Source: Bdellovibrionota bacterium (GTDB taxonomy: Bacteria; Bdellovibrionota_C; UBA2361; CALJRW01). Taken from it: a stretch of DNA of 64,000 nucleotides. The DNA lies in NCBI GenBank assembly GCA_041740355.1, contig JBGSMD010000015.1:1-64000 (forward strand), written 5' to 3'. The notes under the pieces were generated by a model that saw nothing but the letters and a program-made list of their open reading frames with translations, made no database searches and was not told where the DNA came from. A program made the position numbers and the translations under genes. Below, piece by piece: positions 1 through 64,000 of the stretch. The stretch's first letter is position 1. The number at the start of each line of letters is the position of its first letter.

Positions 1-146
1 GTGTAACCGTTGGAGTCACTGTCGGTGTAACCGTTGGAGTCACTGTCGGTGTAACCGTTGGAGTCACTGTCGGTGTAACCGTTGGAGTCACTGTCGGTGT
101 AACCGTTGGAGTCACTGTTGGTGTAACCGTTGGAGTCGGAGTCGGA
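1..146. repeat. 24-bp coding tandem repeat (gtgtaaccgttggagtcactgtcg), at least 5.5 copies, encoding PTVTPTVT on the minus strand
   Basis: Directly visible near-perfect tandem copies with no spacers. Confidence 0.95.
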
Positions 147-715
147 AAGACAACACCACAAGTACAAAAACAAGCATCATCTAAAACTTCACCAGTATAA
201 TTTGCTGGTAAACTTTCTTTAGATGATAGAGGATAACGAACTCTGATTTGGTTACAATGAACCCCGTTGGCATTAATATCAAGACTGGTAATTACCTTGG
301 CAACTTGAATAGTCCAAGTTTCTCCAGGAGAAAGAAGCCCATCCCCATTATCACCAAAATATGAAAGATCAGCATTTACTTGCCCATTTAAGACATTTGG
401 AATGGCACTAGGAAGTGCAACCTTATTATCAGAAACAATTATTTTGCTCGCTGGAACAGCCGCATCTCCATCGTTGCTTATTTCATAGCTAAAAACGGCT
501 CGAGAATTTAATGGAATAGAAAAATTACTATTAGTTGATGTCGCGCAATTGGTACTTGCATTTACAGCTTTACGCTCTTGAAGATCCGCACCAGGGCACA
601 AAGCTTGTGCGAAAGTATTTTGAATGCTGATAAATAAAGATAATAATAAGGTCAAGCCAAAAAACAATGTCTTATTACTATTCATTTTTATCTTCATTCG
701 AAACTTTCTGCTCAT
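1..715 (-). CDS. Secreted Cys-containing DUF11-like Ig-domain protein with PTVT low-complexity linker; 3' end runs out of the window
   Basis: Not in the ORF track. Read manually from ATG 715 (ATGA overlap with the upstream stop at 712-714; alternative ATGs 697 and 685): MSRKFRMKIKMNSNKTLFFGLTLLLSLFISIQNTFAQ signal peptide, then FSYEISNDG...GDGLLSPGETWT, then (PTVT)n to the window edge. Confidence 0.85.
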   Translation of the reverse strand, partial: MSRKFRMKIKMNSNKTLFFGLTLLLSLFISIQNTFAQALCPGADLQERKAVNASTNCATSTNSNFSIPLNSRAVFSYEISNDGDAAVPASKIIVSDNKVALPSAIPNVLNGQVNADLSYFGDNGDGLLSPGETWTIQVAKVITSLDINANGVHCNQIRVRYPLSSKESLPANYTGEVLDDACFCTCGVVFPTPTPTVTPTVTPTVTPTVTPTVTPTVTPTVTPTVTPTVTPTVTPTVT

Positions 716-3700
716 GGTTCAACAATCCTTTCGGCCGTCCAGTTGTAGGAAATGCTTTGATTTTTGAAATTATTTACACTATCTGCTAGCATTTTGCCAG
801 TTTTAATATCAATTTTTGCAGTGGATTGGGTAATTAAATCACCAGCCTTTACCATAAAATGTAGATAAAGATTGCCGTCATCCCCAATTTGCACTCCACC
901 CATTAGGGGATAGCTACTTAATCTTGTTAAAAATTCGCCATTGGGGGCAAGTATCTTTTCTTCAATAATTGACAATCCAGCAATACGATCTCCCTTTGTA
1001 AAAATTGAAAGATGCCCTTTATTACTTTTATCTTGCGCTGATTTCCATTCCCACAAACCTTTTACTTTCTTTAAGTCTTCCTTACTAGCTAATTTTCTAC
1101 TTCCAAGATTAAAGGGTTTATCACCCTCTTTATTATTAGAACTGGTTGATTTCACTAAATTTTCTTCGGCTATTTTGCTTAACCTAGAGATCTCACTCTG
1201 GGCATATCCTTCGTTAACATAACTTCCTGAGTACCAATCAACTGTGCGCCCGCTTAATACTTTACTATCAGTTTCTAAAGTAAAGCCATTAATAGAATAT
1301 AAATCTTTAAATTCATCTTCTAAATCAAAACTTACTTTTAGAGATTTCAAGCCGTGTTTAGTAGCATCCACCACTTCAGAAACCTCACTTATGGCATTGG
1401 AGTTATCATCAAACCATAAAGATATGTCTTTCAACTCAGAGCCCTTTAAAAATCCGTCTTTATTTAAATCTAAACTGGCTAAGGCTTCATAGCCGTTTTC
1501 CCAAGGAGTTTTCGATTTGCCTCTTCCTCCAAATGTATAATTACCAAATAACATGGAGCCATCTTTTATTTTACCCGATTTCTTAGGATCGTAAACAACG
1601 AGCGGTCGATTGCCATTTGCCTTCCAAATAACCCAATTAGAAGTATCTTTTGGATTAAGCGCAAACTGACGGGCAACATAGGGACTAGATATATCTTTAT
1701 CAATAATGAGTGAAATTGGAGATAATGCAGCAGAAAGATTAACTTCTCCACAGACGTCATATGTTGGATCAATACCCTGTTGATAACTATCAATTACATT
1801 ACAATTACCATCTAAATAGAAAGCACTGGTATAATTTTCATGGAGTGTACCATCAATTCCAATTTTTGATCCAATTAGATCCATTGCACTTTGACCGATT
1901 TGATCGCCATTCCTATTATGGAAACCATCATTTATAAAATTTGAAAATAGTCTAGTGCAAGTATTTGGATAGTTATTATAGCAGTCACCATCTTCTAGCG
2001 CTTTATTATAAGAAGCATTAGCCGAGCCAAACCGAGATGTCGGCAATCCATTAACAGTAGAATAGCTTGTATCGGTCAGATATCCGTATATATTAAAACC
2101 AGTAATTTCTTCTACCAATCTGTAATAATCGAGATCGTCTTCAAGATCCTGATATACTGTTTTTCCGAAAGTTGCGCCATAAAAAGTTTCAACGTGACCT
2201 GATACTGTCGGGTTAAATCTATCAGGAGCATCTTGCGTTTCAGTCTGATATAAATTGGCATTACTATTATAAGATCTGCCTACAATACTGGCCACACAGG
2301 AGTTTCGAGCTTGAATGTCTTTTTTCCATTCAACAAAATAAGGAAAATCAGAGCAACTAAAACCATTTATTCTACTATTTTCGTTTTGAGCACAAGTTTC
2401 TATTACTTCCCATTCTTTTCCACCGCTCGAAAAAGGTGTAGATTTGTAAAGATTTTCACGATAATCAATATCATTTTCATCTGAATTATATCCAGTTATA
2501 AACTTCCAATAACTTATCTCAATGTCATTAAATCTTAACCGCACATATTCGCACTGATCTAATCTGCAGTCTAAGCTGCACTTACCTGTTGTGTCTGCTG
2601 CAAAATCACATTCTTCAGTAGCATTAACAATCCCATCCCCACAATAAGTGCATTCTGTCTTTACCACTACATAATCACCTGATGGATCCTGCGGTTCGAT
2701 CCATTCGGACGCTCCGGGACGTCTGCAATTTAATGGGTTGAGATCGTCATGTGATAGTCCTAATGTCATTGGCCCTTTGATGGCTACATCACATGTTTCA
2801 CTGCCTTCAACCACACCATCCCCACAAAATGGACCTTCCGAGTTTACGCAGAAAGCTGCATAGTCCTTTGCAATCACAATTTTATTATCAGCTACTGTTA
2901 GTCCTTTAACTGTTGCATCATTTCGATGTGGGCCTGCGGGAACATAAAATTCTCCCGTCTCGTAAACCCAGGTTTCTCCTGGATCTAATTGATCATAGGG
3001 CTGGTCATCTCCATAGATTAAAGTTAAACTTGAAGGAGGACTACTCTCTTTTCTAGAAAGTCCTGCTACAACAGGATCGTCAATCTCCACATTCTTAACA
3101 GCGGGCATTCCTGTTGGCAAACTAACTTCATAAGTAAATCGCACCGTTTTATTGTTAGAAATATATGCATTGCTTGCGTTACAACTTGAAGTGTCTAACT
3201 TAACTTCGGTAGAACCTCCCAGATCTTCCTGGTAAACTAATTTAACAATTTTTATTCCCGCATTGACGCTATTACAATACGCTCCACTACAAAGTCCAAC
3301 TTTCTTAACAACTTTCAAATTTGGAATTCCCACTACGCAAAAAGAAGCCTTGTCACTTGATTCACTAATACTTCCATCTAACGATGTGCCTTCTACAATA
3401 ACAAGATTAGAATGACCACCAGTTGTTAATTTCCTATTCTTAACTTCATAAATCCATTTTTCATTAACCTCTAAAAAGAGATTATTATTAATATCTCCAA
3501 TATTATTGGTGCCTGTTCCAGTCACTGCAACTGGAGTTCCCAACTTATTATCACCTAGATTAACATACCTAACTGGATTTGGATTTCCATCCTTTAGCGT
3601 AACTTCAAATCTAAAATCTACCGACTCTTGTCTGGTAACATAAAAATCCGAAGTATTTTCCACGTTCGAACAATTGGTAATGTCATGGTTTCTCTGCGCA

Positions 3701-4512
3701 AAATCACCCACAATTGACTTAGCAACAAGCTTCTTAATCTCCACCTCGCCGCGACCAACAACACAAATGCCAACCGAACTAACGCCTTTAATTGTATTTC
3801 TATAAATATCTTGACCAAAAACTGTTGCCGTATTTAACAGTGCCCCTTGAGTGTTGGCATCATAAGTAAAGTCAGCAATGTCTATTTCACCATAATCTGC
3901 ACCAGATGGATAAACATAAGAGTCCCTAGCATTAATCGTAACTGGGGTTGGCAATGTAAATCCACCAGCACCAAAAATCAAACTATCTTCGATGCGGTTA
4001 ATAGTTATCGGTTCCGCGCTATCATTAAACACTTCAAAAGTATAAAGAACCTTAGAATTCTGGACGATCACTTTGTTATTATTTATGGCAGTCTCAATAT
4101 TACTTAAGTTACAGTCCTCACCATTAGTAATATTCGTATTAATATCATCATTAACATAGAGCGACCCTTCCACTTCAGCTCTTTTTACAACTCGTAATTC
4201 TGTAGTGTAAATTAATTTACAACCGGAATTTGGTGTATTATTTAGAATCTCATCATTAATTGAAGTACAACCACTCACATCCGAATTTGTGTTAGGCTCC
4301 GTCTCTGCACCTGTTCCATAATCACTTCCATCACACTGTTCTGTCGGATGATCCACTATCCCATTGCCACAACCGTAATTTGTAAATTCTGTAGTTACTG
4401 ACAAAGAATGAGAGGTGCCGTCCTCAGCTACGCAAAAAGAATTTACAACAAGGCTTAGTATTGCCCCTAATAGGAGATAACTTATCAATTTACTTTTAGT
4501 CAGCAATCTCAT
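712..4512 (-). CDS. Large secreted surface protein: Cys-rich CGDG repeats, DUF11-like Ig domains, C-terminal FrpC-like Ca-binding module
   Basis: Signal peptide; CGNG/CGDG..E.CD motifs; repeated K..V.F.YEV..LDPGETW..N.A.V..FCV domains; LFGNYT..NGYEALASLDLNKDG..LWFDDNSNAISE motifs. Confidence 0.85.
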   Translation of the reverse strand: MRLLTKSKLISYLLLGAILSLVVNSFCVAEDGTSHSLSVTTEFTNYGCGNGIVDHPTEQCDGSDYGTGAETEPNTNSDVSGCTSINDEILNNTPNSGCKLIYTTELRVVKRAEVEGSLYVNDDINTNITNGEDCNLSNIETAINNNKVIVQNSKVLYTFEVFNDSAEPITINRIEDSLIFGAGGFTLPTPVTINARDSYVYPSGADYGEIDIADFTYDANTQGALLNTATVFGQDIYRNTIKGVSSVGICVVGRGEVEIKKLVAKSIVGDFAQRNHDITNCSNVENTSDFYVTRQESVDFRFEVTLKDGNPNPVRYVNLGDNKLGTPVAVTGTGTNNIGDINNNLFLEVNEKWIYEVKNRKLTTGGHSNLVIVEGTSLDGSISESSDKASFCVVGIPNLKVVKKVGLCSGAYCNSVNAGIKIVKLVYQEDLGGSTEVKLDTSSCNASNAYISNNKTVRFTYEVSLPTGMPAVKNVEIDDPVVAGLSRKESSPPSSLTLIYGDDQPYDQLDPGETWVYETGEFYVPAGPHRNDATVKGLTVADNKIVIAKDYAAFCVNSEGPFCGDGVVEGSETCDVAIKGPMTLGLSHDDLNPLNCRRPGASEWIEPQDPSGDYVVVKTECTYCGDGIVNATEECDFAADTTGKCSLDCRLDQCEYVRLRFNDIEISYWKFITGYNSDENDIDYRENLYKSTPFSSGGKEWEVIETCAQNENSRINGFSCSDFPYFVEWKKDIQARNSCVASIVGRSYNSNANLYQTETQDAPDRFNPTVSGHVETFYGATFGKTVYQDLEDDLDYYRLVEEITGFNIYGYLTDTSYSTVNGLPTSRFGSANASYNKALEDGDCYNNYPNTCTRLFSNFINDGFHNRNGDQIGQSAMDLIGSKIGIDGTLHENYTSAFYLDGNCNVIDSYQQGIDPTYDVCGEVNLSAALSPISLIIDKDISSPYVARQFALNPKDTSNWVIWKANGNRPLVVYDPKKSGKIKDGSMLFGNYTFGGRGKSKTPWENGYEALASLDLNKDGFLKGSELKDISLWFDDNSNAISEVSEVVDATKHGLKSLKVSFDLEDEFKDLYSINGFTLETDSKVLSGRTVDWYSGSYVNEGYAQSEISRLSKIAEENLVKSTSSNNKEGDKPFNLGSRKLASKEDLKKVKGLWEWKSAQDKSNKGHLSIFTKGDRIAGLSIIEEKILAPNGEFLTRLSSYPLMGGVQIGDDGNLYLHFMVKAGDLITQSTAKIDIKTGKMLADSVNNFKNQSISYNWTAERIVEP

Positions 4513-4567
4513 CCAATTAATACCAAGTTAAACTTTTATCTATTAACATACCTTTTACGCTAATTTT

Positions 4568-7500
4568 TTAATTTCCCTTAATTACTACCTGCGCAGTACT
4601 AGAGTGTAGTCCATTATTTGCATAAGGACTAAATTTAAAACTATCTATTTTAAAATCAAACGATGCCCCAGCAGCCACAACTCGCGGTAAGGAATGTGGT
4701 GGTAAGGATAAATTTGGCCAGGCACTGCCGCCAGCAATTATTTGATCAATCACGTTTTCCAAAACTAATGGACCGGCTCCCACATTTTCAATCAAATATT
4801 CAACCTTACTGTTAGCTACTACACTTCCTCCAACAATTTCTAAGTCTGGATAATACTCTGCTAAATAAACATTATTTGTAGTGTTTTGCTCATCTTCCAG
4901 GACTGGCGCACCAAGCGATGGTAGTGCAAAAACTTTCCTGCTACTGCTAATCAATGCACCTGAACTAAAATTAAAGATAGACTTCGTAATTCTTACTCGC
5001 TCTACTAGGTCGTAAGTACAAGTAGCAGAACAAGAATCTACGTTTGCAGGCTTAGTTGTCTGTACACCTGCGGCTAAGTTAAAATCTGTGCCATCACAGG
5101 ATTCACCTGTAGTCATGTTGCCATCACCGCAATATGGATTAATTGTACAAGTTGCATTACATACTTGTCCTGCAAGCCCAGCTTGAACTCCAGCCGCTAA
5201 ACCAAAATCTGTACCATCACAAGATTCACCTGTAGTCATATTGCCATCACCGCAATATGGATTAATTGTACAACTTACATTACAGACTTGACCGGCAAGC
5301 CCAGCTTGTACGCCAGGAGCTAGACCAAAGTCTGTGCCGTCACAAACCTCTGTTCCAGTTCTGTTGCTATCTCCACAATATGGATTAATTGTACATGTGG
5401 TATTACAGACTTGCCCAGGTAAACCAGCTTGAACACCTGCCGCTAAACCAAAATCTGTTCCATCACAAAGCTCGGTGCCAGTTCTGTTGCTATCGCCGCA
5501 AAACGGATTAATTGTACAACTCGTATTACAGACTTGCCCAGGTAATCCAGCTTGAATACCAGCAGCTAGTCCAAAATCTGTTCCATCACAAAGCTCGGTG
5601 CCAGCTCGATCGCTATCTCCACAAAACGGATTAATATTACAACTCACATTACAGACTTGACCAGGTAAACCAGCTTGAATGCCAGGAGCTAAACCAAAAT
5701 CTGTTCCATCACAAAGCTCGGTTCCACTTCTGTTGTTATCCCCGCAAAACAGGATAATAGGAGTAAGCGTACAACTTGCACTACAGACCTCCCCAGGTAA
5801 ACCAGCTTGAATACCAGCCGCTAAACCAAAATCTGTTCCATCACAAAGCTCGGTTCCTGTTCTGTTACCATCGCCGCAAAACGGATTAATTGTACAACTC
5901 GTATTACAGACTTGCCCAGGTAATCCAGCTTGAATACCAGCAGCTAGTCCAAAATCTGTTCCATCACAAAGCTCGGTGCCAGTTCTGTTGCTATCTCCAC
6001 AAAATGGATTAATATTACAACTCACATTACAGACTTGACCAGGTAATCCAGCTTGGACGCCAGGAGCTAAACCAAAATCTGTTCCATCACAGGACTCTCC
6101 TGTAGTCATATTGCTATCACCGCAAAATGGATTAATCGTACAACTCGTATTACAAACTTGCCCTGCTAGTCCAGCTTGAACTCCTGCCGCTAAACCAAAA
6201 TCTGTTCCATCACAAAGCTCGGTTCCAGTTCTGTTGCTATCTCCACAAAACGGATTAATTGTACAACTCGTATTACAGACTTGCCCAGGTAATCCAGCTT
6301 GGACGCCAGCAGCTAGTCCAAAATCTGTTCCATCACAAAGCTCGGTGCCAGTTCTGTTGCTATCTCCGCAAAACGGATTAATTGTACAACTCGTATTACA
6401 AACTTGACCAGGTAAACCAGCTTGAACTCCAGCCGCTAAACCAAAATCTGTTCCATCACAGGACTCTCCTGTAGTCATATTGCTATCACCGCAAAATGGA
6501 TTAATTGTACAACTCGTATTACAAACTTGACCAGGTAATCCAGCTTGAACTCCAGCCGCTAAACCAAAATCTGTTCCATCACAAAGCTCGGTGCCAGTTC
6601 TGTTGCTATCTCCACAGTATGGATTGATTGTACATGTGGCATTACAGACTTGACCAGGTAAACCAGCTTGAACTCCTGCCGCTAAACCAAAATCTGTGCC
6701 ATCACAAAGCTCGGTGCCAGTTCTGTTGCTATCTCCACAATATGGATTAATCGTACAACTCGTATTACAAACTTGCCCTGCTAGTCCAGCTTGAATACCT
6801 CCAGCTAAACCAAAATCTGTACCATCGCAAAGCTCTTCGGCATTGCGATTTCCATCTCCACAACCCGTTACGCAAAAAGTTGCTACTGCTGACGCGGAAA
6901 CACCCAGAGTTGGTATGGCATTTAGATCATTAACAGTTGCCGTATTAGTATGAACACCTTGAGTGTAGCCTGTAGTCTGTGTAAACGTAAGTGCATTAAA
7001 CGGTGGATCGCTTGGATTTAAATCAAATGTTGAATTGCAACAAACAGGTCCAGGAAATCCACTGACTAAATCTTCAATTTTTAAGTCATAGAGCGGAGCA
7101 GTACCAGTATTTTCTACAGTATACCTAAATTCTACTGGAACACCTTCTCTGACATACTTATCTGTAGTTAAGGAACTAATTGCATTACAATCTTTAGTAG
7201 TTAGAATCTCTTGTTCTGTCCAACCTATCCCCGCCCAACGAAACTCTTTTTTAATCGAAACGCTGGCAGTAGTTAATTGACAATCAGCATTACATTTTGT
7301 GTGATTAGGATCAGTAATATCAGTGGCATCACAAGCCTCTGTACCATTTTTCTTATTATCACCACAAAAATCAATTTTACAGGTCGACAAATTACAAGAT
7401 GGGAACTTCTGAGCAGCTGTTGGATAACCAGCTAACGTATTATAATTATTAACTCCATCACACTCTTCACTTGCCCTGTTTGCCTTCAAATCACCACACC

Positions 7501-7948
7501 ATTCCGCCTGGCAAGTCGTTAAATTACATGAAGGATCAACTTGAGCTGGTGTCAGCGCCGGGTCAAAAATGCCAGAATCACAACTCTCTACAGGCTTATT
7601 CACCGTTCCATCTCCACAAGACGTACAGTCAAGTCGACAGCTACCTCCTGTAGCAATATCCGGTGGATCGCATGATTCTCCTAACGAAGGATCTGTTAGT
7701 AAATCTCCACAATAGGCACAAACCAAACATTCACAACTAAGGCAACCACAGACACTCGGATCATTGGTCAACGTTGGTTGAGTTCCATCAGGACAACTAG
7801 TTCTACTGGCCGCTGTTTCGGGGGATGCTTCAATCAGATTTAAAGGAGGTGTAGGACTAGGAGCCGCAAAGCTATATTCCGCGATGGAGATTTGAAAAAC
7901 CCCAAGCAATATAAAAGAAAAAACTGAGCACTTGATAAAGTTAAACAT
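4568..7948 (-). CDS. Large secreted Cys-rich repeat protein (Myxococcus Cys-rich/DUF4215-like) with two Ig-like domains
   Basis: Signal peptide; about 15 tandem 41-aa CGD..E.CDGTDFGLA..QAGL.GQVCN..C.INP units plus N-terminal CGD repeats. Confidence 0.9.
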   Translation of the reverse strand: MFNFIKCSVFSFILLGVFQISIAEYSFAAPSPTPPLNLIEASPETAASRTSCPDGTQPTLTNDPSVCGCLSCECLVCAYCGDLLTDPSLGESCDPPDIATGGSCRLDCTSCGDGTVNKPVESCDSGIFDPALTPAQVDPSCNLTTCQAEWCGDLKANRASEECDGVNNYNTLAGYPTAAQKFPSCNLSTCKIDFCGDNKKNGTEACDATDITDPNHTKCNADCQLTTASVSIKKEFRWAGIGWTEQEILTTKDCNAISSLTTDKYVREGVPVEFRYTVENTGTAPLYDLKIEDLVSGFPGPVCCNSTFDLNPSDPPFNALTFTQTTGYTQGVHTNTATVNDLNAIPTLGVSASAVATFCVTGCGDGNRNAEELCDGTDFGLAGGIQAGLAGQVCNTSCTINPYCGDSNRTGTELCDGTDFGLAAGVQAGLPGQVCNATCTINPYCGDSNRTGTELCDGTDFGLAAGVQAGLPGQVCNTSCTINPFCGDSNMTTGESCDGTDFGLAAGVQAGLPGQVCNTSCTINPFCGDSNRTGTELCDGTDFGLAAGVQAGLPGQVCNTSCTINPFCGDSNRTGTELCDGTDFGLAAGVQAGLAGQVCNTSCTINPFCGDSNMTTGESCDGTDFGLAPGVQAGLPGQVCNVSCNINPFCGDSNRTGTELCDGTDFGLAAGIQAGLPGQVCNTSCTINPFCGDGNRTGTELCDGTDFGLAAGIQAGLPGEVCSASCTLTPIILFCGDNNRSGTELCDGTDFGLAPGIQAGLPGQVCNVSCNINPFCGDSDRAGTELCDGTDFGLAAGIQAGLPGQVCNTSCTINPFCGDSNRTGTELCDGTDFGLAAGVQAGLPGQVCNTTCTINPYCGDSNRTGTEVCDGTDFGLAPGVQAGLAGQVCNVSCTINPYCGDGNMTTGESCDGTDFGLAAGVQAGLAGQVCNATCTINPYCGDGNMTTGESCDGTDFNLAAGVQTTKPANVDSCSATCTYDLVERVRITKSIFNFSSGALISSSRKVFALPSLGAPVLEDEQNTTNNVYLAEYYPDLEIVGGSVVANSKVEYLIENVGAGPLVLENVIDQIIAGGSAWPNLSLPPHSLPRVVAAGASFDFKIDSFKFSPYANNGLHSSTAQVVIKGN
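5012..6862. repeat. 123-bp coding tandem repeat, about 15 units
   Basis: Units counted in the translation; most differences between units are synonymous; one unit has a 3-codon insertion. Confidence 0.95.
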
Positions 7949-8204
7949 TCATACTTACATTACCACATAAGACTTTCCGTGAAAGATATTATTTTGATTC
8001 AAAATAAGCAGTAAGGTTGCAGCAAAGATTGTCGATTAGAAAGACTATTCGATAATTTATTCTTTAAATTAGCTTCACATCGTAAGGGAACTTGGATTTA
8101 TTATACTCAATTTAAGTAAAAAGTTGTCATCTTGCCCTTAAATTCCTTATTAATGTCTTGACGAAGCGAGATTGAAAATCATCGTTTTAATTCTAGTAGC
8201 CTAA

Positions 8205-8355
8205 TATAGTTATTCCAAAAAATAAATATCATATAGATAAAATAGAGCAACTTGTTTTTTATCATAACTATATGATTTTACTATCCCTTCGGAGGATAGA
8301 AAGTCACAGAAAGTAGTTTCCTGACAAAAATTATTTTTTGGATTTTCTGGATATA
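8205..8355. repeat. Degenerate copy of the 146-bp two-hairpin MITE-like element
   Basis: tatagttat...tttttatcataactatatgatttta...ggatag..agtcacagaaagtagtttcc; matches the copies at 13440 and 18955. Confidence 0.7.
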
Positions 8356-8472
8356 CTCACTGCTATTCATCTTTAAAAAAAATGAATAGAAAGGAGCACA
8401 TGCAAAATCCTTTCGCAGACAGGTTTTGGCGTAGAAAACAGAACCACACCCTACGCAAAACAGCAGTGAGTA
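8354..8472. repeat. 119-bp TA-bounded element with 11-bp terminal inverted repeat and three internal hairpins
   Basis: tactcactgct/agcagtgagta; ctattcat/atgaatag; gaaagga/tcctttc; gttttggcgtag/ctacgcaaaac. Confidence 0.6.
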
Positions 8473-8490
8473 GAATTTTTGTCTTCTAAT

Positions 8491-8548
8491 GCCTAAGTTG
8501 GCTTCAGGCTTCGCCAATGCTACATCTGATAAATAGCCAAGATTAGGC
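8491..8548. repeat. REP-like palindrome (GCCGAAGCTTTAGCGAAGG family, degenerate)
   Basis: Reverse complement reads cttggctatttatcagatgtagcattggcgaagcctgaagccaac, similar to 8666-8729. Confidence 0.5.
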
Positions 8549-8580
8549 TCACCCTCCGCAAATTTCATCTGCAGAGGGAT

Positions 8581-8826
8581 TATAGAGAGTCCAAAAGATA
8601 AATTACTTTAAAATACTAACGATTTTGCTTGGACTCACTATTTATGTTGTTTTTAGCTATGCAAACTTGGATACTTGTCCGCCGAAGCTTTCTTGTCCGC
8701 CGTAGCTTTAGCGAAGGTGGGAATCCAAGATTTGCATTAGCCGTAATGACTCTGTTCAATTTACTAACCAGCCTTCGCTGAAGCTTCGGCTAGGCAGGCA
8801 GTAAATTATTTCTTGTCATTACTATA
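8581..8826. repeat. Family-B two-hairpin MITE-like element carrying nested REP-like inserts
   Basis: tatag...actata ends; near-identical inverted copy at 35796-35994. Confidence 0.85.
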
Positions 8827-9092
8827 TAATTGGTAACTTATTCTAAAACCGGTAAATTTCAATAATTTTGAATTATTGATAGAAGCAGATACAAATTATA
8901 AATATCTGCTATCGGGTATTTTCTTCTTAGCGAATTTTATAATATTAACCTAAACCTAACGCTGATTCCTAAGGGGAAAATTTGAGGCTAAACTTAGCTA
9001 TGAATAGCTATCCTTATTCCTCTATTTATCAATCAAAAAATGTATTTGAGATTTCATGCCAGCAAGTTTAGCTAAGAATAGATTATCAACTG

Positions 9093-10658
9093 ATGAATAA
9101 AAACATTGTCTGTAACATTTTGGCATTTTGTTTAGCGATTATATTTTTCTTACAGGCATTTACGGCAAGCGAAAGACAGTCATTAATTGTTGATGAACCA
9201 ATCTTTATTGCCTCAGGTTATTATCATTATGTTTATGATGATTTAAAAATTCATAAAGAATCTCCGCCACTAGTTTCCAAAGTTCTCGCCTGGCCATTGT
9301 TGTTTTTGGATTTAAAATTTCCAGAAAGTGATAATTATAATATTCAAAGATCTCGTCAGGATGGAGTAGCTTTAGACTTTTTAGCATTAAACTTTGATCG
9401 GCTTTCCCAGATTATTTTCTTTAGTCGACTACCTGTCAGCCTTGCGGGCATTTTGCTTCTTCTTGTAGTTTATTACATTGGTAAAAAAATGTTTGGTGCT
9501 ACAGCTGCATTATTTAGCTGTACTATGCTGGCAGTTTCACCGAATCTTATCGCGCATGCTCAGTTTGCCACCTCCGATTTACTTTGTAGTCTTACTTTTC
9601 TGATCTCGCTTTATTGTTTTTGGGAGTCAATCCAAAATAATAAAACTAAATGGTGGTTACTTACAGGCATAGCTACAGGGATCAGCATAATGATTAAATT
9701 TAGTAATCTAGTGTTGTGCATAATATATTTAGTGATCGCTCTATTTTTGTTGTTTAGTAAACAAACAACAGGGAAAATTATATTCCGTGGAGCTGCTCTA
9801 GTTTTTATAATTACTTACTTTATTATTGCTTGTAATTACAATCTTGATTGGACCCTGAGTAAATTTCTTATTGGATTAAGTCGCGTCTATTCTAATCATG
9901 TGTCAGGATACTTTTTTTATCTAAATGGAGAATTTTATCAAGGTGGCCGTTGGGACTATTTCTTGCAGCTGATCTTATATAAATCACCAATAATCTTGAT
10001 AGGATCATTCTTGTTTTGGCCATTTATTATTTTTAATCATCCTAATCGCAAAACTTTTTTTCTTTTTATTTTTATACCAACTATTCTTATATTAATAATT
10101 ACCTCGCAAGACGAAGCCAATATTGGACTACGACGAATATTAATGATCTATCCTTTATTCTATTTAAGTCTAGCCGCACTCTATAGTTACGTAGAATCAA
10201 AAAAAATTAAGATTTTATTTATTATCCTTGGTCTTATAAGTGCTATTGATTGCTTAAGGATTTATCCAAATCATCTAACTTATTTTAATTTTATGGCAGG
10301 CGGACCTCGTGCTGGTCCAAGTTTAGCAAATGATAGTAATATCGATTGGGGTCAAGGCTTGATTCAACTAGCTGAGTGGCAAAAAATGGATTCAGAGAGA
10401 GAAGCTCTTTATTTCTCACCTCCTTATTTTTTAAATCCTCAAATATACGGAATTAATTTTAAGTTAGCTACAAACACAGAATTGAGCACTCCTCTTAATG
10501 GCTTTTATGCGATTTCTGTTCAAAATTTAATTTCCTTACAGCAAGAAAAAGATCCCAATAAGTTTCCTGGAAAATTTTTTCAAATTAAACCGTGGGCAGT
10601 CGTTGCTAACGTTATCTACATTTACAAGTTTAAGGATGGTCAGTCTGTAAGTGGCTAG
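9093..10658 (+). CDS. GT-C membrane glycosyltransferase (ArnT/PMT-like, GT39/GT83)
   Basis: DEP in the first loop, PPL, SPNLIAHA..ATSD, KFS, DSNIDWGQ motifs; multiple TM segments. Confidence 0.85.
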   Translation: MNKNIVCNILAFCLAIIFFLQAFTASERQSLIVDEPIFIASGYYHYVYDDLKIHKESPPLVSKVLAWPLLFLDLKFPESDNYNIQRSRQDGVALDFLALNFDRLSQIIFFSRLPVSLAGILLLLVVYYIGKKMFGATAALFSCTMLAVSPNLIAHAQFATSDLLCSLTFLISLYCFWESIQNNKTKWWLLTGIATGISIMIKFSNLVLCIIYLVIALFLLFSKQTTGKIIFRGAALVFIITYFIIACNYNLDWTLSKFLIGLSRVYSNHVSGYFFYLNGEFYQGGRWDYFLQLILYKSPIILIGSFLFWPFIIFNHPNRKTFFLFIFIPTILILIITSQDEANIGLRRILMIYPLFYLSLAALYSYVESKKIKILFIILGLISAIDCLRIYPNHLTYFNFMAGGPRAGPSLANDSNIDWGQGLIQLAEWQKMDSEREALYFSPPYFLNPQIYGINFKLATNTELSTPLNGFYAISVQNLISLQQEKDPNKFPGKFFQIKPWAVVANVIYIYKFKDGQSVSG

Positions 10659-12237
10659 CCTTGGCACGAGCCTCTTTCAGTCCTGCTAAGACAGCTTTAG
10701 AGTCAGGCTGATCAATTAATACAAGCTCAAAATTGGATATTGCCGAGGCATAATTTTCTTGACCCAGATCAATAAAACCCTGTATTTCATAATTAATTAA
10801 GGCCGTGGGTTGATATAGCTTAAGAGCAGTTAGATGCTTTTGCGCTAAACTAAACTTTTTTTCTTCAATCAATATTGAACATAATTGTAAGTGGGCAGGC
10901 CAAAAATTATGGGCTAGTGCAATTGCCTCTTGGAGTTTTAAAATTGCTTTTTTAGGCTGATCTAAGTTGTGATACATGGCTCCTAAAGAATTTAAGACAA
11001 TTAAGCTTTTTGTTCCGAGACGATACTCATAATTACTAATCTTCCAGTTAGTAGACCAAGGAGCGGTTTGTTGTATAGCAATAAATATTGATAATATGAG
11101 ATAGACTAAAATTACCAGTCTTGAGGCAATCGACCTTGCAAAGTGACAGTAGACAGACGCGAGGCATAGATAAATCCCCAATCCGGGCAAGTAACTAAGA
11201 CGATTGGCATAATGAGTTCCGATAGTGAGAAATATATTTGAAGTAACAGCAAATGAGAGCAGGTACCAAATAAGACCAAACTTCGTTGAAGTATCCTTTT
11301 TAATAAATACTATTAGACTTGCGCTGAAAACAAATAAAATTAGATAGAAAATACTTACAAAATCCCATTTTAAATTTTGACTTACATTCATTAAGTTAAA
11401 ATCTTGAAAATTTTGTCGTGGGGCAAGCAAGCTAAAAATATATTGCCCCTGAAAGATTAAAGAACGCGTGACTCTTTCTATCCAATCTGCCTCAATTAAA
11501 ACGTTAGAGAATTGACTGGTACTCTGCATCGCTACCAGTTTATCAAGTGACAATTGACGCAAGTATATATAAATGACTAGGCCGATCGCTGGACAAAATA
11601 ATAGAAAAAAATTCTCTTTCTTCCAGTAAGTATCAGCACTACGCGAACACGATTTCCAGATTAACAATGGAATAAGGAGACAAATCACAACTCCGCTTTC
11701 CTTGCTGAGCATGGCTAAAAGTGCAGTTAGTCCAACGGCTAATAAGTATTGGAAAGAATAATCTTTTAAATATCTCCACGCAGCAATTAAACAAATCAGA
11801 ATAAAGAGGGCGCTTAAACTCTCCGTTCTATATGAAATATTTGCTACTACCTCGGCATACATTGGGGAGACTGCAAATAGTAACGCAGTTGTAAAAGCTA
11901 GAAGTGAATTATGAAATATCTGACGAACAAAAACTAATGTTAATATACTTACACAAAAATGTAATATTAGATTGACTAAATGAAAACCCCAGGCATCTAT
12001 GCCAAATATTTTTTGATTCAACCATAAAGAAACAGAAAATACCGGGCGATATAAATTTCCTGGCCAGGTTGACATAAAAAATAATTCGGAAGGGAAGCTC
12101 TCTTGAAAGACTTGAGAGTCTTTAGCTAAATGCATTTGATCGTCCCAAACAAAAGCAAAACTCAGACTCTGTGCGTATATTACTAAGATTAATATGAGAA
12201 TGGTGAGAATTTGAAATGAAGTTCTATGAAAGGGCAT
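10630..12237 (-). CDS. TMTC-like protein O-mannosyltransferase with C-terminal TPRs
   Basis: FVWDD, YRP, FHLVNLILH, EVVANISYRTE, SKE, NRLSYLP motifs followed by TPR-like helices. Confidence 0.85.
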   Translation of the reverse strand: MPFHRTSFQILTILILILVIYAQSLSFAFVWDDQMHLAKDSQVFQESFPSELFFMSTWPGNLYRPVFSVSLWLNQKIFGIDAWGFHLVNLILHFCVSILTLVFVRQIFHNSLLAFTTALLFAVSPMYAEVVANISYRTESLSALFILICLIAAWRYLKDYSFQYLLAVGLTALLAMLSKESGVVICLLIPLLIWKSCSRSADTYWKKENFFLLFCPAIGLVIYIYLRQLSLDKLVAMQSTSQFSNVLIEADWIERVTRSLIFQGQYIFSLLAPRQNFQDFNLMNVSQNLKWDFVSIFYLILFVFSASLIVFIKKDTSTKFGLIWYLLSFAVTSNIFLTIGTHYANRLSYLPGLGIYLCLASVYCHFARSIASRLVILVYLILSIFIAIQQTAPWSTNWKISNYEYRLGTKSLIVLNSLGAMYHNLDQPKKAILKLQEAIALAHNFWPAHLQLCSILIEEKKFSLAQKHLTALKLYQPTALINYEIQGFIDLGQENYASAISNFELVLIDQPDSKAVLAGLKEARAKASHLQTDHP

Positions 12238-12277
12238 ACTTTTGTTTAATTGATCTTAATTAAGCAGACAACATGTT

Positions 12278-12322
12278 TATACTAGTCGACTAATTTTAAA
12301 AACTGTAATTTTTAAATGTTGC
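12278..12322. repeat. Family-C short dispersed repeat (TATACTAG..GACTAA..TAAAA..GTAATTT..AAT)
   Basis: Similar segments at about 8825, 18838, 36991 and 58354. Confidence 0.5.
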
Positions 12323-12542
12323 CTAAGATAGACTATCTATAAGTGCTTTGCAGTGAGTGATGGTATGAATTCCTAACTTTCTTGGGTTGATCTTCAACGA
12401 CCCTGCCATGATGACTAATGGCATCGAGTAATATAGCTGCTTGAATAAGATCGATCTTTATGTAAATTTGAAAGAACATCTGAGGATTAGTCTCTAGTCA
12501 AAATAGCTTTATTTTCCATCTTAATCGAAACTAAACTGCATT

Positions 12543-13211
12543 ATGGTTTCTTATAATTTAGCCAATTCGCCAGATAGAGCTAGCGCAAGTGAGACAGAAA
12601 GGAGATTTGTTGCCTTAATTGAAAAGCTAGACCAACAGTTATTATCAAATCCTCCAGAACTATACTCTTGCTCTTTTCCTCGAAGAATTAGTCATCTCTG
12701 CACAACAGAAATCCAAGAAGGCATTACTCTTGCCAGTGGACCAGAAGCTGAACGCTTACAATCTGTATATGCTTCGCTAAAAATATTGGCAATTAAAGAT
12801 GGTCACAGGCTAACAGTGCAGACAATGCAAACTTTATTAAATTCACAGGATACAGATCTTCGACCTTCAATTCGCGGGGCAATTACCTGGATTACAAATC
12901 AACCCGAGCAACACTCCCTAAAAGACTACTTTATAGCTGAGCTTCTGCCAGATTTTGCTAAATTCCTACATTACATGAAAAAAAGTTCTTCTCGCGAAGT
13001 TTTTTGTTCAGACTCCTTTGTACAGACGATTCTACATGTTCAGCAAAAATTTTTTATGATTGACTCCTTGGCTTCAACTCCAGCTACTGGTTTAAGTACA
13101 ATTGAACAACAAAAGCTTAAAGGACTTTTAACTAAATCTCTAAAGTGTAATTTAGTAGATTTTCTTGCGGGATTAGAAATTGAAGTTCGCTATCGCGACT
13201 ACAATCCCTAA
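12543..13211 (+). CDS. Hypothetical protein
   Basis: 222-aa ORF with no recognised motif. Confidence 0.6.
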   Translation: MVSYNLANSPDRASASETERRFVALIEKLDQQLLSNPPELYSCSFPRRISHLCTTEIQEGITLASGPEAERLQSVYASLKILAIKDGHRLTVQTMQTLLNSQDTDLRPSIRGAITWITNQPEQHSLKDYFIAELLPDFAKFLHYMKKSSSREVFCSDSFVQTILHVQQKFFMIDSLASTPATGLSTIEQQKLKGLLTKSLKCNLVDFLAGLEIEVRYRDYNP

Positions 13212-13439
13212 TACTTACTGAGTTTCAGAAACCAAAATTAAGACCTGTAAGTCATTGGCAAGCGCAACTAACTTCGGAGTATTTACACTATTCGGATCAA
13301 TTCAAGATTTTAGTATTCACTAAAACCTTTTAGTAGCAAGAAACTATGGTTAAAATAGTGGTTTGAGGTTTTTAAATAGTGCAAACAGCCTCTTAACTTA
13401 AACATGAGCTTTGATTGATCAAAAAACGAATACACAGTA

Positions 13440-13583
13440 TAAAGTTATAGCAAAAGGAATTTCCGAATATTGAAAAGCTAGTTTGTGATTTTTATCATAA
13501 CTATATGATTTTATCGTCACTTCGAGGGATAGTAAGACCCAAAAAGCAATTCCCTACGGAAACTACTTTTTGGACTCACTATA
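13440..13583. repeat. 146-bp two-hairpin MITE-like element (diverged)
   Basis: Colinear similarity to 18955-19100; ends ggactcactata. Confidence 0.85.
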
Positions 13584-13730
13584 AATAGCGTGACTAAATT
13601 GACACCCAAAAGTTTTTACTGGGAAAACTTGTGAAAATGCTTCTTCCCTCATGAAAACTACGAAGGAGAGAAGTTCTATTTGTAGAATATACGGACACAC
13701 TACTTTTGTATTTTCAAATTATTTCCAACA

Positions 13731-14597
13731 ATGTTTACATCTGAATTTCTCCGCTGCTTAATAGAATTATCTAAGCCTAATATTACGAAACTAGTCTTAG
13801 TTACGTCAGGGATGGGCTATTGCTTAGCAAGTAATGGACTAGGGGATCTCTCTACTCTTTTTTTTACTCTGTTAGGAACAACACTAACCTGCGGTGGTTC
13901 CGGTGCATTAAATAATTATATTGAACGTGATTATGATTGCTTAATGAAAAGAACAGCTTGTCGTCCACTTCCAAGTGGTCGCATTAAACCAGCACAAGCT
14001 TTAGGTTTTGGCTTACTACTTGTTCTATCTGGTACAGTAATTTTAGTTGCAATGGTTAATTTACTATCCGGTTTCTTAGCATTGCTCACTGCATTTCTAT
14101 ATGTACTAGTTTACACTCCATTAAAAAGACTGACCTGGCTAAATACATTTATTGGAGCAATTCCAGGGGCACTGCCACCATTAGGTGGTTGGGCAGCAGC
14201 CACAGGAGAACTAGGCGCCGGTGGTTGGATTTTGTTTACAATCCTTTTTATCTGGCAAATGCCCCACTTTTATTCCATTGCCTGGATGTACCGAAATGAC
14301 TATGCGCAGGCGGGATATAAGATGATCACCCTTAATGATGATGATGGGCAAAAAACATTTAGTCAAATTATTTTCTTCTCATTAGTTTTGTTAGTTGTTT
14401 CATTTTTACCAGTCTATCTACAAAATATTGGTTATATTTATGTGATTTCGGCAGCTTTATTGGGAGTTTATGTGCTTGCTTATGGCGTAGCTAGTTTTTT
14501 TGCCCGCTCGCACAAGTCAGCTCGAGCACTTTTAAGATCCACAGTTATATATTTACCATTATTATTAACTTCTCTTTTAATTGATTCTTTTATTTGA
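13731..14597 (+). CDS. ctaB: Protoheme IX farnesyltransferase (heme O synthase)
   Basis: NNYIERDYD..MKRT..RPLPSG, YTPLKR, GAIPGALPPLGGW, WQMPHF motifs. Confidence 0.95.
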   Translation: MFTSEFLRCLIELSKPNITKLVLVTSGMGYCLASNGLGDLSTLFFTLLGTTLTCGGSGALNNYIERDYDCLMKRTACRPLPSGRIKPAQALGFGLLLVLSGTVILVAMVNLLSGFLALLTAFLYVLVYTPLKRLTWLNTFIGAIPGALPPLGGWAAATGELGAGGWILFTILFIWQMPHFYSIAWMYRNDYAQAGYKMITLNDDDGQKTFSQIIFFSLVLLVVSFLPVYLQNIGYIYVISAALLGVYVLAYGVASFFARSHKSARALLRSTVIYLPLLLTSLLIDSFI

Positions 14598-15565
14598 TGA
14601 TTACTTTTAGAAAACTACTAGCTCAAACTCTTCCGTTTTGTGTGCTTTTTCTAATACTTTTTGGCGCACTTGTGACAAGTCATGGAGCAGGCTTATCTGT
14701 TCCCGACTGGCCAACAACATTTAATGAAAATATGTTTACTTACCCAGTTCATAAATGGACTGGTGGCATTTTTTGGGAGCATGGTCACCGACTAATTGCC
14801 AGTGGTATTGGTCTACTAACACTAATTCTAACTGCAATAATTTTAATTTCAGAAAAGAGAAAATGGCTTAAAGTATTAGCTTCTTTTGCCTTGCTAGCCG
14901 TGATTCTGCAAGGAGTACTTGGTGGTTTAACAGTAATTTATAAATTACCAACGGCTGTTTCTTCCGCACACGCTATCCTAGCACAAAGCTTTTTTATTAT
15001 GACAATTGTCATTGCTTATAGTTATTCCAAAGAATTTCTAACTAAATCTGCACCAATAACAATTTTGAATGCTAAAATATTTAAATATAGCCTCTTAACT
15101 GCGGGTATGATTTATTTGCAACTAATTATTGGTGCAGTGATGCGACACAGTGGTTCGGGATTAGCAGTCCCAGATTTCCCGAAGATGGGAGGAAGCTACC
15201 TTCCAAGTCTTTCCGCTGAAACTATTACTAACATTAATCAACAATTATTAGTTTTAGGATATGCTCCTGTAGATAAACTGCAAGTTCTTATTCATTTAAT
15301 CCATCGCTTTTGGGCAATTGGAATTATTATTGCTGTCTTTTTACTAATTGGATTTATCTTAACTAATGCAAATAGTCTTGGTAAAAAAATAACAAGGCAT
15401 GGAGCTTGGATTGGAAGCATCGTCATCTTGCAATTTGCCCTAGGAATCATAACCGTCATAAGCCATAAAGATCCATTTATTACTAGTGTTCACGTGATGT
15501 TAGGTGCTGGACTTCTGGGTATAACGACACTGCTAGCGCTGCGAACTTACAATATGAGAGTTTAG
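14594..15565 (+). CDS. ctaA: Heme A synthase (COX15/CtaA)
   Basis: GLSVPDWP, WEHGHR, QGVLGGLTV, HLIHR motifs; overlaps the ctaB stop. Confidence 0.92.
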   Translation: MMITFRKLLAQTLPFCVLFLILFGALVTSHGAGLSVPDWPTTFNENMFTYPVHKWTGGIFWEHGHRLIASGIGLLTLILTAIILISEKRKWLKVLASFALLAVILQGVLGGLTVIYKLPTAVSSAHAILAQSFFIMTIVIAYSYSKEFLTKSAPITILNAKIFKYSLLTAGMIYLQLIIGAVMRHSGSGLAVPDFPKMGGSYLPSLSAETITNINQQLLVLGYAPVDKLQVLIHLIHRFWAIGIIIAVFLLIGFILTNANSLGKKITRHGAWIGSIVILQFALGIITVISHKDPFITSVHVMLGAGLLGITTLLALRTYNMRV

Positions 15566-15567
15566 GA

Positions 15568-16098
15568 ATGAGTAAACTCCTTCTTGCGATAGTTTTTTCT
15601 TTCCTCATTACCTCATCCAGTAATGCCGAAAATACGATTCCTGAATTTAGGTTTTATGATCAAAACCAAAAAATAGTAACGCCCAAAGATCTACTTGGTA
15701 AATATTGGGTTTTAAATTTCTTTTTTACTAGCTGTCCTAAAGTCTGCCCCATGTTAAATGGTAAAGTATTTGCACTAAATCAAAAATTTAAAAATGAACC
15801 AAACTTAAATTTCCTTTCTGTTAGTGTTGATCCAGATCGAGATACTTTCCCAGTATTATTAAAATATGCCGAAAAATTTAAAGCGCCGTCTTCACGTTGG
15901 CAATTTGCAAGAGGTGCTTCTTCCGAGGTTACCCAACTTGTTGCAGATTTAAAATTAGCGGCTGGACCCAGCATTGACGAGCATAATTCTCGACTCACCT
16001 TAATTGATCCTGAAGGCAAAATCATTGGTTATTATTCAGGTTTAGACCAAGAGGGATTTGCCGAATTGGATCAGAAGCTAACAAAAATTTTTCAATAA
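15568..16098 (+). CDS. SCO1/SenC copper chaperone
   Basis: FFFTSCPKVCP (CxxxC), SVDPDRDT, conserved His. Confidence 0.92.
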   Translation: MSKLLLAIVFSFLITSSSNAENTIPEFRFYDQNQKIVTPKDLLGKYWVLNFFFTSCPKVCPMLNGKVFALNQKFKNEPNLNFLSVSVDPDRDTFPVLLKYAEKFKAPSSRWQFARGASSEVTQLVADLKLAAGPSIDEHNSRLTLIDPEGKIIGYYSGLDQEGFAELDQKLTKIFQ

Positions 16099-16268
16099 AC
16101 CATCTAAGCCCTCATTACTCGTCCTTTTTCAAAATGCTTCCGTAAAGCGGGCGAGCAAGATAATGACAAAGCGAAAAATGCTACGAGCATTTTTACCCGC
16201 TGTTTCTCCAAAACCTACTAGGTTTGAGTATATTCTCATCTGCTTGTAACTAGGATAAGATTCCTGCT

Positions 16269-17720
16269 GTGATTCAACAAAAGACAAATTTAAAATTAAT
16301 TACTTGGCTACTTTTCTTGTTAGCATTAATTCCAACTGCCTATTGCTTTGGCCCAAGTTTATCAAACCAAAACGCGCGCCTATTGCCGATCTATGCAGTA
16401 GTGGAGCGAGATCCAAAACTACCACTTTTCAGTATAGATAATTTTATGTTTGAAAAAAATGGCTATGTCGGGACAATCGATTGGTCTAGTCATAATGGAC
16501 ATTATTACTCTAATAAATCTCCCGGGGTGATCCTACTGGGAATTCCTCCTTATTACTTAGCCTACAAAATTGAAACAATGCTTGGGTTAAACCCCGGTCA
16601 ACCATCTCTTGCCTATCTGAACGCCTATCTAATTAATTTTTTTGTTTCGGTAATTCCCTTTGCTTTATCAGCCATCGCTTTCTTTTATGTTCTACAATCC
16701 TTCGGACAGTCTATAAAGGCTTCGGCATTGCTCACCCTAATCTATATCTTTGCTACTCCATTTATTTCATACAATCAGACACTATGGGGAACAAATACAA
16801 CGACAAGTTTTTTAGTTATTGCCCTTTATTTCCTAAGAAAGAGTTATTGGCAACCAATCTTGGCGGGAATTTCTCTGGGCCTTGCTATTCAAATGGACTA
16901 TCTAGGATTTATCGCCGTAGGTACCATCTTGCTCTATGCTATTTGGCAAGCAAAAGGAAAAAGTCTCCCAGTAATTTTTAGTTATCTAGCTATCCTCAGC
17001 GTCTTACTGTTTTATCAATACTTATGTTTTGGGTCGATCTTTAAGTCTACTAAATCCAACGGAAATCCTGCCTTTGAAAATTCAGATTTGATCCTTGGGT
17101 TTTTTTCCTCCTTACCATCATTCTCTGTAATCTGGTCCTTACTTTTTTCATTAGAGAAGGGCCTGATCCTATTCATGCCAATTTTTTTACTAAGTTTTGC
17201 CGGGATTGGCTTTTGGATTAAAAGAAATCGTCGGGATCCACTACTCTGGCTTTGCCTAAGTAATATCATTGGCTATTTATTATTTGTGTCTACTTTTAAT
17301 GGATGGCATGGTGGTGCTACAACTTTTCCACGCTACTTATTACCCTGTTTGATTTTTTTGATCATTCCACTAAAAGAATGTCCGCGAATTCTTCGTATTC
17401 CTATCGTATTATTAAGTCTCTTTAGTGCCTTTAACTCACTGGTGTTAGCTGCCGTCTCTCCAATTTCACCAGACCTTGATCCAAACCCATTATACGGTTT
17501 TAACTATAATTTTTTCTTTAGTGGACAAATTTCACCCATCAAGTATCCGATTAGACTTCAAGGTTTAGATCCAAATTTTGCTAGTTACCAGGATTTATCC
17601 AGTGGTAATATCGGTCAACTTTTAGGTTTAAATGGCCTTAGCAGTCTTTTCCCGCTCTTAATCTTGATCTTATTAATAACTTATTTTTTGTACCTCCGAA
17701 TCAAATTTAATGGAGAATAA
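16269..17720 (+). CDS. Polytopic membrane protein, probable GT-C glycosyltransferase
   Basis: YYSNKSPG, LLFSLEKGL, WHGG..PRYLLP motifs; many TM segments. Confidence 0.7.
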   Translation: MIQQKTNLKLITWLLFLLALIPTAYCFGPSLSNQNARLLPIYAVVERDPKLPLFSIDNFMFEKNGYVGTIDWSSHNGHYYSNKSPGVILLGIPPYYLAYKIETMLGLNPGQPSLAYLNAYLINFFVSVIPFALSAIAFFYVLQSFGQSIKASALLTLIYIFATPFISYNQTLWGTNTTTSFLVIALYFLRKSYWQPILAGISLGLAIQMDYLGFIAVGTILLYAIWQAKGKSLPVIFSYLAILSVLLFYQYLCFGSIFKSTKSNGNPAFENSDLILGFFSSLPSFSVIWSLLFSLEKGLILFMPIFLLSFAGIGFWIKRNRRDPLLWLCLSNIIGYLLFVSTFNGWHGGATTFPRYLLPCLIFLIIPLKECPRILRIPIVLLSLFSAFNSLVLAAVSPISPDLDPNPLYGFNYNFFFSGQISPIKYPIRLQGLDPNFASYQDLSSGNIGQLLGLNGLSSLFPLLILILLITYFLYLRIKFNGE

Positions 17721-17751
17721 AACTAACTTCGGACAATCGTGAGTTTTAGGC

Positions 17752-17784
17752 AAAAAAAAGGGCGATAACCGAATGCTATCGCCC
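17752..17784 (-). terminator. Rho-independent terminator
   Basis: gggcgatagc-attcg-gttatcgccc followed by T8 on the minus strand. Confidence 0.85.
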
Positions 17785-17818
17785 CCAACTCGCAGAAAGG
17801 ATGCTGTCATGCCTTACA
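17752..17818 (-). ncRNA. Candidate ~67-nt small RNA with anti-SD motif
   Basis: Lies between a sigma-28-like promoter and a minus-strand intrinsic terminator with no ORF between them; contains CAUCCUUUCU. Confidence 0.55.
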
Positions 17819-17824
17819 AATTAA

Positions 17825-17851
17825 GTATCGTCAGATTTTTTGAAAACTTTA
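17825..17851 (-). promoter_or_regulatory. Sigma-28 (FliA)-type promoter
   Basis: TAAAGTTT-N11-GACGATAC versus consensus TAAAGTTT-N11-GCCGATAA. Confidence 0.65.
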
Positions 17852-18086
17852 GTCTTTGAACAAAAAAATAATAAAAAATCCCCTCTTTTTTGTGAAGTAC
17901 ACTAAATCCCATAAAATGATTTGCACTTGGATACCATAGAACTAATTTTAGACCCTTAATTTTCCATATCGCTTTTTGAGGAAAAAGTTTCAAAACCTGC
18001 TTGCCGAAAAAGACTTAAGTTTGAAGTAGCTAAATCTAGACGTTAAGTTTACAGTAAGTCAATTAGATTTTATTTCGTAATGCTCA

Positions 18087-18796
18087 ATGCTGATCCCTGT
18101 AAAAAGATCCTCTAATACTAAACAAAAAGCAATTACTGCTCTTTTCTTTCTTGTTCCAGCTCCCAGCATTGGTGTTTTAATGGCGATGTATCTTACACCA
18201 GGAGCGCTTGGTCAAGCGGTGTTTATGTTTACTAAAATATGGTTGATTCTTTTTCCACTAGCTTGGATCTGGAAAATGACTGACGAAAGAATCACAATAC
18301 CAAAATTATCAACCAAGGGAATGAAAGTTGCCTGCCTTAGTGGCTTGCTAATCTTTATTACTATTGGAATTTGTTATCTATTTCTTAAGTCTCAAGGGGC
18401 AATTGATTCTAGAGCACTCTCCCAAAAAGCTATGACTTTAGGATTAGGCTCTCCCACTTTTTATATCCTAGCAGCAATTTATTGGTGTACCGTAAATTCA
18501 TTAATTGAAGAATATGTCTGGCGTTGGTTTGTTTTCACAAGGTGTGAAAGATTGATGTCAAAGTTTTGGGCCGTGATCATTTCAGGAATTTTTTTACACT
18601 CCATCATATTCTAGCAATTAAAGTTTACTTCAATCTTCCCTTAACTATCCTTGCTTCAATTGGTGTTTTTATTGGCGGTGCGACTTGGTCATGGATTTAC
18701 TTACGCTATCGCAACATTTACGCATCTTACGTTAGTCATGTATTTGCTGATATTATTATCTTTTTGATTGGATACCAAATGTTTTTTGGGAATTAG
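18087..18796 (+). pseudogene. CPBP (Abi/CAAX-II) intramembrane metalloprotease, frameshifted at a T7 run
   Basis: EEYVWR lies in ORF 18087-18614; FTLHH and SHVFAD lie in ORF 18566-18796; one extra T at 18589-18595 fuses them. Confidence 0.8.
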
Positions 18797-18954
18797 ACCC
18801 GAGACAATCCACTCTAAATATAGCTCACTGCTCCTTTTATACTAGGTGACTAAATTTTAAAACGATAATTTTCAATCTCGACTTGAAGCTAGAAACTCCA
18901 AAAACTAATTTCACTTAATTAAAATTAAGTTTATGCGATCAGCTGCAACGCATT

Positions 18955-19100
18955 TATAGTGATGACAAAAACTAATTTCCGAATATTGAAAAGGCAGTTT
19001 TGTGATTTTTGTCATAACCGTATGATTTTATAACGCTTGCAGGGGATAGTAAGCCCCAAAAAGTAATTCCTAACGGAAATTACTTTTTGGACTTACTATA
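18955..19100. mobile_element. 146-bp two-hairpin MITE-like element
   Basis: TATAGT...ACTATA ends; highly similar to 61758-61903 and (inverted) 50760-50905. Confidence 0.85.
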
Positions 19101-19104
19101 AATA

Positions 19105-19149
19105 TTGGATTTCCACCTTGAAGAAAGCTTCGGCTGACAAGTATTCAAG
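19105..19149. repeat. REP-like palindrome
   Basis: Reverse complement cttgaatacttgtcagccgaagctttcttcaaggtggaaatccaa matches 8666-8729. Confidence 0.7.
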
Positions 19150-19268
19150 CTTTTGCCAAAAATAACTGATCAATTCAACCCAAGAAGAATAATGAAATGT
19201 GGTTTCGGAAATTTATTCTTGGCTTTATTATCGATGTAGAATTTAGCTCAGGACTACAGGTATTTGAC

Positions 19269-20012
19269 TTATTGATATTTATTTACAAAATCTCGAAACT
19301 TACCAACAATCTCCGGTGAGCTTACCTTTAATAAATCAACGTGTTTGATTGCAGGCAATAAGATTATTTCCTTACTACCAACTTTTTCTTTATATAAACT
19401 TTCACTCATGGAATATGGAATAACTTCATCCTCAATACCATGAAAAAAAAGAATTGGGGTATTAATGGTTGATACTTTTAGCAGGGAATTAAAGCGAGGT
19501 TTAATCATTCGCCAGAGTGGCAATCTAGGAAACATAAACCTAGCCATTTCAATATTATTAGAGATTGTTGAATCAATAATTCCACAACTCACAGGATATT
19601 TAGTAAGTCCTTCAATTGCGATAGCCCCACCCAACGAAATACCATGAAGCACAATTCTAGAATAATCGAATTTCAGCTCTTCACGAACAAACTTCATCAC
19701 AAGATCTAACGCCTGATAACAACCAGCCTCACTTGGTTTACCACTTGATTGGCCATATCCCGGATAATCAAAAAGTAAGTAGGAAAAACCTGTGTTCTCA
19801 TAGAAATTATAAACACCATCAAGATTAGAAATATTAGAGGCATTCCCATGACAATTAACAACTAAGACTGGAGAATCAACTAATCTGTAGGCAATTTTTA
19901 TTTCTAGGCCTTGCCCAAGTAGTGTTTGCACTGTGCAGCCACTCGGAATCCGCGAAGCATCATAATCAGGATTGGGTTTAAAGGTAATTCGATCTTGAAT
20001 ATAATTAAGCAC
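19269..20012 (-). CDS. Alpha/beta hydrolase (ABHD13/17-like)
   Basis: HGNASN, DYPGYGQS, GISLGG, HGIEDEVIP and His motifs. Confidence 0.9.
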   Translation of the reverse strand: MLNYIQDRITFKPNPDYDASRIPSGCTVQTLLGQGLEIKIAYRLVDSPVLVVNCHGNASNISNLDGVYNFYENTGFSYLLFDYPGYGQSSGKPSEAGCYQALDLVMKFVREELKFDYSRIVLHGISLGGAIAIEGLTKYPVSCGIIDSTISNNIEMARFMFPRLPLWRMIKPRFNSLLKVSTINTPILFFHGIEDEVIPYSMSESLYKEKVGSKEIILLPAIKHVDLLKVSSPEIVGKFRDFVNKYQ

Positions 20013-20036
20013 GGAGTAACTAGTATAAGAAATTTA

Positions 20037-20099
20037 CAAAAAAAATCCGCGAAAAATATCTAACTACTGTTTTCGTCAGTTAAATACTTCTCGCGGATT
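20037..20099 (-). terminator. Long-stem intrinsic terminator
   Basis: ~22-bp imperfect stem aatccgcgagaagtatttaact/agttagatatttttcgcggatt plus T-run, just after the 20110 stop. Confidence 0.75.
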
Positions 20100-20109
20100 C
20101 GTGTCGGGT

Positions 20110-20913
20110 TTAGGCGACTTCTTCTGGTGCTTCCACTGCTGCTTCTTTTGCAGCTAAGCATACAGTATTGTCAGACGCCAAATGATAAACATCTAGTTCA
20201 TCACCAAAACGCTGAAATCCATATCTTACGGCACCTCCATTATCACGCAATAAATCGCGACATGCTTTATCTTGATCAGAAAACCAAAGTTCCTGATACT
20301 TAGAAAGCAACTCAGTATCATCAAGAAGTTCACGATCAATCATCGCAAGACATCTAGTATCAATCATTACTTTTCCTACCGAGGTTGGCGCATTCGCAAT
20401 AATCTCTTCGAAGTCTACTTCATCATGTGAAGAATCATGAATTACAATTCGACAAGAATAAGGATTACGCAGAATTCTGTAATTACCAGGGCTTAATTCT
20501 AAGACAACTCCACCGAATTTCTTAATCACTTCATTCTTTTCCGTCGGATCAGAATCAATTAGATCCAACAAAGAACGATGTAATTGAGGGTTAGCCAACA
20601 TAAATTGATCAATAATCACCATGTGACCACTTTCAATTGTGATTCTTTCACGAAGATTCCCGCTGTTATTATCGGAGCGTCCATATCTTCCTCGAGATCC
20701 ACCACCGCCACCTTGACGACGTGCGCCACCGCCACGCCAGTTGCTACCTCCGCCACTGCTTTGACCACGACCACCACCAAATCTGCGGCCGCCACCACCT
20801 TGTCCACGACCACCGCCACTACCAGTTCTTTGGCGTCCGTATCGTCCACCACCAGTTCCACCATTTCCACCACCGCTTCCGCGAGAATCTGAATTTCTCA
20901 TTGCGTTCTCCAA
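20110..20913 (-). CDS. Hypothetical protein with N-terminal RGG/Gly-rich disordered region
   Basis: About 80-aa Gly/Arg-rich N-terminus, globular C-terminus, own terminator. Confidence 0.8.
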   Translation of the reverse strand: MENAMRNSDSRGSGGGNGGTGGGRYGRQRTGSGGGRGQGGGGRRFGGGRGQSSGGGSNWRGGGARRQGGGGGSRGRYGRSDNNSGNLRERITIESGHMVIIDQFMLANPQLHRSLLDLIDSDPTEKNEVIKKFGGVVLELSPGNYRILRNPYSCRIVIHDSSHDEVDFEEIIANAPTSVGKVMIDTRCLAMIDRELLDDTELLSKYQELWFSDQDKACRDLLRDNGGAVRYGFQRFGDELDVYHLASDNTVCLAAKEAAVEAPEEVA

Positions 20914-21593
20914 TTATATATAAAAAGTTTTTTGGCTTAGCTAGACTTACCTAATATCGATATTTAAAATTCTTTACTAATCTCTAAGATTCAAGTTAGA
21001 GATTACCTAGTAATGTGAAAATACACGTTACTGGAACAGTTTAATTAATATTTAAAGTATATTTGAAAAAATTTATTTTTCGATCAAAACAGGCAATTTC
21101 AATTATAAGTATTAATTAAATCTTAAAACTAAATTCACTAGGATCTACAAAATAAATGGCTTCAATTCATTCTCGATTAGAATTTATGGCGATATTTAAA
21201 GTAAAGTCAGCAATCTTAAAAAAATTAATCACAATGATTCTTTTACTGATGTAAATAAGCTCAATTTAGGGAGACTTTTCACAGCTGTGATAGCCAAACA
21301 AATTATCTGCAAAACAGATTGCTATAAACTATTAATTAAAATTATTGTGATTATCGTAAATCTTTGATTCAATTTAATGACCACATAAGTAGTAAGCTCC
21401 AAGCAAGAACCTTAAATTTTAAGGGAAAATATTTTCTGGGCTTACCATAATTTATTGACTTAGAACTTCTAAAGAAATTCTTAAATGCTACACTTAGCTC
21501 TAAAAGTCACTAACCTGCTAGTCAAAGAATCAAAGTAAGTACTTAATATAACTTAATTTTCTGCTTTTATCCAGTGCCGTCCTTATTTACTAA

Positions 21594-22208
21594 CTATTCT
21601 AGATCATTAGTTATTTTATATTTACAGTCATCCCGCACGAGACACTTAGAACATTTGCGTAAATCTGGAGTAGCCTTAACAGGCAGATCATCCTCCAAGA
21701 CTGCTCGCATTTCCGCAAGAAAGACATCCAACCATGCTTGTTTTTTTTGAGTATTTAAAATCTTAACACTGCGAGCTTTTTTCCCAAGAATTAGATACCC
21801 ATAAGGGGGTCGCTTACCTTCGAATTCTTCAATCAAGCGCATGCTAACTAAAAGCTCGACAACAAAGCGATCGCGGATCTTATTAGCTAATGGTTTACGT
21901 TCAATTGGAATTAGAAATCCACCTTCTCGCAAAAGCGCATCTGGCCTAGCTCTGAGTAATTGAATGTCAGAAACATACTCCTTCGTTTCTTTAAAAATGT
22001 TGCTAGGAGTCAAAATGGAATTTACTTCTGGGCTAACCCCCGAATCTTTTCGTTTTTTTATAGCTATCGTCGAGAATACTTCTAAAACAATTACTAAAAC
22101 AACTAAAAGAATCAGTAACCAAAAAATTAGCGATGTAGTTTTTGATAGCTCGGTAAAAAGCAAATTGAGTTCATTTCCTAACTGACTAATATATTCTTTA
22201 ATCATCAA
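21594..22208 (-). CDS. Membrane-anchored Cas4-like PD-(D/E)XK nuclease, C-terminal part
   Basis: N-terminal TM helix; RPD..IPIERK; GKRPPYGYL; C-terminal CSKCLVRDDC. Confidence 0.8.
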   Translation of the reverse strand: MMIKEYISQLGNELNLLFTELSKTTSLIFWLLILLVVLVIVLEVFSTIAIKKRKDSGVSPEVNSILTPSNIFKETKEYVSDIQLLRARPDALLREGGFLIPIERKPLANKIRDRFVVELLVSMRLIEEFEGKRPPYGYLILGKKARSVKILNTQKKQAWLDVFLAEMRAVLEDDLPVKATPDLRKCSKCLVRDDCKYKITNDLE

Positions 22209-22218
22209 TTGGGGCGAT

Positions 22219-22491
22219 CTAAAATGAGCGTATTTGTGTAAAAAGGTAGAGAATAATCAAGAAAAAGATCATAAAAATGATCAAATTAGTCGCCCAAGTA
22301 AAGTAGCGAGCAGCATCAAAATCCTCTAACCAAAGCTTCTTTCTTTCCAGACGTTCAGGCTCTGAGGTTTGCTCAGATAGAATAATTTTTTGGCGATGAA
22401 GCAAATTCCAGCTCTCTGGGCAATGTAAATAACTTGCGACTTCTTTTGCACTAATAATAATCCGACCATCTTTAGATAATTCAGCCATCAA
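22219..22491 (-). CDS. Small membrane protein carrying the Cas4 N-terminal Cys motif
   Basis: ISAKEVASYLHCPESWNL followed by a C-terminal TM helix; 10 bp upstream of the Cas4-like gene. Confidence 0.75.
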   Translation of the reverse strand: MMAELSKDGRIIISAKEVASYLHCPESWNLLHRQKIILSEQTSEPERLERKKLWLEDFDAARYFTWATNLIIFMIFFLIILYLFTQIRSF

Positions 22492-22646
22492 GAAAATAAA
22501 TTGGAAAATTAAGACTAAGTAAATATGTTAACGTAGTATGCTTTCAGCAGTTTTAACTTGTCAAGATAAACTTCAATTCGCACGAAAATAATTAAACAAA
22601 TACACCAAGACAATTATCCCTGCCATCAAATCTTGAGTAGTGAAAT

Positions 22647-22794
22647 TATAGTAAACCCAAAAAAGGTTTTCCGAAAAACAGATTAACTAAGACTGTAGCT
22701 GACTTTTATCTTTTTTAACCTGAAGTAGTTAAAGAATGTAAATTTATAGATAAACCTTTGGTTTAACTCTGTTTTTTTAGTTGGGTTTACTATT
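22647..22794. repeat. ~147-bp element with 13-bp terminal inverted repeat
   Basis: atagtaaacccaa ... ttgggtttactat. Confidence 0.6.
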
Positions 22795-22821
22795 TGTCTG
22801 TTAGCTCCCGCTGGTCGCTTC

Positions 22822-22879
22822 TATAGTCATAATGTATTTAATAATTTCCTAACGGAAATTATTTTTTGGAATGACTATA
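22822..22879. repeat. Solo hairpin module related to the 146-bp family
   Basis: tatagtcat...aatttcctaacggaaatt...atgactata. Confidence 0.7.
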
Positions 22880-22892
22880 AAATAATAAAAAT

Positions 22893-23375
22893 TTATTTTT
22901 TACTGACAATTTTTTGAAGAATATCGTTAAGTTTAGAACCAGTTAATAAGTTCTGTCTAGCAGTTGTTGTTAGATCATAGACGGACCTTAAATCAGGTGC
23001 AGTTAAAATTTCTTCATAACGACTATCACAAATAGGAATATGTGCAGTTTCGATAATGTATTGAACTTCTGGAGATTGATTATTTGTTATCTTCCAAAAT
23101 GCGTATTTTGCGGTTGCTGAATAAAAACGACAGCTAAGTACAAATGAATTCATCTCAGTAACTTCAATCGCAACTACTAAATCTTGATCCCCACCCTTTA
23201 GACTAAAATTAAATTTCAAGGCTTCTAACCAAGCTTTCTTAGCACGATAAGCTGAGATTTCATCGGGATAATTACCATGAATTGTATCAGTGTCCGGATC
23301 AAAACAGACTCCTTCAAAATATGGAATTTCCTTAATTTGTGGCAACTGTTTTGTTTGGATTTGAACTGAATTCAT
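22893..23375 (-). CDS. Hypothetical protein
   Basis: 160-aa ORF with AAGG RBS upstream. Confidence 0.7.
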   Translation of the reverse strand: MNSVQIQTKQLPQIKEIPYFEGVCFDPDTDTIHGNYPDEISAYRAKKAWLEALKFNFSLKGGDQDLVVAIEVTEMNSFVLSCRFYSATAKYAFWKITNNQSPEVQYIIETAHIPICDSRYEEILTAPDLRSVYDLTTTARQNLLTGSKLNDILQKIVSKK

Positions 23376-23452
23376 TACTTTACCTTGATAAAAACCTGCA
23401 CTTTTTAACTGATACTCCTAATTAAAGAGTATTAAAGTTAACTGCGTATTAA

Positions 23453-23480
23453 GCATCGGCTGAAAGATTAGGAAACTTAA
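23453..23480 (-). promoter_or_regulatory. Possible sigma-28-type promoter for 22893-23375
   Basis: TTAAGTTT-N12-GCCGATGC; spacing is 1 bp longer than consensus. Confidence 0.4.
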
Positions 23481-23610
23481 GCTTTATTAAAAGACCAGAC
23501 AGATAAAAAACAATAATATATTCAAGATGTTAAGCTTTTAAAATTACAATTTCTTCAGCTTACTAGGAAATAAAGTAGGCTCCAAATTAATTTCGGAAAA
23601 GGCCATTTAT

Positions 23611-23674
23611 TATAGTTATGACAAAAATCACAAAACTAACTTTTAAATATTCGGCAATTCCATTTTGTCATAAT
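23611..23674. repeat. Solo module B of the 146-bp element
   Basis: tatagttatgacaaaaatcacaaaactaactttt...ttttgtcataat. Confidence 0.8.
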
Positions 23675-23788
23675 TTCACATTCAGCTTTTGCGACTCCAG
23701 CCATAGTCTTTCTCTGTTTTAGCATCTGGAATAATGGAATAAACGATCTTCGCCTTACATCTCCCAAATTATTGCACCTAAGTTGGGT

Positions 23789-24541
23789 TTAAATATAAAA
23801 AGATAACTGATTTGACTGTAAGCCTAAGAAACTTACATTTTGTAAAATTGCCTCTCTTAAATGTTCGTCCCAAGTGTTAGGGTCTGAGCGAAAATGCTGA
23901 ATGTTACTGGAATAAAAAGGGAAGGTTAATGTTTGAGTATTTTTATTAGTACTAAGTGTTAACTCTTCCTGACTAGCAGATGTCTGATAACTAGCAACGG
24001 TGACACCTTGATCGGCAAAACTTAAAGCCAAAATTCCTGTTAGTAGATCATGATTACTATGCGTTAGTAATAATTTAGGTTTTAATTCGGTAACTAGGCG
24101 ACGAGCGGAAATTGCTAAGGAGAGCGCTGTTTTCTGTAATTTGCTAAGAGCCACTTGATCTGCTGCAAAATTTTGAGAATATTTCTGTAATAACTCGACA
24201 CCGGCAAGTGATAAAATATTTTCTAAAAAAGTGCTATCAGCAAAATTTTGATTGATCCTTTTTAAATCTTCAGAATTTAAATATTTAGATAAGGCTTGAT
24301 CTTTTAAGCTTGACCAAGAGATCAAAGTCTTTTGAGAATTCATGCAGACAACACAAGGCCGCTTATGATTAACTTGATTGTAAAAATCAAGACTACAACG
24401 TTCTAAACAACCATCACATTTAATGGCCACAACTTCGGACTTATGATGATGTAAGTAACTTGATAATAGAAAGATGAAATTTGAGGATACTAAATCAGCA
24501 TCAGTGGAGTTGCCATAAGGACTAAATACAGCAATCCTCAT
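23789..24541 (-). CDS. Hypothetical protein with Cys cluster; weak resemblance to the N-terminal domain of GT-B/capsule biosynthesis proteins
   Basis: MRIAVFSPYG start; CDGCLERC...RPCVVC. Confidence 0.6.
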   Translation of the reverse strand: MRIAVFSPYGNSTDADLVSSNFIFLLSSYLHHHKSEVVAIKCDGCLERCSLDFYNQVNHKRPCVVCMNSQKTLISWSSLKDQALSKYLNSEDLKRINQNFADSTFLENILSLAGVELLQKYSQNFAADQVALSKLQKTALSLAISARRLVTELKPKLLLTHSNHDLLTGILALSFADQGVTVASYQTSASQEELTLSTNKNTQTLTFPFYSSNIQHFRSDPNTWDEHLREAILQNVSFLGLQSNQLSFYI

Positions 24542-25242
24542 AGAGTCTGAACGTTCTGTAAAGCATTCGTCTGACGATTTCGTTCTAGATAGAAATAAAC
24601 AACTTCTGGTGCTGGAGTTTGTAGGTGATAGTTATTAATTAACATCTCCCCTTGACTAGTAATTTGAGTTAAACCAGATTTTAAATAATCATCACTAATT
24701 TTAAGTTCTTGAACGGAACCCGATAAAAGCTGATTAGTTGGTTTTTGTTCTGCGCGCACAAGCCCTGCTGGCAAACCATTATTATAGACCACGCCTGAAG
24801 CATTAATCGCGACAAGAGAACTAGTGATACCTTCCGCCGAGCGACAGATGCCATTTAATTCAAAATTATGAGATGAGTTGATGTAGCGTGCTTCAAATCG
24901 TAGGATTTGATCAGTGCCTAATAATTCTGTTAAACAAACGGAGTTACTTAAATCTAATTGTGCTTGCTGGGGACATTTTAACTGCAAAGAAACTCCATAC
25001 AAACCTTGATACTGACTAAGCAAGGCTGGAAAAACTTGATCTAAGATAATTCCATCTGGCTGAGAAAGTCGGGCACCTTCCATCGTAATTTGAACAGTCT
25101 CGAAATCATTTCCAAAAATACTAAGCGTTAATTCTACTGGATAAGTTGCCGAGATTGATCCGGAATATGGGAAAAAATGGATCGCTGTTCGAATCGTAGA
25201 ATCATGATAGGCAAAGGAAAGCCAATGATAAACTTTTGACAT
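24538..25242 (-). CDS. Hypothetical protein
   Basis: 234-aa ORF translationally coupled to both neighbours. Confidence 0.7.
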   Translation of the reverse strand: MSKVYHWLSFAYHDSTIRTAIHFFPYSGSISATYPVELTLSIFGNDFETVQITMEGARLSQPDGIILDQVFPALLSQYQGLYGVSLQLKCPQQAQLDLSNSVCLTELLGTDQILRFEARYINSSHNFELNGICRSAEGITSSLVAINASGVVYNNGLPAGLVRAEQKPTNQLLSGSVQELKISDDYLKSGLTQITSQGEMLINNYHLQTPAPEVVYFYLERNRQTNALQNVQTL

Positions 25243-25244
25243 TT

Positions 25245-26012
25245 TTATTCCATCACTTGTTGATTAAAATTAGATCGTGAATATTTTTGTTCTAATAATC
25301 GCACTGCCAGATCATTACTGGAGTAACTTACTATTCTTAAATATGCTTGTTGATCATGATGTGGATCCAGTTCAAGATATTCGGCAAACTGCTCTTCGAT
25401 GATTAGCGTTTCTGATCCATAACCTTTAATTTTTACTTCTAGCTCCGGAGAACGAGTGCCAGTGTAAAGACGAATTTTCAGCATGCTATCAGTTTGACCC
25501 AAATTATTTAGGGCAATCATATTTTGAGACTTAGTAGATAAATGTAATGGGAAAAATCCAGCTTTTTCTCGACTTAATTTACAAACTGGACTAACCATCA
25601 AGTCTTGATTACTAGAAGAAATCTCACAAAAATGTGTTGTGCCAACAGCAGAAACTATCTCTACACTTCCTTGGCGAATGCCAGCTTGTAATTTGCAATT
25701 GCCCGAGAGGCCATCCAGCTCAATCATTCCTGGAAGTCCATGAGTGAACTTAAGCATTAATTGATTGGTTAGCTGCCCATCAATATCATAAATTTTTAAT
25801 TGATGTTGATTATGAGCATCCTGTCGGGCTGGAGAAAGATAAACTGTAGATCTAAAATACTCATCTGCTGCAAACCAAAAAAAAGACCGAGTATATTCGG
25901 CTACCTGTGGTGCAGCAGCAATTGTACTGTCATGACTATTGCTATTTGAATCTGAAAAAATAAAATTTTCCTGCATACTTATTAGGGGATCACTGGTTAA
26001 ACTACGAATCAT
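25245..26012 (-). CDS. Hypothetical beta-rich protein
   Basis: 255-aa ORF, first gene of a tight three-gene operon. Confidence 0.7.
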   Translation of the reverse strand: MIRSLTSDPLISMQENFIFSDSNSNSHDSTIAAAPQVAEYTRSFFWFAADEYFRSTVYLSPARQDAHNQHQLKIYDIDGQLTNQLMLKFTHGLPGMIELDGLSGNCKLQAGIRQGSVEIVSAVGTTHFCEISSSNQDLMVSPVCKLSREKAGFFPLHLSTKSQNMIALNNLGQTDSMLKIRLYTGTRSPELEVKIKGYGSETLIIEEQFAEYLELDPHHDQQAYLRIVSYSSNDLAVRLLEQKYSRSNFNQQVME

Positions 26013-26199
26013 ATTAGTAACAATGGTGAAACTACAAAGAATCTAACCTATGGGAATTACTAGCTAACAATTTCGTCGGAATAATAGAATAACTTACTAC
26101 TTACTCAAAATCAAATCAAAAAACAGCCAAATGTAAATCTAAACGTTCCTCCATTTTTATTAGTTCAGCGACAGCGACTAGCAGCTTTTTATCATAGCC

Positions 26200-26779
26200 A
26201 TGTTCCACCATTAGAGTCTCTAAGTGTCCTTTTACAGCAGTTTCTTTAATGGCTAAATTTAGCAATTATTGGCATCAAATCTTGCACTTTTTGTGAATTA
26301 ATCTCAGTTTTACGAACTTTTTTAAGTCGTGCTTTCTCGTACTTACATTCATAGGCTGCTGCGCCTGTTTTTAATAGCTAAAATAAACTTACAACAAGAT
26401 CTTAAGCTTTTACTTGGCAAATCGGGTCGAAGTTTTTGGACAAGTTTTAAAGTGTCTACAATGCCGTTCATTTTAATTCCATGACGTGTAAATTGCCACG
26501 CTTCAAAGGCAGCATTATGAGCGATAATACTTGGTGATATTTCCTGGGGCACAGGCTTTAAAAGCTCTTCCTATCCCTGTAAACTTAAGGGGTCAATAAA
26601 AAACCTACTTGGTAGTTGGAGCACCAATTTGAATCAGACCCAGTTGCTCATTTCCAGACTTCCAACCAAAGGTCTCAGTATCTAAAGATAAAAAGTCCTC
26701 GGCAGATAGCTGTGGGAAGCAAGTTCACTAATTTCTTGAGATCAATCCAGCAGATTTCCCAAGTTGGCGAATAATTCAT
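26200..26779 (-). pseudogene. Decayed 3'-5' exonuclease (RNase D/DnaQ-like DEDD)
   Basis: LSLDTETFGW..LGLIQIG and IIAHNAAFE..IVDTLKL..SLRSCC motifs interrupted by stops and frameshifts; 3' boundary approximate. Confidence 0.75.
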
Positions 26780-26885
26780 ATTTGGATATAGTAATTTCTG
26801 TATTAAGAATGTCAGACCTTTAATTAATTGCGCTAGCTAATAAATTGTATTTTCATCTTGCTCTAAAAACAAGCAAATTATAATA

Positions 26886-27866
26886 ATGAAAAAAATTCTT
26901 CTCAAAACACTTCCTTGGATTATAACTATAATCGCGCTATATTTAGCTTTCAAGGGTGTTCACATCACTGAAGTGACAGAAACTATTCTGGCAGGTAATC
27001 CCTTATGGTTAGCACTGGCAGTAGTCTTTACTATTTTCTCCTACGTCTTACGCGCTTATCGCTGGCAATTCTTATTTCCCAGCAAAGTGATCAGCTTTAG
27101 CAATGCCTACAAGGTCCTAATCCTAGGTTTCTTTATGAATAACATTTTACCAGCACGAGCTGGCGAGATTGTCAGGGCTCACTTGGGCGCAAAGTTTACA
27201 AACACCAAAAGAACTCTAGTTCTGGCAACAGTTGCTAGTGAAAGATTAACAGATGGATTAATGCTCAGCATTATGTTTGTAATCTACGTACTGTTAACAC
27301 CGAAAGAGGCCATTTCTAACGGTATGTTACTAGTTGCCGGGATGTTTTTCATTGCGACCTTTATGGTCCTCTTATTATTATTACTTCGCAAACGTATTTT
27401 TGGTTACGCTGAAAATTTAGCTAATCGCTTCAATAATAAAGCTATTCTTTATGCGGTGGATCGTTTCCAAGTATTTATTAACGGCTTAGCTCCTATGTTT
27501 AACCGCCGTCGTTTACCAATAACGGCAGCCTTAACAATTATTATTTGGACGATTGAACTCCTGGCATATTACTTTATTGTGCGAGCCTTTTCGGCTGAAC
27601 TAAGTCTTTTTTCTTGCATCCTATTTTTAGCTGCCGTAAATTTCAGTTCACTAATTCCAGCAGCCCCCGCAGGGATTGGCGTAATTGAAGCTGTAGCTTC
27701 TGGTGTGTTAGTCGCACATGGACTTGATAAAGGGCTTGCCCTATCAATGGTTATATCTCAACATTTGATTCAAATCTTAGTCATCGCAATACCAGGAACT
27801 TATTTTGCAATCACCTTAAAAAAACATTTAAACTCAATTTCCACAGAAACTAATGACGAATCTTAA
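26886..27866 (+). CDS. Lysylphosphatidylglycerol synthase TM-domain protein (UPF0104/AglD2-like flippase)
   Basis: LRAYRW, NNILPARAGEIVR, ERLTDG, PAAPAGIGVIE motifs. Confidence 0.9.
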   Translation: MKKILLKTLPWIITIIALYLAFKGVHITEVTETILAGNPLWLALAVVFTIFSYVLRAYRWQFLFPSKVISFSNAYKVLILGFFMNNILPARAGEIVRAHLGAKFTNTKRTLVLATVASERLTDGLMLSIMFVIYVLLTPKEAISNGMLLVAGMFFIATFMVLLLLLLRKRIFGYAENLANRFNNKAILYAVDRFQVFINGLAPMFNRRRLPITAALTIIIWTIELLAYYFIVRAFSAELSLFSCILFLAAVNFSSLIPAAPAGIGVIEAVASGVLVAHGLDKGLALSMVISQHLIQILVIAIPGTYFAITLKKHLNSISTETNDES

Positions 27867-28623
27867 AGCGGCACAAAGTTACTGGCAGGAAATAGAGCCT
27901 GAAATTCAACATTTTGATTTAGCAATTGTTATTCCCGCATTCAATGAAGAAAAAAGAATTGTTCCCACGCTGCTGAAATTACAAGAATATTTTTCTTCAT
28001 CTAATTTTAACTATCAAGTCATCGTAGTTGACGACGGAAGTACCGATCGCACTTCGGAAACTGTGATTAACCTTTCCTCGCAAATTAACAATCTGGAGGT
28101 AGTTACACTGCAACCAAATGTTGGCAAAGGTTGGGCCGTACGTTCGGGAGTTCTTGCTTCACGTGCCAAGTTAATTTTATTTTGTGACGCCGATGGAGCT
28201 ACTCCTTTTAGTGAATTTGAAAAGCTTTATCAGGAAATTAATGCTGGTGCAAAAATTGCTATTGGTTCTCGTGCTATACCACACGCCACAGAACAATTAA
28301 AAACCAATTTTCTAAGAAAAACCTTAGGTCGAACTTTCAACTTTCTTGTAAATCTACTAATTCTTCCTAAATACTATGACACACAATGTGGATTTAAATT
28401 ATTTCAAGCACCAGCTGGACAGATCATTTTTTACCTTCTATCCAGAAAGGGATTTAGTTTTGATCTGGAAGTTTTATTTTTAGCAAAAAAACTTGGGTTT
28501 ACCGTGAAAGAAGTCGCCGTGAATTGGACTAACATCGCGGGCTCAAAAGTAAACATAGTTCAAGATTCGACAAAAATGTTTATCGATATTTTTAAGATTC
28601 GCCTTTATTGGCGACAGCGCTAG
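27853..28623 (+). CDS. GT2 dolichyl/polyprenyl-phosphate glycosyltransferase
   Basis: IPAFNEE, VDDGSTD, GKG, DADG, DTQCGFKLF, FDLE motifs. Confidence 0.92.
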   Translation: MTNLKAAQSYWQEIEPEIQHFDLAIVIPAFNEEKRIVPTLLKLQEYFSSSNFNYQVIVVDDGSTDRTSETVINLSSQINNLEVVTLQPNVGKGWAVRSGVLASRAKLILFCDADGATPFSEFEKLYQEINAGAKIAIGSRAIPHATEQLKTNFLRKTLGRTFNFLVNLLILPKYYDTQCGFKLFQAPAGQIIFYLLSRKGFSFDLEVLFLAKKLGFTVKEVAVNWTNIAGSKVNIVQDSTKMFIDIFKIRLYWRQR

Positions 28624-29728
28624 GGTAAATCTTAGCCCAATCAGTCTTTCCCATTTGATCTAGCAAACCAGTGTACCACTCTCGCAAAACAACAGTTTTA
28701 ATTTGCCGAGAATTTAATAAATCTTGATTATTTTGCAGGCCACCAATCTGAATCAAACTAAGATTACTTTCTTGATTAACAATTTCTTTACTTGCTTGTA
28801 AAACCTGATCCTGAGCAAAAGATTTAATCGCCTGCCCACTCAGCCCTCCCTGATATTTATTTGTGTAATATTTCCAGAGTTTATAATCTGCTTTGGATAT
28901 ATTGGAATCAAAAACTTGATAATTTTTTTGAGTATTAGTTAATGCCAATCCATCAACTTGAAATTCAGAGAAGAGCCGAATGTTTTCTGGTATAGAATCT
29001 AAAGCTCCAAGCTTTAAGATAATAGGCAAATATTCAGCTTGTGAATTGCGAACCTGCATAATGGCCTGAAGCCTTTCAACAAATAAACCATGATCAGCAT
29101 TGTGCTCACAATTTGGGCAACTTTCATTAATTTCAATAAACTCAACAATCCCAACAGATCTTTTGATACAATCCAACAAACCAGAAAGTTGCTCTGCTTT
29201 ATTCTGCAAGGGATGTCCCATCAAACTTAGTCCGATTGGAAAATCTTGACGGGAAGCAGGGTATTTCTGTCGAAATTTTTTTATATTTTCCAGAGCTTGT
29301 TCCAATCCCTTATTTGGCAAGCCTAATGAGTTGAGTGCTGAACAAGAGGAACTGAGCGGAACCCAGGGATTAACCTTACATCCGAAGGCCGAGATTAAAT
29401 TTCCCTTGTTTGGTAGATTCAAAACTGTTCCCACAATAGCAAAACCAGCTCCCAATTTATAATTAAATTCGAGTAATGATCCATCCTTATCAAATCCAGC
29501 GGCATTCCCTAAATCATTTCGAAATAAAATTGAATTCTTAAAATTGGTTCGTGGATAAAAGCTACCCTCGATCAATGACATTTTCTTGGCATAATCTGAT
29601 AATAGCTTCAGATACAAATTCCGGCTTGCTGAATATAATTTAATGACTAATTCAGGTGGCAACCCTGCAGACATTAGGGGTCGCAATTTGTGCTCCAGGT
29701 GGGTAATTGCTTGGATTGGAATCATCAA
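28592..29728 (-). CDS. pyrD: Dihydroorotate dehydrogenase
   Basis: AAGFDKDG, NSLGLPNKG, EINESCPN, TNT, GGLSG motifs; divergent from pyrF. Confidence 0.85.
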   Translation of the reverse strand: MMIPIQAITHLEHKLRPLMSAGLPPELVIKLYSASRNLYLKLLSDYAKKMSLIEGSFYPRTNFKNSILFRNDLGNAAGFDKDGSLLEFNYKLGAGFAIVGTVLNLPNKGNLISAFGCKVNPWVPLSSSCSALNSLGLPNKGLEQALENIKKFRQKYPASRQDFPIGLSLMGHPLQNKAEQLSGLLDCIKRSVGIVEFIEINESCPNCEHNADHGLFVERLQAIMQVRNSQAEYLPIILKLGALDSIPENIRLFSEFQVDGLALTNTQKNYQVFDSNISKADYKLWKYYTNKYQGGLSGQAIKSFAQDQVLQASKEIVNQESNLSLIQIGGLQNNQDLLNSRQIKTVVLREWYTGLLDQMGKTDWAKIYPSAVANKGES

Positions 29729-29811
29729 ACGCGAGTATGATTAAAATTTTATTGCTTGTCAAAGAGATTTGAATGATTGACGTTTAATGCAACAATTTCT
29801 ACTATCTGACC

Positions 29812-30651
29812 ATGTATAATTTTCTAGATAAGTTGCGCCAAGCTACCGAACTAAACGACTCCTATGTTTGTGTTGGTCTTGATTCAGATTACAATCTAAT
29901 TCCTGAATTTCTTAAAGATTCAGCTAATCCGATTTTTGAATTTAATAAAAGAATTATTGATGCCACAGCTGATTTGGTATGTGCATATAAACCAAACTCA
30001 GCTTTTTATGAGTCTCAAGGGAAGCTGGGACTTGAAGCTCTTGAGCTAACTATAGAATATATTCCGGAAAATATCCCGGTAATCCTTGATGCTAAAAGAG
30101 GTGACATTGGAAATACTTGTGAGCAGTATGCCATTTCTTGCTTCGAACATTTAAAAGCCGATGCAATTACGGTTAGTCCCTATATGGGTTTTGATAGTAT
30201 TAGCCCCTTTGGCAAATATCATGGTACAGCAACATTTGTTTTAGTAAAAACATCTAATCAGTCGGCGGCTGACTTACAGAATTTGGAACTCGAAAACCAA
30301 CAACCTGTTTACTCAAAGGTTTGTGAATTATTAACTGAGTGGCAAAAAAGTTGCCCGGCTATTCTAGGAGCAGTTGTTGGTGCTACTTACCCTGAAGATC
30401 TGAAAATAATTCGAGAACTTTTACCTGACGCTCCACTTTTGATTCCCGGTCTTGGTGCGCAAGGGGGAGATCTTGTTAATACAATCTTAAATGGCCTAGG
30501 TCCAAATGGCACAGCACCAATTATTATTAATTCTTCGCGTGGAATAATTTTTGCCTCAAACCAAGAAGATTTTGCGGAGGTTAGTCGACTCAAGTGTAAT
30601 GAGTTCCGCAATCAACTTAACTCTTTTCGAATACCATTTAATCATCTCTAA
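29812..30651 (+). CDS. pyrF: Orotidine-5'-phosphate decarboxylase
   Basis: CVGLD, DAKRGDIGNT, GAVVGAT, LIPGLGAQGG, NSSR motifs. Confidence 0.95.
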   Translation: MYNFLDKLRQATELNDSYVCVGLDSDYNLIPEFLKDSANPIFEFNKRIIDATADLVCAYKPNSAFYESQGKLGLEALELTIEYIPENIPVILDAKRGDIGNTCEQYAISCFEHLKADAITVSPYMGFDSISPFGKYHGTATFVLVKTSNQSAADLQNLELENQQPVYSKVCELLTEWQKSCPAILGAVVGATYPEDLKIIRELLPDAPLLIPGLGAQGGDLVNTILNGLGPNGTAPIIINSSRGIIFASNQEDFAEVSRLKCNEFRNQLNSFRIPFNHL

Positions 30652-30658
30652 TTTGAAA

Positions 30659-31519
30659 ATGTCTGATCTAAACTGGCTGTTTGCTACTTCCGCTGTAAAA
30701 ATTGCTCCGGCGAATCTACAATTTTGGTATACTTCGGGCTTAATTGGGCCTTACTATATTAATACTCATTTTCTTTGTGGTGGTGAAGAACAAGCAATTG
30801 CTGTCTTAAACTTAATTGACGAACAAGCTGCTGATATTAAAAATTTTCCAACGATCATTACTCAAAAATTAAATGAAGTTTATAATAAGCATATAATCTT
30901 TCGCGAGCTGATAGATGAACTTGCTAAACGAGTTGGCAAACTAGTAAAACAAGAAAATATAACTTACATTTCAGGGGGTCAAAGACGAGACTGGTTTTTT
31001 GCACCGATTATAGCTGATAAGCTTGGTCTACCCTGCCTTTATATTTACAATGACTTAAAAATATTTGATCAGGCAGGTCAGGCTGTCACTAGTATACAAG
31101 GTGCCAAAGTAATTAATATCGCCGATCTACTAACGGCTGGATCTAGCTATACCGAGAAATGGCTACCAGCGATTGAGGCGATTAATGGCAAACTAGTTGC
31201 CTCAGCTAATATCGTCGACCGTTCTCAGGGTGGCCAGGCAAATTTAGAGGCTGCTGGAATTAACCATAATATTTCGATTTTTACGATTGATCTTGGTTTC
31301 TTTAAGTTAGCTTTAGAACAAAATTATATTAATCCTGCCCAACATCAAATCCTTTGCAGTTACTTTAATAATCAAGATCAGTCGATGCGTGACTGGTTAA
31401 TTGCTAATCCTAACTTTTTAGAAGATGCTCTCGGCTCTCCGGACCCTAAAATCCAAAATCGAGCTAAGACCTTAATTGAAAAAAACCTCTATTCGCTGAA
31501 CGATCATATTAGTCACTAG
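30659..31519 (+). CDS. pyrE: Divergent orotate phosphoribosyltransferase
   Basis: YTSGLIGPYYIN, PRPP-like ADLLTAGSS, VDRSQGG; start moved to ATG 30659, just after pyrF. Confidence 0.7.
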   Translation: MSDLNWLFATSAVKIAPANLQFWYTSGLIGPYYINTHFLCGGEEQAIAVLNLIDEQAADIKNFPTIITQKLNEVYNKHIIFRELIDELAKRVGKLVKQENITYISGGQRRDWFFAPIIADKLGLPCLYIYNDLKIFDQAGQAVTSIQGAKVINIADLLTAGSSYTEKWLPAIEAINGKLVASANIVDRSQGGQANLEAAGINHNISIFTIDLGFFKLALEQNYINPAQHQILCSYFNNQDQSMRDWLIANPNFLEDALGSPDPKIQNRAKTLIEKNLYSLNDHISH

Positions 31520-31574
31520 CCAATTTAAGAAAATAATATATTAATTCTTAGTAGAATTCGGCTATAATTGGCTA

Positions 31575-33059
31575 ATGGGCACCACCAATACGGATCTCCT
31601 CTTTGACTATTTAAATAGAATGAGAGAACTGCATGGTTATCAACCGCAGGCCACTCTTCAAACAGAGCTAATTAAATCGAAAGTCGCTTTTAATCACAAC
31701 TTAAGATTAGCAATATTAAAATCCGCTAAAGTGTTTGATAATTTAAGAGCTACTTTTCCGGAATTATTAAAACTTCCGGAAGTTGACGCGATAAAATTAC
31801 TGCGCTCAAATATTTTAAACTTCTATCCTGATCATTCTTCCTGTCCCTACATCCCAATTGCTTCCCAAGGTCCCTGGATTGTAACTTTTCATGGAGGCGT
31901 AATTTACACTTGTGGCGGCTATGGAATTTTAGGATTTGGACATAATCCAGAATTTATTCTGGAAATCTTAGCGAAAGAACAAACCATGGCAAATGTCATG
32001 ACTCCAAACATCAGCCAATATCGTTTTACTCGCGCACTTTTAAATAATATTGGATTTTCCAAATCTCCCCCATATCAACAATTTGCTTTAATGAATACTG
32101 GATCTGAAGCAGTATCAGTCGCGGCAAGAATCTCAGATGCTCACGCTAAGACTTTAACAGATCAAGGCAATCGTCATTTTGGAAAAGAAATAAAATACTT
32201 AGCTTTAGTCGGTGGCTTTCATGGACGAACTTATGACGCCGCCCAAGCATCAAGCTCAAGTTATAAAGCGTATCAAGCTACCTTAGCTTCCTATCGAAAT
32301 TCAAAAAAATTAGTAACAGTAATTCCGAACGATCTGGAATCTTTACATAAGGCTTTTGAGCAAGCAGAGAAAGATAACGTATATTTTGAAATGATGTTTA
32401 TGGAGCCAGTAATGGGTGAAGGTCGTGCAGGTTTTTCCATTACTCCTGAATTTTATTCCTTAGCTCGTAAGTTAACAAAGGAACATCAAAGTTTATTATT
32501 AGTAGATTCGATTCAGGCGGGACTGCGTTGTTATGGAGTTTTAAGCATTAATGATTATCCAGGCTTCGAAAAGTTAGAAGGTCCAGATTTAGAAACCTTT
32601 GCCAAGGCAATTAATTGTGGACAATACCCACTGTCTGTCCTAGCTATGAATGCTTACTCTGCAAGTTTTTACAAAGCAGGTATCTACGGAAATACTATGA
32701 CAGGTAATCCCCGTGGCCTAGATTTAGGATCGGCGGTTCTCGCTCAAATGACACCAGAAGTTCGAGCTAATATTATTGCCATGGGAGAAGAATTTAAAAA
32801 ATCCTTATTGGCATTGCAAGTAGAATTTCCCGATATAATTGAAGAAGTCTTAGGACAAGGCCTCCTACTTTCGGCTAAAATTAATGCTAAATATCCAGTG
32901 GAAGGCGAACATGGAATTGAAAATCAAATGAGATTAAATGGCGTGAATGTAATTCATAGTTCAGGTAATCGCCTTAGATTCACACCTTGGTTTTTAATTA
33001 ACAAAGAAGAAATTGATTTGATTCAATATTGCCTCAAAAAAGTAATTAAGAAACTATGA
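31575..33059 (+). CDS. Class-III PLP aminotransferase, probable L-lysine 6-aminotransferase
   Basis: TGSEA, FHGRT, EPVMGEG, DSIQAG, FAKA motifs; coupled to an ALDH7 gene. Confidence 0.8.
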   Translation: MGTTNTDLLFDYLNRMRELHGYQPQATLQTELIKSKVAFNHNLRLAILKSAKVFDNLRATFPELLKLPEVDAIKLLRSNILNFYPDHSSCPYIPIASQGPWIVTFHGGVIYTCGGYGILGFGHNPEFILEILAKEQTMANVMTPNISQYRFTRALLNNIGFSKSPPYQQFALMNTGSEAVSVAARISDAHAKTLTDQGNRHFGKEIKYLALVGGFHGRTYDAAQASSSSYKAYQATLASYRNSKKLVTVIPNDLESLHKAFEQAEKDNVYFEMMFMEPVMGEGRAGFSITPEFYSLARKLTKEHQSLLLVDSIQAGLRCYGVLSINDYPGFEKLEGPDLETFAKAINCGQYPLSVLAMNAYSASFYKAGIYGNTMTGNPRGLDLGSAVLAQMTPEVRANIIAMGEEFKKSLLALQVEFPDIIEEVLGQGLLLSAKINAKYPVEGEHGIENQMRLNGVNVIHSSGNRLRFTPWFLINKEEIDLIQYCLKKVIKKL

Positions 33060-34564
33060 ATATCAATCAATTTTTAACAGCAAAACATTTTGGAGCTTAT
33101 GGTGCGGAACCTTATGGTTTAGCAACACCAACCTTAAAATCGTTTTCACCAATCGATCACCGCTTACTAGCAACATTACCAGTTGCCTCCGCTGAGGATT
33201 ATGAAAAAGTTGTTAGTGACTTACAAAAAACTTTTCTACTTTGGAGAAGCCATCCTGCGCCGAAGCGCGGGTTAATCATCAGAGAGATTGGCGAAGAGTT
33301 GCGGCTCCTTAAAAATGAGTTAGCAGAACTAGTCAGCTTAGAAGTTGGAAAGTCCCTGGAACAGGCTAAAGGTGAAGTTCAAGAAGCAATCGATGTAATT
33401 GATTTTGCAGTAGGATTATCGCGACAGCTTTATGGCAACACGATGAAATCCGAACGTCCTGCTCATCGGATGATGGAGCAGTGGCATCCGCTTGGAATAA
33501 TTGGAGTAATCACAGCCTTTAATTTCCCAGTTGCCGTTTGGGCTTGGAACGCAATTATTGCCGCAGTTTGCGGCAATGTCATGTTCTGGAAACCGTCGGA
33601 ACTCGCGCCACTCACATCCATTGCCGTTAATAACATCGCTAATAAAATTACTAGCAAGCATGGATTCCCAGCTGTCTTTGGATTAATTATTGGAGATGGT
33701 CCGGAGCATGGTCAAAGAATTGCCGCCGATTCACGCGTAGCGCTTGTATCCGCTACTGGGTCCTGTGAGATGGGTAAATCAGTAGCCGAAACTGTAGGCA
33801 AAAGACTTGGTCGAACGCTTTTAGAACTTGGGGGAAACAATGCGATTATTGTAATGGATGATGCTGATTTAAAATTGGCTGTTCCGGCCATAGTGTTTAG
33901 TGCCGTGGCAACAGCGGGACAACGTTGTACAAGCGCTCGACGAATTTTAGTTCAAAAAAATATTCGCCTAGCATTAGAAGCAAAACTTATTGCTGCTTAT
34001 CAGCAAGTACGGATTGGAAACCCATTAGATCCAAAAACACTTATTGGACCACTAATTAATAAGAATGCTGTAAAAAATTATTTAAATACTGTCGAGCTTA
34101 GCACTGCACAGGGTGGACAGATTTTATTTGGTGGCAAAGTCTTGGAGAATTTACCTTCCGATCTTTATGTTCAACCTACTTTGATTGCGGCAAATAAAAA
34201 CATGTCGATTGTGCAAGAAGAAACTTTTGCCCCAATAGCCTATCTCATAGAGTTTAATGATTTAGCAGAAGCAATCGAATTACATAACTCCGTTCGCCAA
34301 GGTTTAAGTTCGGCAATTTTTACTACTAACTTAAAAAATGCCGAAATCTTTTTAGCTGAAGCAGGTTCGGATTGCGGTATTGCTAACGTAAATATCGGAA
34401 CATCGGGAGCAGAGATTGGAGGTGCTTTTGGTGGCGAAAAAGAAACAGGTGGTGGTCGGGAATCAGGATCCGATTCTTGGAAAAATTATATGCGACGCCA
34501 AACTAATACTATTAATTATAGTGATGAGCTTCCTCTCGCTCAGGGTATTAAATTTGAATTGTAA
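33056..34564 (+). CDS. ALDH7 family piperideine-6-carboxylate (aminoadipate semialdehyde) dehydrogenase
   Basis: PAPKRG, AFNFPVAVWAWN, LELGGNN, GQRCT, AEIGGAFGGEKETGGGRESGSD motifs. Confidence 0.92.
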   Translation: MNINQFLTAKHFGAYGAEPYGLATPTLKSFSPIDHRLLATLPVASAEDYEKVVSDLQKTFLLWRSHPAPKRGLIIREIGEELRLLKNELAELVSLEVGKSLEQAKGEVQEAIDVIDFAVGLSRQLYGNTMKSERPAHRMMEQWHPLGIIGVITAFNFPVAVWAWNAIIAAVCGNVMFWKPSELAPLTSIAVNNIANKITSKHGFPAVFGLIIGDGPEHGQRIAADSRVALVSATGSCEMGKSVAETVGKRLGRTLLELGGNNAIIVMDDADLKLAVPAIVFSAVATAGQRCTSARRILVQKNIRLALEAKLIAAYQQVRIGNPLDPKTLIGPLINKNAVKNYLNTVELSTAQGGQILFGGKVLENLPSDLYVQPTLIAANKNMSIVQEETFAPIAYLIEFNDLAEAIELHNSVRQGLSSAIFTTNLKNAEIFLAEAGSDCGIANVNIGTSGAEIGGAFGGEKETGGGRESGSDSWKNYMRRQTNTINYSDELPLAQGIKFEL

Positions 34565-34567
34565 ACT

Positions 34568-35731
34568 TTAGCGGAAAGCTGAGATTCCAGTTATACGTTC
34601 GCCAATTATCAGGGCATGAATATCATCGGTTCCTTCATAAGTTAAAACAGATTCCAAATTATTAGCATGGCGCATCGCTTGATATTCATCTGAAATTCCA
34701 TTAGCTCCTAAAATTTCTCTTGCTGTTCTGGCAATGTTAAGTGCTTCCCGCACATTATTACGCTTGGCCATCGAGACTTGTGAGTGATGCAGTAAATCTC
34801 GATCTTTTAACTTTCCAAGTTGATATACTAGACCTTGAGCTTTAGTAATTTCTGTAATCATGTCAGCTAATTTTTTTTGCACTAATTGAAATCCAGCAAT
34901 TGGCTTATCAAATTGCACCCGATTTAAAGAATAATTTAATGCTTCCTCATAACAAGCCATAGCCGCTCCAATTGCGCCCCAAGCGATTCCATAGCGTGCC
35001 TGATTTAAACATTTGAGTGGCGACTTTAACCCCATAGAATCTGGTAAAATATTTTCTTTGGGAATTAAACAATCATTAAAAACCAGTTCGCCCGTAATCG
35101 AAGCACGTAAAGACAATTTGCCTTTCATCTCAATTCCTAAAAATCCAGGAGTGCCTTTCTCTACTAAGAAGCCTCGCACTTCGCCATTTAGTTTAGCCCA
35201 AACTACTGCGACATCGGCGATCGAACCATTAGTTATCCACATCTTGGCGCCATTTAAGAGATAAGCATCATTAACTTCTTCTGCCGTCGTTATCATCCCA
35301 CTTGGATCGGAACCGTGATCAGGCTCAGTTAAACCGAAGCAACCAATCATTTCTCCAGTTGCTAAAAGTGGAAGCCACTTTAGCTTCTGTTCCTCTGAAC
35401 CAAAAGTATAAATGGGATACATAACTAAGGAACTTTGCACCGAGGCAAAACTACGAAGACCACTATCTCCCCTTTCTAACTCTTGCATGATTAAGCCATA
35501 AGCCACTGCACCAAGTCCGGCACCTCCATATTCTTCTGGTAAAGTTGAACCAAAAGCTCCAAGTGATCCAAGTTCCGCGACTATTTTTTTAGGAAAAGTT
35601 CCGGCACGATAATGCTCGGGAATAATATGCAGGATTTCTTTATCGACATAAGATCTAACCATGTCGCGAATTGAGCGCTCCTCTTCCGAAAGTAGCAGAT
35701 CAAAATTATAAAAATCAGCGCCATGAAACAT
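34568..35731 (-). CDS. gcdH: Glutaryl-CoA dehydrogenase
   Basis: ELERGDSGLRS, FGLTEPDHGSDP, NLESVLTYEGT motifs; ATG 35731 with GAGGAG RBS. Confidence 0.9.
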   Translation of the reverse strand: MFHGADFYNFDLLLSEEERSIRDMVRSYVDKEILHIIPEHYRAGTFPKKIVAELGSLGAFGSTLPEEYGGAGLGAVAYGLIMQELERGDSGLRSFASVQSSLVMYPIYTFGSEEQKLKWLPLLATGEMIGCFGLTEPDHGSDPSGMITTAEEVNDAYLLNGAKMWITNGSIADVAVVWAKLNGEVRGFLVEKGTPGFLGIEMKGKLSLRASITGELVFNDCLIPKENILPDSMGLKSPLKCLNQARYGIAWGAIGAAMACYEEALNYSLNRVQFDKPIAGFQLVQKKLADMITEITKAQGLVYQLGKLKDRDLLHHSQVSMAKRNNVREALNIARTAREILGANGISDEYQAMRHANNLESVLTYEGTDDIHALIIGERITGISAFR

Positions 35732-35795
35732 TAGATACACTCCTCAATAAAGATGATCTCATATGTTGCTTAGAAAATGAAGCTATTATCTTTGA

Positions 35796-35994
35796 TATCG
35801 TAATGACAAAAAATAATTTACTGCCTGCCTAGCCGAAGCTTCAGCGAAGGCTGGTTAGTAAATTAAACAAAGTCATTACGGCCAATGTAAATCTTGGATA
35901 AATCCCAAGTTTGCATAGCTAAAAACAACATAAATAGTGAGTCCAAGCAAAATCCTTGGTTTTTTAAAGTAATTTATTTTTTGGACTCACTATG
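35796..35994. repeat. Family-B two-hairpin element (inverted copy of 8581-8826 lacking one insert)
   Basis: Manual alignment with the reverse complement of 8581-8826. Confidence 0.85.
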
Positions 35995-36127
35995 TAAATC
36001 CTACTATAAATGAAACAAAGCATTTTAAAGACCTCGCTGGCTTCAAATCGACATAATTAAATACCTGCCTGTTTGACTCACTGATACACAAAATATATTA
36101 TTAGGGTAATATAAACTTGCCACTAAA

Positions 36128-36856
36128 ATGGAATTACCACTAACTAGTACATATTTTTTTGAACCAAAAAAACTGGAGATTCTTCCGACTAGAAACTATC
36201 TACCAAGTTGCCTATTAATTTCCTTTGCTGCTCATATCGCTTTATTTGCCTTCTTCTTATCTCCAGCAAAAAAGTTTCTTCTAGACGTTCCAAAAATTGC
36301 CCCGAGTTCTAGTGTTACTTTCCATATTTCACATCCAACCGTTACGATAGCTAAAACAAGCTCCCCAGTTATTAAGCAAGAATATTCTAAGCCTGTTTTG
36401 CCCAAAGCAATTACCAAGCCAGTTCCTATTCCCAGACCGGCAATTAAAGAGACCAAAGAAATCATTATTCCCGAACCACAAAGCGGAGCCTCTGAAGCGA
36501 CTTCAAGATCTACAAAAAAAGGTACTTCTGAGATTTCATCTGGGGGTATTGGACAAGTCGCATCTGAAGCAAAAACTAATTATGAAAGCGTCCTTGCTAA
36601 CTGGTTAGAGCGTTATCGTTCTTATCCTAGCCGAGCACTACGCCGAGGAATCACGGGTGAAGGACTGCTCTATGTAAAAATTAATCAAGACGGAAAAGTA
36701 TTAGAATTCAAATTAGAAAAATCTACCAACGAGCCAATGCTGGATGAAGCAATCTTTGCCATGTTAAAAAAAGCAGATCCACTTCCAGAAATTCCAGCTA
36801 TGTTTAATCTGACTCAATATGAATTTGCTGTTCCTGTTGATTTCAAAATAGACTAA
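36128..36856 (+). CDS. tonB: Energy transducer TonB family protein
   Basis: TM SxxxH motif, Pro-rich linker, YPSRALRRGITG..LDEA C-terminal domain. Confidence 0.85.
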   Translation: MELPLTSTYFFEPKKLEILPTRNYLPSCLLISFAAHIALFAFFLSPAKKFLLDVPKIAPSSSVTFHISHPTVTIAKTSSPVIKQEYSKPVLPKAITKPVPIPRPAIKETKEIIIPEPQSGASEATSRSTKKGTSEISSGGIGQVASEAKTNYESVLANWLERYRSYPSRALRRGITGEGLLYVKINQDGKVLEFKLEKSTNEPMLDEAIFAMLKKADPLPEIPAMFNLTQYEFAVPVDFKID

Positions 36857-37131
36857 ACTTATTTATTTCAAAATGCCTTAGTTCAAAGTGGATACATTTT
36901 TCCAAGTAGTCATTTTAATTCTTAATTGTTTTAGGATATAGGCATTTCAGACAGAGCGACTTCCCGAATCGCGCTAACTGCATTGATCTCTTACTAGTAG
37001 ACTAATTTAAAACCGGTAATTTACAATCTCACCTGATATCTGAGCAGGTTCATTGTGGCATTGGGGAATATTTGTCATTATAGATCTAGTCTACTGTCAA
37101 AAGATCCATTTCTGATTTACAAATTATAATT

Positions 37132-37416
37132 ATGCTGAAAACTTTACTACTAAGTCTGACCTTACTATTTTCTTCTTGTGCTTACATGAATATTAAAACT
37201 CCTTTAGATACTGATGTCTCTAATACGGTGCTCGGAGATAAACAAGGATCTGCCAAAACTCACTCGATTATGTGGTTAGTTTCTTGGGGCGATGGAGGCA
37301 CGGCGGCAGCAGCGAAAGATGGCAACATTAAAAATATTACCCATTTGGATGTTAGGTACTATACGATACTTTTTGGTTTGTATGCCGAGCGAGAAACTAT
37401 TGCTTACGGCGAATAA
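37132..37416 (+). CDS. TRL-like lipoprotein
   Basis: Lipobox FSSC; LVSWGDGGTAAAAKDGNIKNITHLD..TIAYGE. Confidence 0.8.
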   Translation: MLKTLLLSLTLLFSSCAYMNIKTPLDTDVSNTVLGDKQGSAKTHSIMWLVSWGDGGTAAAAKDGNIKNITHLDVRYYTILFGLYAERETIAYGE

Positions 37417-37418
37417 GA

Positions 37419-37739
37419 ATGTTTCTAAAAAACTGCCTCGTTTTAGTGATAATATTGACTACCAGTGGCTGTACTACCGGAATTTTATATACCGATATTA
37501 CTGAGCCTTATTGTACTAACATGAATAATACACCCCTATTGGCCCAAGCGAACAGTGCCCCTCTAAAGCAAATCAGCATTCCACAAATGCCTGGTGCACG
37601 AATTAGATGGAATACCAATACAATCAATGACATTGCCAAGGAAGCAGGAATTAGCAAGATTGCTTTTTGCGATCGAAAAATTTACCGAATATTACTTGGT
37701 CTCTGGGAAGAAGATTCAATTATTGTCTATGGCGAGTAA
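37419..37739 (+). CDS. TRL-like lipoprotein (paralog)
   Basis: Lipobox TSGC; GILYTDITEP, AKEAGISKI..D, IIVYGE. Confidence 0.75.
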   Translation: MFLKNCLVLVIILTTSGCTTGILYTDITEPYCTNMNNTPLLAQANSAPLKQISIPQMPGARIRWNTNTINDIAKEAGISKIAFCDRKIYRILLGLWEEDSIIVYGE

Positions 37740-37791
37740 AGTATAATTATACCAATTAAGCATTACAGAGAAACTTGGTTCGCTTCAGATC

Positions 37792-38589
37792 TTAACCAAC
37801 TCGAGTAAATGTTTCCTGGTTAAAAGTCGCTAGCTGAACAATCTTATCCTTTTCCACTGGGGGCTGACATCTTGCAACAACTAAATCTAAGTGTTCTTTT
37901 AGTTCTAAAAAAAAGTGCGGAGCAAACTGATAGTTAGGTTTATACTTTAAGTCTTCACTCAGCAGAATAATTGCTTTTTCTGCATGAGTAGAAACATCTT
38001 GAATAGTTTTTCTAACTAATAGTTCAGCACTAGGGCACTCCATACTAATTTGACTACAAAGATCGATTACAGCATTTAACTGTCCCGCATTATTCGATTT
38101 AAATAATTTATAAGCAGCAAACTCCGTTAGTAATCCGAGCATTTCAGCTAATTCTGGCATTACCTTACTTAAATCTGTACCTTCAGGAAATAGTTGTTTT
38201 ACGTTAGGCAATTTACAAGCAGCATCTTTCCATTCTAAATCAGGATTTAAATCGACCAAGACTCCACAAGCAATGTAGCCTGCTCCTAGTAGTTGATCTC
38301 GATGAGTACGACTAATTTGATAGGCTTGATCCTCTAATTGACTGGTCAAGAGTGGTAAGCCTGCTTCCCGCATATTATTAAAAATAGAAAAGTTTCTTAG
38401 ATCAACTTCTGAAAAACTTTTTTGTAAATTAATATAGGCTCTTAAATCAGCAGGACTGTAAGTAAGACAGTCGGGGGCAATTGTTTTCAGGTTATTATCA
38501 GGCAAGGGCAAAGAGATGGTGGATTCCTCCTCCCTTCGAGAACGACGATCGATTACTGCATATTCTCGCTCGGCTATTAATGCTGGCAT
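37792..38589 (-). CDS. Hypothetical protein
   Basis: 265-aa ORF with no recognised motif. Confidence 0.65.
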   Translation of the reverse strand: MPALIAEREYAVIDRRSRREEESTISLPLPDNNLKTIAPDCLTYSPADLRAYINLQKSFSEVDLRNFSIFNNMREAGLPLLTSQLEDQAYQISRTHRDQLLGAGYIACGVLVDLNPDLEWKDAACKLPNVKQLFPEGTDLSKVMPELAEMLGLLTEFAAYKLFKSNNAGQLNAVIDLCSQISMECPSAELLVRKTIQDVSTHAEKAIILLSEDLKYKPNYQFAPHFFLELKEHLDLVVARCQPPVEKDKIVQLATFNQETFTRVG

Positions 38590-38884
38590 ATTTGCGGGAC
38601 AAAAACGACTTAAATTTGAAACTAACGGTAATTTGGATGTTAAGATAGCCCTAAGGATTTAATATTTAAAAATTAATTTTGATCTATTCTAAATAACTAA
38701 AGTAACTGACTAATATAAATTTAATATAATTCTAGAAAAATAATCTTTTGATCTTCTCTCCCTTACGTTTTTTCAGTAGTCTGAATCGAAAGCTAGCTAG
38801 CAAAAACCTAGTCGAACAATCTTTCCTAAATCAAATCTTTACTAGAACATTCATTCTAGATAGTTCTTATTTTTCACTCAGACT

Positions 38885-40015
38885 ATGAAACTCTCCACAA
38901 AATTCTTCTCATTTCTGATTCAAATACTCACATTTATAAGCCTTTCCCCAGTTTTAGGACTTACTCAAGTTCCAGATAATACTTTTAGTTCTGAGAATCA
39001 GACTTTTAGCTGGAAGACCATTATTAAAGACCCTGATGTCATTTGGGGAATGGATTTCCTTTCACCAGAAGAGTTAATTTACAGTACCAAACAGGGTAAA
39101 ATTAAGATTGTAAATTTAACTAGCAAAACAATTAAATCACTTGCGGGAGTCCCTGAAATTAATATCTTAGGACAAGGTGGCCTGTTAGATCTCCGTTATC
39201 ATCCGGAATCAAAATATTTATATTTTACCTATGCTAAGAAAAATCTTTTCGGCAAACATACTACAGTCTTAGGAAGAGGTAAGATCAAAGACTCTGAGTT
39301 ATTTAATCATGAAAATCTATTAATTGCTGACGCCTACAGTACTCATGGAGAACACTTTGGGTCGCGAATTGAATTTCAAGATCAATACCTATTTTTTTCA
39401 ATTGGAGATCGTGGACTGCGTGATGAAGCACAAAATTTAGCACTACATAACGGAAAGATTTTAAGGTTAACATTGAATGGCAAAGTACCTAAAGATAATC
39501 CTTTTCAAAAAGATTCTTTCGCCAAAGCAGAAATCTGGAGCTACGGTCATCGCAATCCTCAGGGGCTTGCGCTTAATCCAGTTACTAAGGAACTTTGGGA
39601 AGCTGAGTTTGGTCCCCAAGGTGGCGATGAAATTAATCTGATCTCAGCAGGAAAAAATTATGGTTGGCCAAAAATTACATATGGCGAAGAATATGGTGGA
39701 GGAAAAATCTCCGAAACTTCCGCGCTTGGCATGGAACAGCCAATCAAATATTGGGTCCCTTCTATTTCCCCCTCTGGCATTTCTTTCTACAATCATGACC
39801 GCATTCCTAACTGGAAAGGTAATTTATTTATGTCAACTCTTAGTGGACAACATCTAAGACGTCTTGTGATTAAAGATAATAAAGTTATTCGGGAGGAAAG
39901 TTTACTTCACAATTTAGGAATTCGTTTTCGCTGTATTCGAATAGCGCCAGATGGCCGATTATTTGTCTCCACAGATGATGGGCAAATTATCATAATTGCT
40001 AACCTTAATTCATAA
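38885..40015 (+). CDS. PQQ-dependent sugar dehydrogenase (GSDH/YliI family)
   Basis: GQGGLLD, HFGSRI, SYGHRNPQG, GGDEIN, NYGWP motifs. Confidence 0.93.
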   Translation: MKLSTKFFSFLIQILTFISLSPVLGLTQVPDNTFSSENQTFSWKTIIKDPDVIWGMDFLSPEELIYSTKQGKIKIVNLTSKTIKSLAGVPEINILGQGGLLDLRYHPESKYLYFTYAKKNLFGKHTTVLGRGKIKDSELFNHENLLIADAYSTHGEHFGSRIEFQDQYLFFSIGDRGLRDEAQNLALHNGKILRLTLNGKVPKDNPFQKDSFAKAEIWSYGHRNPQGLALNPVTKELWEAEFGPQGGDEINLISAGKNYGWPKITYGEEYGGGKISETSALGMEQPIKYWVPSISPSGISFYNHDRIPNWKGNLFMSTLSGQHLRRLVIKDNKVIREESLLHNLGIRFRCIRIAPDGRLFVSTDDGQIIIIANLNS

Positions 40016-40272
40016 GTATCCCTAATTATTTGGCTTTTAATAATAATAGCTTAGTTTTGCACCGAAAATACCCCAAAATAATCCTAATAAAGTCGATATC
40101 TCTAACTTTCGCGATCTTCGTATTGCAGTTATAATGCAAATAGAAATCTAAGCGATTGTTGCTTAGGTCTCAGGTTTTTTACTTAGGTCTCCGACAAATA
40201 AATTTAGAATTGATTGCACTGATGTGATCTATTCTAATAACCTTGGTCAAGGATTTAGATAAAGGTTTTATC

Positions 40273-41697
40273 ATGAAAATACTTAAACAACTCATCTTCG
40301 GATTAATCCCATTAATTGCTAACTTGGCCTACTCGGCACCAATTGATTACAATAATGATTCTTTTTCCGACCCTTCTGCCGTTACTGTGGAAAGTAAATT
40401 AAAATGGCTTTCAATTATCGATAATCAAAACGAAACTGTAATCGACTCCTTTGGTAAAGCTGGACAACATCTTGTCCCTGGCAAGTACAATTCACGAAAA
40501 ACCCAACCTGCAACTGTAGATTCTAGTGGTGTGTGGAGAATTAGCGATGAATCAAGTATTAACTTTGGAGATAGTGATTCAGTGTTTATCGCCGGTGCCG
40601 ACTTTGATGGTGACGATCGCACTGACCTAGCATACTCGTCTAATGCTTGCCTGAATGTTAAATCAAATTTTAGTATTTTAACAAATCCACTTGGAGAAAA
40701 TCCAATATATCGAGAATTCTCTTCAATTCGCGGCTCATACTTTAAAACCTACTTAGATTCTAATAACGATAATATCGATGAACTATGTTCCTTGATCCCT
40801 GTTAGGATTGCTCGACAATTTACTAATAAATTTAAGATTCGCTGCACTAATATTATAACAAGTTCCAAGAGTGTTAGCTTTAATTTGGGGCAAGTATTTA
40901 ACGCTCCAATTCGCGTCAAAGTAAAGAATCAAGCAGATCTCCTAATGATCTATACTCAGACTGCCAGTAAGACTAGAATCAGACTTCTAAACACACGTGG
41001 CCAGACAATAAGTAAAGCTGTGATTGAGGCAAATGGCACGATTGTCGTGGGCAATTTTACTTCTCAAGATTCTGAACAAATTGCTGTAGTGAAAGATGGA
41101 GTCGGAAAGGTATTTGATATTTTAACTCAGACTACTACCGATCTTGCTTTTCCAGATGGTATTCCATACGACCAAGTTAATATTATAAACTTTCAAGACA
41201 ATCAGGATTGTTTCTGTACTTCTCGTACTATTAATCAAAATGGGAATTGCAAAGGAAGCACTAAAAATCCTCAGGTTCCACCAGTAGAAGAAGTTAAGGA
41301 ATATTATATCCCTGACAACTGTAGTAATCCTCCAGAATATATCACTCCAAACGATGGTTTTAAGTGTATTGCTAGCGCCACTAGAAATGGAAGCATTGTC
41401 TGTATTTTACCTTACCAGTTTACCTGGGAACCTCGTCGTAATATTACTGATCATCATGGTTATACTTTTGGATGTAATAAAAATGATGAGCATTTCGATA
41501 AAGTAGAACTTGTTTTAAAAACGGGTGAGCGTATTCCCTTAGCTTTTGCTTACTGTGCTAACTATGTAGCTACTGCTGATGGACCAATTGGTCGACAGCA
41601 CTTTCGAAATGAAAACTATCAATGGAATAGTGTTGCCAATAGGGTTGTCACTTTAGAAATGGTCAAAGGCAATAAAAAAACTTGTTTGAAGTTTTAA
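40273..41697 (+). CDS. Secreted protein with FG-GAP/VCBS-like Ca-binding motifs and Cys-rich C-terminal domain
   Basis: Signal peptide from ATG 40273; DYNNDSFSD, DFDGDDRTD, DSNNDNIDE. Confidence 0.75.
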   Translation: MKILKQLIFGLIPLIANLAYSAPIDYNNDSFSDPSAVTVESKLKWLSIIDNQNETVIDSFGKAGQHLVPGKYNSRKTQPATVDSSGVWRISDESSINFGDSDSVFIAGADFDGDDRTDLAYSSNACLNVKSNFSILTNPLGENPIYREFSSIRGSYFKTYLDSNNDNIDELCSLIPVRIARQFTNKFKIRCTNIITSSKSVSFNLGQVFNAPIRVKVKNQADLLMIYTQTASKTRIRLLNTRGQTISKAVIEANGTIVVGNFTSQDSEQIAVVKDGVGKVFDILTQTTTDLAFPDGIPYDQVNIINFQDNQDCFCTSRTINQNGNCKGSTKNPQVPPVEEVKEYYIPDNCSNPPEYITPNDGFKCIASATRNGSIVCILPYQFTWEPRRNITDHHGYTFGCNKNDEHFDKVELVLKTGERIPLAFAYCANYVATADGPIGRQHFRNENYQWNSVANRVVTLEMVKGNKKTCLKF

Positions 41698-41770
41698 ATC
41701 CTTAAAGATAAGTAAGTAATTGTGGATTGCTGAGTTATAAGGAAACTATACTGCCTTGTAACTCAGTGTT

Positions 41771-41914
41771 TATAGTAAGCCACAAAAAGTAATTTCCTTT
41801 GGGAATTACTTTTTGGGGCTTACTATCCCCCGGAGGGATAATAAAATCATATAGTTATGACAAAAAACAAAACTTACTTTAAACATTCGAAAAATACTTT
41901 TTTTCATAACTATA
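41771..41914. mobile_element. 146-bp-family MITE-like element (144 bp, inverted orientation)
   Basis: tatagtaagcc...cataactata. Confidence 0.85.
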
Positions 41915-42387
41915 TTCACACAGCTATTATCAGTCCTATATCTAAATTGTAACTTAGATCTAACCTAATATATCTCGTAAAGTCTCACTGTTTTTTGTTG
42001 ATGGAAAAGGCAAAAAGTTTATCAATAAATTTATGCCGATTACTAAACACTTTAACGGAATGTTTATTCTTCTAATTATTAACTACTTTTTGGGCACAAT
42101 CATTGCTTAAAGGCTTTATATCTAGATATTAAAAGCGAATATAATTTCTAAATACTAACCGTTAAAATCTTTCAAATATCAAAAAAAATTATTAAAATTT
42201 CTTGTTTATTATTATATAATAAACAAGTTATGGGTTTTTCATGTATGGTCTTCAACAAAGTAAATACTTTGTTATTTATGTATCGAATAAATTGGGCGGA
42301 AATCAATCTAATTTAATTAAGCAAAAGAAAAGCTTGAATATTTAAGAATTGTTTTTTGAAATAGTGATTATTAACTTTGGAGGCATG

Positions 42388-42564
42388 ATGAAAAAAAGGA
42401 ATTCCAATAGTATTCAAACCAAACTTATCTGGAAAGATTACTCCCCCAGAGAACTATACGAATTGTCAGTACGCATGATGGAGGAGAGGATTGCTATTAA
42501 TCGACACAATCGAATTATCAGTAATTTCAGTGATAATAACACCACAAAATATCGAGCCTCATAG
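42388..42564 (+). CDS. Small hypothetical protein (about 58 aa)
   Basis: GGAGG RBS at 42379-42383 before ATGATG. Confidence 0.5.
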   Translation: MKKRNSNSIQTKLIWKDYSPRELYELSVRMMEERIAINRHNRIISNFSDNNTTKYRAS

Positions 42565-42672
42565 ATTAAGCTAACTTTAGCATTGTCATACTAAATCAAA
42601 TTCCTTAGTATTGTAATAGTTCACATCACATGAAAGGGTTCAGAATACCTAAAAAATTGTGGGTGGGGAAAC

Positions 42673-42818
42673 TATCCGTTCACAGAAATGGAATAAATCA
42701 TTTCCGCCGTTGCACTTGGTGCTATGGCGTGACAAGCAGATTTTGACCAAGGAACAAATTAACTTTTTGCTCTTTAAAAATCTTTGCAAAGCACTGTTGA
42801 CTTCTTTGTGAACGGATA
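42673..42818. repeat. 146-bp TA-bounded element with 12-bp terminal inverted repeat, unrelated internal sequence
   Basis: tatccgttcaca ... tgtgaacggata. Confidence 0.5.
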
Positions 42819-42833
42819 CCTAAGATTTAGCCT

Positions 42834-43451
42834 ATGTCAAAAAAACAAACAGCACTATGTGCACTCTTCCTACCCCTTGCCATTTTAATTGGATATTTTC
42901 TTTACGTTACAATAATTAGTGGTCAACCTTATACCTCGATCAACCTACTTCAAAATACAAAAGCACAACTTGGCAATTTCAGTTTTAGTTCCATAGATCA
43001 AAGCAGCACCAGCAAAATTGACCCGCTACCCTTATCTCCAAAAGGGAACCCTTACCGCATAAACCTTACCGTGGGATACACACATAAAGTGGGTCGTGCG
43101 AGCTTAAAGCAAACAGAGTATTCTCACCATTTAACAGTAAGAGATCCTAGTGGGCAGATTCTTAAGGAAAGTTCTAAAACCTATAAAAAGAAAAATAAGC
43201 TTGGCGGTAACACAAAACTAACAGTTAACACAGAATCCTTGGGTACTCTAAGGGTAACAAAAGATGATATTTATGATTTAGACTTAAAGGTTGACAGTGG
43301 GAATGCTGAAATTCACTCTATTCAGTTACATATAAGAAAGAATGTTGTAGAATTTAATCCAATAATTTTAATCCTGTTAATCTTAAGCATTTTTCCCGGA
43401 TTTATCTTAACAATAAAAAATTTCTCTAAAAAAGAAAGAATTATTAACTAG
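42834..43451 (+). CDS. Hypothetical membrane protein (N- and C-terminal TM helices)
   Basis: Hydrophobic ends around a soluble beta-rich core. Confidence 0.7.
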   Translation: MSKKQTALCALFLPLAILIGYFLYVTIISGQPYTSINLLQNTKAQLGNFSFSSIDQSSTSKIDPLPLSPKGNPYRINLTVGYTHKVGRASLKQTEYSHHLTVRDPSGQILKESSKTYKKKNKLGGNTKLTVNTESLGTLRVTKDDIYDLDLKVDSGNAEIHSIQLHIRKNVVEFNPIILILLILSIFPGFILTIKNFSKKERIIN

Positions 43452-43563
43452 TTAGTTAATCAGCTAAAAATATTGAGTATGCTAGTTAAACAAGTCGACA
43501 ACTAAACGGTCTTAAAAAAAATAGACAAAACAAGTAACAAATTGATTCTAAGAGCCATAACCT

Positions 43564-45786
43564 GTGGCAATGGACCCATTGTTTAACCAGAGAATTTTAC
43601 CTGCAAATTACGAGGCAAGTCCCTTAGCTGCTAGTAAAGCCTTGCTCGTAGCTTGTGACAAATGTGCAATTGAGGAACTACTTACTCTCGGTTTAAAGCC
43701 CAACTTAGAAGAACATCAACATTGGACAGATATCATTTTTTCTATTCCAAATGTCGACTGGATTCAAACTGGAAAACTCGTCTTATTCTTATTTGATCAT
43801 GTCAAAGCAGTTTCGGACTCTGGACTACCCTTTCCTACGGCAGAAGAGTTAACTCAAATTGCTGCTAGTAAATTCTCTAAATATTTTGACCAAGCAGGAG
43901 ATTTTGGTAGTAAATTCATATTTGAATACATGTCGGCTCCATGCGAACCAAGTAAGCGACTACTAGCAGGATTTGCACCCTCAATTATCCCTGACTACTT
44001 TGCTTGCAATTTAAATTCGATAGAATTAAATCCAGAAAATAAAGAAACGATTGTTAGTAATATTAATACGATTAGGCCATTTTTTGCTTTGCTAAAAATG
44101 GTAGCAGAAACCTTACCAGAACACTTTGAAGAAATATTTCAAGGAATAAAAACAGATGTATTAGAACATAAGTCTATTATGGCGTCGCGGGAAGATCATA
44201 ATGGTAGTTGGATCCAAATGATTTACTTTGGAATGCTTGTAAATCTTCATCAGCAATCCTTTGAAGTTCTTCAGGAAATTTGTATCGACCGTAAAGTTGC
44301 TGGCTCAGTTTACACTCTATATAAATCCTTATACTTAAACGAGCTACAGAATGATTTTCAACAAGCCTGCACTCATAAAGATATCATTTTTGATCTGCCG
44401 GCACGTGAGCAAAAAAAATTAGGAGATATTATTCAACATGTTAATGAGTCCGCTGTTGAGATTTTTAAATTTTATCTCGAAAATCCAAAATTAATTCCGC
44501 TACTAGAAAAAATTGCAAAATCTAATGTGGAAGAATTTCAGAAGCAGCAAGCAATAATTTCTTTTGTTCAACATCTCACAAATGGGTCTCCTGATCTCCA
44601 AAATTTAATATTGGCAGCGTCCACAGATCCGAAGAAATTGATTGCAATTTTAAACCCAGAATTCCTGTGTAATCTCAGTAGCGCAACTGCTGATTTTTGT
44701 AATAAAGTTCACGCTTTCTTACTTCTCTCCAAAGACCCGGCTCTTTACTCGCCATTAATAGTTGCAATTGAAAACGACGAACAAGATCGTGCCAGTATTA
44801 TGTTAGCGGGCATTAAATTCATTAATAAGCCTGGGGATCTAGCTAATCATTCGAAGCGAATTACTTATGTTGAACGAATAGCGCATCTTTCAGAATCAGA
44901 TTTACCAAACGTCATTGATGAGAATTTTGTTTTCCAGATAATTTCTCACAAATCCCCAAAGAATCTTAACGGATCAAACGAATCCGAATGCTTTTCAAAA
45001 TCTAAACGAAAGTTATTTAACTTTACCGATTCATCACTCAATAGTATCTATAATAGATTCCAAGCTTTAAAATCTGGCCGACTTTTTATTGACTTAGTAA
45101 ATAGTTTTGGCGAAAAATCAAAGTCAGTCCTAAAGGCTGTTGAACATATTGAGAAACACCTAGAGAATGATTTTTATAGATCATTCCTAAACGATCCAGA
45201 ACTTCGTCGCAACTATTTTCAGTCAATTTTAGTGAACTCTGATTTTCAACAAGAATTTGAAGAAAGAATGGTACTTAACAGAAGCCAAAAAGTGAATACA
45301 AAATCAGAAGTAGAGCTTTTTAAAAAGTGGTTTCAAAGTAAGATTCAAGAATCGAAGCTACCTCCAACAAATGGATCTGTGCTTCAAACTGAATCCGAAG
45401 AACCTTCCAATATTACCTCACATTTTAGACCTCCACCACCATTTAATAGAATAGTGATTGTTGCCCCAACTGAGAAAATTAGATTGGATTTAATTCGAAT
45501 TCGGGCAACAATCCCAAGCCTAAGTCCCAATATGATTCAAATTATTAACTCAGAGATGAGAACCCCGCTTTTGGATACCGCACGCCATTTGAAGCCAGAC
45601 CGCTTAATGCTTTTTATGGCTTCTAATTGCTCCCATTCCACTTACTATTCATTATTAGCTAACATTCCTGATTCCCGTCGGAATAATCTTTATAAGTTTT
45701 ATGGAGTTGGTGCGCTCAATAAACTTCTGGGCGAATTAGACTCTTGGAAGAAAATTTTTGATGATATTGAAACTAATAAAATATAA
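43564..45786 (+). CDS. Hypothetical helical protein with possible C-terminal DUF2325-like domain
   Basis: 740-aa ORF; C-terminal RIVIVAP...D.LMLF.ASNCSHSTYY...G..ALNKLL. Confidence 0.65.
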   Translation: MAMDPLFNQRILPANYEASPLAASKALLVACDKCAIEELLTLGLKPNLEEHQHWTDIIFSIPNVDWIQTGKLVLFLFDHVKAVSDSGLPFPTAEELTQIAASKFSKYFDQAGDFGSKFIFEYMSAPCEPSKRLLAGFAPSIIPDYFACNLNSIELNPENKETIVSNINTIRPFFALLKMVAETLPEHFEEIFQGIKTDVLEHKSIMASREDHNGSWIQMIYFGMLVNLHQQSFEVLQEICIDRKVAGSVYTLYKSLYLNELQNDFQQACTHKDIIFDLPAREQKKLGDIIQHVNESAVEIFKFYLENPKLIPLLEKIAKSNVEEFQKQQAIISFVQHLTNGSPDLQNLILAASTDPKKLIAILNPEFLCNLSSATADFCNKVHAFLLLSKDPALYSPLIVAIENDEQDRASIMLAGIKFINKPGDLANHSKRITYVERIAHLSESDLPNVIDENFVFQIISHKSPKNLNGSNESECFSKSKRKLFNFTDSSLNSIYNRFQALKSGRLFIDLVNSFGEKSKSVLKAVEHIEKHLENDFYRSFLNDPELRRNYFQSILVNSDFQQEFEERMVLNRSQKVNTKSEVELFKKWFQSKIQESKLPPTNGSVLQTESEEPSNITSHFRPPPPFNRIVIVAPTEKIRLDLIRIRATIPSLSPNMIQIINSEMRTPLLDTARHLKPDRLMLFMASNCSHSTYYSLLANIPDSRRNNLYKFYGVGALNKLLGELDSWKKIFDDIETNKI

Positions 45787-46210
45787 GCTTAGCACCTAAG
45801 CTATCTTTATTTTTCTGGAGACGTCTAGCTAAATCAGCTCTTCTTTCGACTACTATCTTACGACGATTAGTTAATCCATCTAAACTATCAATTATAGCTT
45901 GATCTCCAGAAGTAAATGCCTGCTTATTTAAGTTGACTCTCAGAACTATCTCAGTGAAGATCCCTTGTCTTGCTTCTCCCAGAGATAATTTTTGATATTC
46001 ATTTTGAAGTTTACTAATTTCTTCATCCGCCAATCTTACGTTCTTTAGATTACCCAAAAACTTATTCTCTAAATTGGAAATTTCTTGATCGAATTTACTT
46101 AATTCATTAGTAAGTGATTGGATCTTTTGATTGGTATCATAGCCATAGGCAATCAATAAAATTACAAAAAACACACTCAAGAAAATTATCAGGATCTTTG
46201 TTTGTCGCAT
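45773..46210 (-). CDS. Membrane-anchored coiled-coil protein, divergent LemA-like
   Basis: N-terminal TM; IDSLDGLTNRRKIVVERR resembles the LemA ELxxTENRI motif; follows lemA. Confidence 0.6.
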   Translation of the reverse strand: MRQTKILIIFLSVFFVILLIAYGYDTNQKIQSLTNELSKFDQEISNLENKFLGNLKNVRLADEEISKLQNEYQKLSLGEARQGIFTEIVLRVNLNKQAFTSGDQAIIDSLDGLTNRRKIVVERRADLARRLQKNKDSLGAKLIFY

Positions 46211-46284
46211 GATAGTATAAAGAAAATATTAAATTACCTAAGAATCATATTGCTCAAAATGTTTATCGTTTAGAAAAAGTAATT

Positions 46285-46842
46285 TTAGGACTCTAGATTT
46301 ACAATTGGAGTCTGGTTAACTTCATCAGGGGCATCAAAAAATATTCGCTTTTCAAAGCCACCTAACATCGATGCGAGGTTAGATGGAAAGATTAATTGTA
46401 AGTTTTGGTAAAGACTTACCGATTGGTTATAAGCATGACGTCTTTCAGCAATTAAATTTTCTGTATCACTAAGCTCAGTTTGCAGGGTTAAAAATTGCTC
46501 ACTAGCTTTAAGATCAGGGTAACTCTCCGCAATGGCCATTAACTGAAATACTGAGTTATTTAATTCTGGTAAAGCTTGATTAGCCTTTTCTGCCCTAGAA
46601 GAATCTATACCCTTAGTCCTGGCTTGAATTGTTTCCAAAAGTGTACTCTTTTCATGACTGGCATACCCTTTTGCTACAGACACAAGGTTTGCAATCAAAT
46701 CAAAGCGTCGCTTTAACTGCACTTCTACATTAGACCAAGCTTGATCAACACCTGTTCGCGCTGAAATTAATGCATTGAAAGTTAAGTAGTACCAATAAAG
46801 GATTACTAAACCAATAATTATTATTACACTTGTTATTACCAT
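46285..46842 (-). CDS. lemA: LemA family protein
   Basis: AWSNVEVQLKRRFDLI, AESYPDLKAS, FPSN motifs. Confidence 0.93.
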   Translation of the reverse strand: MVITSVIIIIGLVILYWYYLTFNALISARTGVDQAWSNVEVQLKRRFDLIANLVSVAKGYASHEKSTLLETIQARTKGIDSSRAEKANQALPELNNSVFQLMAIAESYPDLKASEQFLTLQTELSDTENLIAERRHAYNQSVSLYQNLQLIFPSNLASMLGGFEKRIFFDAPDEVNQTPIVNLES

Positions 46843-48047
46843 CCTCTTGACGCTCCTCCTCCACCACTGGAACCACCTCCAAAACTTCCACCACCGCTAC
46901 TACCCGAGGAAGAACTACTGGAAGAACTAATTCTTGGAATTATTTGTTCCTTTGTGAAATTAAATTTACAATCCTGGCAAACAAATTCCTCCAAGCTTTT
47001 TCCTGAATTGCTTCGAGTTGCATGAACTAAGATTGTAGTTTTTTTATGCTTCCCAGTAAGCGCCTGACACTGTGGACATTTCTGAGCTCTTGTAAAAAAT
47101 GTTTTATACCCTTTTACTTCGTTATGCAGGCAAGCAGAACAATGCCAAACATCATAATCTACTGATTTGAATTTTTCCTCAGCTAATTGCGACTTATTCA
47201 AATGCTGATCATCAAGATCTTCAGCAAGTCGAACCATCGGAGAGGAGCAATGCTTACATTTTTTGGGAGCATTTCTTTTATATCGGCTTAGATTTAATAG
47301 GGTAGCAAAAAACCCTAGGATACCTGCGATGATATGAGTTACTGAATCTAGTTTTCCTGGGACTAAGGTGTAATAGTATTTGCCGCCTAAAAATAATGAT
47401 ACTAAGAGTAGTATAAAAAATATAAAAACCACAGGACTATAAGATTTACGACCAAATAATATAGCATACAAAAAGAAAGCTCCCGCAACTATAGCAAAGC
47501 CAAAGCTTAGATGTTGAAATTTTTTCCGTGCGCTGAGTAGGTACCAAGGCGTAGAGCTTGAAACGCCCTTGGCCATTTCCGGATTGTTGCGTAATGTACC
47601 AATAACTCTAAGTGTCGTTTGAGTTATCCCCTCCTGATAATTACCCTGCTTAAAAAATGGAATTGCCTTTTCATCTAAAATCTCTCCACATAAAGAATCA
47701 GTCAATAAATCTTCTAAGCCATAGCCAACATGAATTCTGGTTTTCCTGGTAAGAACTGCAACTATAATTAACACGCCATTATTAAACTCACGCTTACCAA
47801 TACCCCATTCATTAAATGTCTGCTGAGCAAAATCTTCTATTGAAGCTCCTCCTGTATCATCTACCGTTAATACTGCGACCTCCGCAGAAGTTTCTCTTTC
47901 TAGTTGAATTAATTGCTGATTAAGAGAATTTTCGGCTGCCTCAGTCAGCAGATTAGCACGATCGTAAACTGCTGGACCTGACTGAGCCAGAGAGGAACTG
48001 GAAACCAAGAAAAAGAAAGTTAAAAAAATGACTAGATATCGAATCAA
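46836..48047 (-). CDS. TPM-domain (YgcG-like) membrane protein with Zn-ribbon region
   Basis: WGIGK..NNGVL, VGYGLE; four CxxC pairs; GGGSFGGGSSGGGGASRGW tail. Confidence 0.9.
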   Translation of the reverse strand: MIRYLVIFLTFFFLVSSSSLAQSGPAVYDRANLLTEAAENSLNQQLIQLERETSAEVAVLTVDDTGGASIEDFAQQTFNEWGIGKREFNNGVLIIVAVLTRKTRIHVGYGLEDLLTDSLCGEILDEKAIPFFKQGNYQEGITQTTLRVIGTLRNNPEMAKGVSSSTPWYLLSARKKFQHLSFGFAIVAGAFFLYAILFGRKSYSPVVFIFFILLLVSLFLGGKYYYTLVPGKLDSVTHIIAGILGFFATLLNLSRYKRNAPKKCKHCSSPMVRLAEDLDDQHLNKSQLAEEKFKSVDYDVWHCSACLHNEVKGYKTFFTRAQKCPQCQALTGKHKKTTILVHATRSNSGKSLEEFVCQDCKFNFTKEQIIPRISSSSSSSSGSSGGGSFGGGSSGGGGASRGW

Positions 48048-48205
48048 GTTAGACTTTAAAAAAACTATGCTTCAATATTTTAAACGTGAGCTAGGGCTGT
48101 TAGCAAGATATTGTTTGTGTTGCCCTAATCCGAGTAAACCATTTGCCTTTACCTAAAAAAACTGCCACAGTTATCCGCGCAAATCTTTTAATCTAAAAAT
48201 TAATT

Positions 48206-49159
48206 ATGACTATAACCTGGACTCTCTCTCAAGCCCAAGAAATTTTTAATTTGCCATTTAACGACCTGCTTTTCCAAGCCCAAACTGTCCATCGAGCAAA
48301 TTTTAAGCCAAATTCTTTACAAATTAGCACGCTCCTTAGTATTAAAACCGGAAGTTGCCCTGAAAACTGTTCCTATTGTCCGCAGTCGGCACATCATCAA
48401 ACTGGTTTAAAAAAAGAACCATTAATAAAAATTGATGAGGTTATTGAAGCCGCCAAACGAGCTAAAGCCGCTGGCAGTACTCGATTCTGTATGGGTGCTG
48501 CTTGGCGCGGACCTAAAGATCAGGACTTAGAAAAAGTCTGTGAAATGGTCAAAGAAGTTAAAAGCCTTGGACTAGAAACATGCGTCACTCTTGGACTATT
48601 AAAAGATCATCAAGCTTCAATGCTAAAAGAGGCTGGATTAGATTTCTATAATCATAATATTGATACATCCGAAGAGTATTACGAGAAGATTATTACAACC
48701 CGTACATTTGCGGATCGTTTACAAACGCTAGAAAATGTTCGCAACGCAAATCTAAAAGTTTGTTGTGGGGGCATTCTGGGAATGGGAGAAACCAATGACG
48801 ATCGTTTAAAAATGTTGTTAGAGTTGGCAAATCTAACTGAACAACCAGAATCAGTTCCTATAAACCAATTGATAAAAATTCCTGGCACACCGCTAGCAAA
48901 TGTGGCGGATGTCGATCCTTTTGATTTTGTAAGAACAATTGCTTTGGCCAGAATTTTAATGCCAAAATCCTATGTTCGCTTATCTGCGGGGCGAGAGCAA
49001 ATGTCTGATGAACTTCAAGCACTCTGCTTTATGGCTGGTGCTAATTCCATTTTCTACGGCGAGAAATTACTTACCGCTGACAATCCTGAACCCGAAGAAG
49101 ACAATCGTCTACTCCAAAGACTTGGATTAGAAAGAGAATCTTTAAATTTGATTAATTAA
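48206..49159 (+). CDS. bioB: Biotin synthase
   Basis: [11 protein letters not shown] radical-SAM motif, [26 protein letters not shown]. Confidence 0.97.
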
Positions 49160-49162
49160 GCA

Positions 49163-49201
49163 TAAAAAAAGGTTCGAGAAAAATCTTTTCTCGAACCCCT
49201 T
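49163..49201. terminator. Intrinsic terminator between convergent bioB and helicase
   Basis: ggttcgagaaaa-atc-ttttctcgaacc with a flanking A-run (U-tract on the minus strand). Confidence 0.8.
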
Positions 49202-49234
49202 CTTAAGAGCAATCAGTAGAACAATACGTTCTGG

Positions 49235-50506
49235 TTAGTAAGAACGATTTCTTCCACCACCTCCACCACCAGCGCGAGAGAATCTTCTTCCACCACCACG
49301 TCTAGCAGTTCCGGCTGGCCGCTTTTCAGCACCACGAGATTCACCTTGTCTATTAAACGGCAATGAATGCTCCGACATATCAAACTTAATTGATGTTAAG
49401 TTTTCAATTTTACGAATATCTCTAGATTGTTGGGGAGATGCAAAGGAAATTGCCCGACCAGACTTACCAGCACGTCCAGTTCTACCAATACGGTGAACAT
49501 AATCCTCGGCCGCTTGAGGTAAGTCATAATTTACAACTAATTCAATGTCCGAAACATCAATTCCACGAGCAGCAATATCTGTTGCAATTAATACTTGATA
49601 TTTACCTTGACGAAAACCATCAAGTGCCTGACGACGTTGAGCCATCGAACGGTCGGAATGCAATTCCGCCGTGTCAAAACCCATATCGTAAACCATACGA
49701 GCTAACTTCTTCGTTCCGATTTTAGTTTTTGCAAAGACAATAGTTTGTCCCGTTGAACCATCAAGGATTTTTCCAAGCATGTTGGTCTTATCAGACTGAG
49801 CAACGACACAAAGTTCTTGACGAACAAGTTCCCCAGTAACTCCTTGTTTAGTAACTTCAATTTGTACTGGATTTATCAGATGGCGATTAGACAAATCACG
49901 AATCTCTTCAGGCATTGTGGCCGAAAACAACATTGTCTGCCGATCTTTAGGAGCCAAATTTAAGATTTCTTTGATCTGTGGTGCAAATCCGATATCAAAC
50001 ATTCGATCAGCTTCATCTAAAACGATAGTTTTACAATTGTTTAAGTTAAAAGTACGACGATTCAAATGATCTTGGAGTCGTCCAGGTGTTGCAATAATAA
50101 TTCGTGGAGTTTTTTTAAAGCGCATTCTTTGTCTTTCCATTGGTACACCACCAATTAAGGTTACAGATGACAATTGAAATTTAAGATGGTCCGAAATATT
50201 ACGGAAAGCTTCCTCAACCTGCCAAGCTAATTCTCTAGTCGGCACAATTACTAATGCTTGCTCAGAATTCATGGAAAGTTTTTGCATAATCGGCAAGGCA
50301 AAAGCTAATGTTTTACCAGTTCCAGTTTGAGCAATACCAATTAAGTCTTTTCCAGAAATCGCAACAGGGATTGCTTGCTCTTGAATTGCTGTTGGGATAG
50401 TAAAGTTTTTCTTAAGTAATACTTGGTTTAGTTCTGCTGAAACACCTAACGCGATAAACGCAGACGTATCAATAGGCTGTGGCACACAGCTCTCTTGCTG
50501 ATTCAT
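49235..50506 (-). CDS. DEAD-box RNA helicase (RhlE-like)
   Basis: AQTGTGKT, PTRELA, DEAD, SAT, HRIGRTGR motifs, RGG tail; ATG 50506 with AGGAG RBS. Confidence 0.95.
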   Translation of the reverse strand: MNQQESCVPQPIDTSAFIALGVSAELNQVLLKKNFTIPTAIQEQAIPVAISGKDLIGIAQTGTGKTLAFALPIMQKLSMNSEQALVIVPTRELAWQVEEAFRNISDHLKFQLSSVTLIGGVPMERQRMRFKKTPRIIIATPGRLQDHLNRRTFNLNNCKTIVLDEADRMFDIGFAPQIKEILNLAPKDRQTMLFSATMPEEIRDLSNRHLINPVQIEVTKQGVTGELVRQELCVVAQSDKTNMLGKILDGSTGQTIVFAKTKIGTKKLARMVYDMGFDTAELHSDRSMAQRRQALDGFRQGKYQVLIATDIAARGIDVSDIELVVNYDLPQAAEDYVHRIGRTGRAGKSGRAISFASPQQSRDIRKIENLTSIKFDMSEHSLPFNRQGESRGAEKRPAGTARRGGGRRFSRAGGGGGGRNRSY

Positions 50507-50687
50507 TTTTTCTCCTGAGTAGCTAACCCAAAACAACTAATTCATTATGATTAATGCTTAGCGATGGGTATTCAATAGGGCAAAGCCGAATTGAAAAGTA
50601 AATAAACAATACTCTAGCTCTCAAAAGACAAAGGCAATTGTAAGATAGTGATTTGTTAGTACGAACGCACTTGGCGTCCAGGCGCGG

Positions 50688-50715
50688 ACTATACAGTAGA
50701 TTCCTACATAGTCAA
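50688..50715 (-). promoter_or_regulatory. Sigma-70 promoter with GC-rich discriminator for the helicase
   Basis: TTGACT-N16-TATAGT-ccgcgcc. Confidence 0.55.
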
Positions 50716-50759
50716 CTGCAGATATGCTTGGCGACTAGTTTATGGGTTCAACTCTCAAA

Positions 50760-50905
50760 TATAGTAAGTCCAGGAAGTACTTTCCAATAGGAATTACTTT
50801 CTGGGGCTTACTATCCCCCGCAAGCGTTATAAAATCATACGGTTATGACAAAAATCACAAAACTAACTTTTGAATCTTCGGAAATTAGTTTTTGTCATAA
50901 CTATA
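50760..50905. mobile_element. 146-bp MITE-like element (inverted orientation)
   Basis: Reverse complement closely matches 61758-61903. Confidence 0.88.
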
Positions 50906-51000
50906 AAATGCATATAAATCAATTACTACCAAAAAATTAAAGAATTTATTAGATTGGCCTAATAATTCTTTAGTAAACTTAATGATAGCTTTAAAAATTT

Positions 51001-52320
51001 TTAACCTGACCCTAATCTTACCTTTTTCATACCAACAAAGACCATCTTTAGTAACATTAGACCATGATAAAAGCGACGAATATTCGTCTTCCCATAGATT
51101 CGATTGCGATAATTAATAGGAAGATCTACTACCCCAAGGCCCAAAATAACTGCTGGAAAAAGTAAATTAAAGTCCCCAAAGGGATCGAATTCCCCAAAGT
51201 CTTGCCTCCACAATTGGAAACGCTGAAAGTCTGATTTTGTAAAAAGTTTTGTACCACAAAGTGAATCGCCAATTGGATATTCTAATACATGACTTAAGGC
51301 CTTAGCAAAAAAAACATTTCCAATTTGGTTTAAAAACATCATCGCCTTACCCTCCATCGGATAAACCAAACGATTGCCATTTATAAAATCCCCATGTCCC
51401 TGACAATAAGCGGCAAAGAATCTTGGTAATAGTTCAGGTGGCATAGTTAGGTCGGCATCTAGGATTGCAATCAAATTAAATTCGGCTTGTAAAACTCCCT
51501 CTTCCACGGCATTGGCCTTGCCTTCACCAGATTGCTGCACAGCTTTAATTGTAATCTGGCTTCCATACAATTCTTTTACTCTTAAAATCTCTTCCCAAGT
51601 CCGATCTTGGGAATGACCCTCAACAAAAATAACCTCAGAACAATCAAAAGATAAGGCTAATACTCGCTTAATTCCATTTTCAATATTACCATATTCATTA
51701 CGTGCAGGAATAATGATTGAAATTGCAGGAGGAGCTACTTCTTTAAGAATCGGTCTTAATATTACAATCGAGAGAAATGATAACTTTTTTATAAATGGGA
51801 TTGCAGGAAATAAGGAATTAACTAAAAAACTTATGCCAGGTATATTCACAGGCAGAAAAACTGTATTTCGAGATCTAACTATTTCAAAACCAGCTAGTTG
51901 AGTGAAATTCCTTAAATTTGTCATCGTTAAAAAATTCATTTCTGGTATTGCTTGACGCAAACCAAGCTTGCTTGCCAACTCAAAAAAGAATTTCAAGTAT
52001 GGATTATAAAGAACTAAGGCCACCCGAGATTCACGATTCATTCTACTATAAATTTGACCCAATAAGCCTAATAGATCCGAAGTGTGATTAGCATGCCCAT
52101 TAAGTAGGATTAAATTTGATTCGGAGCTATTACAACAATCGAGATCGCTAATTTGACTTAAAGTGACTTTGTCTGGAGCCTCTAATTTTCCAAAAAGAAT
52201 ATTACTGTCGTTTGCGACGGGTGGAAGTTGAATTAAGCGTGAGACATACTTGGAGATTCTGCTAATCTCCTTTGCCACAACTCCATATAAATAATCTTTA
52301 GAGTATAAATTGATAATCAT
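51001..52320 (-). CDS. GT2 glycosyltransferase with N-terminal methyltransferase-like remnant
   Basis: IPARNE, VEGHSQD, DADLTMPPE, DSLCGTK, DPFGDF motifs. Confidence 0.88.
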   Translation of the reverse strand: MIINLYSKDYLYGVVAKEISRISKYVSRLIQLPPVANDSNILFGKLEAPDKVTLSQISDLDCCNSSESNLILLNGHANHTSDLLGLLGQIYSRMNRESRVALVLYNPYLKFFFELASKLGLRQAIPEMNFLTMTNLRNFTQLAGFEIVRSRNTVFLPVNIPGISFLVNSLFPAIPFIKKLSFLSIVILRPILKEVAPPAISIIIPARNEYGNIENGIKRVLALSFDCSEVIFVEGHSQDRTWEEILRVKELYGSQITIKAVQQSGEGKANAVEEGVLQAEFNLIAILDADLTMPPELLPRFFAAYCQGHGDFINGNRLVYPMEGKAMMFLNQIGNVFFAKALSHVLEYPIGDSLCGTKLFTKSDFQRFQLWRQDFGEFDPFGDFNLLFPAVILGLGVVDLPINYRNRIYGKTNIRRFYHGLMLLKMVFVGMKKVRLGSG

Positions 52321-52415
52321 AAGAATTGCCGTGGAAAGTTTTTATTCCATTAAGTTTTGGTTTAGTCAGAGACAACAAACATCTAAGCACCTTTTATGAT
52401 TTACAACTAAGAAGA

Positions 52416-53369
52416 TTAAATTTTATTATTCTCAATCGCCCAGCGATAGGATTCTTCTAATCCAGCTTCTAATTCAATCTTTGGTTTCCAACCCAAATTA
52501 CTAATTCGACTAATATCCAAAACCTTGCGTGGTGTTCCATCAGGTTTAGTTAAATCGAAGACTACTTCTCCTTGATACCCAACCACCTTTTTTATTAACA
52601 ATGCTAATTCTTTTATTTCAATATCAACGCCTGATCCAATATTAATAATAGAATGAAAGGCGGTATCAGGTATAAAGTTTTTAGTATCAGTTTTAAGTAA
52701 CAAAATTAGCGCTTCAGCTAAATCATCAACATGTAAAAATTCACGCCGCGGAGCACCTGAACCCCAAATTTCAACTTCGGGTAAATTATTAATCTTAGCA
52801 TGATGTAAGCGATTTAATAAGCCTGGAATTACATGTGAATGTTCTGGGTGGTAATTATCTCCCGGTCCGTAAAGATTTGTTGGCATCACGGCAACAAAAT
52901 CTTTTCCATACTGCAATCTAAATTTCTCGCAAAGTTTAAGTCCGGCGATCTTGGCAATTGCATATCCTTCATTTGTCGGCTCTAGCGGGCCAGCTAAGAG
53001 ACATTCCTCTTTTATCGGTTGCGGCGCATGTTTTGGATAAATACATGAGCTTCCTAAATAGATTAATTTTTTAATATTAAATTCATGCGCAGCTTTGATC
53101 ACATTCCCTGCGATCATCATGTTTTCATAGAGAAAGTCTGCTTGATACTGAGAATTATAAAGAATTCCGCCGACCTTGGCTGCTGCTAAAAATACATAAT
53201 CTATCTGATTATTTGCAAAAAAGTCATTAACAGCCGATTGATTTATTAAATCTAATTCTTGATGGGTACGCACTAGGAGATTATAGTCCCCTAGTCCCGT
53301 CAATCTTCTGATAAGTGCCGAGCCTACAAGGCCACGATGTCCAGTTACAAAAATTGTGGCAGTACTCAT
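52416..53369 (-). CDS. fcl: GDP-L-fucose synthase
   Basis: GHRGLVG, AAAKVGGI, GSSCIYP, YAIAK, PTNLYGP motifs. Confidence 0.96.
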   Translation of the reverse strand: MSTATIFVTGHRGLVGSALIRRLTGLGDYNLLVRTHQELDLINQSAVNDFFANNQIDYVFLAAAKVGGILYNSQYQADFLYENMMIAGNVIKAAHEFNIKKLIYLGSSCIYPKHAPQPIKEECLLAGPLEPTNEGYAIAKIAGLKLCEKFRLQYGKDFVAVMPTNLYGPGDNYHPEHSHVIPGLLNRLHHAKINNLPEVEIWGSGAPRREFLHVDDLAEALILLLKTDTKNFIPDTAFHSIINIGSGVDIEIKELALLIKKVVGYQGEVVFDLTKPDGTPRKVLDISRISNLGWKPKIELEAGLEESYRWAIENNKI

Positions 53370-53621
53370 TGCTTAAATTGAAAAAAGATAAAAATAATTA
53401 TTTTTCTGTTTGTGGTTATGACGAAGGGCGCAACTCACTTACTTAAAATCTTACTACTCAAGAATATAATATATACGATATTTATTGACGATAAAAGACT
53501 TTATTATACTTGTTTAGTTTCTGATATCTATTTGATACTAGGCGACATTGAAAAGTAACTTTATATAACTTGTCGCCTGCTATATGAAGCACAATGACTT
53601 AAGTGACAATTGGATCTTAAT

Positions 53622-55103
53622 TTAATAATTTATCGCCACATTCATGGATCTTTGATTATCAAAAAATTTTCTAAAATAGTTTTTATATTTTTTTAAAACA
53701 TCAAATATATTGGAAATTAATATTCCTAGCAAAGTAAGATACAAAAAATCAATCTCGAAACGATAGCGATTAAAATCGTCTGTAGATACACCTGCTGTAA
53801 TAACTGTAACGTATAAAATATTAAAAATTATGAAGCATAAAGTCAGCCAACAAATCAGATTATGGGGATCTTTTATATAAACATATAATGCTTTGATACT
53901 TCCAAATATGATTAATATGGGTAGGCCAAAAAGCAATGCCCAAGAAATATCTGAGGAGTCTGCTTTAAGTAGAAATAAACGATCATAGTGATCTGATAAT
54001 ATGCTAACAAAATTATTTTCATTAGCCTTTCTTGCATGAAAATCCTTACTAGCAGGATAAAAGTATTTTTTTGTTATTATGAAGCTCTTAAGATAAGCCA
54101 TTGGGTAGTGTTTCATTACCTCAAAAAACCCATCCATAAATGAATCAGAAATTTCTAAATATCCTAGATGATTAAAATTTTTTTTGCCCGTGCTTTTAAA
54201 CTCTTGGTCTAAAGCCGGGATACCAGTTTTAGTTAGTAACATTTCGCTTGAATATCTTGATATCTCATAATGAGGGCTGTGAAAAAAAAATGAAGGCAAA
54301 ACATTCAACTTCGATAAATTATCGCGCTCCTCTTTCGATAAAAATTTAACTACCCTAGATGGGATATTACGTCCTAGATATGAAGTGCTTGGATGTATCT
54401 TATCAAAAATGACATATTGTTTGATCGAATATAGCGTTAATATAATAAATGGCAGAATAAATGTCTGTAAAATTATCTTTCGATCGTTCTTACACAATAC
54501 TAGGAGAACTAAAAAGAAAAAACATAATATTTCCACTCTAAATGTAGCTCGAGTGAGAATTAATATTGTGAGCATAAAATAAAAGCCAAAAACATCTTTC
54601 CATTTTCTATATCTTAGAAAAACTACTAAATAGTATGCACTAGCACACAACAAAAAGGCAGCAGGATATGAATAAAAAAGCCAACTTTCATAGATTAATG
54701 TTGTTGGTGAAACAATAAAAATCACCGCCAAGCCAAGTGCTATATAGCGTTTAACGCCAATTTGCTTCATCAACTGAAAAAGATAGAGTGAGAAAAATAG
54801 ACCTAATAGGTGAAAGCTTAATTGGAAAGCAATAGCGTAATTGATGGGGAACAACTTTAAAACTAATCCTAGGTAAAGATTAAATAAAGGAGGTTGCTGA
54901 TGAAGGTAAAAGATACTGCGCAATAAATCTTCCCGTAAAAGTTTGGGGTCTAAATACTGCCAATAATAATCAATTGTTTGACTATCGAAATTAAGATTAA
55001 AGTAAATAGAATAGATAAACCGTGATAAAACAAAAATTAAAAAAATTAGAAACGTGTCTTTCTTTATTACCCTGTTATATGTCTGATGAAATAAAGTATG
55101 CAT
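53622..55103 (-). CDS. GT-C-like polytopic membrane protein
   Basis: HQQPPL loop, many TM segments, NRYRF; in glycan gene context. Confidence 0.65.
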   Translation of the reverse strand: MHTLFHQTYNRVIKKDTFLIFLIFVLSRFIYSIYFNLNFDSQTIDYYWQYLDPKLLREDLLRSIFYLHQQPPLFNLYLGLVLKLFPINYAIAFQLSFHLLGLFFSLYLFQLMKQIGVKRYIALGLAVIFIVSPTTLIYESWLFYSYPAAFLLCASAYYLVVFLRYRKWKDVFGFYFMLTILILTRATFRVEILCFFFLVLLVLCKNDRKIILQTFILPFIILTLYSIKQYVIFDKIHPSTSYLGRNIPSRVVKFLSKEERDNLSKLNVLPSFFFHSPHYEISRYSSEMLLTKTGIPALDQEFKSTGKKNFNHLGYLEISDSFMDGFFEVMKHYPMAYLKSFIITKKYFYPASKDFHARKANENNFVSILSDHYDRLFLLKADSSDISWALLFGLPILIIFGSIKALYVYIKDPHNLICWLTLCFIIFNILYVTVITAGVSTDDFNRYRFEIDFLYLTLLGILISNIFDVLKKYKNYFRKFFDNQRSMNVAINY

Positions 55104-55138
55104 ATTAATCCAGGGTTGATTAAATAATAAATCCTATC

Positions 55139-55470
55139 TGAGCTTGCCCCAAATTTTCACCATTTGAGTTAATGTACAATTTGAGTTAATTTCTTAAATT
55201 CGTTGGGACCAATAGCTAATGTCAGAATGCATTCATTTTGCATTGTAGAATCTTTCTATCCACTGCCTAATACTAACAGCGGCAGATAATCTTAATTTGT
55301 ATCTGTTTCTATCAACAAGTTCAACCTATAAAGTATGGAAGAAACTTTCTGCTACTGCATTGTCATAGCAATTGCCGCTTCGACTCATACTAGGTTGAAT
55401 ACTATTTAAAATCATGACTAGCATAAATACTACCCCTGTCAGAATGATAAAATAGTTCTCTGGGTTGTTG
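55139..55470 (-). mobile_element. IS3-family remnant (decayed orfB 3' end plus right inverted repeat)
   Basis: HSDRGSIYAS and SMSRSGNCYDNAVAESFFHTL*VEL..IERFYN with stops; ends ...ggggcaagctCA at 55139. Confidence 0.88.
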
Positions 55471-55624
55471 TCTTCTCAGTAATACCATCCTAAAAACAGT
55501 AACTTCTAAAGTTGCATCATTACGATTACTAGAATAAAATCCAAAAAACTTTTTTGGGAAAATTACATCATGAGATTACTGTAATTAAACCTAACCAAAA
55601 GCTTGAATGAAATATGCTTATGAA

Positions 55625-57184
55625 CTAGCCAGACCCATCAACAAATTTGAAACTAAAAACAAACAAATTCTTACTTACATCAATCCGGGAAAAGGAAATA
55701 GACTCAAGTGGCATTTCCCAAAACGTAGGGAAAAATGAACTCATCAGATAAGCATACCTTTTTCCAATAGCACTACTTCCTTCCGAATTAGCAAGTTGAT
55801 CAATACAAATCTTTACTCCTTTTTTTGTACTTAGTTGGAAAAGATCTATTTGACAGTAAAATTTGGGAATTTCTTGGTATAATTGGAAAAATTCTGGTGC
55901 AAGAAACTGATTCTTTTGGAAGAAATCTTCCATAAAAGTCGATGTAATTATTAAATCTATTGGAGGATTTTTAGCATTAATTAAATCTGATATCATACTA
56001 AAGCTTTGACTTGTAAGTCCCACCTCAAAAAAATCAGAATTTTTTATATTAAATTTTTCAGGATTGACAAACGAGATCCGAGGAGACTCCAAGTTGAAAA
56101 ACAGAGCAATCATTAAGATTAGTGAAATCAGTTTTAGTAAAATTAAATCAAACTCCACAAAACGCTTTATTGAGTAACAGATGATTATCAATAATATTAT
56201 TGAAAAAAGCGCCGTATGCCTCCCTGGGTATAGTGGGTAGAGTTCAAATTGTGCCATCAAAACGTAAGTAGTCAAAGGAATTAAAGCAAGCGCTAGGGTC
56301 CTCCACTCCTTTTTCCAAAAACTGAAAATTATACCAGAAACAAACAGGAACAAAATGACAAAGGGTGTATCGTAGGAATTGCTTAGATTCACTTGAAAAA
56401 CACGTCCAGTAGTCTTAATCAGCGATTCCATATTCAGACTCAGGTAATCTCGTATATATGCCGAACTTTCTGGCCGATAATGAGATTTCTGATAGACTAA
56501 ATAAATTTGAATTAAAAATAGACCTAGCTGAGCAATGCAAATTGATGCCCAGATCATGGCTGACTTTATCCTTCCACGATACAATAGCTGACAAAATCCA
56601 ATCAGCGAAATACTAAGAACTATCCCAATCACTCCATAATCTGTAAAGAATAGGAGGAAGCCCGAAATTAAAAACATCAAGAAATCTCTATTGCGCTCGG
56701 ATCTAATTATCGAGATCCAGTAGTAGAGATATAAAATCAAAATTATTGCTGCCAGCATATAGGGGCGGGTCCCCTGAGACGTAGAAATAAACAAATTACT
56801 GAATGTAATAATTGTAGCACCAGTGAGACCTGCAATCCTACTACTGTAAATATTTACAATAAAAAAATAGAAAGCTGGAATTAGAATAACACCTGGCAAT
56901 AAAGCAATTAATCGCGAAAGGTAGATACTATCAGAGGATCTTAAAATAACATTCAGAATTAGGTTTCTAAGCGGAGGATGCGCATCAAAATAAGAATTTA
57001 TAATAATGTTCCATGGGCTCCCTAATGACAGATCTATATGTCTGATGTCATCTAGTCCCAAACCATAATCCTTAATCCCATAAATTCTTAGGTATGAACC
57101 AAGAATAATTAAAATAGCTAGTGCGAAAATAAAAAACTTAGAACTATGTGTTCGCAGAAAACACTGGAGCATTTTAATTGTCAT
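55625..57184 (-). CDS. GT39/PMT-like membrane glycosyltransferase
   Basis: LR..GLDD, DAHPPL, SQGTRPY motifs. Confidence 0.8.
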   Translation of the reverse strand: MTIKMLQCFLRTHSSKFFIFALAILIILGSYLRIYGIKDYGLGLDDIRHIDLSLGSPWNIIINSYFDAHPPLRNLILNVILRSSDSIYLSRLIALLPGVILIPAFYFFIVNIYSSRIAGLTGATIITFSNLFISTSQGTRPYMLAAIILILYLYYWISIIRSERNRDFLMFLISGFLLFFTDYGVIGIVLSISLIGFCQLLYRGRIKSAMIWASICIAQLGLFLIQIYLVYQKSHYRPESSAYIRDYLSLNMESLIKTTGRVFQVNLSNSYDTPFVILFLFVSGIIFSFWKKEWRTLALALIPLTTYVLMAQFELYPLYPGRHTALFSIILLIIICYSIKRFVEFDLILLKLISLILMIALFFNLESPRISFVNPEKFNIKNSDFFEVGLTSQSFSMISDLINAKNPPIDLIITSTFMEDFFQKNQFLAPEFFQLYQEIPKFYCQIDLFQLSTKKGVKICIDQLANSEGSSAIGKRYAYLMSSFFPTFWEMPLESISFSRIDVSKNLFVFSFKFVDGSG

Positions 57185-57342
57185 AACGAATCTGGAGAGT
57201 AACTAAACTGATATTAAACTTATCAAAAACAAGTTTAGTTGACTAGAACTTTAGGATGAGCATAACTAAGAATCGACACCAACAACTGACCACGATTATA
57301 TCTATCATTTAAACTTTTTCCAGTATATCTTGCGATCTATAA

Positions 57343-58251
57343 ATGAGTTACGGTTTATTAATTACAAAATTTGGAGGAAATCTGGGTGACGATATCCAAA
57401 GCTTAGCGGCCATGCGTTATCTACCCAAAATTGATTTCTATATTCATCGTGATAAAATCTCACAGGCTGTTGTTGCTCCACACACTCGCGTAATTATGAA
57501 TGGTTGGTTTATGCATAACATGCGATTTTGGCCACCACACCAAAATATAGACCCGCTATTCCTTTCCTTTCATGCTAGAATAGCCAAAGCTAGTAACAAA
57601 ATGGAGTGGCTCTCGGATCGACTCTTTGGTCCCGGTGCTGTGGGAAGTTGTTCTGATCAGAAATATGCCGAATATTATCAGCCCCATATTCCAATTGGGT
57701 GCCGCGACCAAACGACAAAAGAGGCATTCGATGCGATCGGAGTACCATCATATTTTTCAGGTTGTCTTACCTTAACCTTGCCTCAAAGCTCAAAACCTCG
57801 CACTGATGAGATTGTATTTGTTGATCCTTTTGGACCATTTCCCTTCACAAACTATCAACCTGATCTATGGTACAAAATACCAAAAGCTATCAGACGGAAT
57901 GCCACAAGACTCACTCATCTTAATTGTTCTTCAAATCTTGAAAAACGCTTTACTATTGCTCGTAATAATCTATCGATTTATCAAACTGCTTCTTTAGTCA
58001 TTACATCCAGATTACATGTCGCCTTACCATGTATAGCCTTTGGCACAGATGTAATTTTGATCTCTACTAATCACAGAGATTATCGTTTAAAAGGCTATGA
58101 AAAGTTATTACAAGCTCACTCTATTGATGATTTTTTGATAGCCTCTAGAAATGGAAGATTTAAGGAACTAATTTCAAATGCGGATCAAGGTATTCTTCAG
58201 AATTTAAAAAATAAACTTGAGGAGTCTTGCCAAAAATTTATTAGCCAATAA
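57343..58251 (+). CDS. Polysaccharide pyruvyl transferase family protein
   Basis: NLGDDIQS, MNGWF, IGCRD, TSRLHVALP motifs. Confidence 0.88.
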   Translation: MSYGLLITKFGGNLGDDIQSLAAMRYLPKIDFYIHRDKISQAVVAPHTRVIMNGWFMHNMRFWPPHQNIDPLFLSFHARIAKASNKMEWLSDRLFGPGAVGSCSDQKYAEYYQPHIPIGCRDQTTKEAFDAIGVPSYFSGCLTLTLPQSSKPRTDEIVFVDPFGPFPFTNYQPDLWYKIPKAIRRNATRLTHLNCSSNLEKRFTIARNNLSIYQTASLVITSRLHVALPCIAFGTDVILISTNHRDYRLKGYEKLLQAHSIDDFLIASRNGRFKELISNADQGILQNLKNKLEESCQKFISQ

Positions 58252-58403
58252 CTTTCTTACACAATTCAAATCAATATATATTAAAGAATATATTGTTTGC
58301 AATTTTTAGAGCGAGCCAATAAATTCAATTCGTTCTATAATAATTTTAACTACTATTAGATAACTAAATTTTAAATAGTAATTTTAAATATCGCCAATTA
58401 AAG

Positions 58404-59957
58404 ATGAATAATCTTCATTTAAATAATAAGGCTAATCTCCGATGTCTTAATCAAATAAGCGTATTCTGTGTATTTTTAATTTCAGCTCTTTTTCTAATCA
58501 ACATTTCAAACCTCCTCTCAAAAGGTTATGTATTAAGTGGAGACGAATTTCAATATGTTACACAAGCCGATCGCTTTTTAACAAATCAAATAGTCACTGA
58601 AAAAAAATATTACCTCCCAGAGATCGATTTCCATGCTTACAAGAACCATAATCATTTTGCCTCGAAATACCCTCCTGGTTTCTCTGCTTTTCTAGCTCTT
58701 GGTAAATTATTTGGCATAGAAACCTGGGTTAATCCCTTATTGGGAGCACTTACGGTAACATTATTTTATTGCATTTTGAGGAGATTCATGTCCCTTCAGA
58801 TGACTTTATTTTCTTCACTACTGCTACTATTAAATCCTATCTTTTGGGGCTATGCACAAAGCTACTATCCACACACACTAACGCAGGCAATTTTTCTATT
58901 AGTGATTTATCTCTTACTACACTGGATCTATAGAGAGAAATGTAATTTTTATAGTTTATTAATTTTTGCATTTTGTATTTTAGTGTTAACTCGAATCACT
59001 GATTCAATCTGCTTACTGGTTATTGTTGTAATTATATCAATAATCTTTAAAGCTTGGAAAATTTTAGCTTATTCTTTCTGCGGATTCATAATTGGTGGAT
59101 TAATCCTCCTAAACTATAATCACTTAATTTCTGGTATTTATCAGCTTAGTCTATACGGCCATAATGATTTTACATTATTAGGTCTATTAAAGGGAAAGTA
59201 TGAACTACTAAGTTATTTAACTTGGTATTTAGAAGGTTTAAAATTACGAACTGGAGATTTATTTCTCAATTGGTATATTGTCTTTAGTGGCTATATCTAT
59301 CCATTACTTGGGATATTAGGATTGGTAATTGCATTCACTAAGCTTAAGCAATACAAAATTCTTGTACTTATACTTTGCTTATCTATTATTACGATCACAG
59401 TATTTCATAGCTTTGCTCCCTATATGGGCTGGCCATTTTTTGGGGTTCGATATCAATCATTCTGGGTAATAGCATTTGGTGGATTTGTGGCATTACCAAT
59501 AATACATTTACCTTCCGGTATTATAAAAAAAATTGCTATTGTGTTTATTGTTTTTTGGCAATTATTTGTCTCTTATCAGCAATTTTCTGGATATCGCTTA
59601 AGATATCAATACCTTGATGACTTATATGGAAGTATCGCAGAATCCTGTAATGAGAACAACTTTGCAATTTATAAACGTGACTATCTCTTGTTGCCCTATA
59701 TGCTTAATTCTGAGCTTGGACGTGCCCCAATTCCTGGTTTAGAAATACCCGCCGTTCCTCTATTTAATATCCAAAATAAAAGGATAGCAGTAATAAAAGT
59801 AAGAAGTAAAAATTCGGAACGATTTAAAAACCTCAAACAATGCTTCTGGTCGCGTCAAGATACCAAGACATTTATTGCAAAATTTCATAGTGCTCAACAA
59901 TATTTTTTCGTACCTTTTAAAGGAGATAATAAATCATTTCCTCCACATAAAAAATGA
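58404..59957 (+). CDS. GT-C membrane glycosyltransferase (GT39-like)
   Basis: SGDEFQY, SKYPPG, VNPLLG, GVRY motifs. Confidence 0.75.
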   Translation: MNNLHLNNKANLRCLNQISVFCVFLISALFLINISNLLSKGYVLSGDEFQYVTQADRFLTNQIVTEKKYYLPEIDFHAYKNHNHFASKYPPGFSAFLALGKLFGIETWVNPLLGALTVTLFYCILRRFMSLQMTLFSSLLLLLNPIFWGYAQSYYPHTLTQAIFLLVIYLLLHWIYREKCNFYSLLIFAFCILVLTRITDSICLLVIVVIISIIFKAWKILAYSFCGFIIGGLILLNYNHLISGIYQLSLYGHNDFTLLGLLKGKYELLSYLTWYLEGLKLRTGDLFLNWYIVFSGYIYPLLGILGLVIAFTKLKQYKILVLILCLSIITITVFHSFAPYMGWPFFGVRYQSFWVIAFGGFVALPIIHLPSGIIKKIAIVFIVFWQLFVSYQQFSGYRLRYQYLDDLYGSIAESCNENNFAIYKRDYLLLPYMLNSELGRAPIPGLEIPAVPLFNIQNKRIAVIKVRSKNSERFKNLKQCFWSRQDTKTFIAKFHSAQQYFFVPFKGDNKSFPPHKK

Positions 59958-59991
59958 ACAGGGATAATAATTTTCAAGCTAATTACTTGCT

Positions 59992-61719
59992 TCAGTCTCC
60001 CAGCTTTTCTAATTCCACCTTTAAGAAATCCATTAACTCACCAATATAAGTCTCACTAAAATCAAACTTAATCCCAGCAGCTTGATAGATCTGAGGAATA
60101 CTTTGCAATTGCCCTAAAGACAATGCTTTTAAGTATGCAGCTAAGCCTGATTTTTTATCTACCTTATAGTTTCTCCAAACAGCAATTGCTCCTAATTGAG
60201 CCATTCCATATTCGATATAATAAAATGGAACCTCATATAAATGTAACTGTTTCTGCCAAAGGTAATTCTTTTGATCAGCTAAGCCGTCCCAATTGGTAAT
60301 TGTATCACTAAATTCAGACAATATTCTTTCCCAATTCTGCTTACGCTCAATTAAGGAATGATTTGGATTTTCATAAATCCAATGTTGATATTTATCGATC
60401 AATGCTACCCAAGGTAGTGTGTCAATTAAACTTTCTAAGTGTTCGCGTTTGGCACGCTTTAATGTTTCTTGATCTTTAAAAAAGACATCCCAGTGATCCA
60501 TGGAAATTAATTCCATAGCCATTGAAGCTAACTCGGCAACCTCCGATGGAGTGGATTTGAAATCTTGCAATTCTAGATCCTTAGTAACAAAGCTGTGAAT
60601 AGCATGCCCGCCTTCGTGCATAAACGTAACTAAATCCCGTAACGTCGACGTGGCATTCATAAAAATAAATGGCACGCCAATTTCAGCAAGAGGATAATTA
60701 TATCCTCCAGGAGCCTTTCCTGGACGAGATTCCAAATCTAAATGACCGATTTCACGCATCGTGCCTAAACATTCACCTAAAAACGGATCTATTCTTTTAA
60801 AAACTTCAATCCCTTTGGTGGTTAAATCTTGGCCATCGGTAAACGCCTTTAAGGCCTCGCGTCCTTCTAGATCAACAATTTTATCCCATGGTCGCAACTC
60901 ACTTAATCCTAATTTCTTTTGACGATTACTAGCAAAGAAATTTAAAAGTGGCACTACTCGGGTAGAAATCGCTTGGTGAAATTTAAAACAATCATCAGGG
61001 GTATAATCAAATCGTGCTAAAGCTTTAAATTTATAATCACGGAAGTTAGCAAAGCCAGCATTTTCCGCAATCTGCTGACGAAGAGTAACTAACTTTGAAA
61101 ATAGTAAATCTAATTCTTGTCGATCCACCAACCTCCGTTCTGAAATTTGCCTATAAACGTTCTCTCTCATTTCCCTATCAAGATCCATCAATAAGACACC
61201 CGCCTGAGGCATCGTCATAGTCTTTCCATCAATCTCCACTACCATTGCCCCAATCAATTGTCCGTATTTTTGAGCTTCCGTAGTTATATCAGTAAACAGA
61301 GGAATGTTTTTATCACGAAAAATTTCAATTTCATTTTTAATATTACGAACCAAAAGATCATAGCCCGGAAATTTTGATAGCTGATCAATAAATTGGGATT
61401 CAACACATTTCTTATTTAAAGCATCTGAGTATGGGGCAATTTCTGGTTGTATCTGCTCTACGAAATATTGATAACTTTCCCGATAAGCTTTATCTTCTGT
61501 GAAACAGGTCATCTTTATGTAACGCCAGGCAAAGTCTTCAGATATTACCGACTCTAGTTCACTACGATCTTGAAACCATCTTCTTAACATTTCTAATGAT
61601 GAAATTTCTCTTGTAGTTAAAAGATCAAAATATTGTTTTAATTCAACCCAGGTTGTAATCTTAAAATCTTTTGGCAAATATTTACGTTCCGGCGTTTTAA
61701 TAGTTCTTTGGTCAGACAT
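59992..61719 (-). CDS. pepF: M3 family oligoendopeptidase F
   Basis: GKAPGGY, HEGGH, EVAELASMAMEL, PFYYIEY motifs. Confidence 0.92.
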   Translation of the reverse strand: MSDQRTIKTPERKYLPKDFKITTWVELKQYFDLLTTREISSLEMLRRWFQDRSELESVISEDFAWRYIKMTCFTEDKAYRESYQYFVEQIQPEIAPYSDALNKKCVESQFIDQLSKFPGYDLLVRNIKNEIEIFRDKNIPLFTDITTEAQKYGQLIGAMVVEIDGKTMTMPQAGVLLMDLDREMRENVYRQISERRLVDRQELDLLFSKLVTLRQQIAENAGFANFRDYKFKALARFDYTPDDCFKFHQAISTRVVPLLNFFASNRQKKLGLSELRPWDKIVDLEGREALKAFTDGQDLTTKGIEVFKRIDPFLGECLGTMREIGHLDLESRPGKAPGGYNYPLAEIGVPFIFMNATSTLRDLVTFMHEGGHAIHSFVTKDLELQDFKSTPSEVAELASMAMELISMDHWDVFFKDQETLKRAKREHLESLIDTLPWVALIDKYQHWIYENPNHSLIERKQNWERILSEFSDTITNWDGLADQKNYLWQKQLHLYEVPFYYIEYGMAQLGAIAVWRNYKVDKKSGLAAYLKALSLGQLQSIPQIYQAAGIKFDFSETYIGELMDFLKVELEKLGD

Positions 61720-61757
61720 AGAAAGTTCTTAAAAATTGAATTTAGCTTTGTGGAGAT

Positions 61758-61903
61758 TATAGTTATGACAAAAACTAATATCCGAATATTCAAAAGTTAG
61801 TTTTGTGATTTTTGTCATAACCGTATGATTTTATAACGCTTGTGGGGGATAGTAAGCCCCAGCAAGTAATTCCTATTGGAAATTACTTGCTGAACTTACT
61901 ATA
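61758..61903. mobile_element. 146-bp MITE-like element
   Basis: TATAGT...ACTATA ends; colinear with 18955-19100. Confidence 0.88.
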
Positions 61904-62097
61904 TTATCAAATCTAATCACCGCAGATGCTAGCTGATTTTAATATTTTGCAAAAGCCAGCGAGATACATTAAGTGCCAAGCACTTAAGCAGACCTTAGGG
62001 GATCACGCAGGGGTAAATGTTAACTAAATAAGGACTGGCAGTCCAAAAAAAATATTTAGCTGCCCTAGAAAATATCATTCTTAAAAAACATTCAACT

Positions 62098-63030
62098 TTA
62101 TTCTTTTTGCTTTCTGGAACGCCAGCCATAATCATCTACTGGCTCAACATGAATTAAAACCTTGGTAATTTGTGGTAATTTCCCCTGAATAGTATCGACA
62201 ACATTGTGGGCAATTTCATGCCCTTTTCGGATAGAAAATTCTGGATCACAGAGGATATCTAAATCAACATAGTAGTCAAAGCCTACTTTTCGCACATAGC
62301 CCTGATCCGTTCCAAGAACATCTTCCACGGATTCTGCAATCTGGCGAATCTCAATTAAAAGTCGAGGGTCAGGTGCCGTATCGATCAATTCAAACAGTGC
62401 CGGTTTTAAAACTATGAAAGCGTTAATAGAAATAATACCAGCTGCTAATAATGCAGCAAAATCATCCGCCATTTCGTAACCTGGCCCTCCAATAATTGCA
62501 ATCGAAATTCCAATAAAAGCTGCCAGAGATGTAATCGCATCACTTCGATGATGCCAAGCATCAGATTTAACCACTAAGCTCTCCATCTCGTTTCCGACTT
62601 TAATTACATAGCGAAATAATGTTTCTTTAATAGCAATTACCGCAACTAAGACAATCAAAGTAAATGATGCCGGTGATTGATGTGGAGTATTAATTGCCTG
62701 AATACTTTCAACTGCAATCAAGATAGCTGCGGCAATTAAACTTAAAGCAACTAGAACTGAAGCTAATGGTTCAATCTTACCATGACCATAGGGATGGTTC
62801 CGATCCGCTGGTTTAACAGCAAGAATTAAGCCAAGCAAAACAATCAGAGAACTAAACACGTCTGCTAGTGATTCAATAGCATCCGCAATCAAGGCATAGG
62901 AGTTTCCAAAAATACCTGCTAATGCTTTGACAAAAGCCAGACAGGCATTTACAGCTATTCCAATGAAGGTACTTTTTATTCCAGCCTTGGTGGCAAGTTG
63001 TGCTTTTGTCTTTGTGATTGGCTGATTCAT
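62098..63030 (-). CDS. Cation diffusion facilitator family transporter (FieF-like)
   Basis: ALIADAIESLAD, HPYGHGK, DAWHHRSD, IHVEP motifs. Confidence 0.93.
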   Translation of the reverse strand: MNQPITKTKAQLATKAGIKSTFIGIAVNACLAFVKALAGIFGNSYALIADAIESLADVFSSLIVLLGLILAVKPADRNHPYGHGKIEPLASVLVALSLIAAAILIAVESIQAINTPHQSPASFTLIVLVAVIAIKETLFRYVIKVGNEMESLVVKSDAWHHRSDAITSLAAFIGISIAIIGGPGYEMADDFAALLAAGIISINAFIVLKPALFELIDTAPDPRLLIEIRQIAESVEDVLGTDQGYVRKVGFDYYVDLDILCDPEFSIRKGHEIAHNVVDTIQGKLPQITKVLIHVEPVDDYGWRSRKQKE

Positions 63031-63060
63031 ATGAAGTTACTATACTGAAGAAAGGGACAA

Positions 63061-63104
63061 GTCGTCAAAAGTAATTTCCACAGGAAATTACTTTTTGTCA
63101 TAAT
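63061..63104. repeat. Solo hairpin related to the 146-bp family
   Basis: aaaagtaatttcc-aca-ggaaattactttttgtcataat. Confidence 0.65.
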
Positions 63105-63211
63105 CATAATCATGGCGATTTTGCTTTCGATAGTAAATCTAAGACAGAATATTCGAAAAAATTTTGAAAAGCCTGTTGGCTTAACTATAATAGTTTTTTT
63201 AGGAATTTGAA

Positions 63212-63257
63212 CTGGATATCCGACACCGCTAAAGCTTTGGCGTGACAGTATTTCAAG
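63212..63257. repeat. REP-like palindrome (degenerate)
   Basis: Reverse complement cttgaaatactgtcacgccaaagctttagcggtgtcggatatccag. Confidence 0.55.
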
Positions 63258-63323
63258 ATTTAAGGTAAAGCTCGAGTCTCAAAAAATAATTCCCCTTAGG
63301 ATAAACCTTGTTTAGATTCGCTA

Positions 63324-64000
63324 TTAATAAAATTGGAAAATTAGTTGATCTTCTTCACAGTCAATCTTAACTTCTCCGCCTTTTTTAAGTTTCCCAAAAA
63401 GTATCTCATCAGCTAGTGCATCCTTAATCTCTTTTTGAATTAAGCGACGCATTGGGCGAGCCCCAAGTTGTAGATCGAAACCTTTGCCCGCTAGGTACTT
63501 GCGAGCTTGGGCACTTAAATGTAATTTAATTTTCTTCTCAATTAATTTAATTGCCAAGTCCGCAACAAACTTATCCACAATATGTAAGACAACCTCTGTT
63601 GGTAAGGCTTGGAAGTAGATAGTTTCATCTAGTCTATTTCTAAATTCAGGACGAAACATTTGCTTTACGGCCTGTTCTCTTTTTGAATTAAATTGCGAAT
63701 TACCAAAACCAAGAGCATTTGAACTTTCTGACCCAACATTGCTGGTCATAATTAAAATACAATTTCTAAAATCAGCTTTGCGACCTTGCGCATCAGTTAA
63801 TGTTGCATCATCCATAATTTGTAAGAGGATATTAAAGACATCATAATGTGCTTTTTCAATCTCATCTAATAAAATTACAGCGTATGGTTGTTTGCGGACC
63901 AAATCGGTTAATATCCCACCTTCATCATAACCAACATATCCCGGAGGAGCCCCAACAAGCCTAGCAACTGCATGCTTTTCCATGTATTCACTCATATCAA
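63324..64000 (-). CDS. clpA: ATP-dependent Clp protease ATPase subunit, 3' part (5' end outside the window)
   Basis: SEYMEKH..GAPPGYVG, LLDEIEKAH, PEFRNRLD, GARP, LADEILFGKL motifs. Confidence 0.88.
   Translation of the reverse strand, partial: DMSEYMEKHAVARLVGAPPGYVGYDEGGILTDLVRKQPYAVILLDEIEKAHYDVFNILLQIMDDATLTDAQGRKADFRNCILIMTSNVGSESSNALGFGNSQFNSKREQAVKQMFRPEFRNRLDETIYFQALPTEVVLHIVDKFVADLAIKLIEKKIKLHLSAQARKYLAGKGFDLQLGARPMRRLIQKEIKDALADEILFGKLKKGGEVKIDCEEDQLIFQFY

Follow-up and report, generated by a model that had tools for sequence, protein, structure and literature searches.

Examination of a 64-kb stretch of DNA (hereafter, the window) revealed two adjacent genes, denoted here A and B, which we consider fairly probable to encode the two subunits of one membrane-anchored PD-(D/E)xK protein of the Cas4/Dna2 “iron-staple” type. 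As judged from sequence alignments, A supplies the N-terminal strand and helix with the first cysteine (Cys1) and, in almost all relatives, the predicted metal-ligand histidine, and B supplies the D..ExK core together with the CxxCx5C motif. Many uncultured Bdellovibrio-like bacteria share this two-chain, membrane-anchored Cas4-like arrangement, of which there seems to be no earlier description. The features of the locus, including two conserved neighbor genes, are as follows:

22219..22491, minus strand: ORF A, encoding the small subunit; length 89 aa with the ATG at 22488 as start and 90 aa with the TTG at 22491
22420..22422, minus strand: codon (TGC) of A Cys23, the putative first Fe-S ligand, in the motif YLHCPESW
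22339..22341, minus strand: codon of A Lys50, at the position occupied by His (G..LH.EW) in 67 of the 69 family members
22237..22293, minus strand: TM1, residues 66-84 of A; Kyte-Doolittle mean of 2.44 in a 19-residue window
21594..22208, minus strand: ORF B, encoding the large subunit; length 203 aa with the ATG at 22205 as start (204 aa for the full ORF)
22074..22130, minus strand: TM2, residues 26-44 of B, followed by KKRK; Kyte-Doolittle mean of 3.28
21894..21941, minus strand: catalytic core of B, D89...E102-x-K104 (RPDA...IERK); D, E and K each in 69/69 sequences
21843..21857, minus strand: QxxxY position of B, taken in the window by E117 and S121 (VVELLVSM)
21624..21653, minus strand: C185-x2-C188-x5-C194 of B (CSKCLVRDDC), putative Fe-S ligands 2 to 4; in all 65 sequences that reach this region
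22893..23375, minus strand: c1, a 160-aa protein with no fold-family match, upstream of A-B on the same strand
20110..20913, minus strand: c2, a conserved neighbor whose product has an N-terminus rich in Gly and Arg and a C-terminal domain that is conserved

The initial annotation, made from the sequence of the window, placed the N-terminal Cys motif of a Cas4-like nuclease in a separate small gene that ends in a TM helix, and the catalytic and C-terminal Cys motifs in an adjacent gene that starts with one. ORF A indeed covers the N-terminal strand-helix unit of a Cas4 fold, contains ISAKEVASYLHCPESW and is closed by the hydrophobic segment of residues 66-84, and 21594-22208 indeed encodes TM2 ahead of a PD-(D/E)xK core and a CxxCx5C motif. 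Codons were verified by eye against the DNA for C23, D89, E102, K104, C185 and C194. The assignment to Cas4 was only partly borne out by profile searches: B matches Cas4 models weakly and below their cut-offs (18.0 bits with PF01930, for which the cut-off is 22.7; E-value 3.4e-7 and 30.3 bits with TIGR00372, for which it is 65), and A alone produced no match in Pfam, NCBIfam or PADLOC. The PADLOC Cas4 models also match B (best E-value 2.6e-10), and several relatives exceed the PF01930 cut-off (L001, L003, L008, L011 and L037, with 27.2, 34.8, 40.4, 43.2 and 34.6 bits, respectively). The Cas4 likeness of the window B protein is real but weak.

The likeness extends over both parts of the protein in relatives in which A and B are fused into a single ORF. 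Pfam PDDEXK_1 matches the fused proteins over their whole length (residues 12-270 against positions 2-246 of the 247-position profile), as does a PADLOC Cas4 model (residues 12-272 against positions 5-159 of 161), both alignments running across the TM insert. [quoted passage not shown] In profile alignment, A Cys23 falls opposite the N-terminal Cys of 8d3l, within a weakly aligned stretch, and the family His falls opposite the His of its G..LH motif; the predicted equivalence of this His with a Cas4 metal ligand comes from this alignment combined with the metal-ligand His62 that the available part of one report describes for Cas4 4IC1 (PMC13621843). At the level of structure, the fold match belongs to an AlphaFold2 model of the fused relative L037 rather than to the window pair. 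This model (pLDDT 80.8) contains two long helices, residues 42-85 and 92-131, and its best fold matches are Dna2 5eaw (E-value 4.5e-7), Cas4 8d3l_J (E-value 1.0e-6, target-normalized TM-score 0.59), AdnAB 6ppr (8.6e-6), MGME1 and Exo5. Foldseek returned 22 PDB matches with an E-value of 0.001 or lower, and those among the matches listed are all Dna2, Cas4, AdnAB, ACE1 or MGME1. The query-normalized TM-scores against iron-staple nucleases are modest (0.29-0.46), and the rmsd over the long alignments is high because of the TM hairpin.

For the window proteins themselves, a model of the complex of A, B and a 4Fe-4S cluster scored 0.83, and the best of 3 controls scored 0.00, under a calibration in which 116 of 157 solved complexes and 2 of 215 mismatches passed. 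The runs have at least 87% of the contacts in common, with partner pLDDT values of at least 72. In the modeled interface, residues 9-30 of A pair with residues 184-196 of B (contacts with this A segment involve B residues 184, 188-190 and 193-194), one face of TM1 lies against one face of TM2, and the interface includes Cys23 of A along with C188 and C194 of B. The two parts of one broken gene that has solved single-chain relatives tend to pass such a test, so the score demonstrates likeness to the Cas4 fold and is not independent proof of the complex.

The pattern of residue conservation bears on what this protein does. Cys1 is present in all 69 sequences (68 related loci and the window), in agreement with the expectation that the Cys of the small protein would be conserved, as are the D, E and K of the catalytic core, those of the window B protein included, and C2-C4 are present in all 65 sequences complete in that region. 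The remaining motif residues are nearly invariant (His in 67/69, Q in 67/69 and Y in 66/69): His and Q are missing in the window and its closest relative L001, and Y in these two and L008, the window copy having K50 for His, E117 for Q and S121 for Y. In P0003, another relative of the window copy, the catalytic Lys is missing as well (ERN). A long branch carries the window and L001 (stem 0.74; mean distance to the other tips 2.1 versus a median of 1.56). Pairwise dN values are between 0.10 and 0.34, and dN/dS is 0.07 in the sole computable comparison, a value that supports no more than a qualitative statement, given the saturation of synonymous sites in 9 of 10 comparisons. A sister subfamily of 31 fused proteins retains the four Cys throughout (31/31), and its nuclease residues erode: His is absent from every member, the Glu of ExK is replaced by Asp in 27 and by another residue in 4, and Lys is retained in 15 and Tyr in 1. 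Membrane Fe-S binding would thus be the constant feature and DNA cutting maybe not; the erosion in the sister subfamily weighs against the view that cleavage of DNA is the function conserved in the family at large.

These observations lend substance to the possibility that A-B is a non-catalytic Fe-S membrane protein which uses the Cas4 fold as a redox- or iron-sensing or DNA-binding module, at least in the lineage of the window and in the sister subfamily. The invariance of the four Cys across both subfamilies, the replacement of His, Q and Y in the window and L001 (and of Lys in P0003), the losses in the sister subfamily and the long branch all favor this reading. However, none of the 69 members of the subfamily to which the window belongs departs from D, E and K, as an active PD-(D/E)xK site predicts, and the loss of Y need not abolish cutting: in a study on Leptospira Cas4, mutation of a DNA-contacting Tyr is reported to leave the DNase activity unperturbed (PMC8610317). 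We regard a non-catalytic role as possible, albeit on the unlikely side, and retain an iron-staple nuclease fold that in most of the family would still cut DNA as the preferred reading.

The initial statement that the window holds neither cas1, cas2 nor an array agrees with the scans of the window: no cas gene was found among 44 window ORFs (38 ORFs of at least 110 aa, scanned at an E-value of 1e-5 or lower, and 6 near the locus; away from the locus, cas2-sized ORFs of less than 110 aa were outside the scan), and no CRISPR-like direct-repeat array was detected in the 64 kb. Across the 68 related loci, with 4 kb surveyed on each side, no cas family is present among the conserved neighbors inspected or scanned. 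The window contains housekeeping genes for haem A synthesis, pyrimidine synthesis, biotin synthase and ClpB, the GC content of the gene equals that of the window (0.36), and synteny with c1, c2, def and fmt is conserved across genomes with GC contents of 0.33-0.66 (neighbor clusters 6 and 7, which we take to be fmt and def from reading their sequences rather than from the profile scan). The region is chromosomal.

The c1 gene travels with the pair; it is located upstream on the same strand in 60 of the 69 loci, typically at a distance of 105 nt (median; 404 nt in the window), and the window and L001 have the whole c1-A-B block inverted together. An AlphaFold2 model of c1 (pLDDT 81) has no PDB fold match with an E-value of 0.001 or lower, and the ESM Atlas yielded no usable match for this protein. 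The c2 gene adjoins the module in 54/69 loci and has no match in Pfam, NCBIfam or PADLOC. Among c1, c2 and c11-c13, there is no Pfam match with an E-value of 0.1 or lower beyond two weak, sub-threshold ones, and no PADLOC match; two further neighbor families are likewise without a family match, and the neighbors offer no hint of what the pair does. A search of positions 20800-23900 against Rfam produced nothing with an E-value of 1 or lower. A scan of positions 20900-23500 for promoters and terminators is uninformative: it gave no terminator and 12 promoter-like sites, where 10.5 would be expected.

This context has to be weighed against the points on the other side: relatives are called ‘CRISPR-associated exonuclease Cas4’ in the source records, the PADLOC Cas4 models recognize B, and a membrane-tethered nuclease could meet incoming DNA, all of which would suit a mobile anti-phage defense module or an adaptation Cas4 serving a CRISPR system elsewhere in the genome. 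Nevertheless, no cas gene was found among the window ORFs scanned or the neighbor families scanned or inspected, no array was found in the window, the synteny holds across genomes of widely different GC content, the gene shows the composition of its surroundings, A, c1 and c2 have no PADLOC match, and the Cas4 models account for the sole matches in the defense library. Of the roles initially proposed (DNA uptake, defense or redox sensing), defense is, accordingly, not favored, and we consider a mobile defense module or a CRISPR adaptation Cas4 quite improbable. Instead, A-B would be a vertically inherited chromosomal gene of a Bdellovibrionota lineage, part neither of a CRISPR system nor of a mobile defense island, and probably works together with c1.

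With respect to topology, TM segments were called by a Kyte-Doolittle hydropathy scan, not with a dedicated topology predictor. One hydrophobic segment was identified on each side of the A-B junction in 63 of the 69 sequences; the other 6 are without two segments at the threshold. The loop between TM1 and TM2 averages 21 aa and is slightly acidic, and the 15 residues following TM2 are positively charged, with 4 K+R against 1 D+E in the window and means of 4.25 against 1.44 across the family. Under the positive-inside rule, a positively charged flank marks the cytoplasmic side, so the TM pair reads as an in-in hairpin with both soluble parts predicted to be cytoplasmic. The placement of the two soluble domains on the same side of the membrane, on which the original proposal of a joint Fe-S site depended, is thus supported by the hydropathy and charge pattern. 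The mirror arrangement, in which both soluble parts lie outside and the nuclease would face the periplasm and degrade external or prey DNA, has some appeal because many loci come from MAGs labeled Bdellovibrionota, a group with members known as predators, and a two-helix hairpin by itself permits either orientation. The strongly positive flank after TM2 argues against it, as do the alignment, in which the N-terminus shows no signal-peptide-like hydrophobic stretch, and the fact that Fe-S clusters are assembled in the cytoplasm; an outward-facing nuclease is, in our estimate, highly improbable, and the cytoplasmic orientation of the A-B pair is adopted below.

The organization of the pair across relatives speaks to the origin of the break in the gene. 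Each of the 68 related loci has an A-type sequence directly upstream of its B-type core and on the same strand as it, a recurrence far beyond chance (A-type sequences were detected with tblastn in 67 loci and by motif search in all 69 sequences). A is a separate gene in 37 of the 68 loci and is fused to B within a single ORF of 271-295 aa in the other 31; hence the co-occurrence anticipated for the pair is observed in 37/37 split loci and, as a fusion, in 31 more. In the fused relatives, the A and B parts are joined by the TM1-loop-TM2 hairpin, and the gene break falls within the loop. Split loci each possess their own start codon, the gap between the two genes ranges from -13 to +43 nt, every one of the three frame relations occurs, and the junctions vary. 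The state of the gene tracks the tree: split and fused forms are separated by one bipartition with support 1.0 in the tree of the genome loci, and 6 split/fused changes are required on a 114-sequence tree compared to a shuffle mean of 37.6 and a minimum of 27. A search with the A profile retrieved 487 cluster representatives with an E-value of 0.001 or lower and, among the best 150, 123 are 53-195 aa long. The initial annotation had raised the possibility of similar pairs in other phyla; the family is not widely spread over phyla, being almost wholly confined to Bdellovibrionota-type MAGs.

An accidental frameshift, pseudogene or assembly error that cut one Cas4-like gene, to which the fused relatives and the different frames of the window ORFs (13 nt from the stop of A to the ATG of B, 10 nt to the TTG) might point, is refuted by the recurrence of the split in 37 independent genomes with their own start codons and differing junctions, including the closest relative L001 (72-73% identity), by the tree pattern, by the short A-type representatives and by the conservation of the protein sequence despite saturated synonymous sites. 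The earlier argument that TM helices located exactly at the split are at odds with a frameshift is reinforced by the variation of the junctions and by the agreement of the split and fused states with the tree. With the hairpin severed in roughly half of the family, two membrane proteins would have to come together to build the Fe-S cluster and, in most cases, the active site.

Taken together, these findings suggest the following mechanism. TM1 and TM2 would pack against each other in the inner membrane, with both soluble parts facing the cytoplasm, and one [4Fe-4S] cluster would be held by Cys23 of A along with C185, C188 and C194 of B; with ligands contributed by both chains, cluster binding would be coupled to subunit assembly. 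The assembled domain is predicted to bind, on the cytoplasmic side of the membrane, either a DNA end or single-stranded DNA and, in most of the family, to cut it. In the window copy, where His, Q and Y are replaced and D/E/K and the four Cys are kept, cutting is probably weakened or altered, and the property retained may be binding, either to DNA or dependent on Fe-S. More speculatively, the bridging cluster could itself be the working part: its loading, responding to iron, oxygen or redox state, could decide whether A and B come together as a module for DNA binding or DNA cutting on the inner side of the membrane, a Bdellovibrionota-specific device that in several lineages, the window's included, would by now be a pure sensor or DNA anchor; we consider this extension unlikely as it stands. 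Should it be true, the repeated fission and fusion at the TM hairpin would constitute a natural experiment in building the iron-staple fold from two polypeptides.

Full-text literature searches, with most subscription journals outside their coverage, yielded no description of a membrane-anchored or split Cas4-like protein. In the text of Hudaiberdiev et al. 2017 (PMC5704561), neither ‘transmembrane’ nor ‘split’ occurs, and the Cas4-DEDD fusion of the JCVI-syn3.0 paper (PMC13621843), as described in its accessible part, is a different, soluble protein. The A-B pair offers a nuclease fold in which a [4Fe-4S] site shared between subunits can be put to the test, and a clue to the role of ‘solo-Cas4’ proteins outside CRISPR, and c1-A-B is a conserved, lineage-wide gene module of uncultured Bdellovibrio-like bacteria. 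The retention of the Cys ligands while catalytic residues erode in two branches bears on the long-standing question of the purpose of the cluster in such nucleases.

To our knowledge, the iron-staple domains of Cas4, Dna2 and AddB-type nucleases are in every case soluble and contained in one chain. The top NCBIfam match of the window B protein is TIGR03491, the TM0106-family RecB-like putative nuclease (E-value 8.8e-9), but this match covers the nuclease part only (B residues 61-200 against positions 75-209 of 462) and scores 34.8 bits, far under the cut-off of 97.45. With Dna2, AddB, AdnAB and Exo5/MGME1, the A-B family has in common the principle of an Fe-S cluster that clamps an N-terminal helix to the C-terminal end of the core; unlike A-B, these domains are soluble and mostly reside inside large helicase-nuclease proteins. 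The closest comparison is with Cas4 itself (PF01930/COG1468; SSO0001 4ic1, Pcal_0546 4r5q and type I-C 8d3l), which shares with A-B the D..ExK core and the combination of one N-terminal Cys with a C-terminal CxxCx5C; the G..LH and QxxxY motifs of Cas4 are found in most members of the A-B family but not in the window copy, and solo-Cas4 proteins, like A-B, are encoded outside CRISPR loci. Cas4, however, is a soluble single domain of about 170-220 aa with its four Cys in a single chain, whereas the A-B pair has one hydrophobic helix per chain (the fused relatives being 271-295 aa long) and, in the window, distributes the four Cys over A and B. The A-B family carries a two-helix membrane hairpin of some 60-70 residues between the N-terminal helix pair and the core and, with the gene broken inside this hairpin in more than half of the loci, the Fe-S ligands and normally also the His come from two chains.

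Comparative evidence gives good support to the proposal of the initial annotation, namely, a two-chain, membrane-tethered Cas4-like protein with a predicted composite Fe-S site, and the structural models are consistent with this reading. The two genes are arranged head to tail:

22491..22219, minus strand: ORF A (A), the small subunit gene, 89 aa counted from the ATG at 22488
22208..21594, minus strand: ORF B (B), the large subunit gene, 203 aa counted from the ATG at 22205

The N-terminal start of ORF A is MAELSKDGRIIISAKEVASYLHCPESW, and its hydrophobic segment (residues 66-84; TM1) is followed by the stop five residues later. In B, about 25 N-terminal residues precede a hydrophobic segment (26-44; TM2) and then KKRK; the motifs of this protein are RPDA (D89), IERK (E102, K104), and CSKCLVRDDC (C185, C188, C194). 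The stop of A and the ATG of B are 13 nt apart, in different frames. The reported observation, a separate gene ending in a TM helix next to one starting with such a helix, is confirmed. By curated models, window B appears only weakly Cas4-like: 18.0 bits against PF01930 (cut-off 22.7), E 3.4e-7 against TIGR00372, E 8.8e-9 against TIGR03491, and E down to 2.6e-10 against the PADLOC Cas4 models. A by itself has no match in any family library scanned.

Searching with B produced 106 proteins of 41-73% identity, nearly all 189-227 aa long and designated in the sources, where a name is given, Cas4, Dna2/Cas4-domain, or RecB-family nuclease; in the two longest, P0101 (271 aa) and P0106 (242 aa), the N-terminus is prolonged by a stretch alignable to ORF A. 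A genome scan using an alignment of 22 of the 106 yielded 68 loci, nearly all in MAGs labelled Bdellovibrionota, Bdellovibrionales, Oligoflexia or Deltaproteobacteria (the exceptions are one Dadabacteria, one Chthoniobacter, and several labelled ‘bacterium’ only or Pseudomonadota). At 67 of the 68 loci, a tblastn match to window A (E 3e-33 to 0.056) immediately precedes the B-type match in the same orientation, and the 68th, L042, contains the A-type motif too; when searched for as a pattern, [AS]x[ED][IVL]xx[YFH]xxC was present in 69/69 sequences, the window included. The two parts are fused at 31 loci, in a single open frame of 271-295 aa, and are two genes at 37; in one further fused ORF, the contig end cuts the frame. 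Split or fused, A-type sequence lies upstream of the B-type part at 68/68 loci, in agreement with the expected pairing across relatives. The split junctions differ at every locus, with same-frame stops (TAA, TAG, TGA) and +1 and +2 frame relations, and the gap to B's own start codon ranges from -13 to +43 nt (single values are approximate, the B starts being chosen by a simple rule).

Fused and split forms are separated by a single bipartition, with support 1.0, in the core tree of 66 sequences (three truncated ones were left out). A profile of 38 A-type proteins, searched against 1.84 billion cluster representatives, matched 487 at E <= 0.001, of which 110 reached E <= 1e-10; among the best 150 of the 487, 27 are of fused size (242-373 aa) and 123 are 53-195 aa long. 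Some of the matches represent a sister subfamily, a related branch of database proteins with a longer TM1-TM2 linker that is set apart, with support 0.998, on a 114-sequence tree. This subfamily consists of P0165-P0177, P0181, P0188, P0200, P0228, and P0255-P0290 (fused forms, 292-373 aa; B-type split forms, about 200 aa). On the same tree, the ~200-aa B-type proteins, each beginning with Met and 20-30 residues before TM2, fall among its fused members. A Fitch count that includes these ~200-aa database entries, known as proteins without genome context, gave 6 split/fused changes compared to a mean of 37.6 (minimum 27) in 500 label shuffles, indicating that the TM1-TM2 break arose or healed several times, but rarely. 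The initial annotation's case against an accidental frameshift holds: the 37 split loci have their own junctions, and the split/fused state tracks the tree.

The window is ordinary chromosome, encoding haem A synthesis, SCO1, pyrimidine synthesis, acyl-CoA dehydrogenase, TonB, biotin synthase, a DEAD-box helicase, ClpB, and glycosyltransferases. The reported lack of cas genes and of an array in the window held up: no cas family was found among the 44 window ORFs scanned, and no repeat array was found. The GC content of A, B, and c1 (0.33-0.37) is close to that of the window (0.36). A repeat with a period of 24 nt and half-units of 12 nt runs in tandem through 1-168, within an open-ended ORF (2..715, minus strand), and would encode a short peptide repeat; two adjacent very large ORFs (1266 and 1126 aa) occupy 712-7948 on the minus strand; Pfam gave nothing for these two except a short DUF2623-like match in the second. 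Clustering of flank ORFs from all 69 loci identified the following conserved neighbours:

22893-23375, minus strand: c1, a protein of about 170 aa across loci, 160 aa in the window
20110-20913, minus strand: c2, 267 aa, adjoining the module in 54/69 loci
19269-20012: alpha/beta hydrolase, a neighbour in 26 of the 69 loci
23789-26012, minus strand: c11-c13, a three-gene set, a neighbour in 16-18 loci

The c1 gene lies upstream of the pair on the same strand in 60/69 loci (median gap 105 nt); two of the nine loci without it have less than 350 nt of upstream flank. The AT-rich spacers flanking A-B in the window (20914-21593, 680 nt, and 22492-22892, 401 nt; GC 0.26-0.28) are unusually long; Rfam gave nothing at E <= 1 in these spacers, and a promoter scan of them stayed at background level. 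The invariant residues of c1 include D26, Y36, D38, R44, W49, C82, YAFW 91-94, and ETAH 109-112. Its AF2 model is confident (pLDDT 81), with no PDB fold match at E <= 0.001, no family match, and no Atlas match. The c2 protein, also without a family match, combines a Gly/Arg-rich (RGG-like) N-terminus of about 95 residues with a conserved C-terminal domain (ERIxIESGxxVxIDQFMLANPQ ... RDLLRDNGGAVRYGFQR). The c11-c13 genes (250, 234, and 255 aa) are consecutive, overlapping or abutting, and match no Pfam family. Downstream in the fused clade are genes that, from reading the printed sequences, we take to be def and fmt. In the window and L001, a related locus, the [c1-A-B] block is inverted relative to its conserved flanks (c2 and the hydrolase on one side, c11-c13 on the other) in comparison with L002-L004 and others, which indicates that the three genes move as a unit. 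The conserved neighbours argue for vertical inheritance and for a three-gene module; they name no pathway.

The fused proteins match Pfam PDDEXK_1 and a PADLOC Cas4 model end to end, spanning the TM insert, and relatives pass the PF01930 cut-off. With a fused-form profile, the sole PDB sequence below E 0.01 is the type I-C Cas4 8d3l (E 1.3e-4), aligned over an N-terminal stretch (f..C..W...G..LH), weak when taken alone, and a C-terminal stretch from ExK to the Cys cluster. The AF2 model of the fused L037 protein (pLDDT 80.8, pTM 0.68) comprises a short strand, two helices, long helices 42-85 and 92-131, and an alpha/beta core; of its 22 PDB matches at E <= 0.001, the best are Dna2, Cas4, AdnAB, ACE1, MGME1, Exo5, and lambda exonuclease. 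In the 8d3l alignment, the family His falls on Cas4 G..LH, and in SSO0001, His62 is described as a metal ligand along with Asp99, residue 113, and Lys115 (PMC13621843); accordingly, in most members the small chain is predicted to contribute one ligand to the cluster and one to the active site.

Window A and window B were also modelled together, with separate alignments and a 4Fe-4S cluster. The complex scored 0.83, the best of three controls 0.00; in calibration, which holds only roughly here, 116/157 solved complexes and 2/215 mismatched pairs passed the score mark. The runs have at least 87% of contacts in common, with partner pLDDT of at least 72. The confident interface places A 9-30 (including Cys23) on B 78-90, 112-121, 159-171, and 184-196 (including C188 and C194), A 45-57 on the core, and one face of A 60-77 on one face of B 30-51, that is, TM1 on TM2. 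Because A and B are halves of a split gene with solved single-chain relatives, this pass is to be read as the Cas4 fold rebuilt, not as binding measured.

A hydropathy scan (Kyte-Doolittle >= 1.6, 19 residues; not a dedicated predictor) detected a single segment before the junction and a single one after it in 63/69 sequences. The 15 residues after TM2 contain on average 4.25 K+R and 1.44 D+E, and the TM1-TM2 loop (mean 21 aa) 2.1 and 2.6, respectively. By the positive-inside rule, a positively charged flank marks the cytoplasmic side; accordingly, the core is predicted to be cytoplasmic and, with two helices, so is the N-terminal part. Thus, the soluble domains would lie on one side of the membrane, as the split-subunit proposal has it, which fits cytoplasmic Fe-S assembly.

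Residue conservation in the 69 sequences (68 related loci and the window)
Cys1 (Cys23 of window A): 69/69
Trp four residues past Cys1: 69/69
D, E, K of D..ExK: 69/69 each, window included
Three C-terminal Cys: 65/65; four other sequences end before that region
His of G..LH.EW (A part): 67/69, with K in the window and M in L001
Q of QxxxY: 67/69, with E in both the window and L001
Y of QxxxY: 66/69, with S in both the window and L001 and H in L008

Residue conservation in the sister subfamily (31 fused proteins)
Four Cys: each present in 31/31
His-equivalent: R in 28, K in 3; His in 0/31
Asp of D..ExK: retained in 28
Glu of ExK: replaced by Asp in 27 and by other residues in 4
Lys of ExK: retained in just 15
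Tyr of QxxxY: replaced by His in 27

The small protein's Cys is therefore conserved, as a cross-chain site would demand. For five closely related pairs, dN values run from 0.10 to 0.34; dS reaches saturation in 9/10 gene comparisons, and the single computable ratio is 0.07, values that point to purifying selection on both genes. The window and L001 form a clade on a long branch of the core tree, and two of their database relatives follow the same trend (P0003, ERN for ERK plus E and N; P0294, E and H). Only the cluster ligands and the membrane hairpin are kept without exception across the whole family. This constancy, combined with the erosion of nuclease residues in the window/L001 clade and the sister subfamily, is the main support for a rival reading in which the core function is Fe-S-dependent binding or sensing rather than cleavage; no member of the window's own subfamily, however, departs from D, E, and K, and this holds for the window's copy too. 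Our best estimate is that the A-B protein, acting with c1, would bind or process DNA ends on the cytoplasmic side of the inner membrane, and that cutting would be reduced or altered in the window's lineage.

In its predicted way of working, the A-B protein resembles an iron-staple nuclease of the Cas4/Dna2 type. It differs from Cas4 proper, a single soluble chain with a cas neighbourhood, in consisting of two membrane chains without such a neighbourhood; the window's copy, in addition, falls short of the curated cut-offs in B and lacks the His and QxxxY. Full-text searches of the literature library used, and a term search in the Cas4 phylogenomics paper, yielded no account of this form. Public records already carry automatic Cas4-like annotations for B-type proteins; on this ground the kind is known, and the split membrane form is a variant of it.
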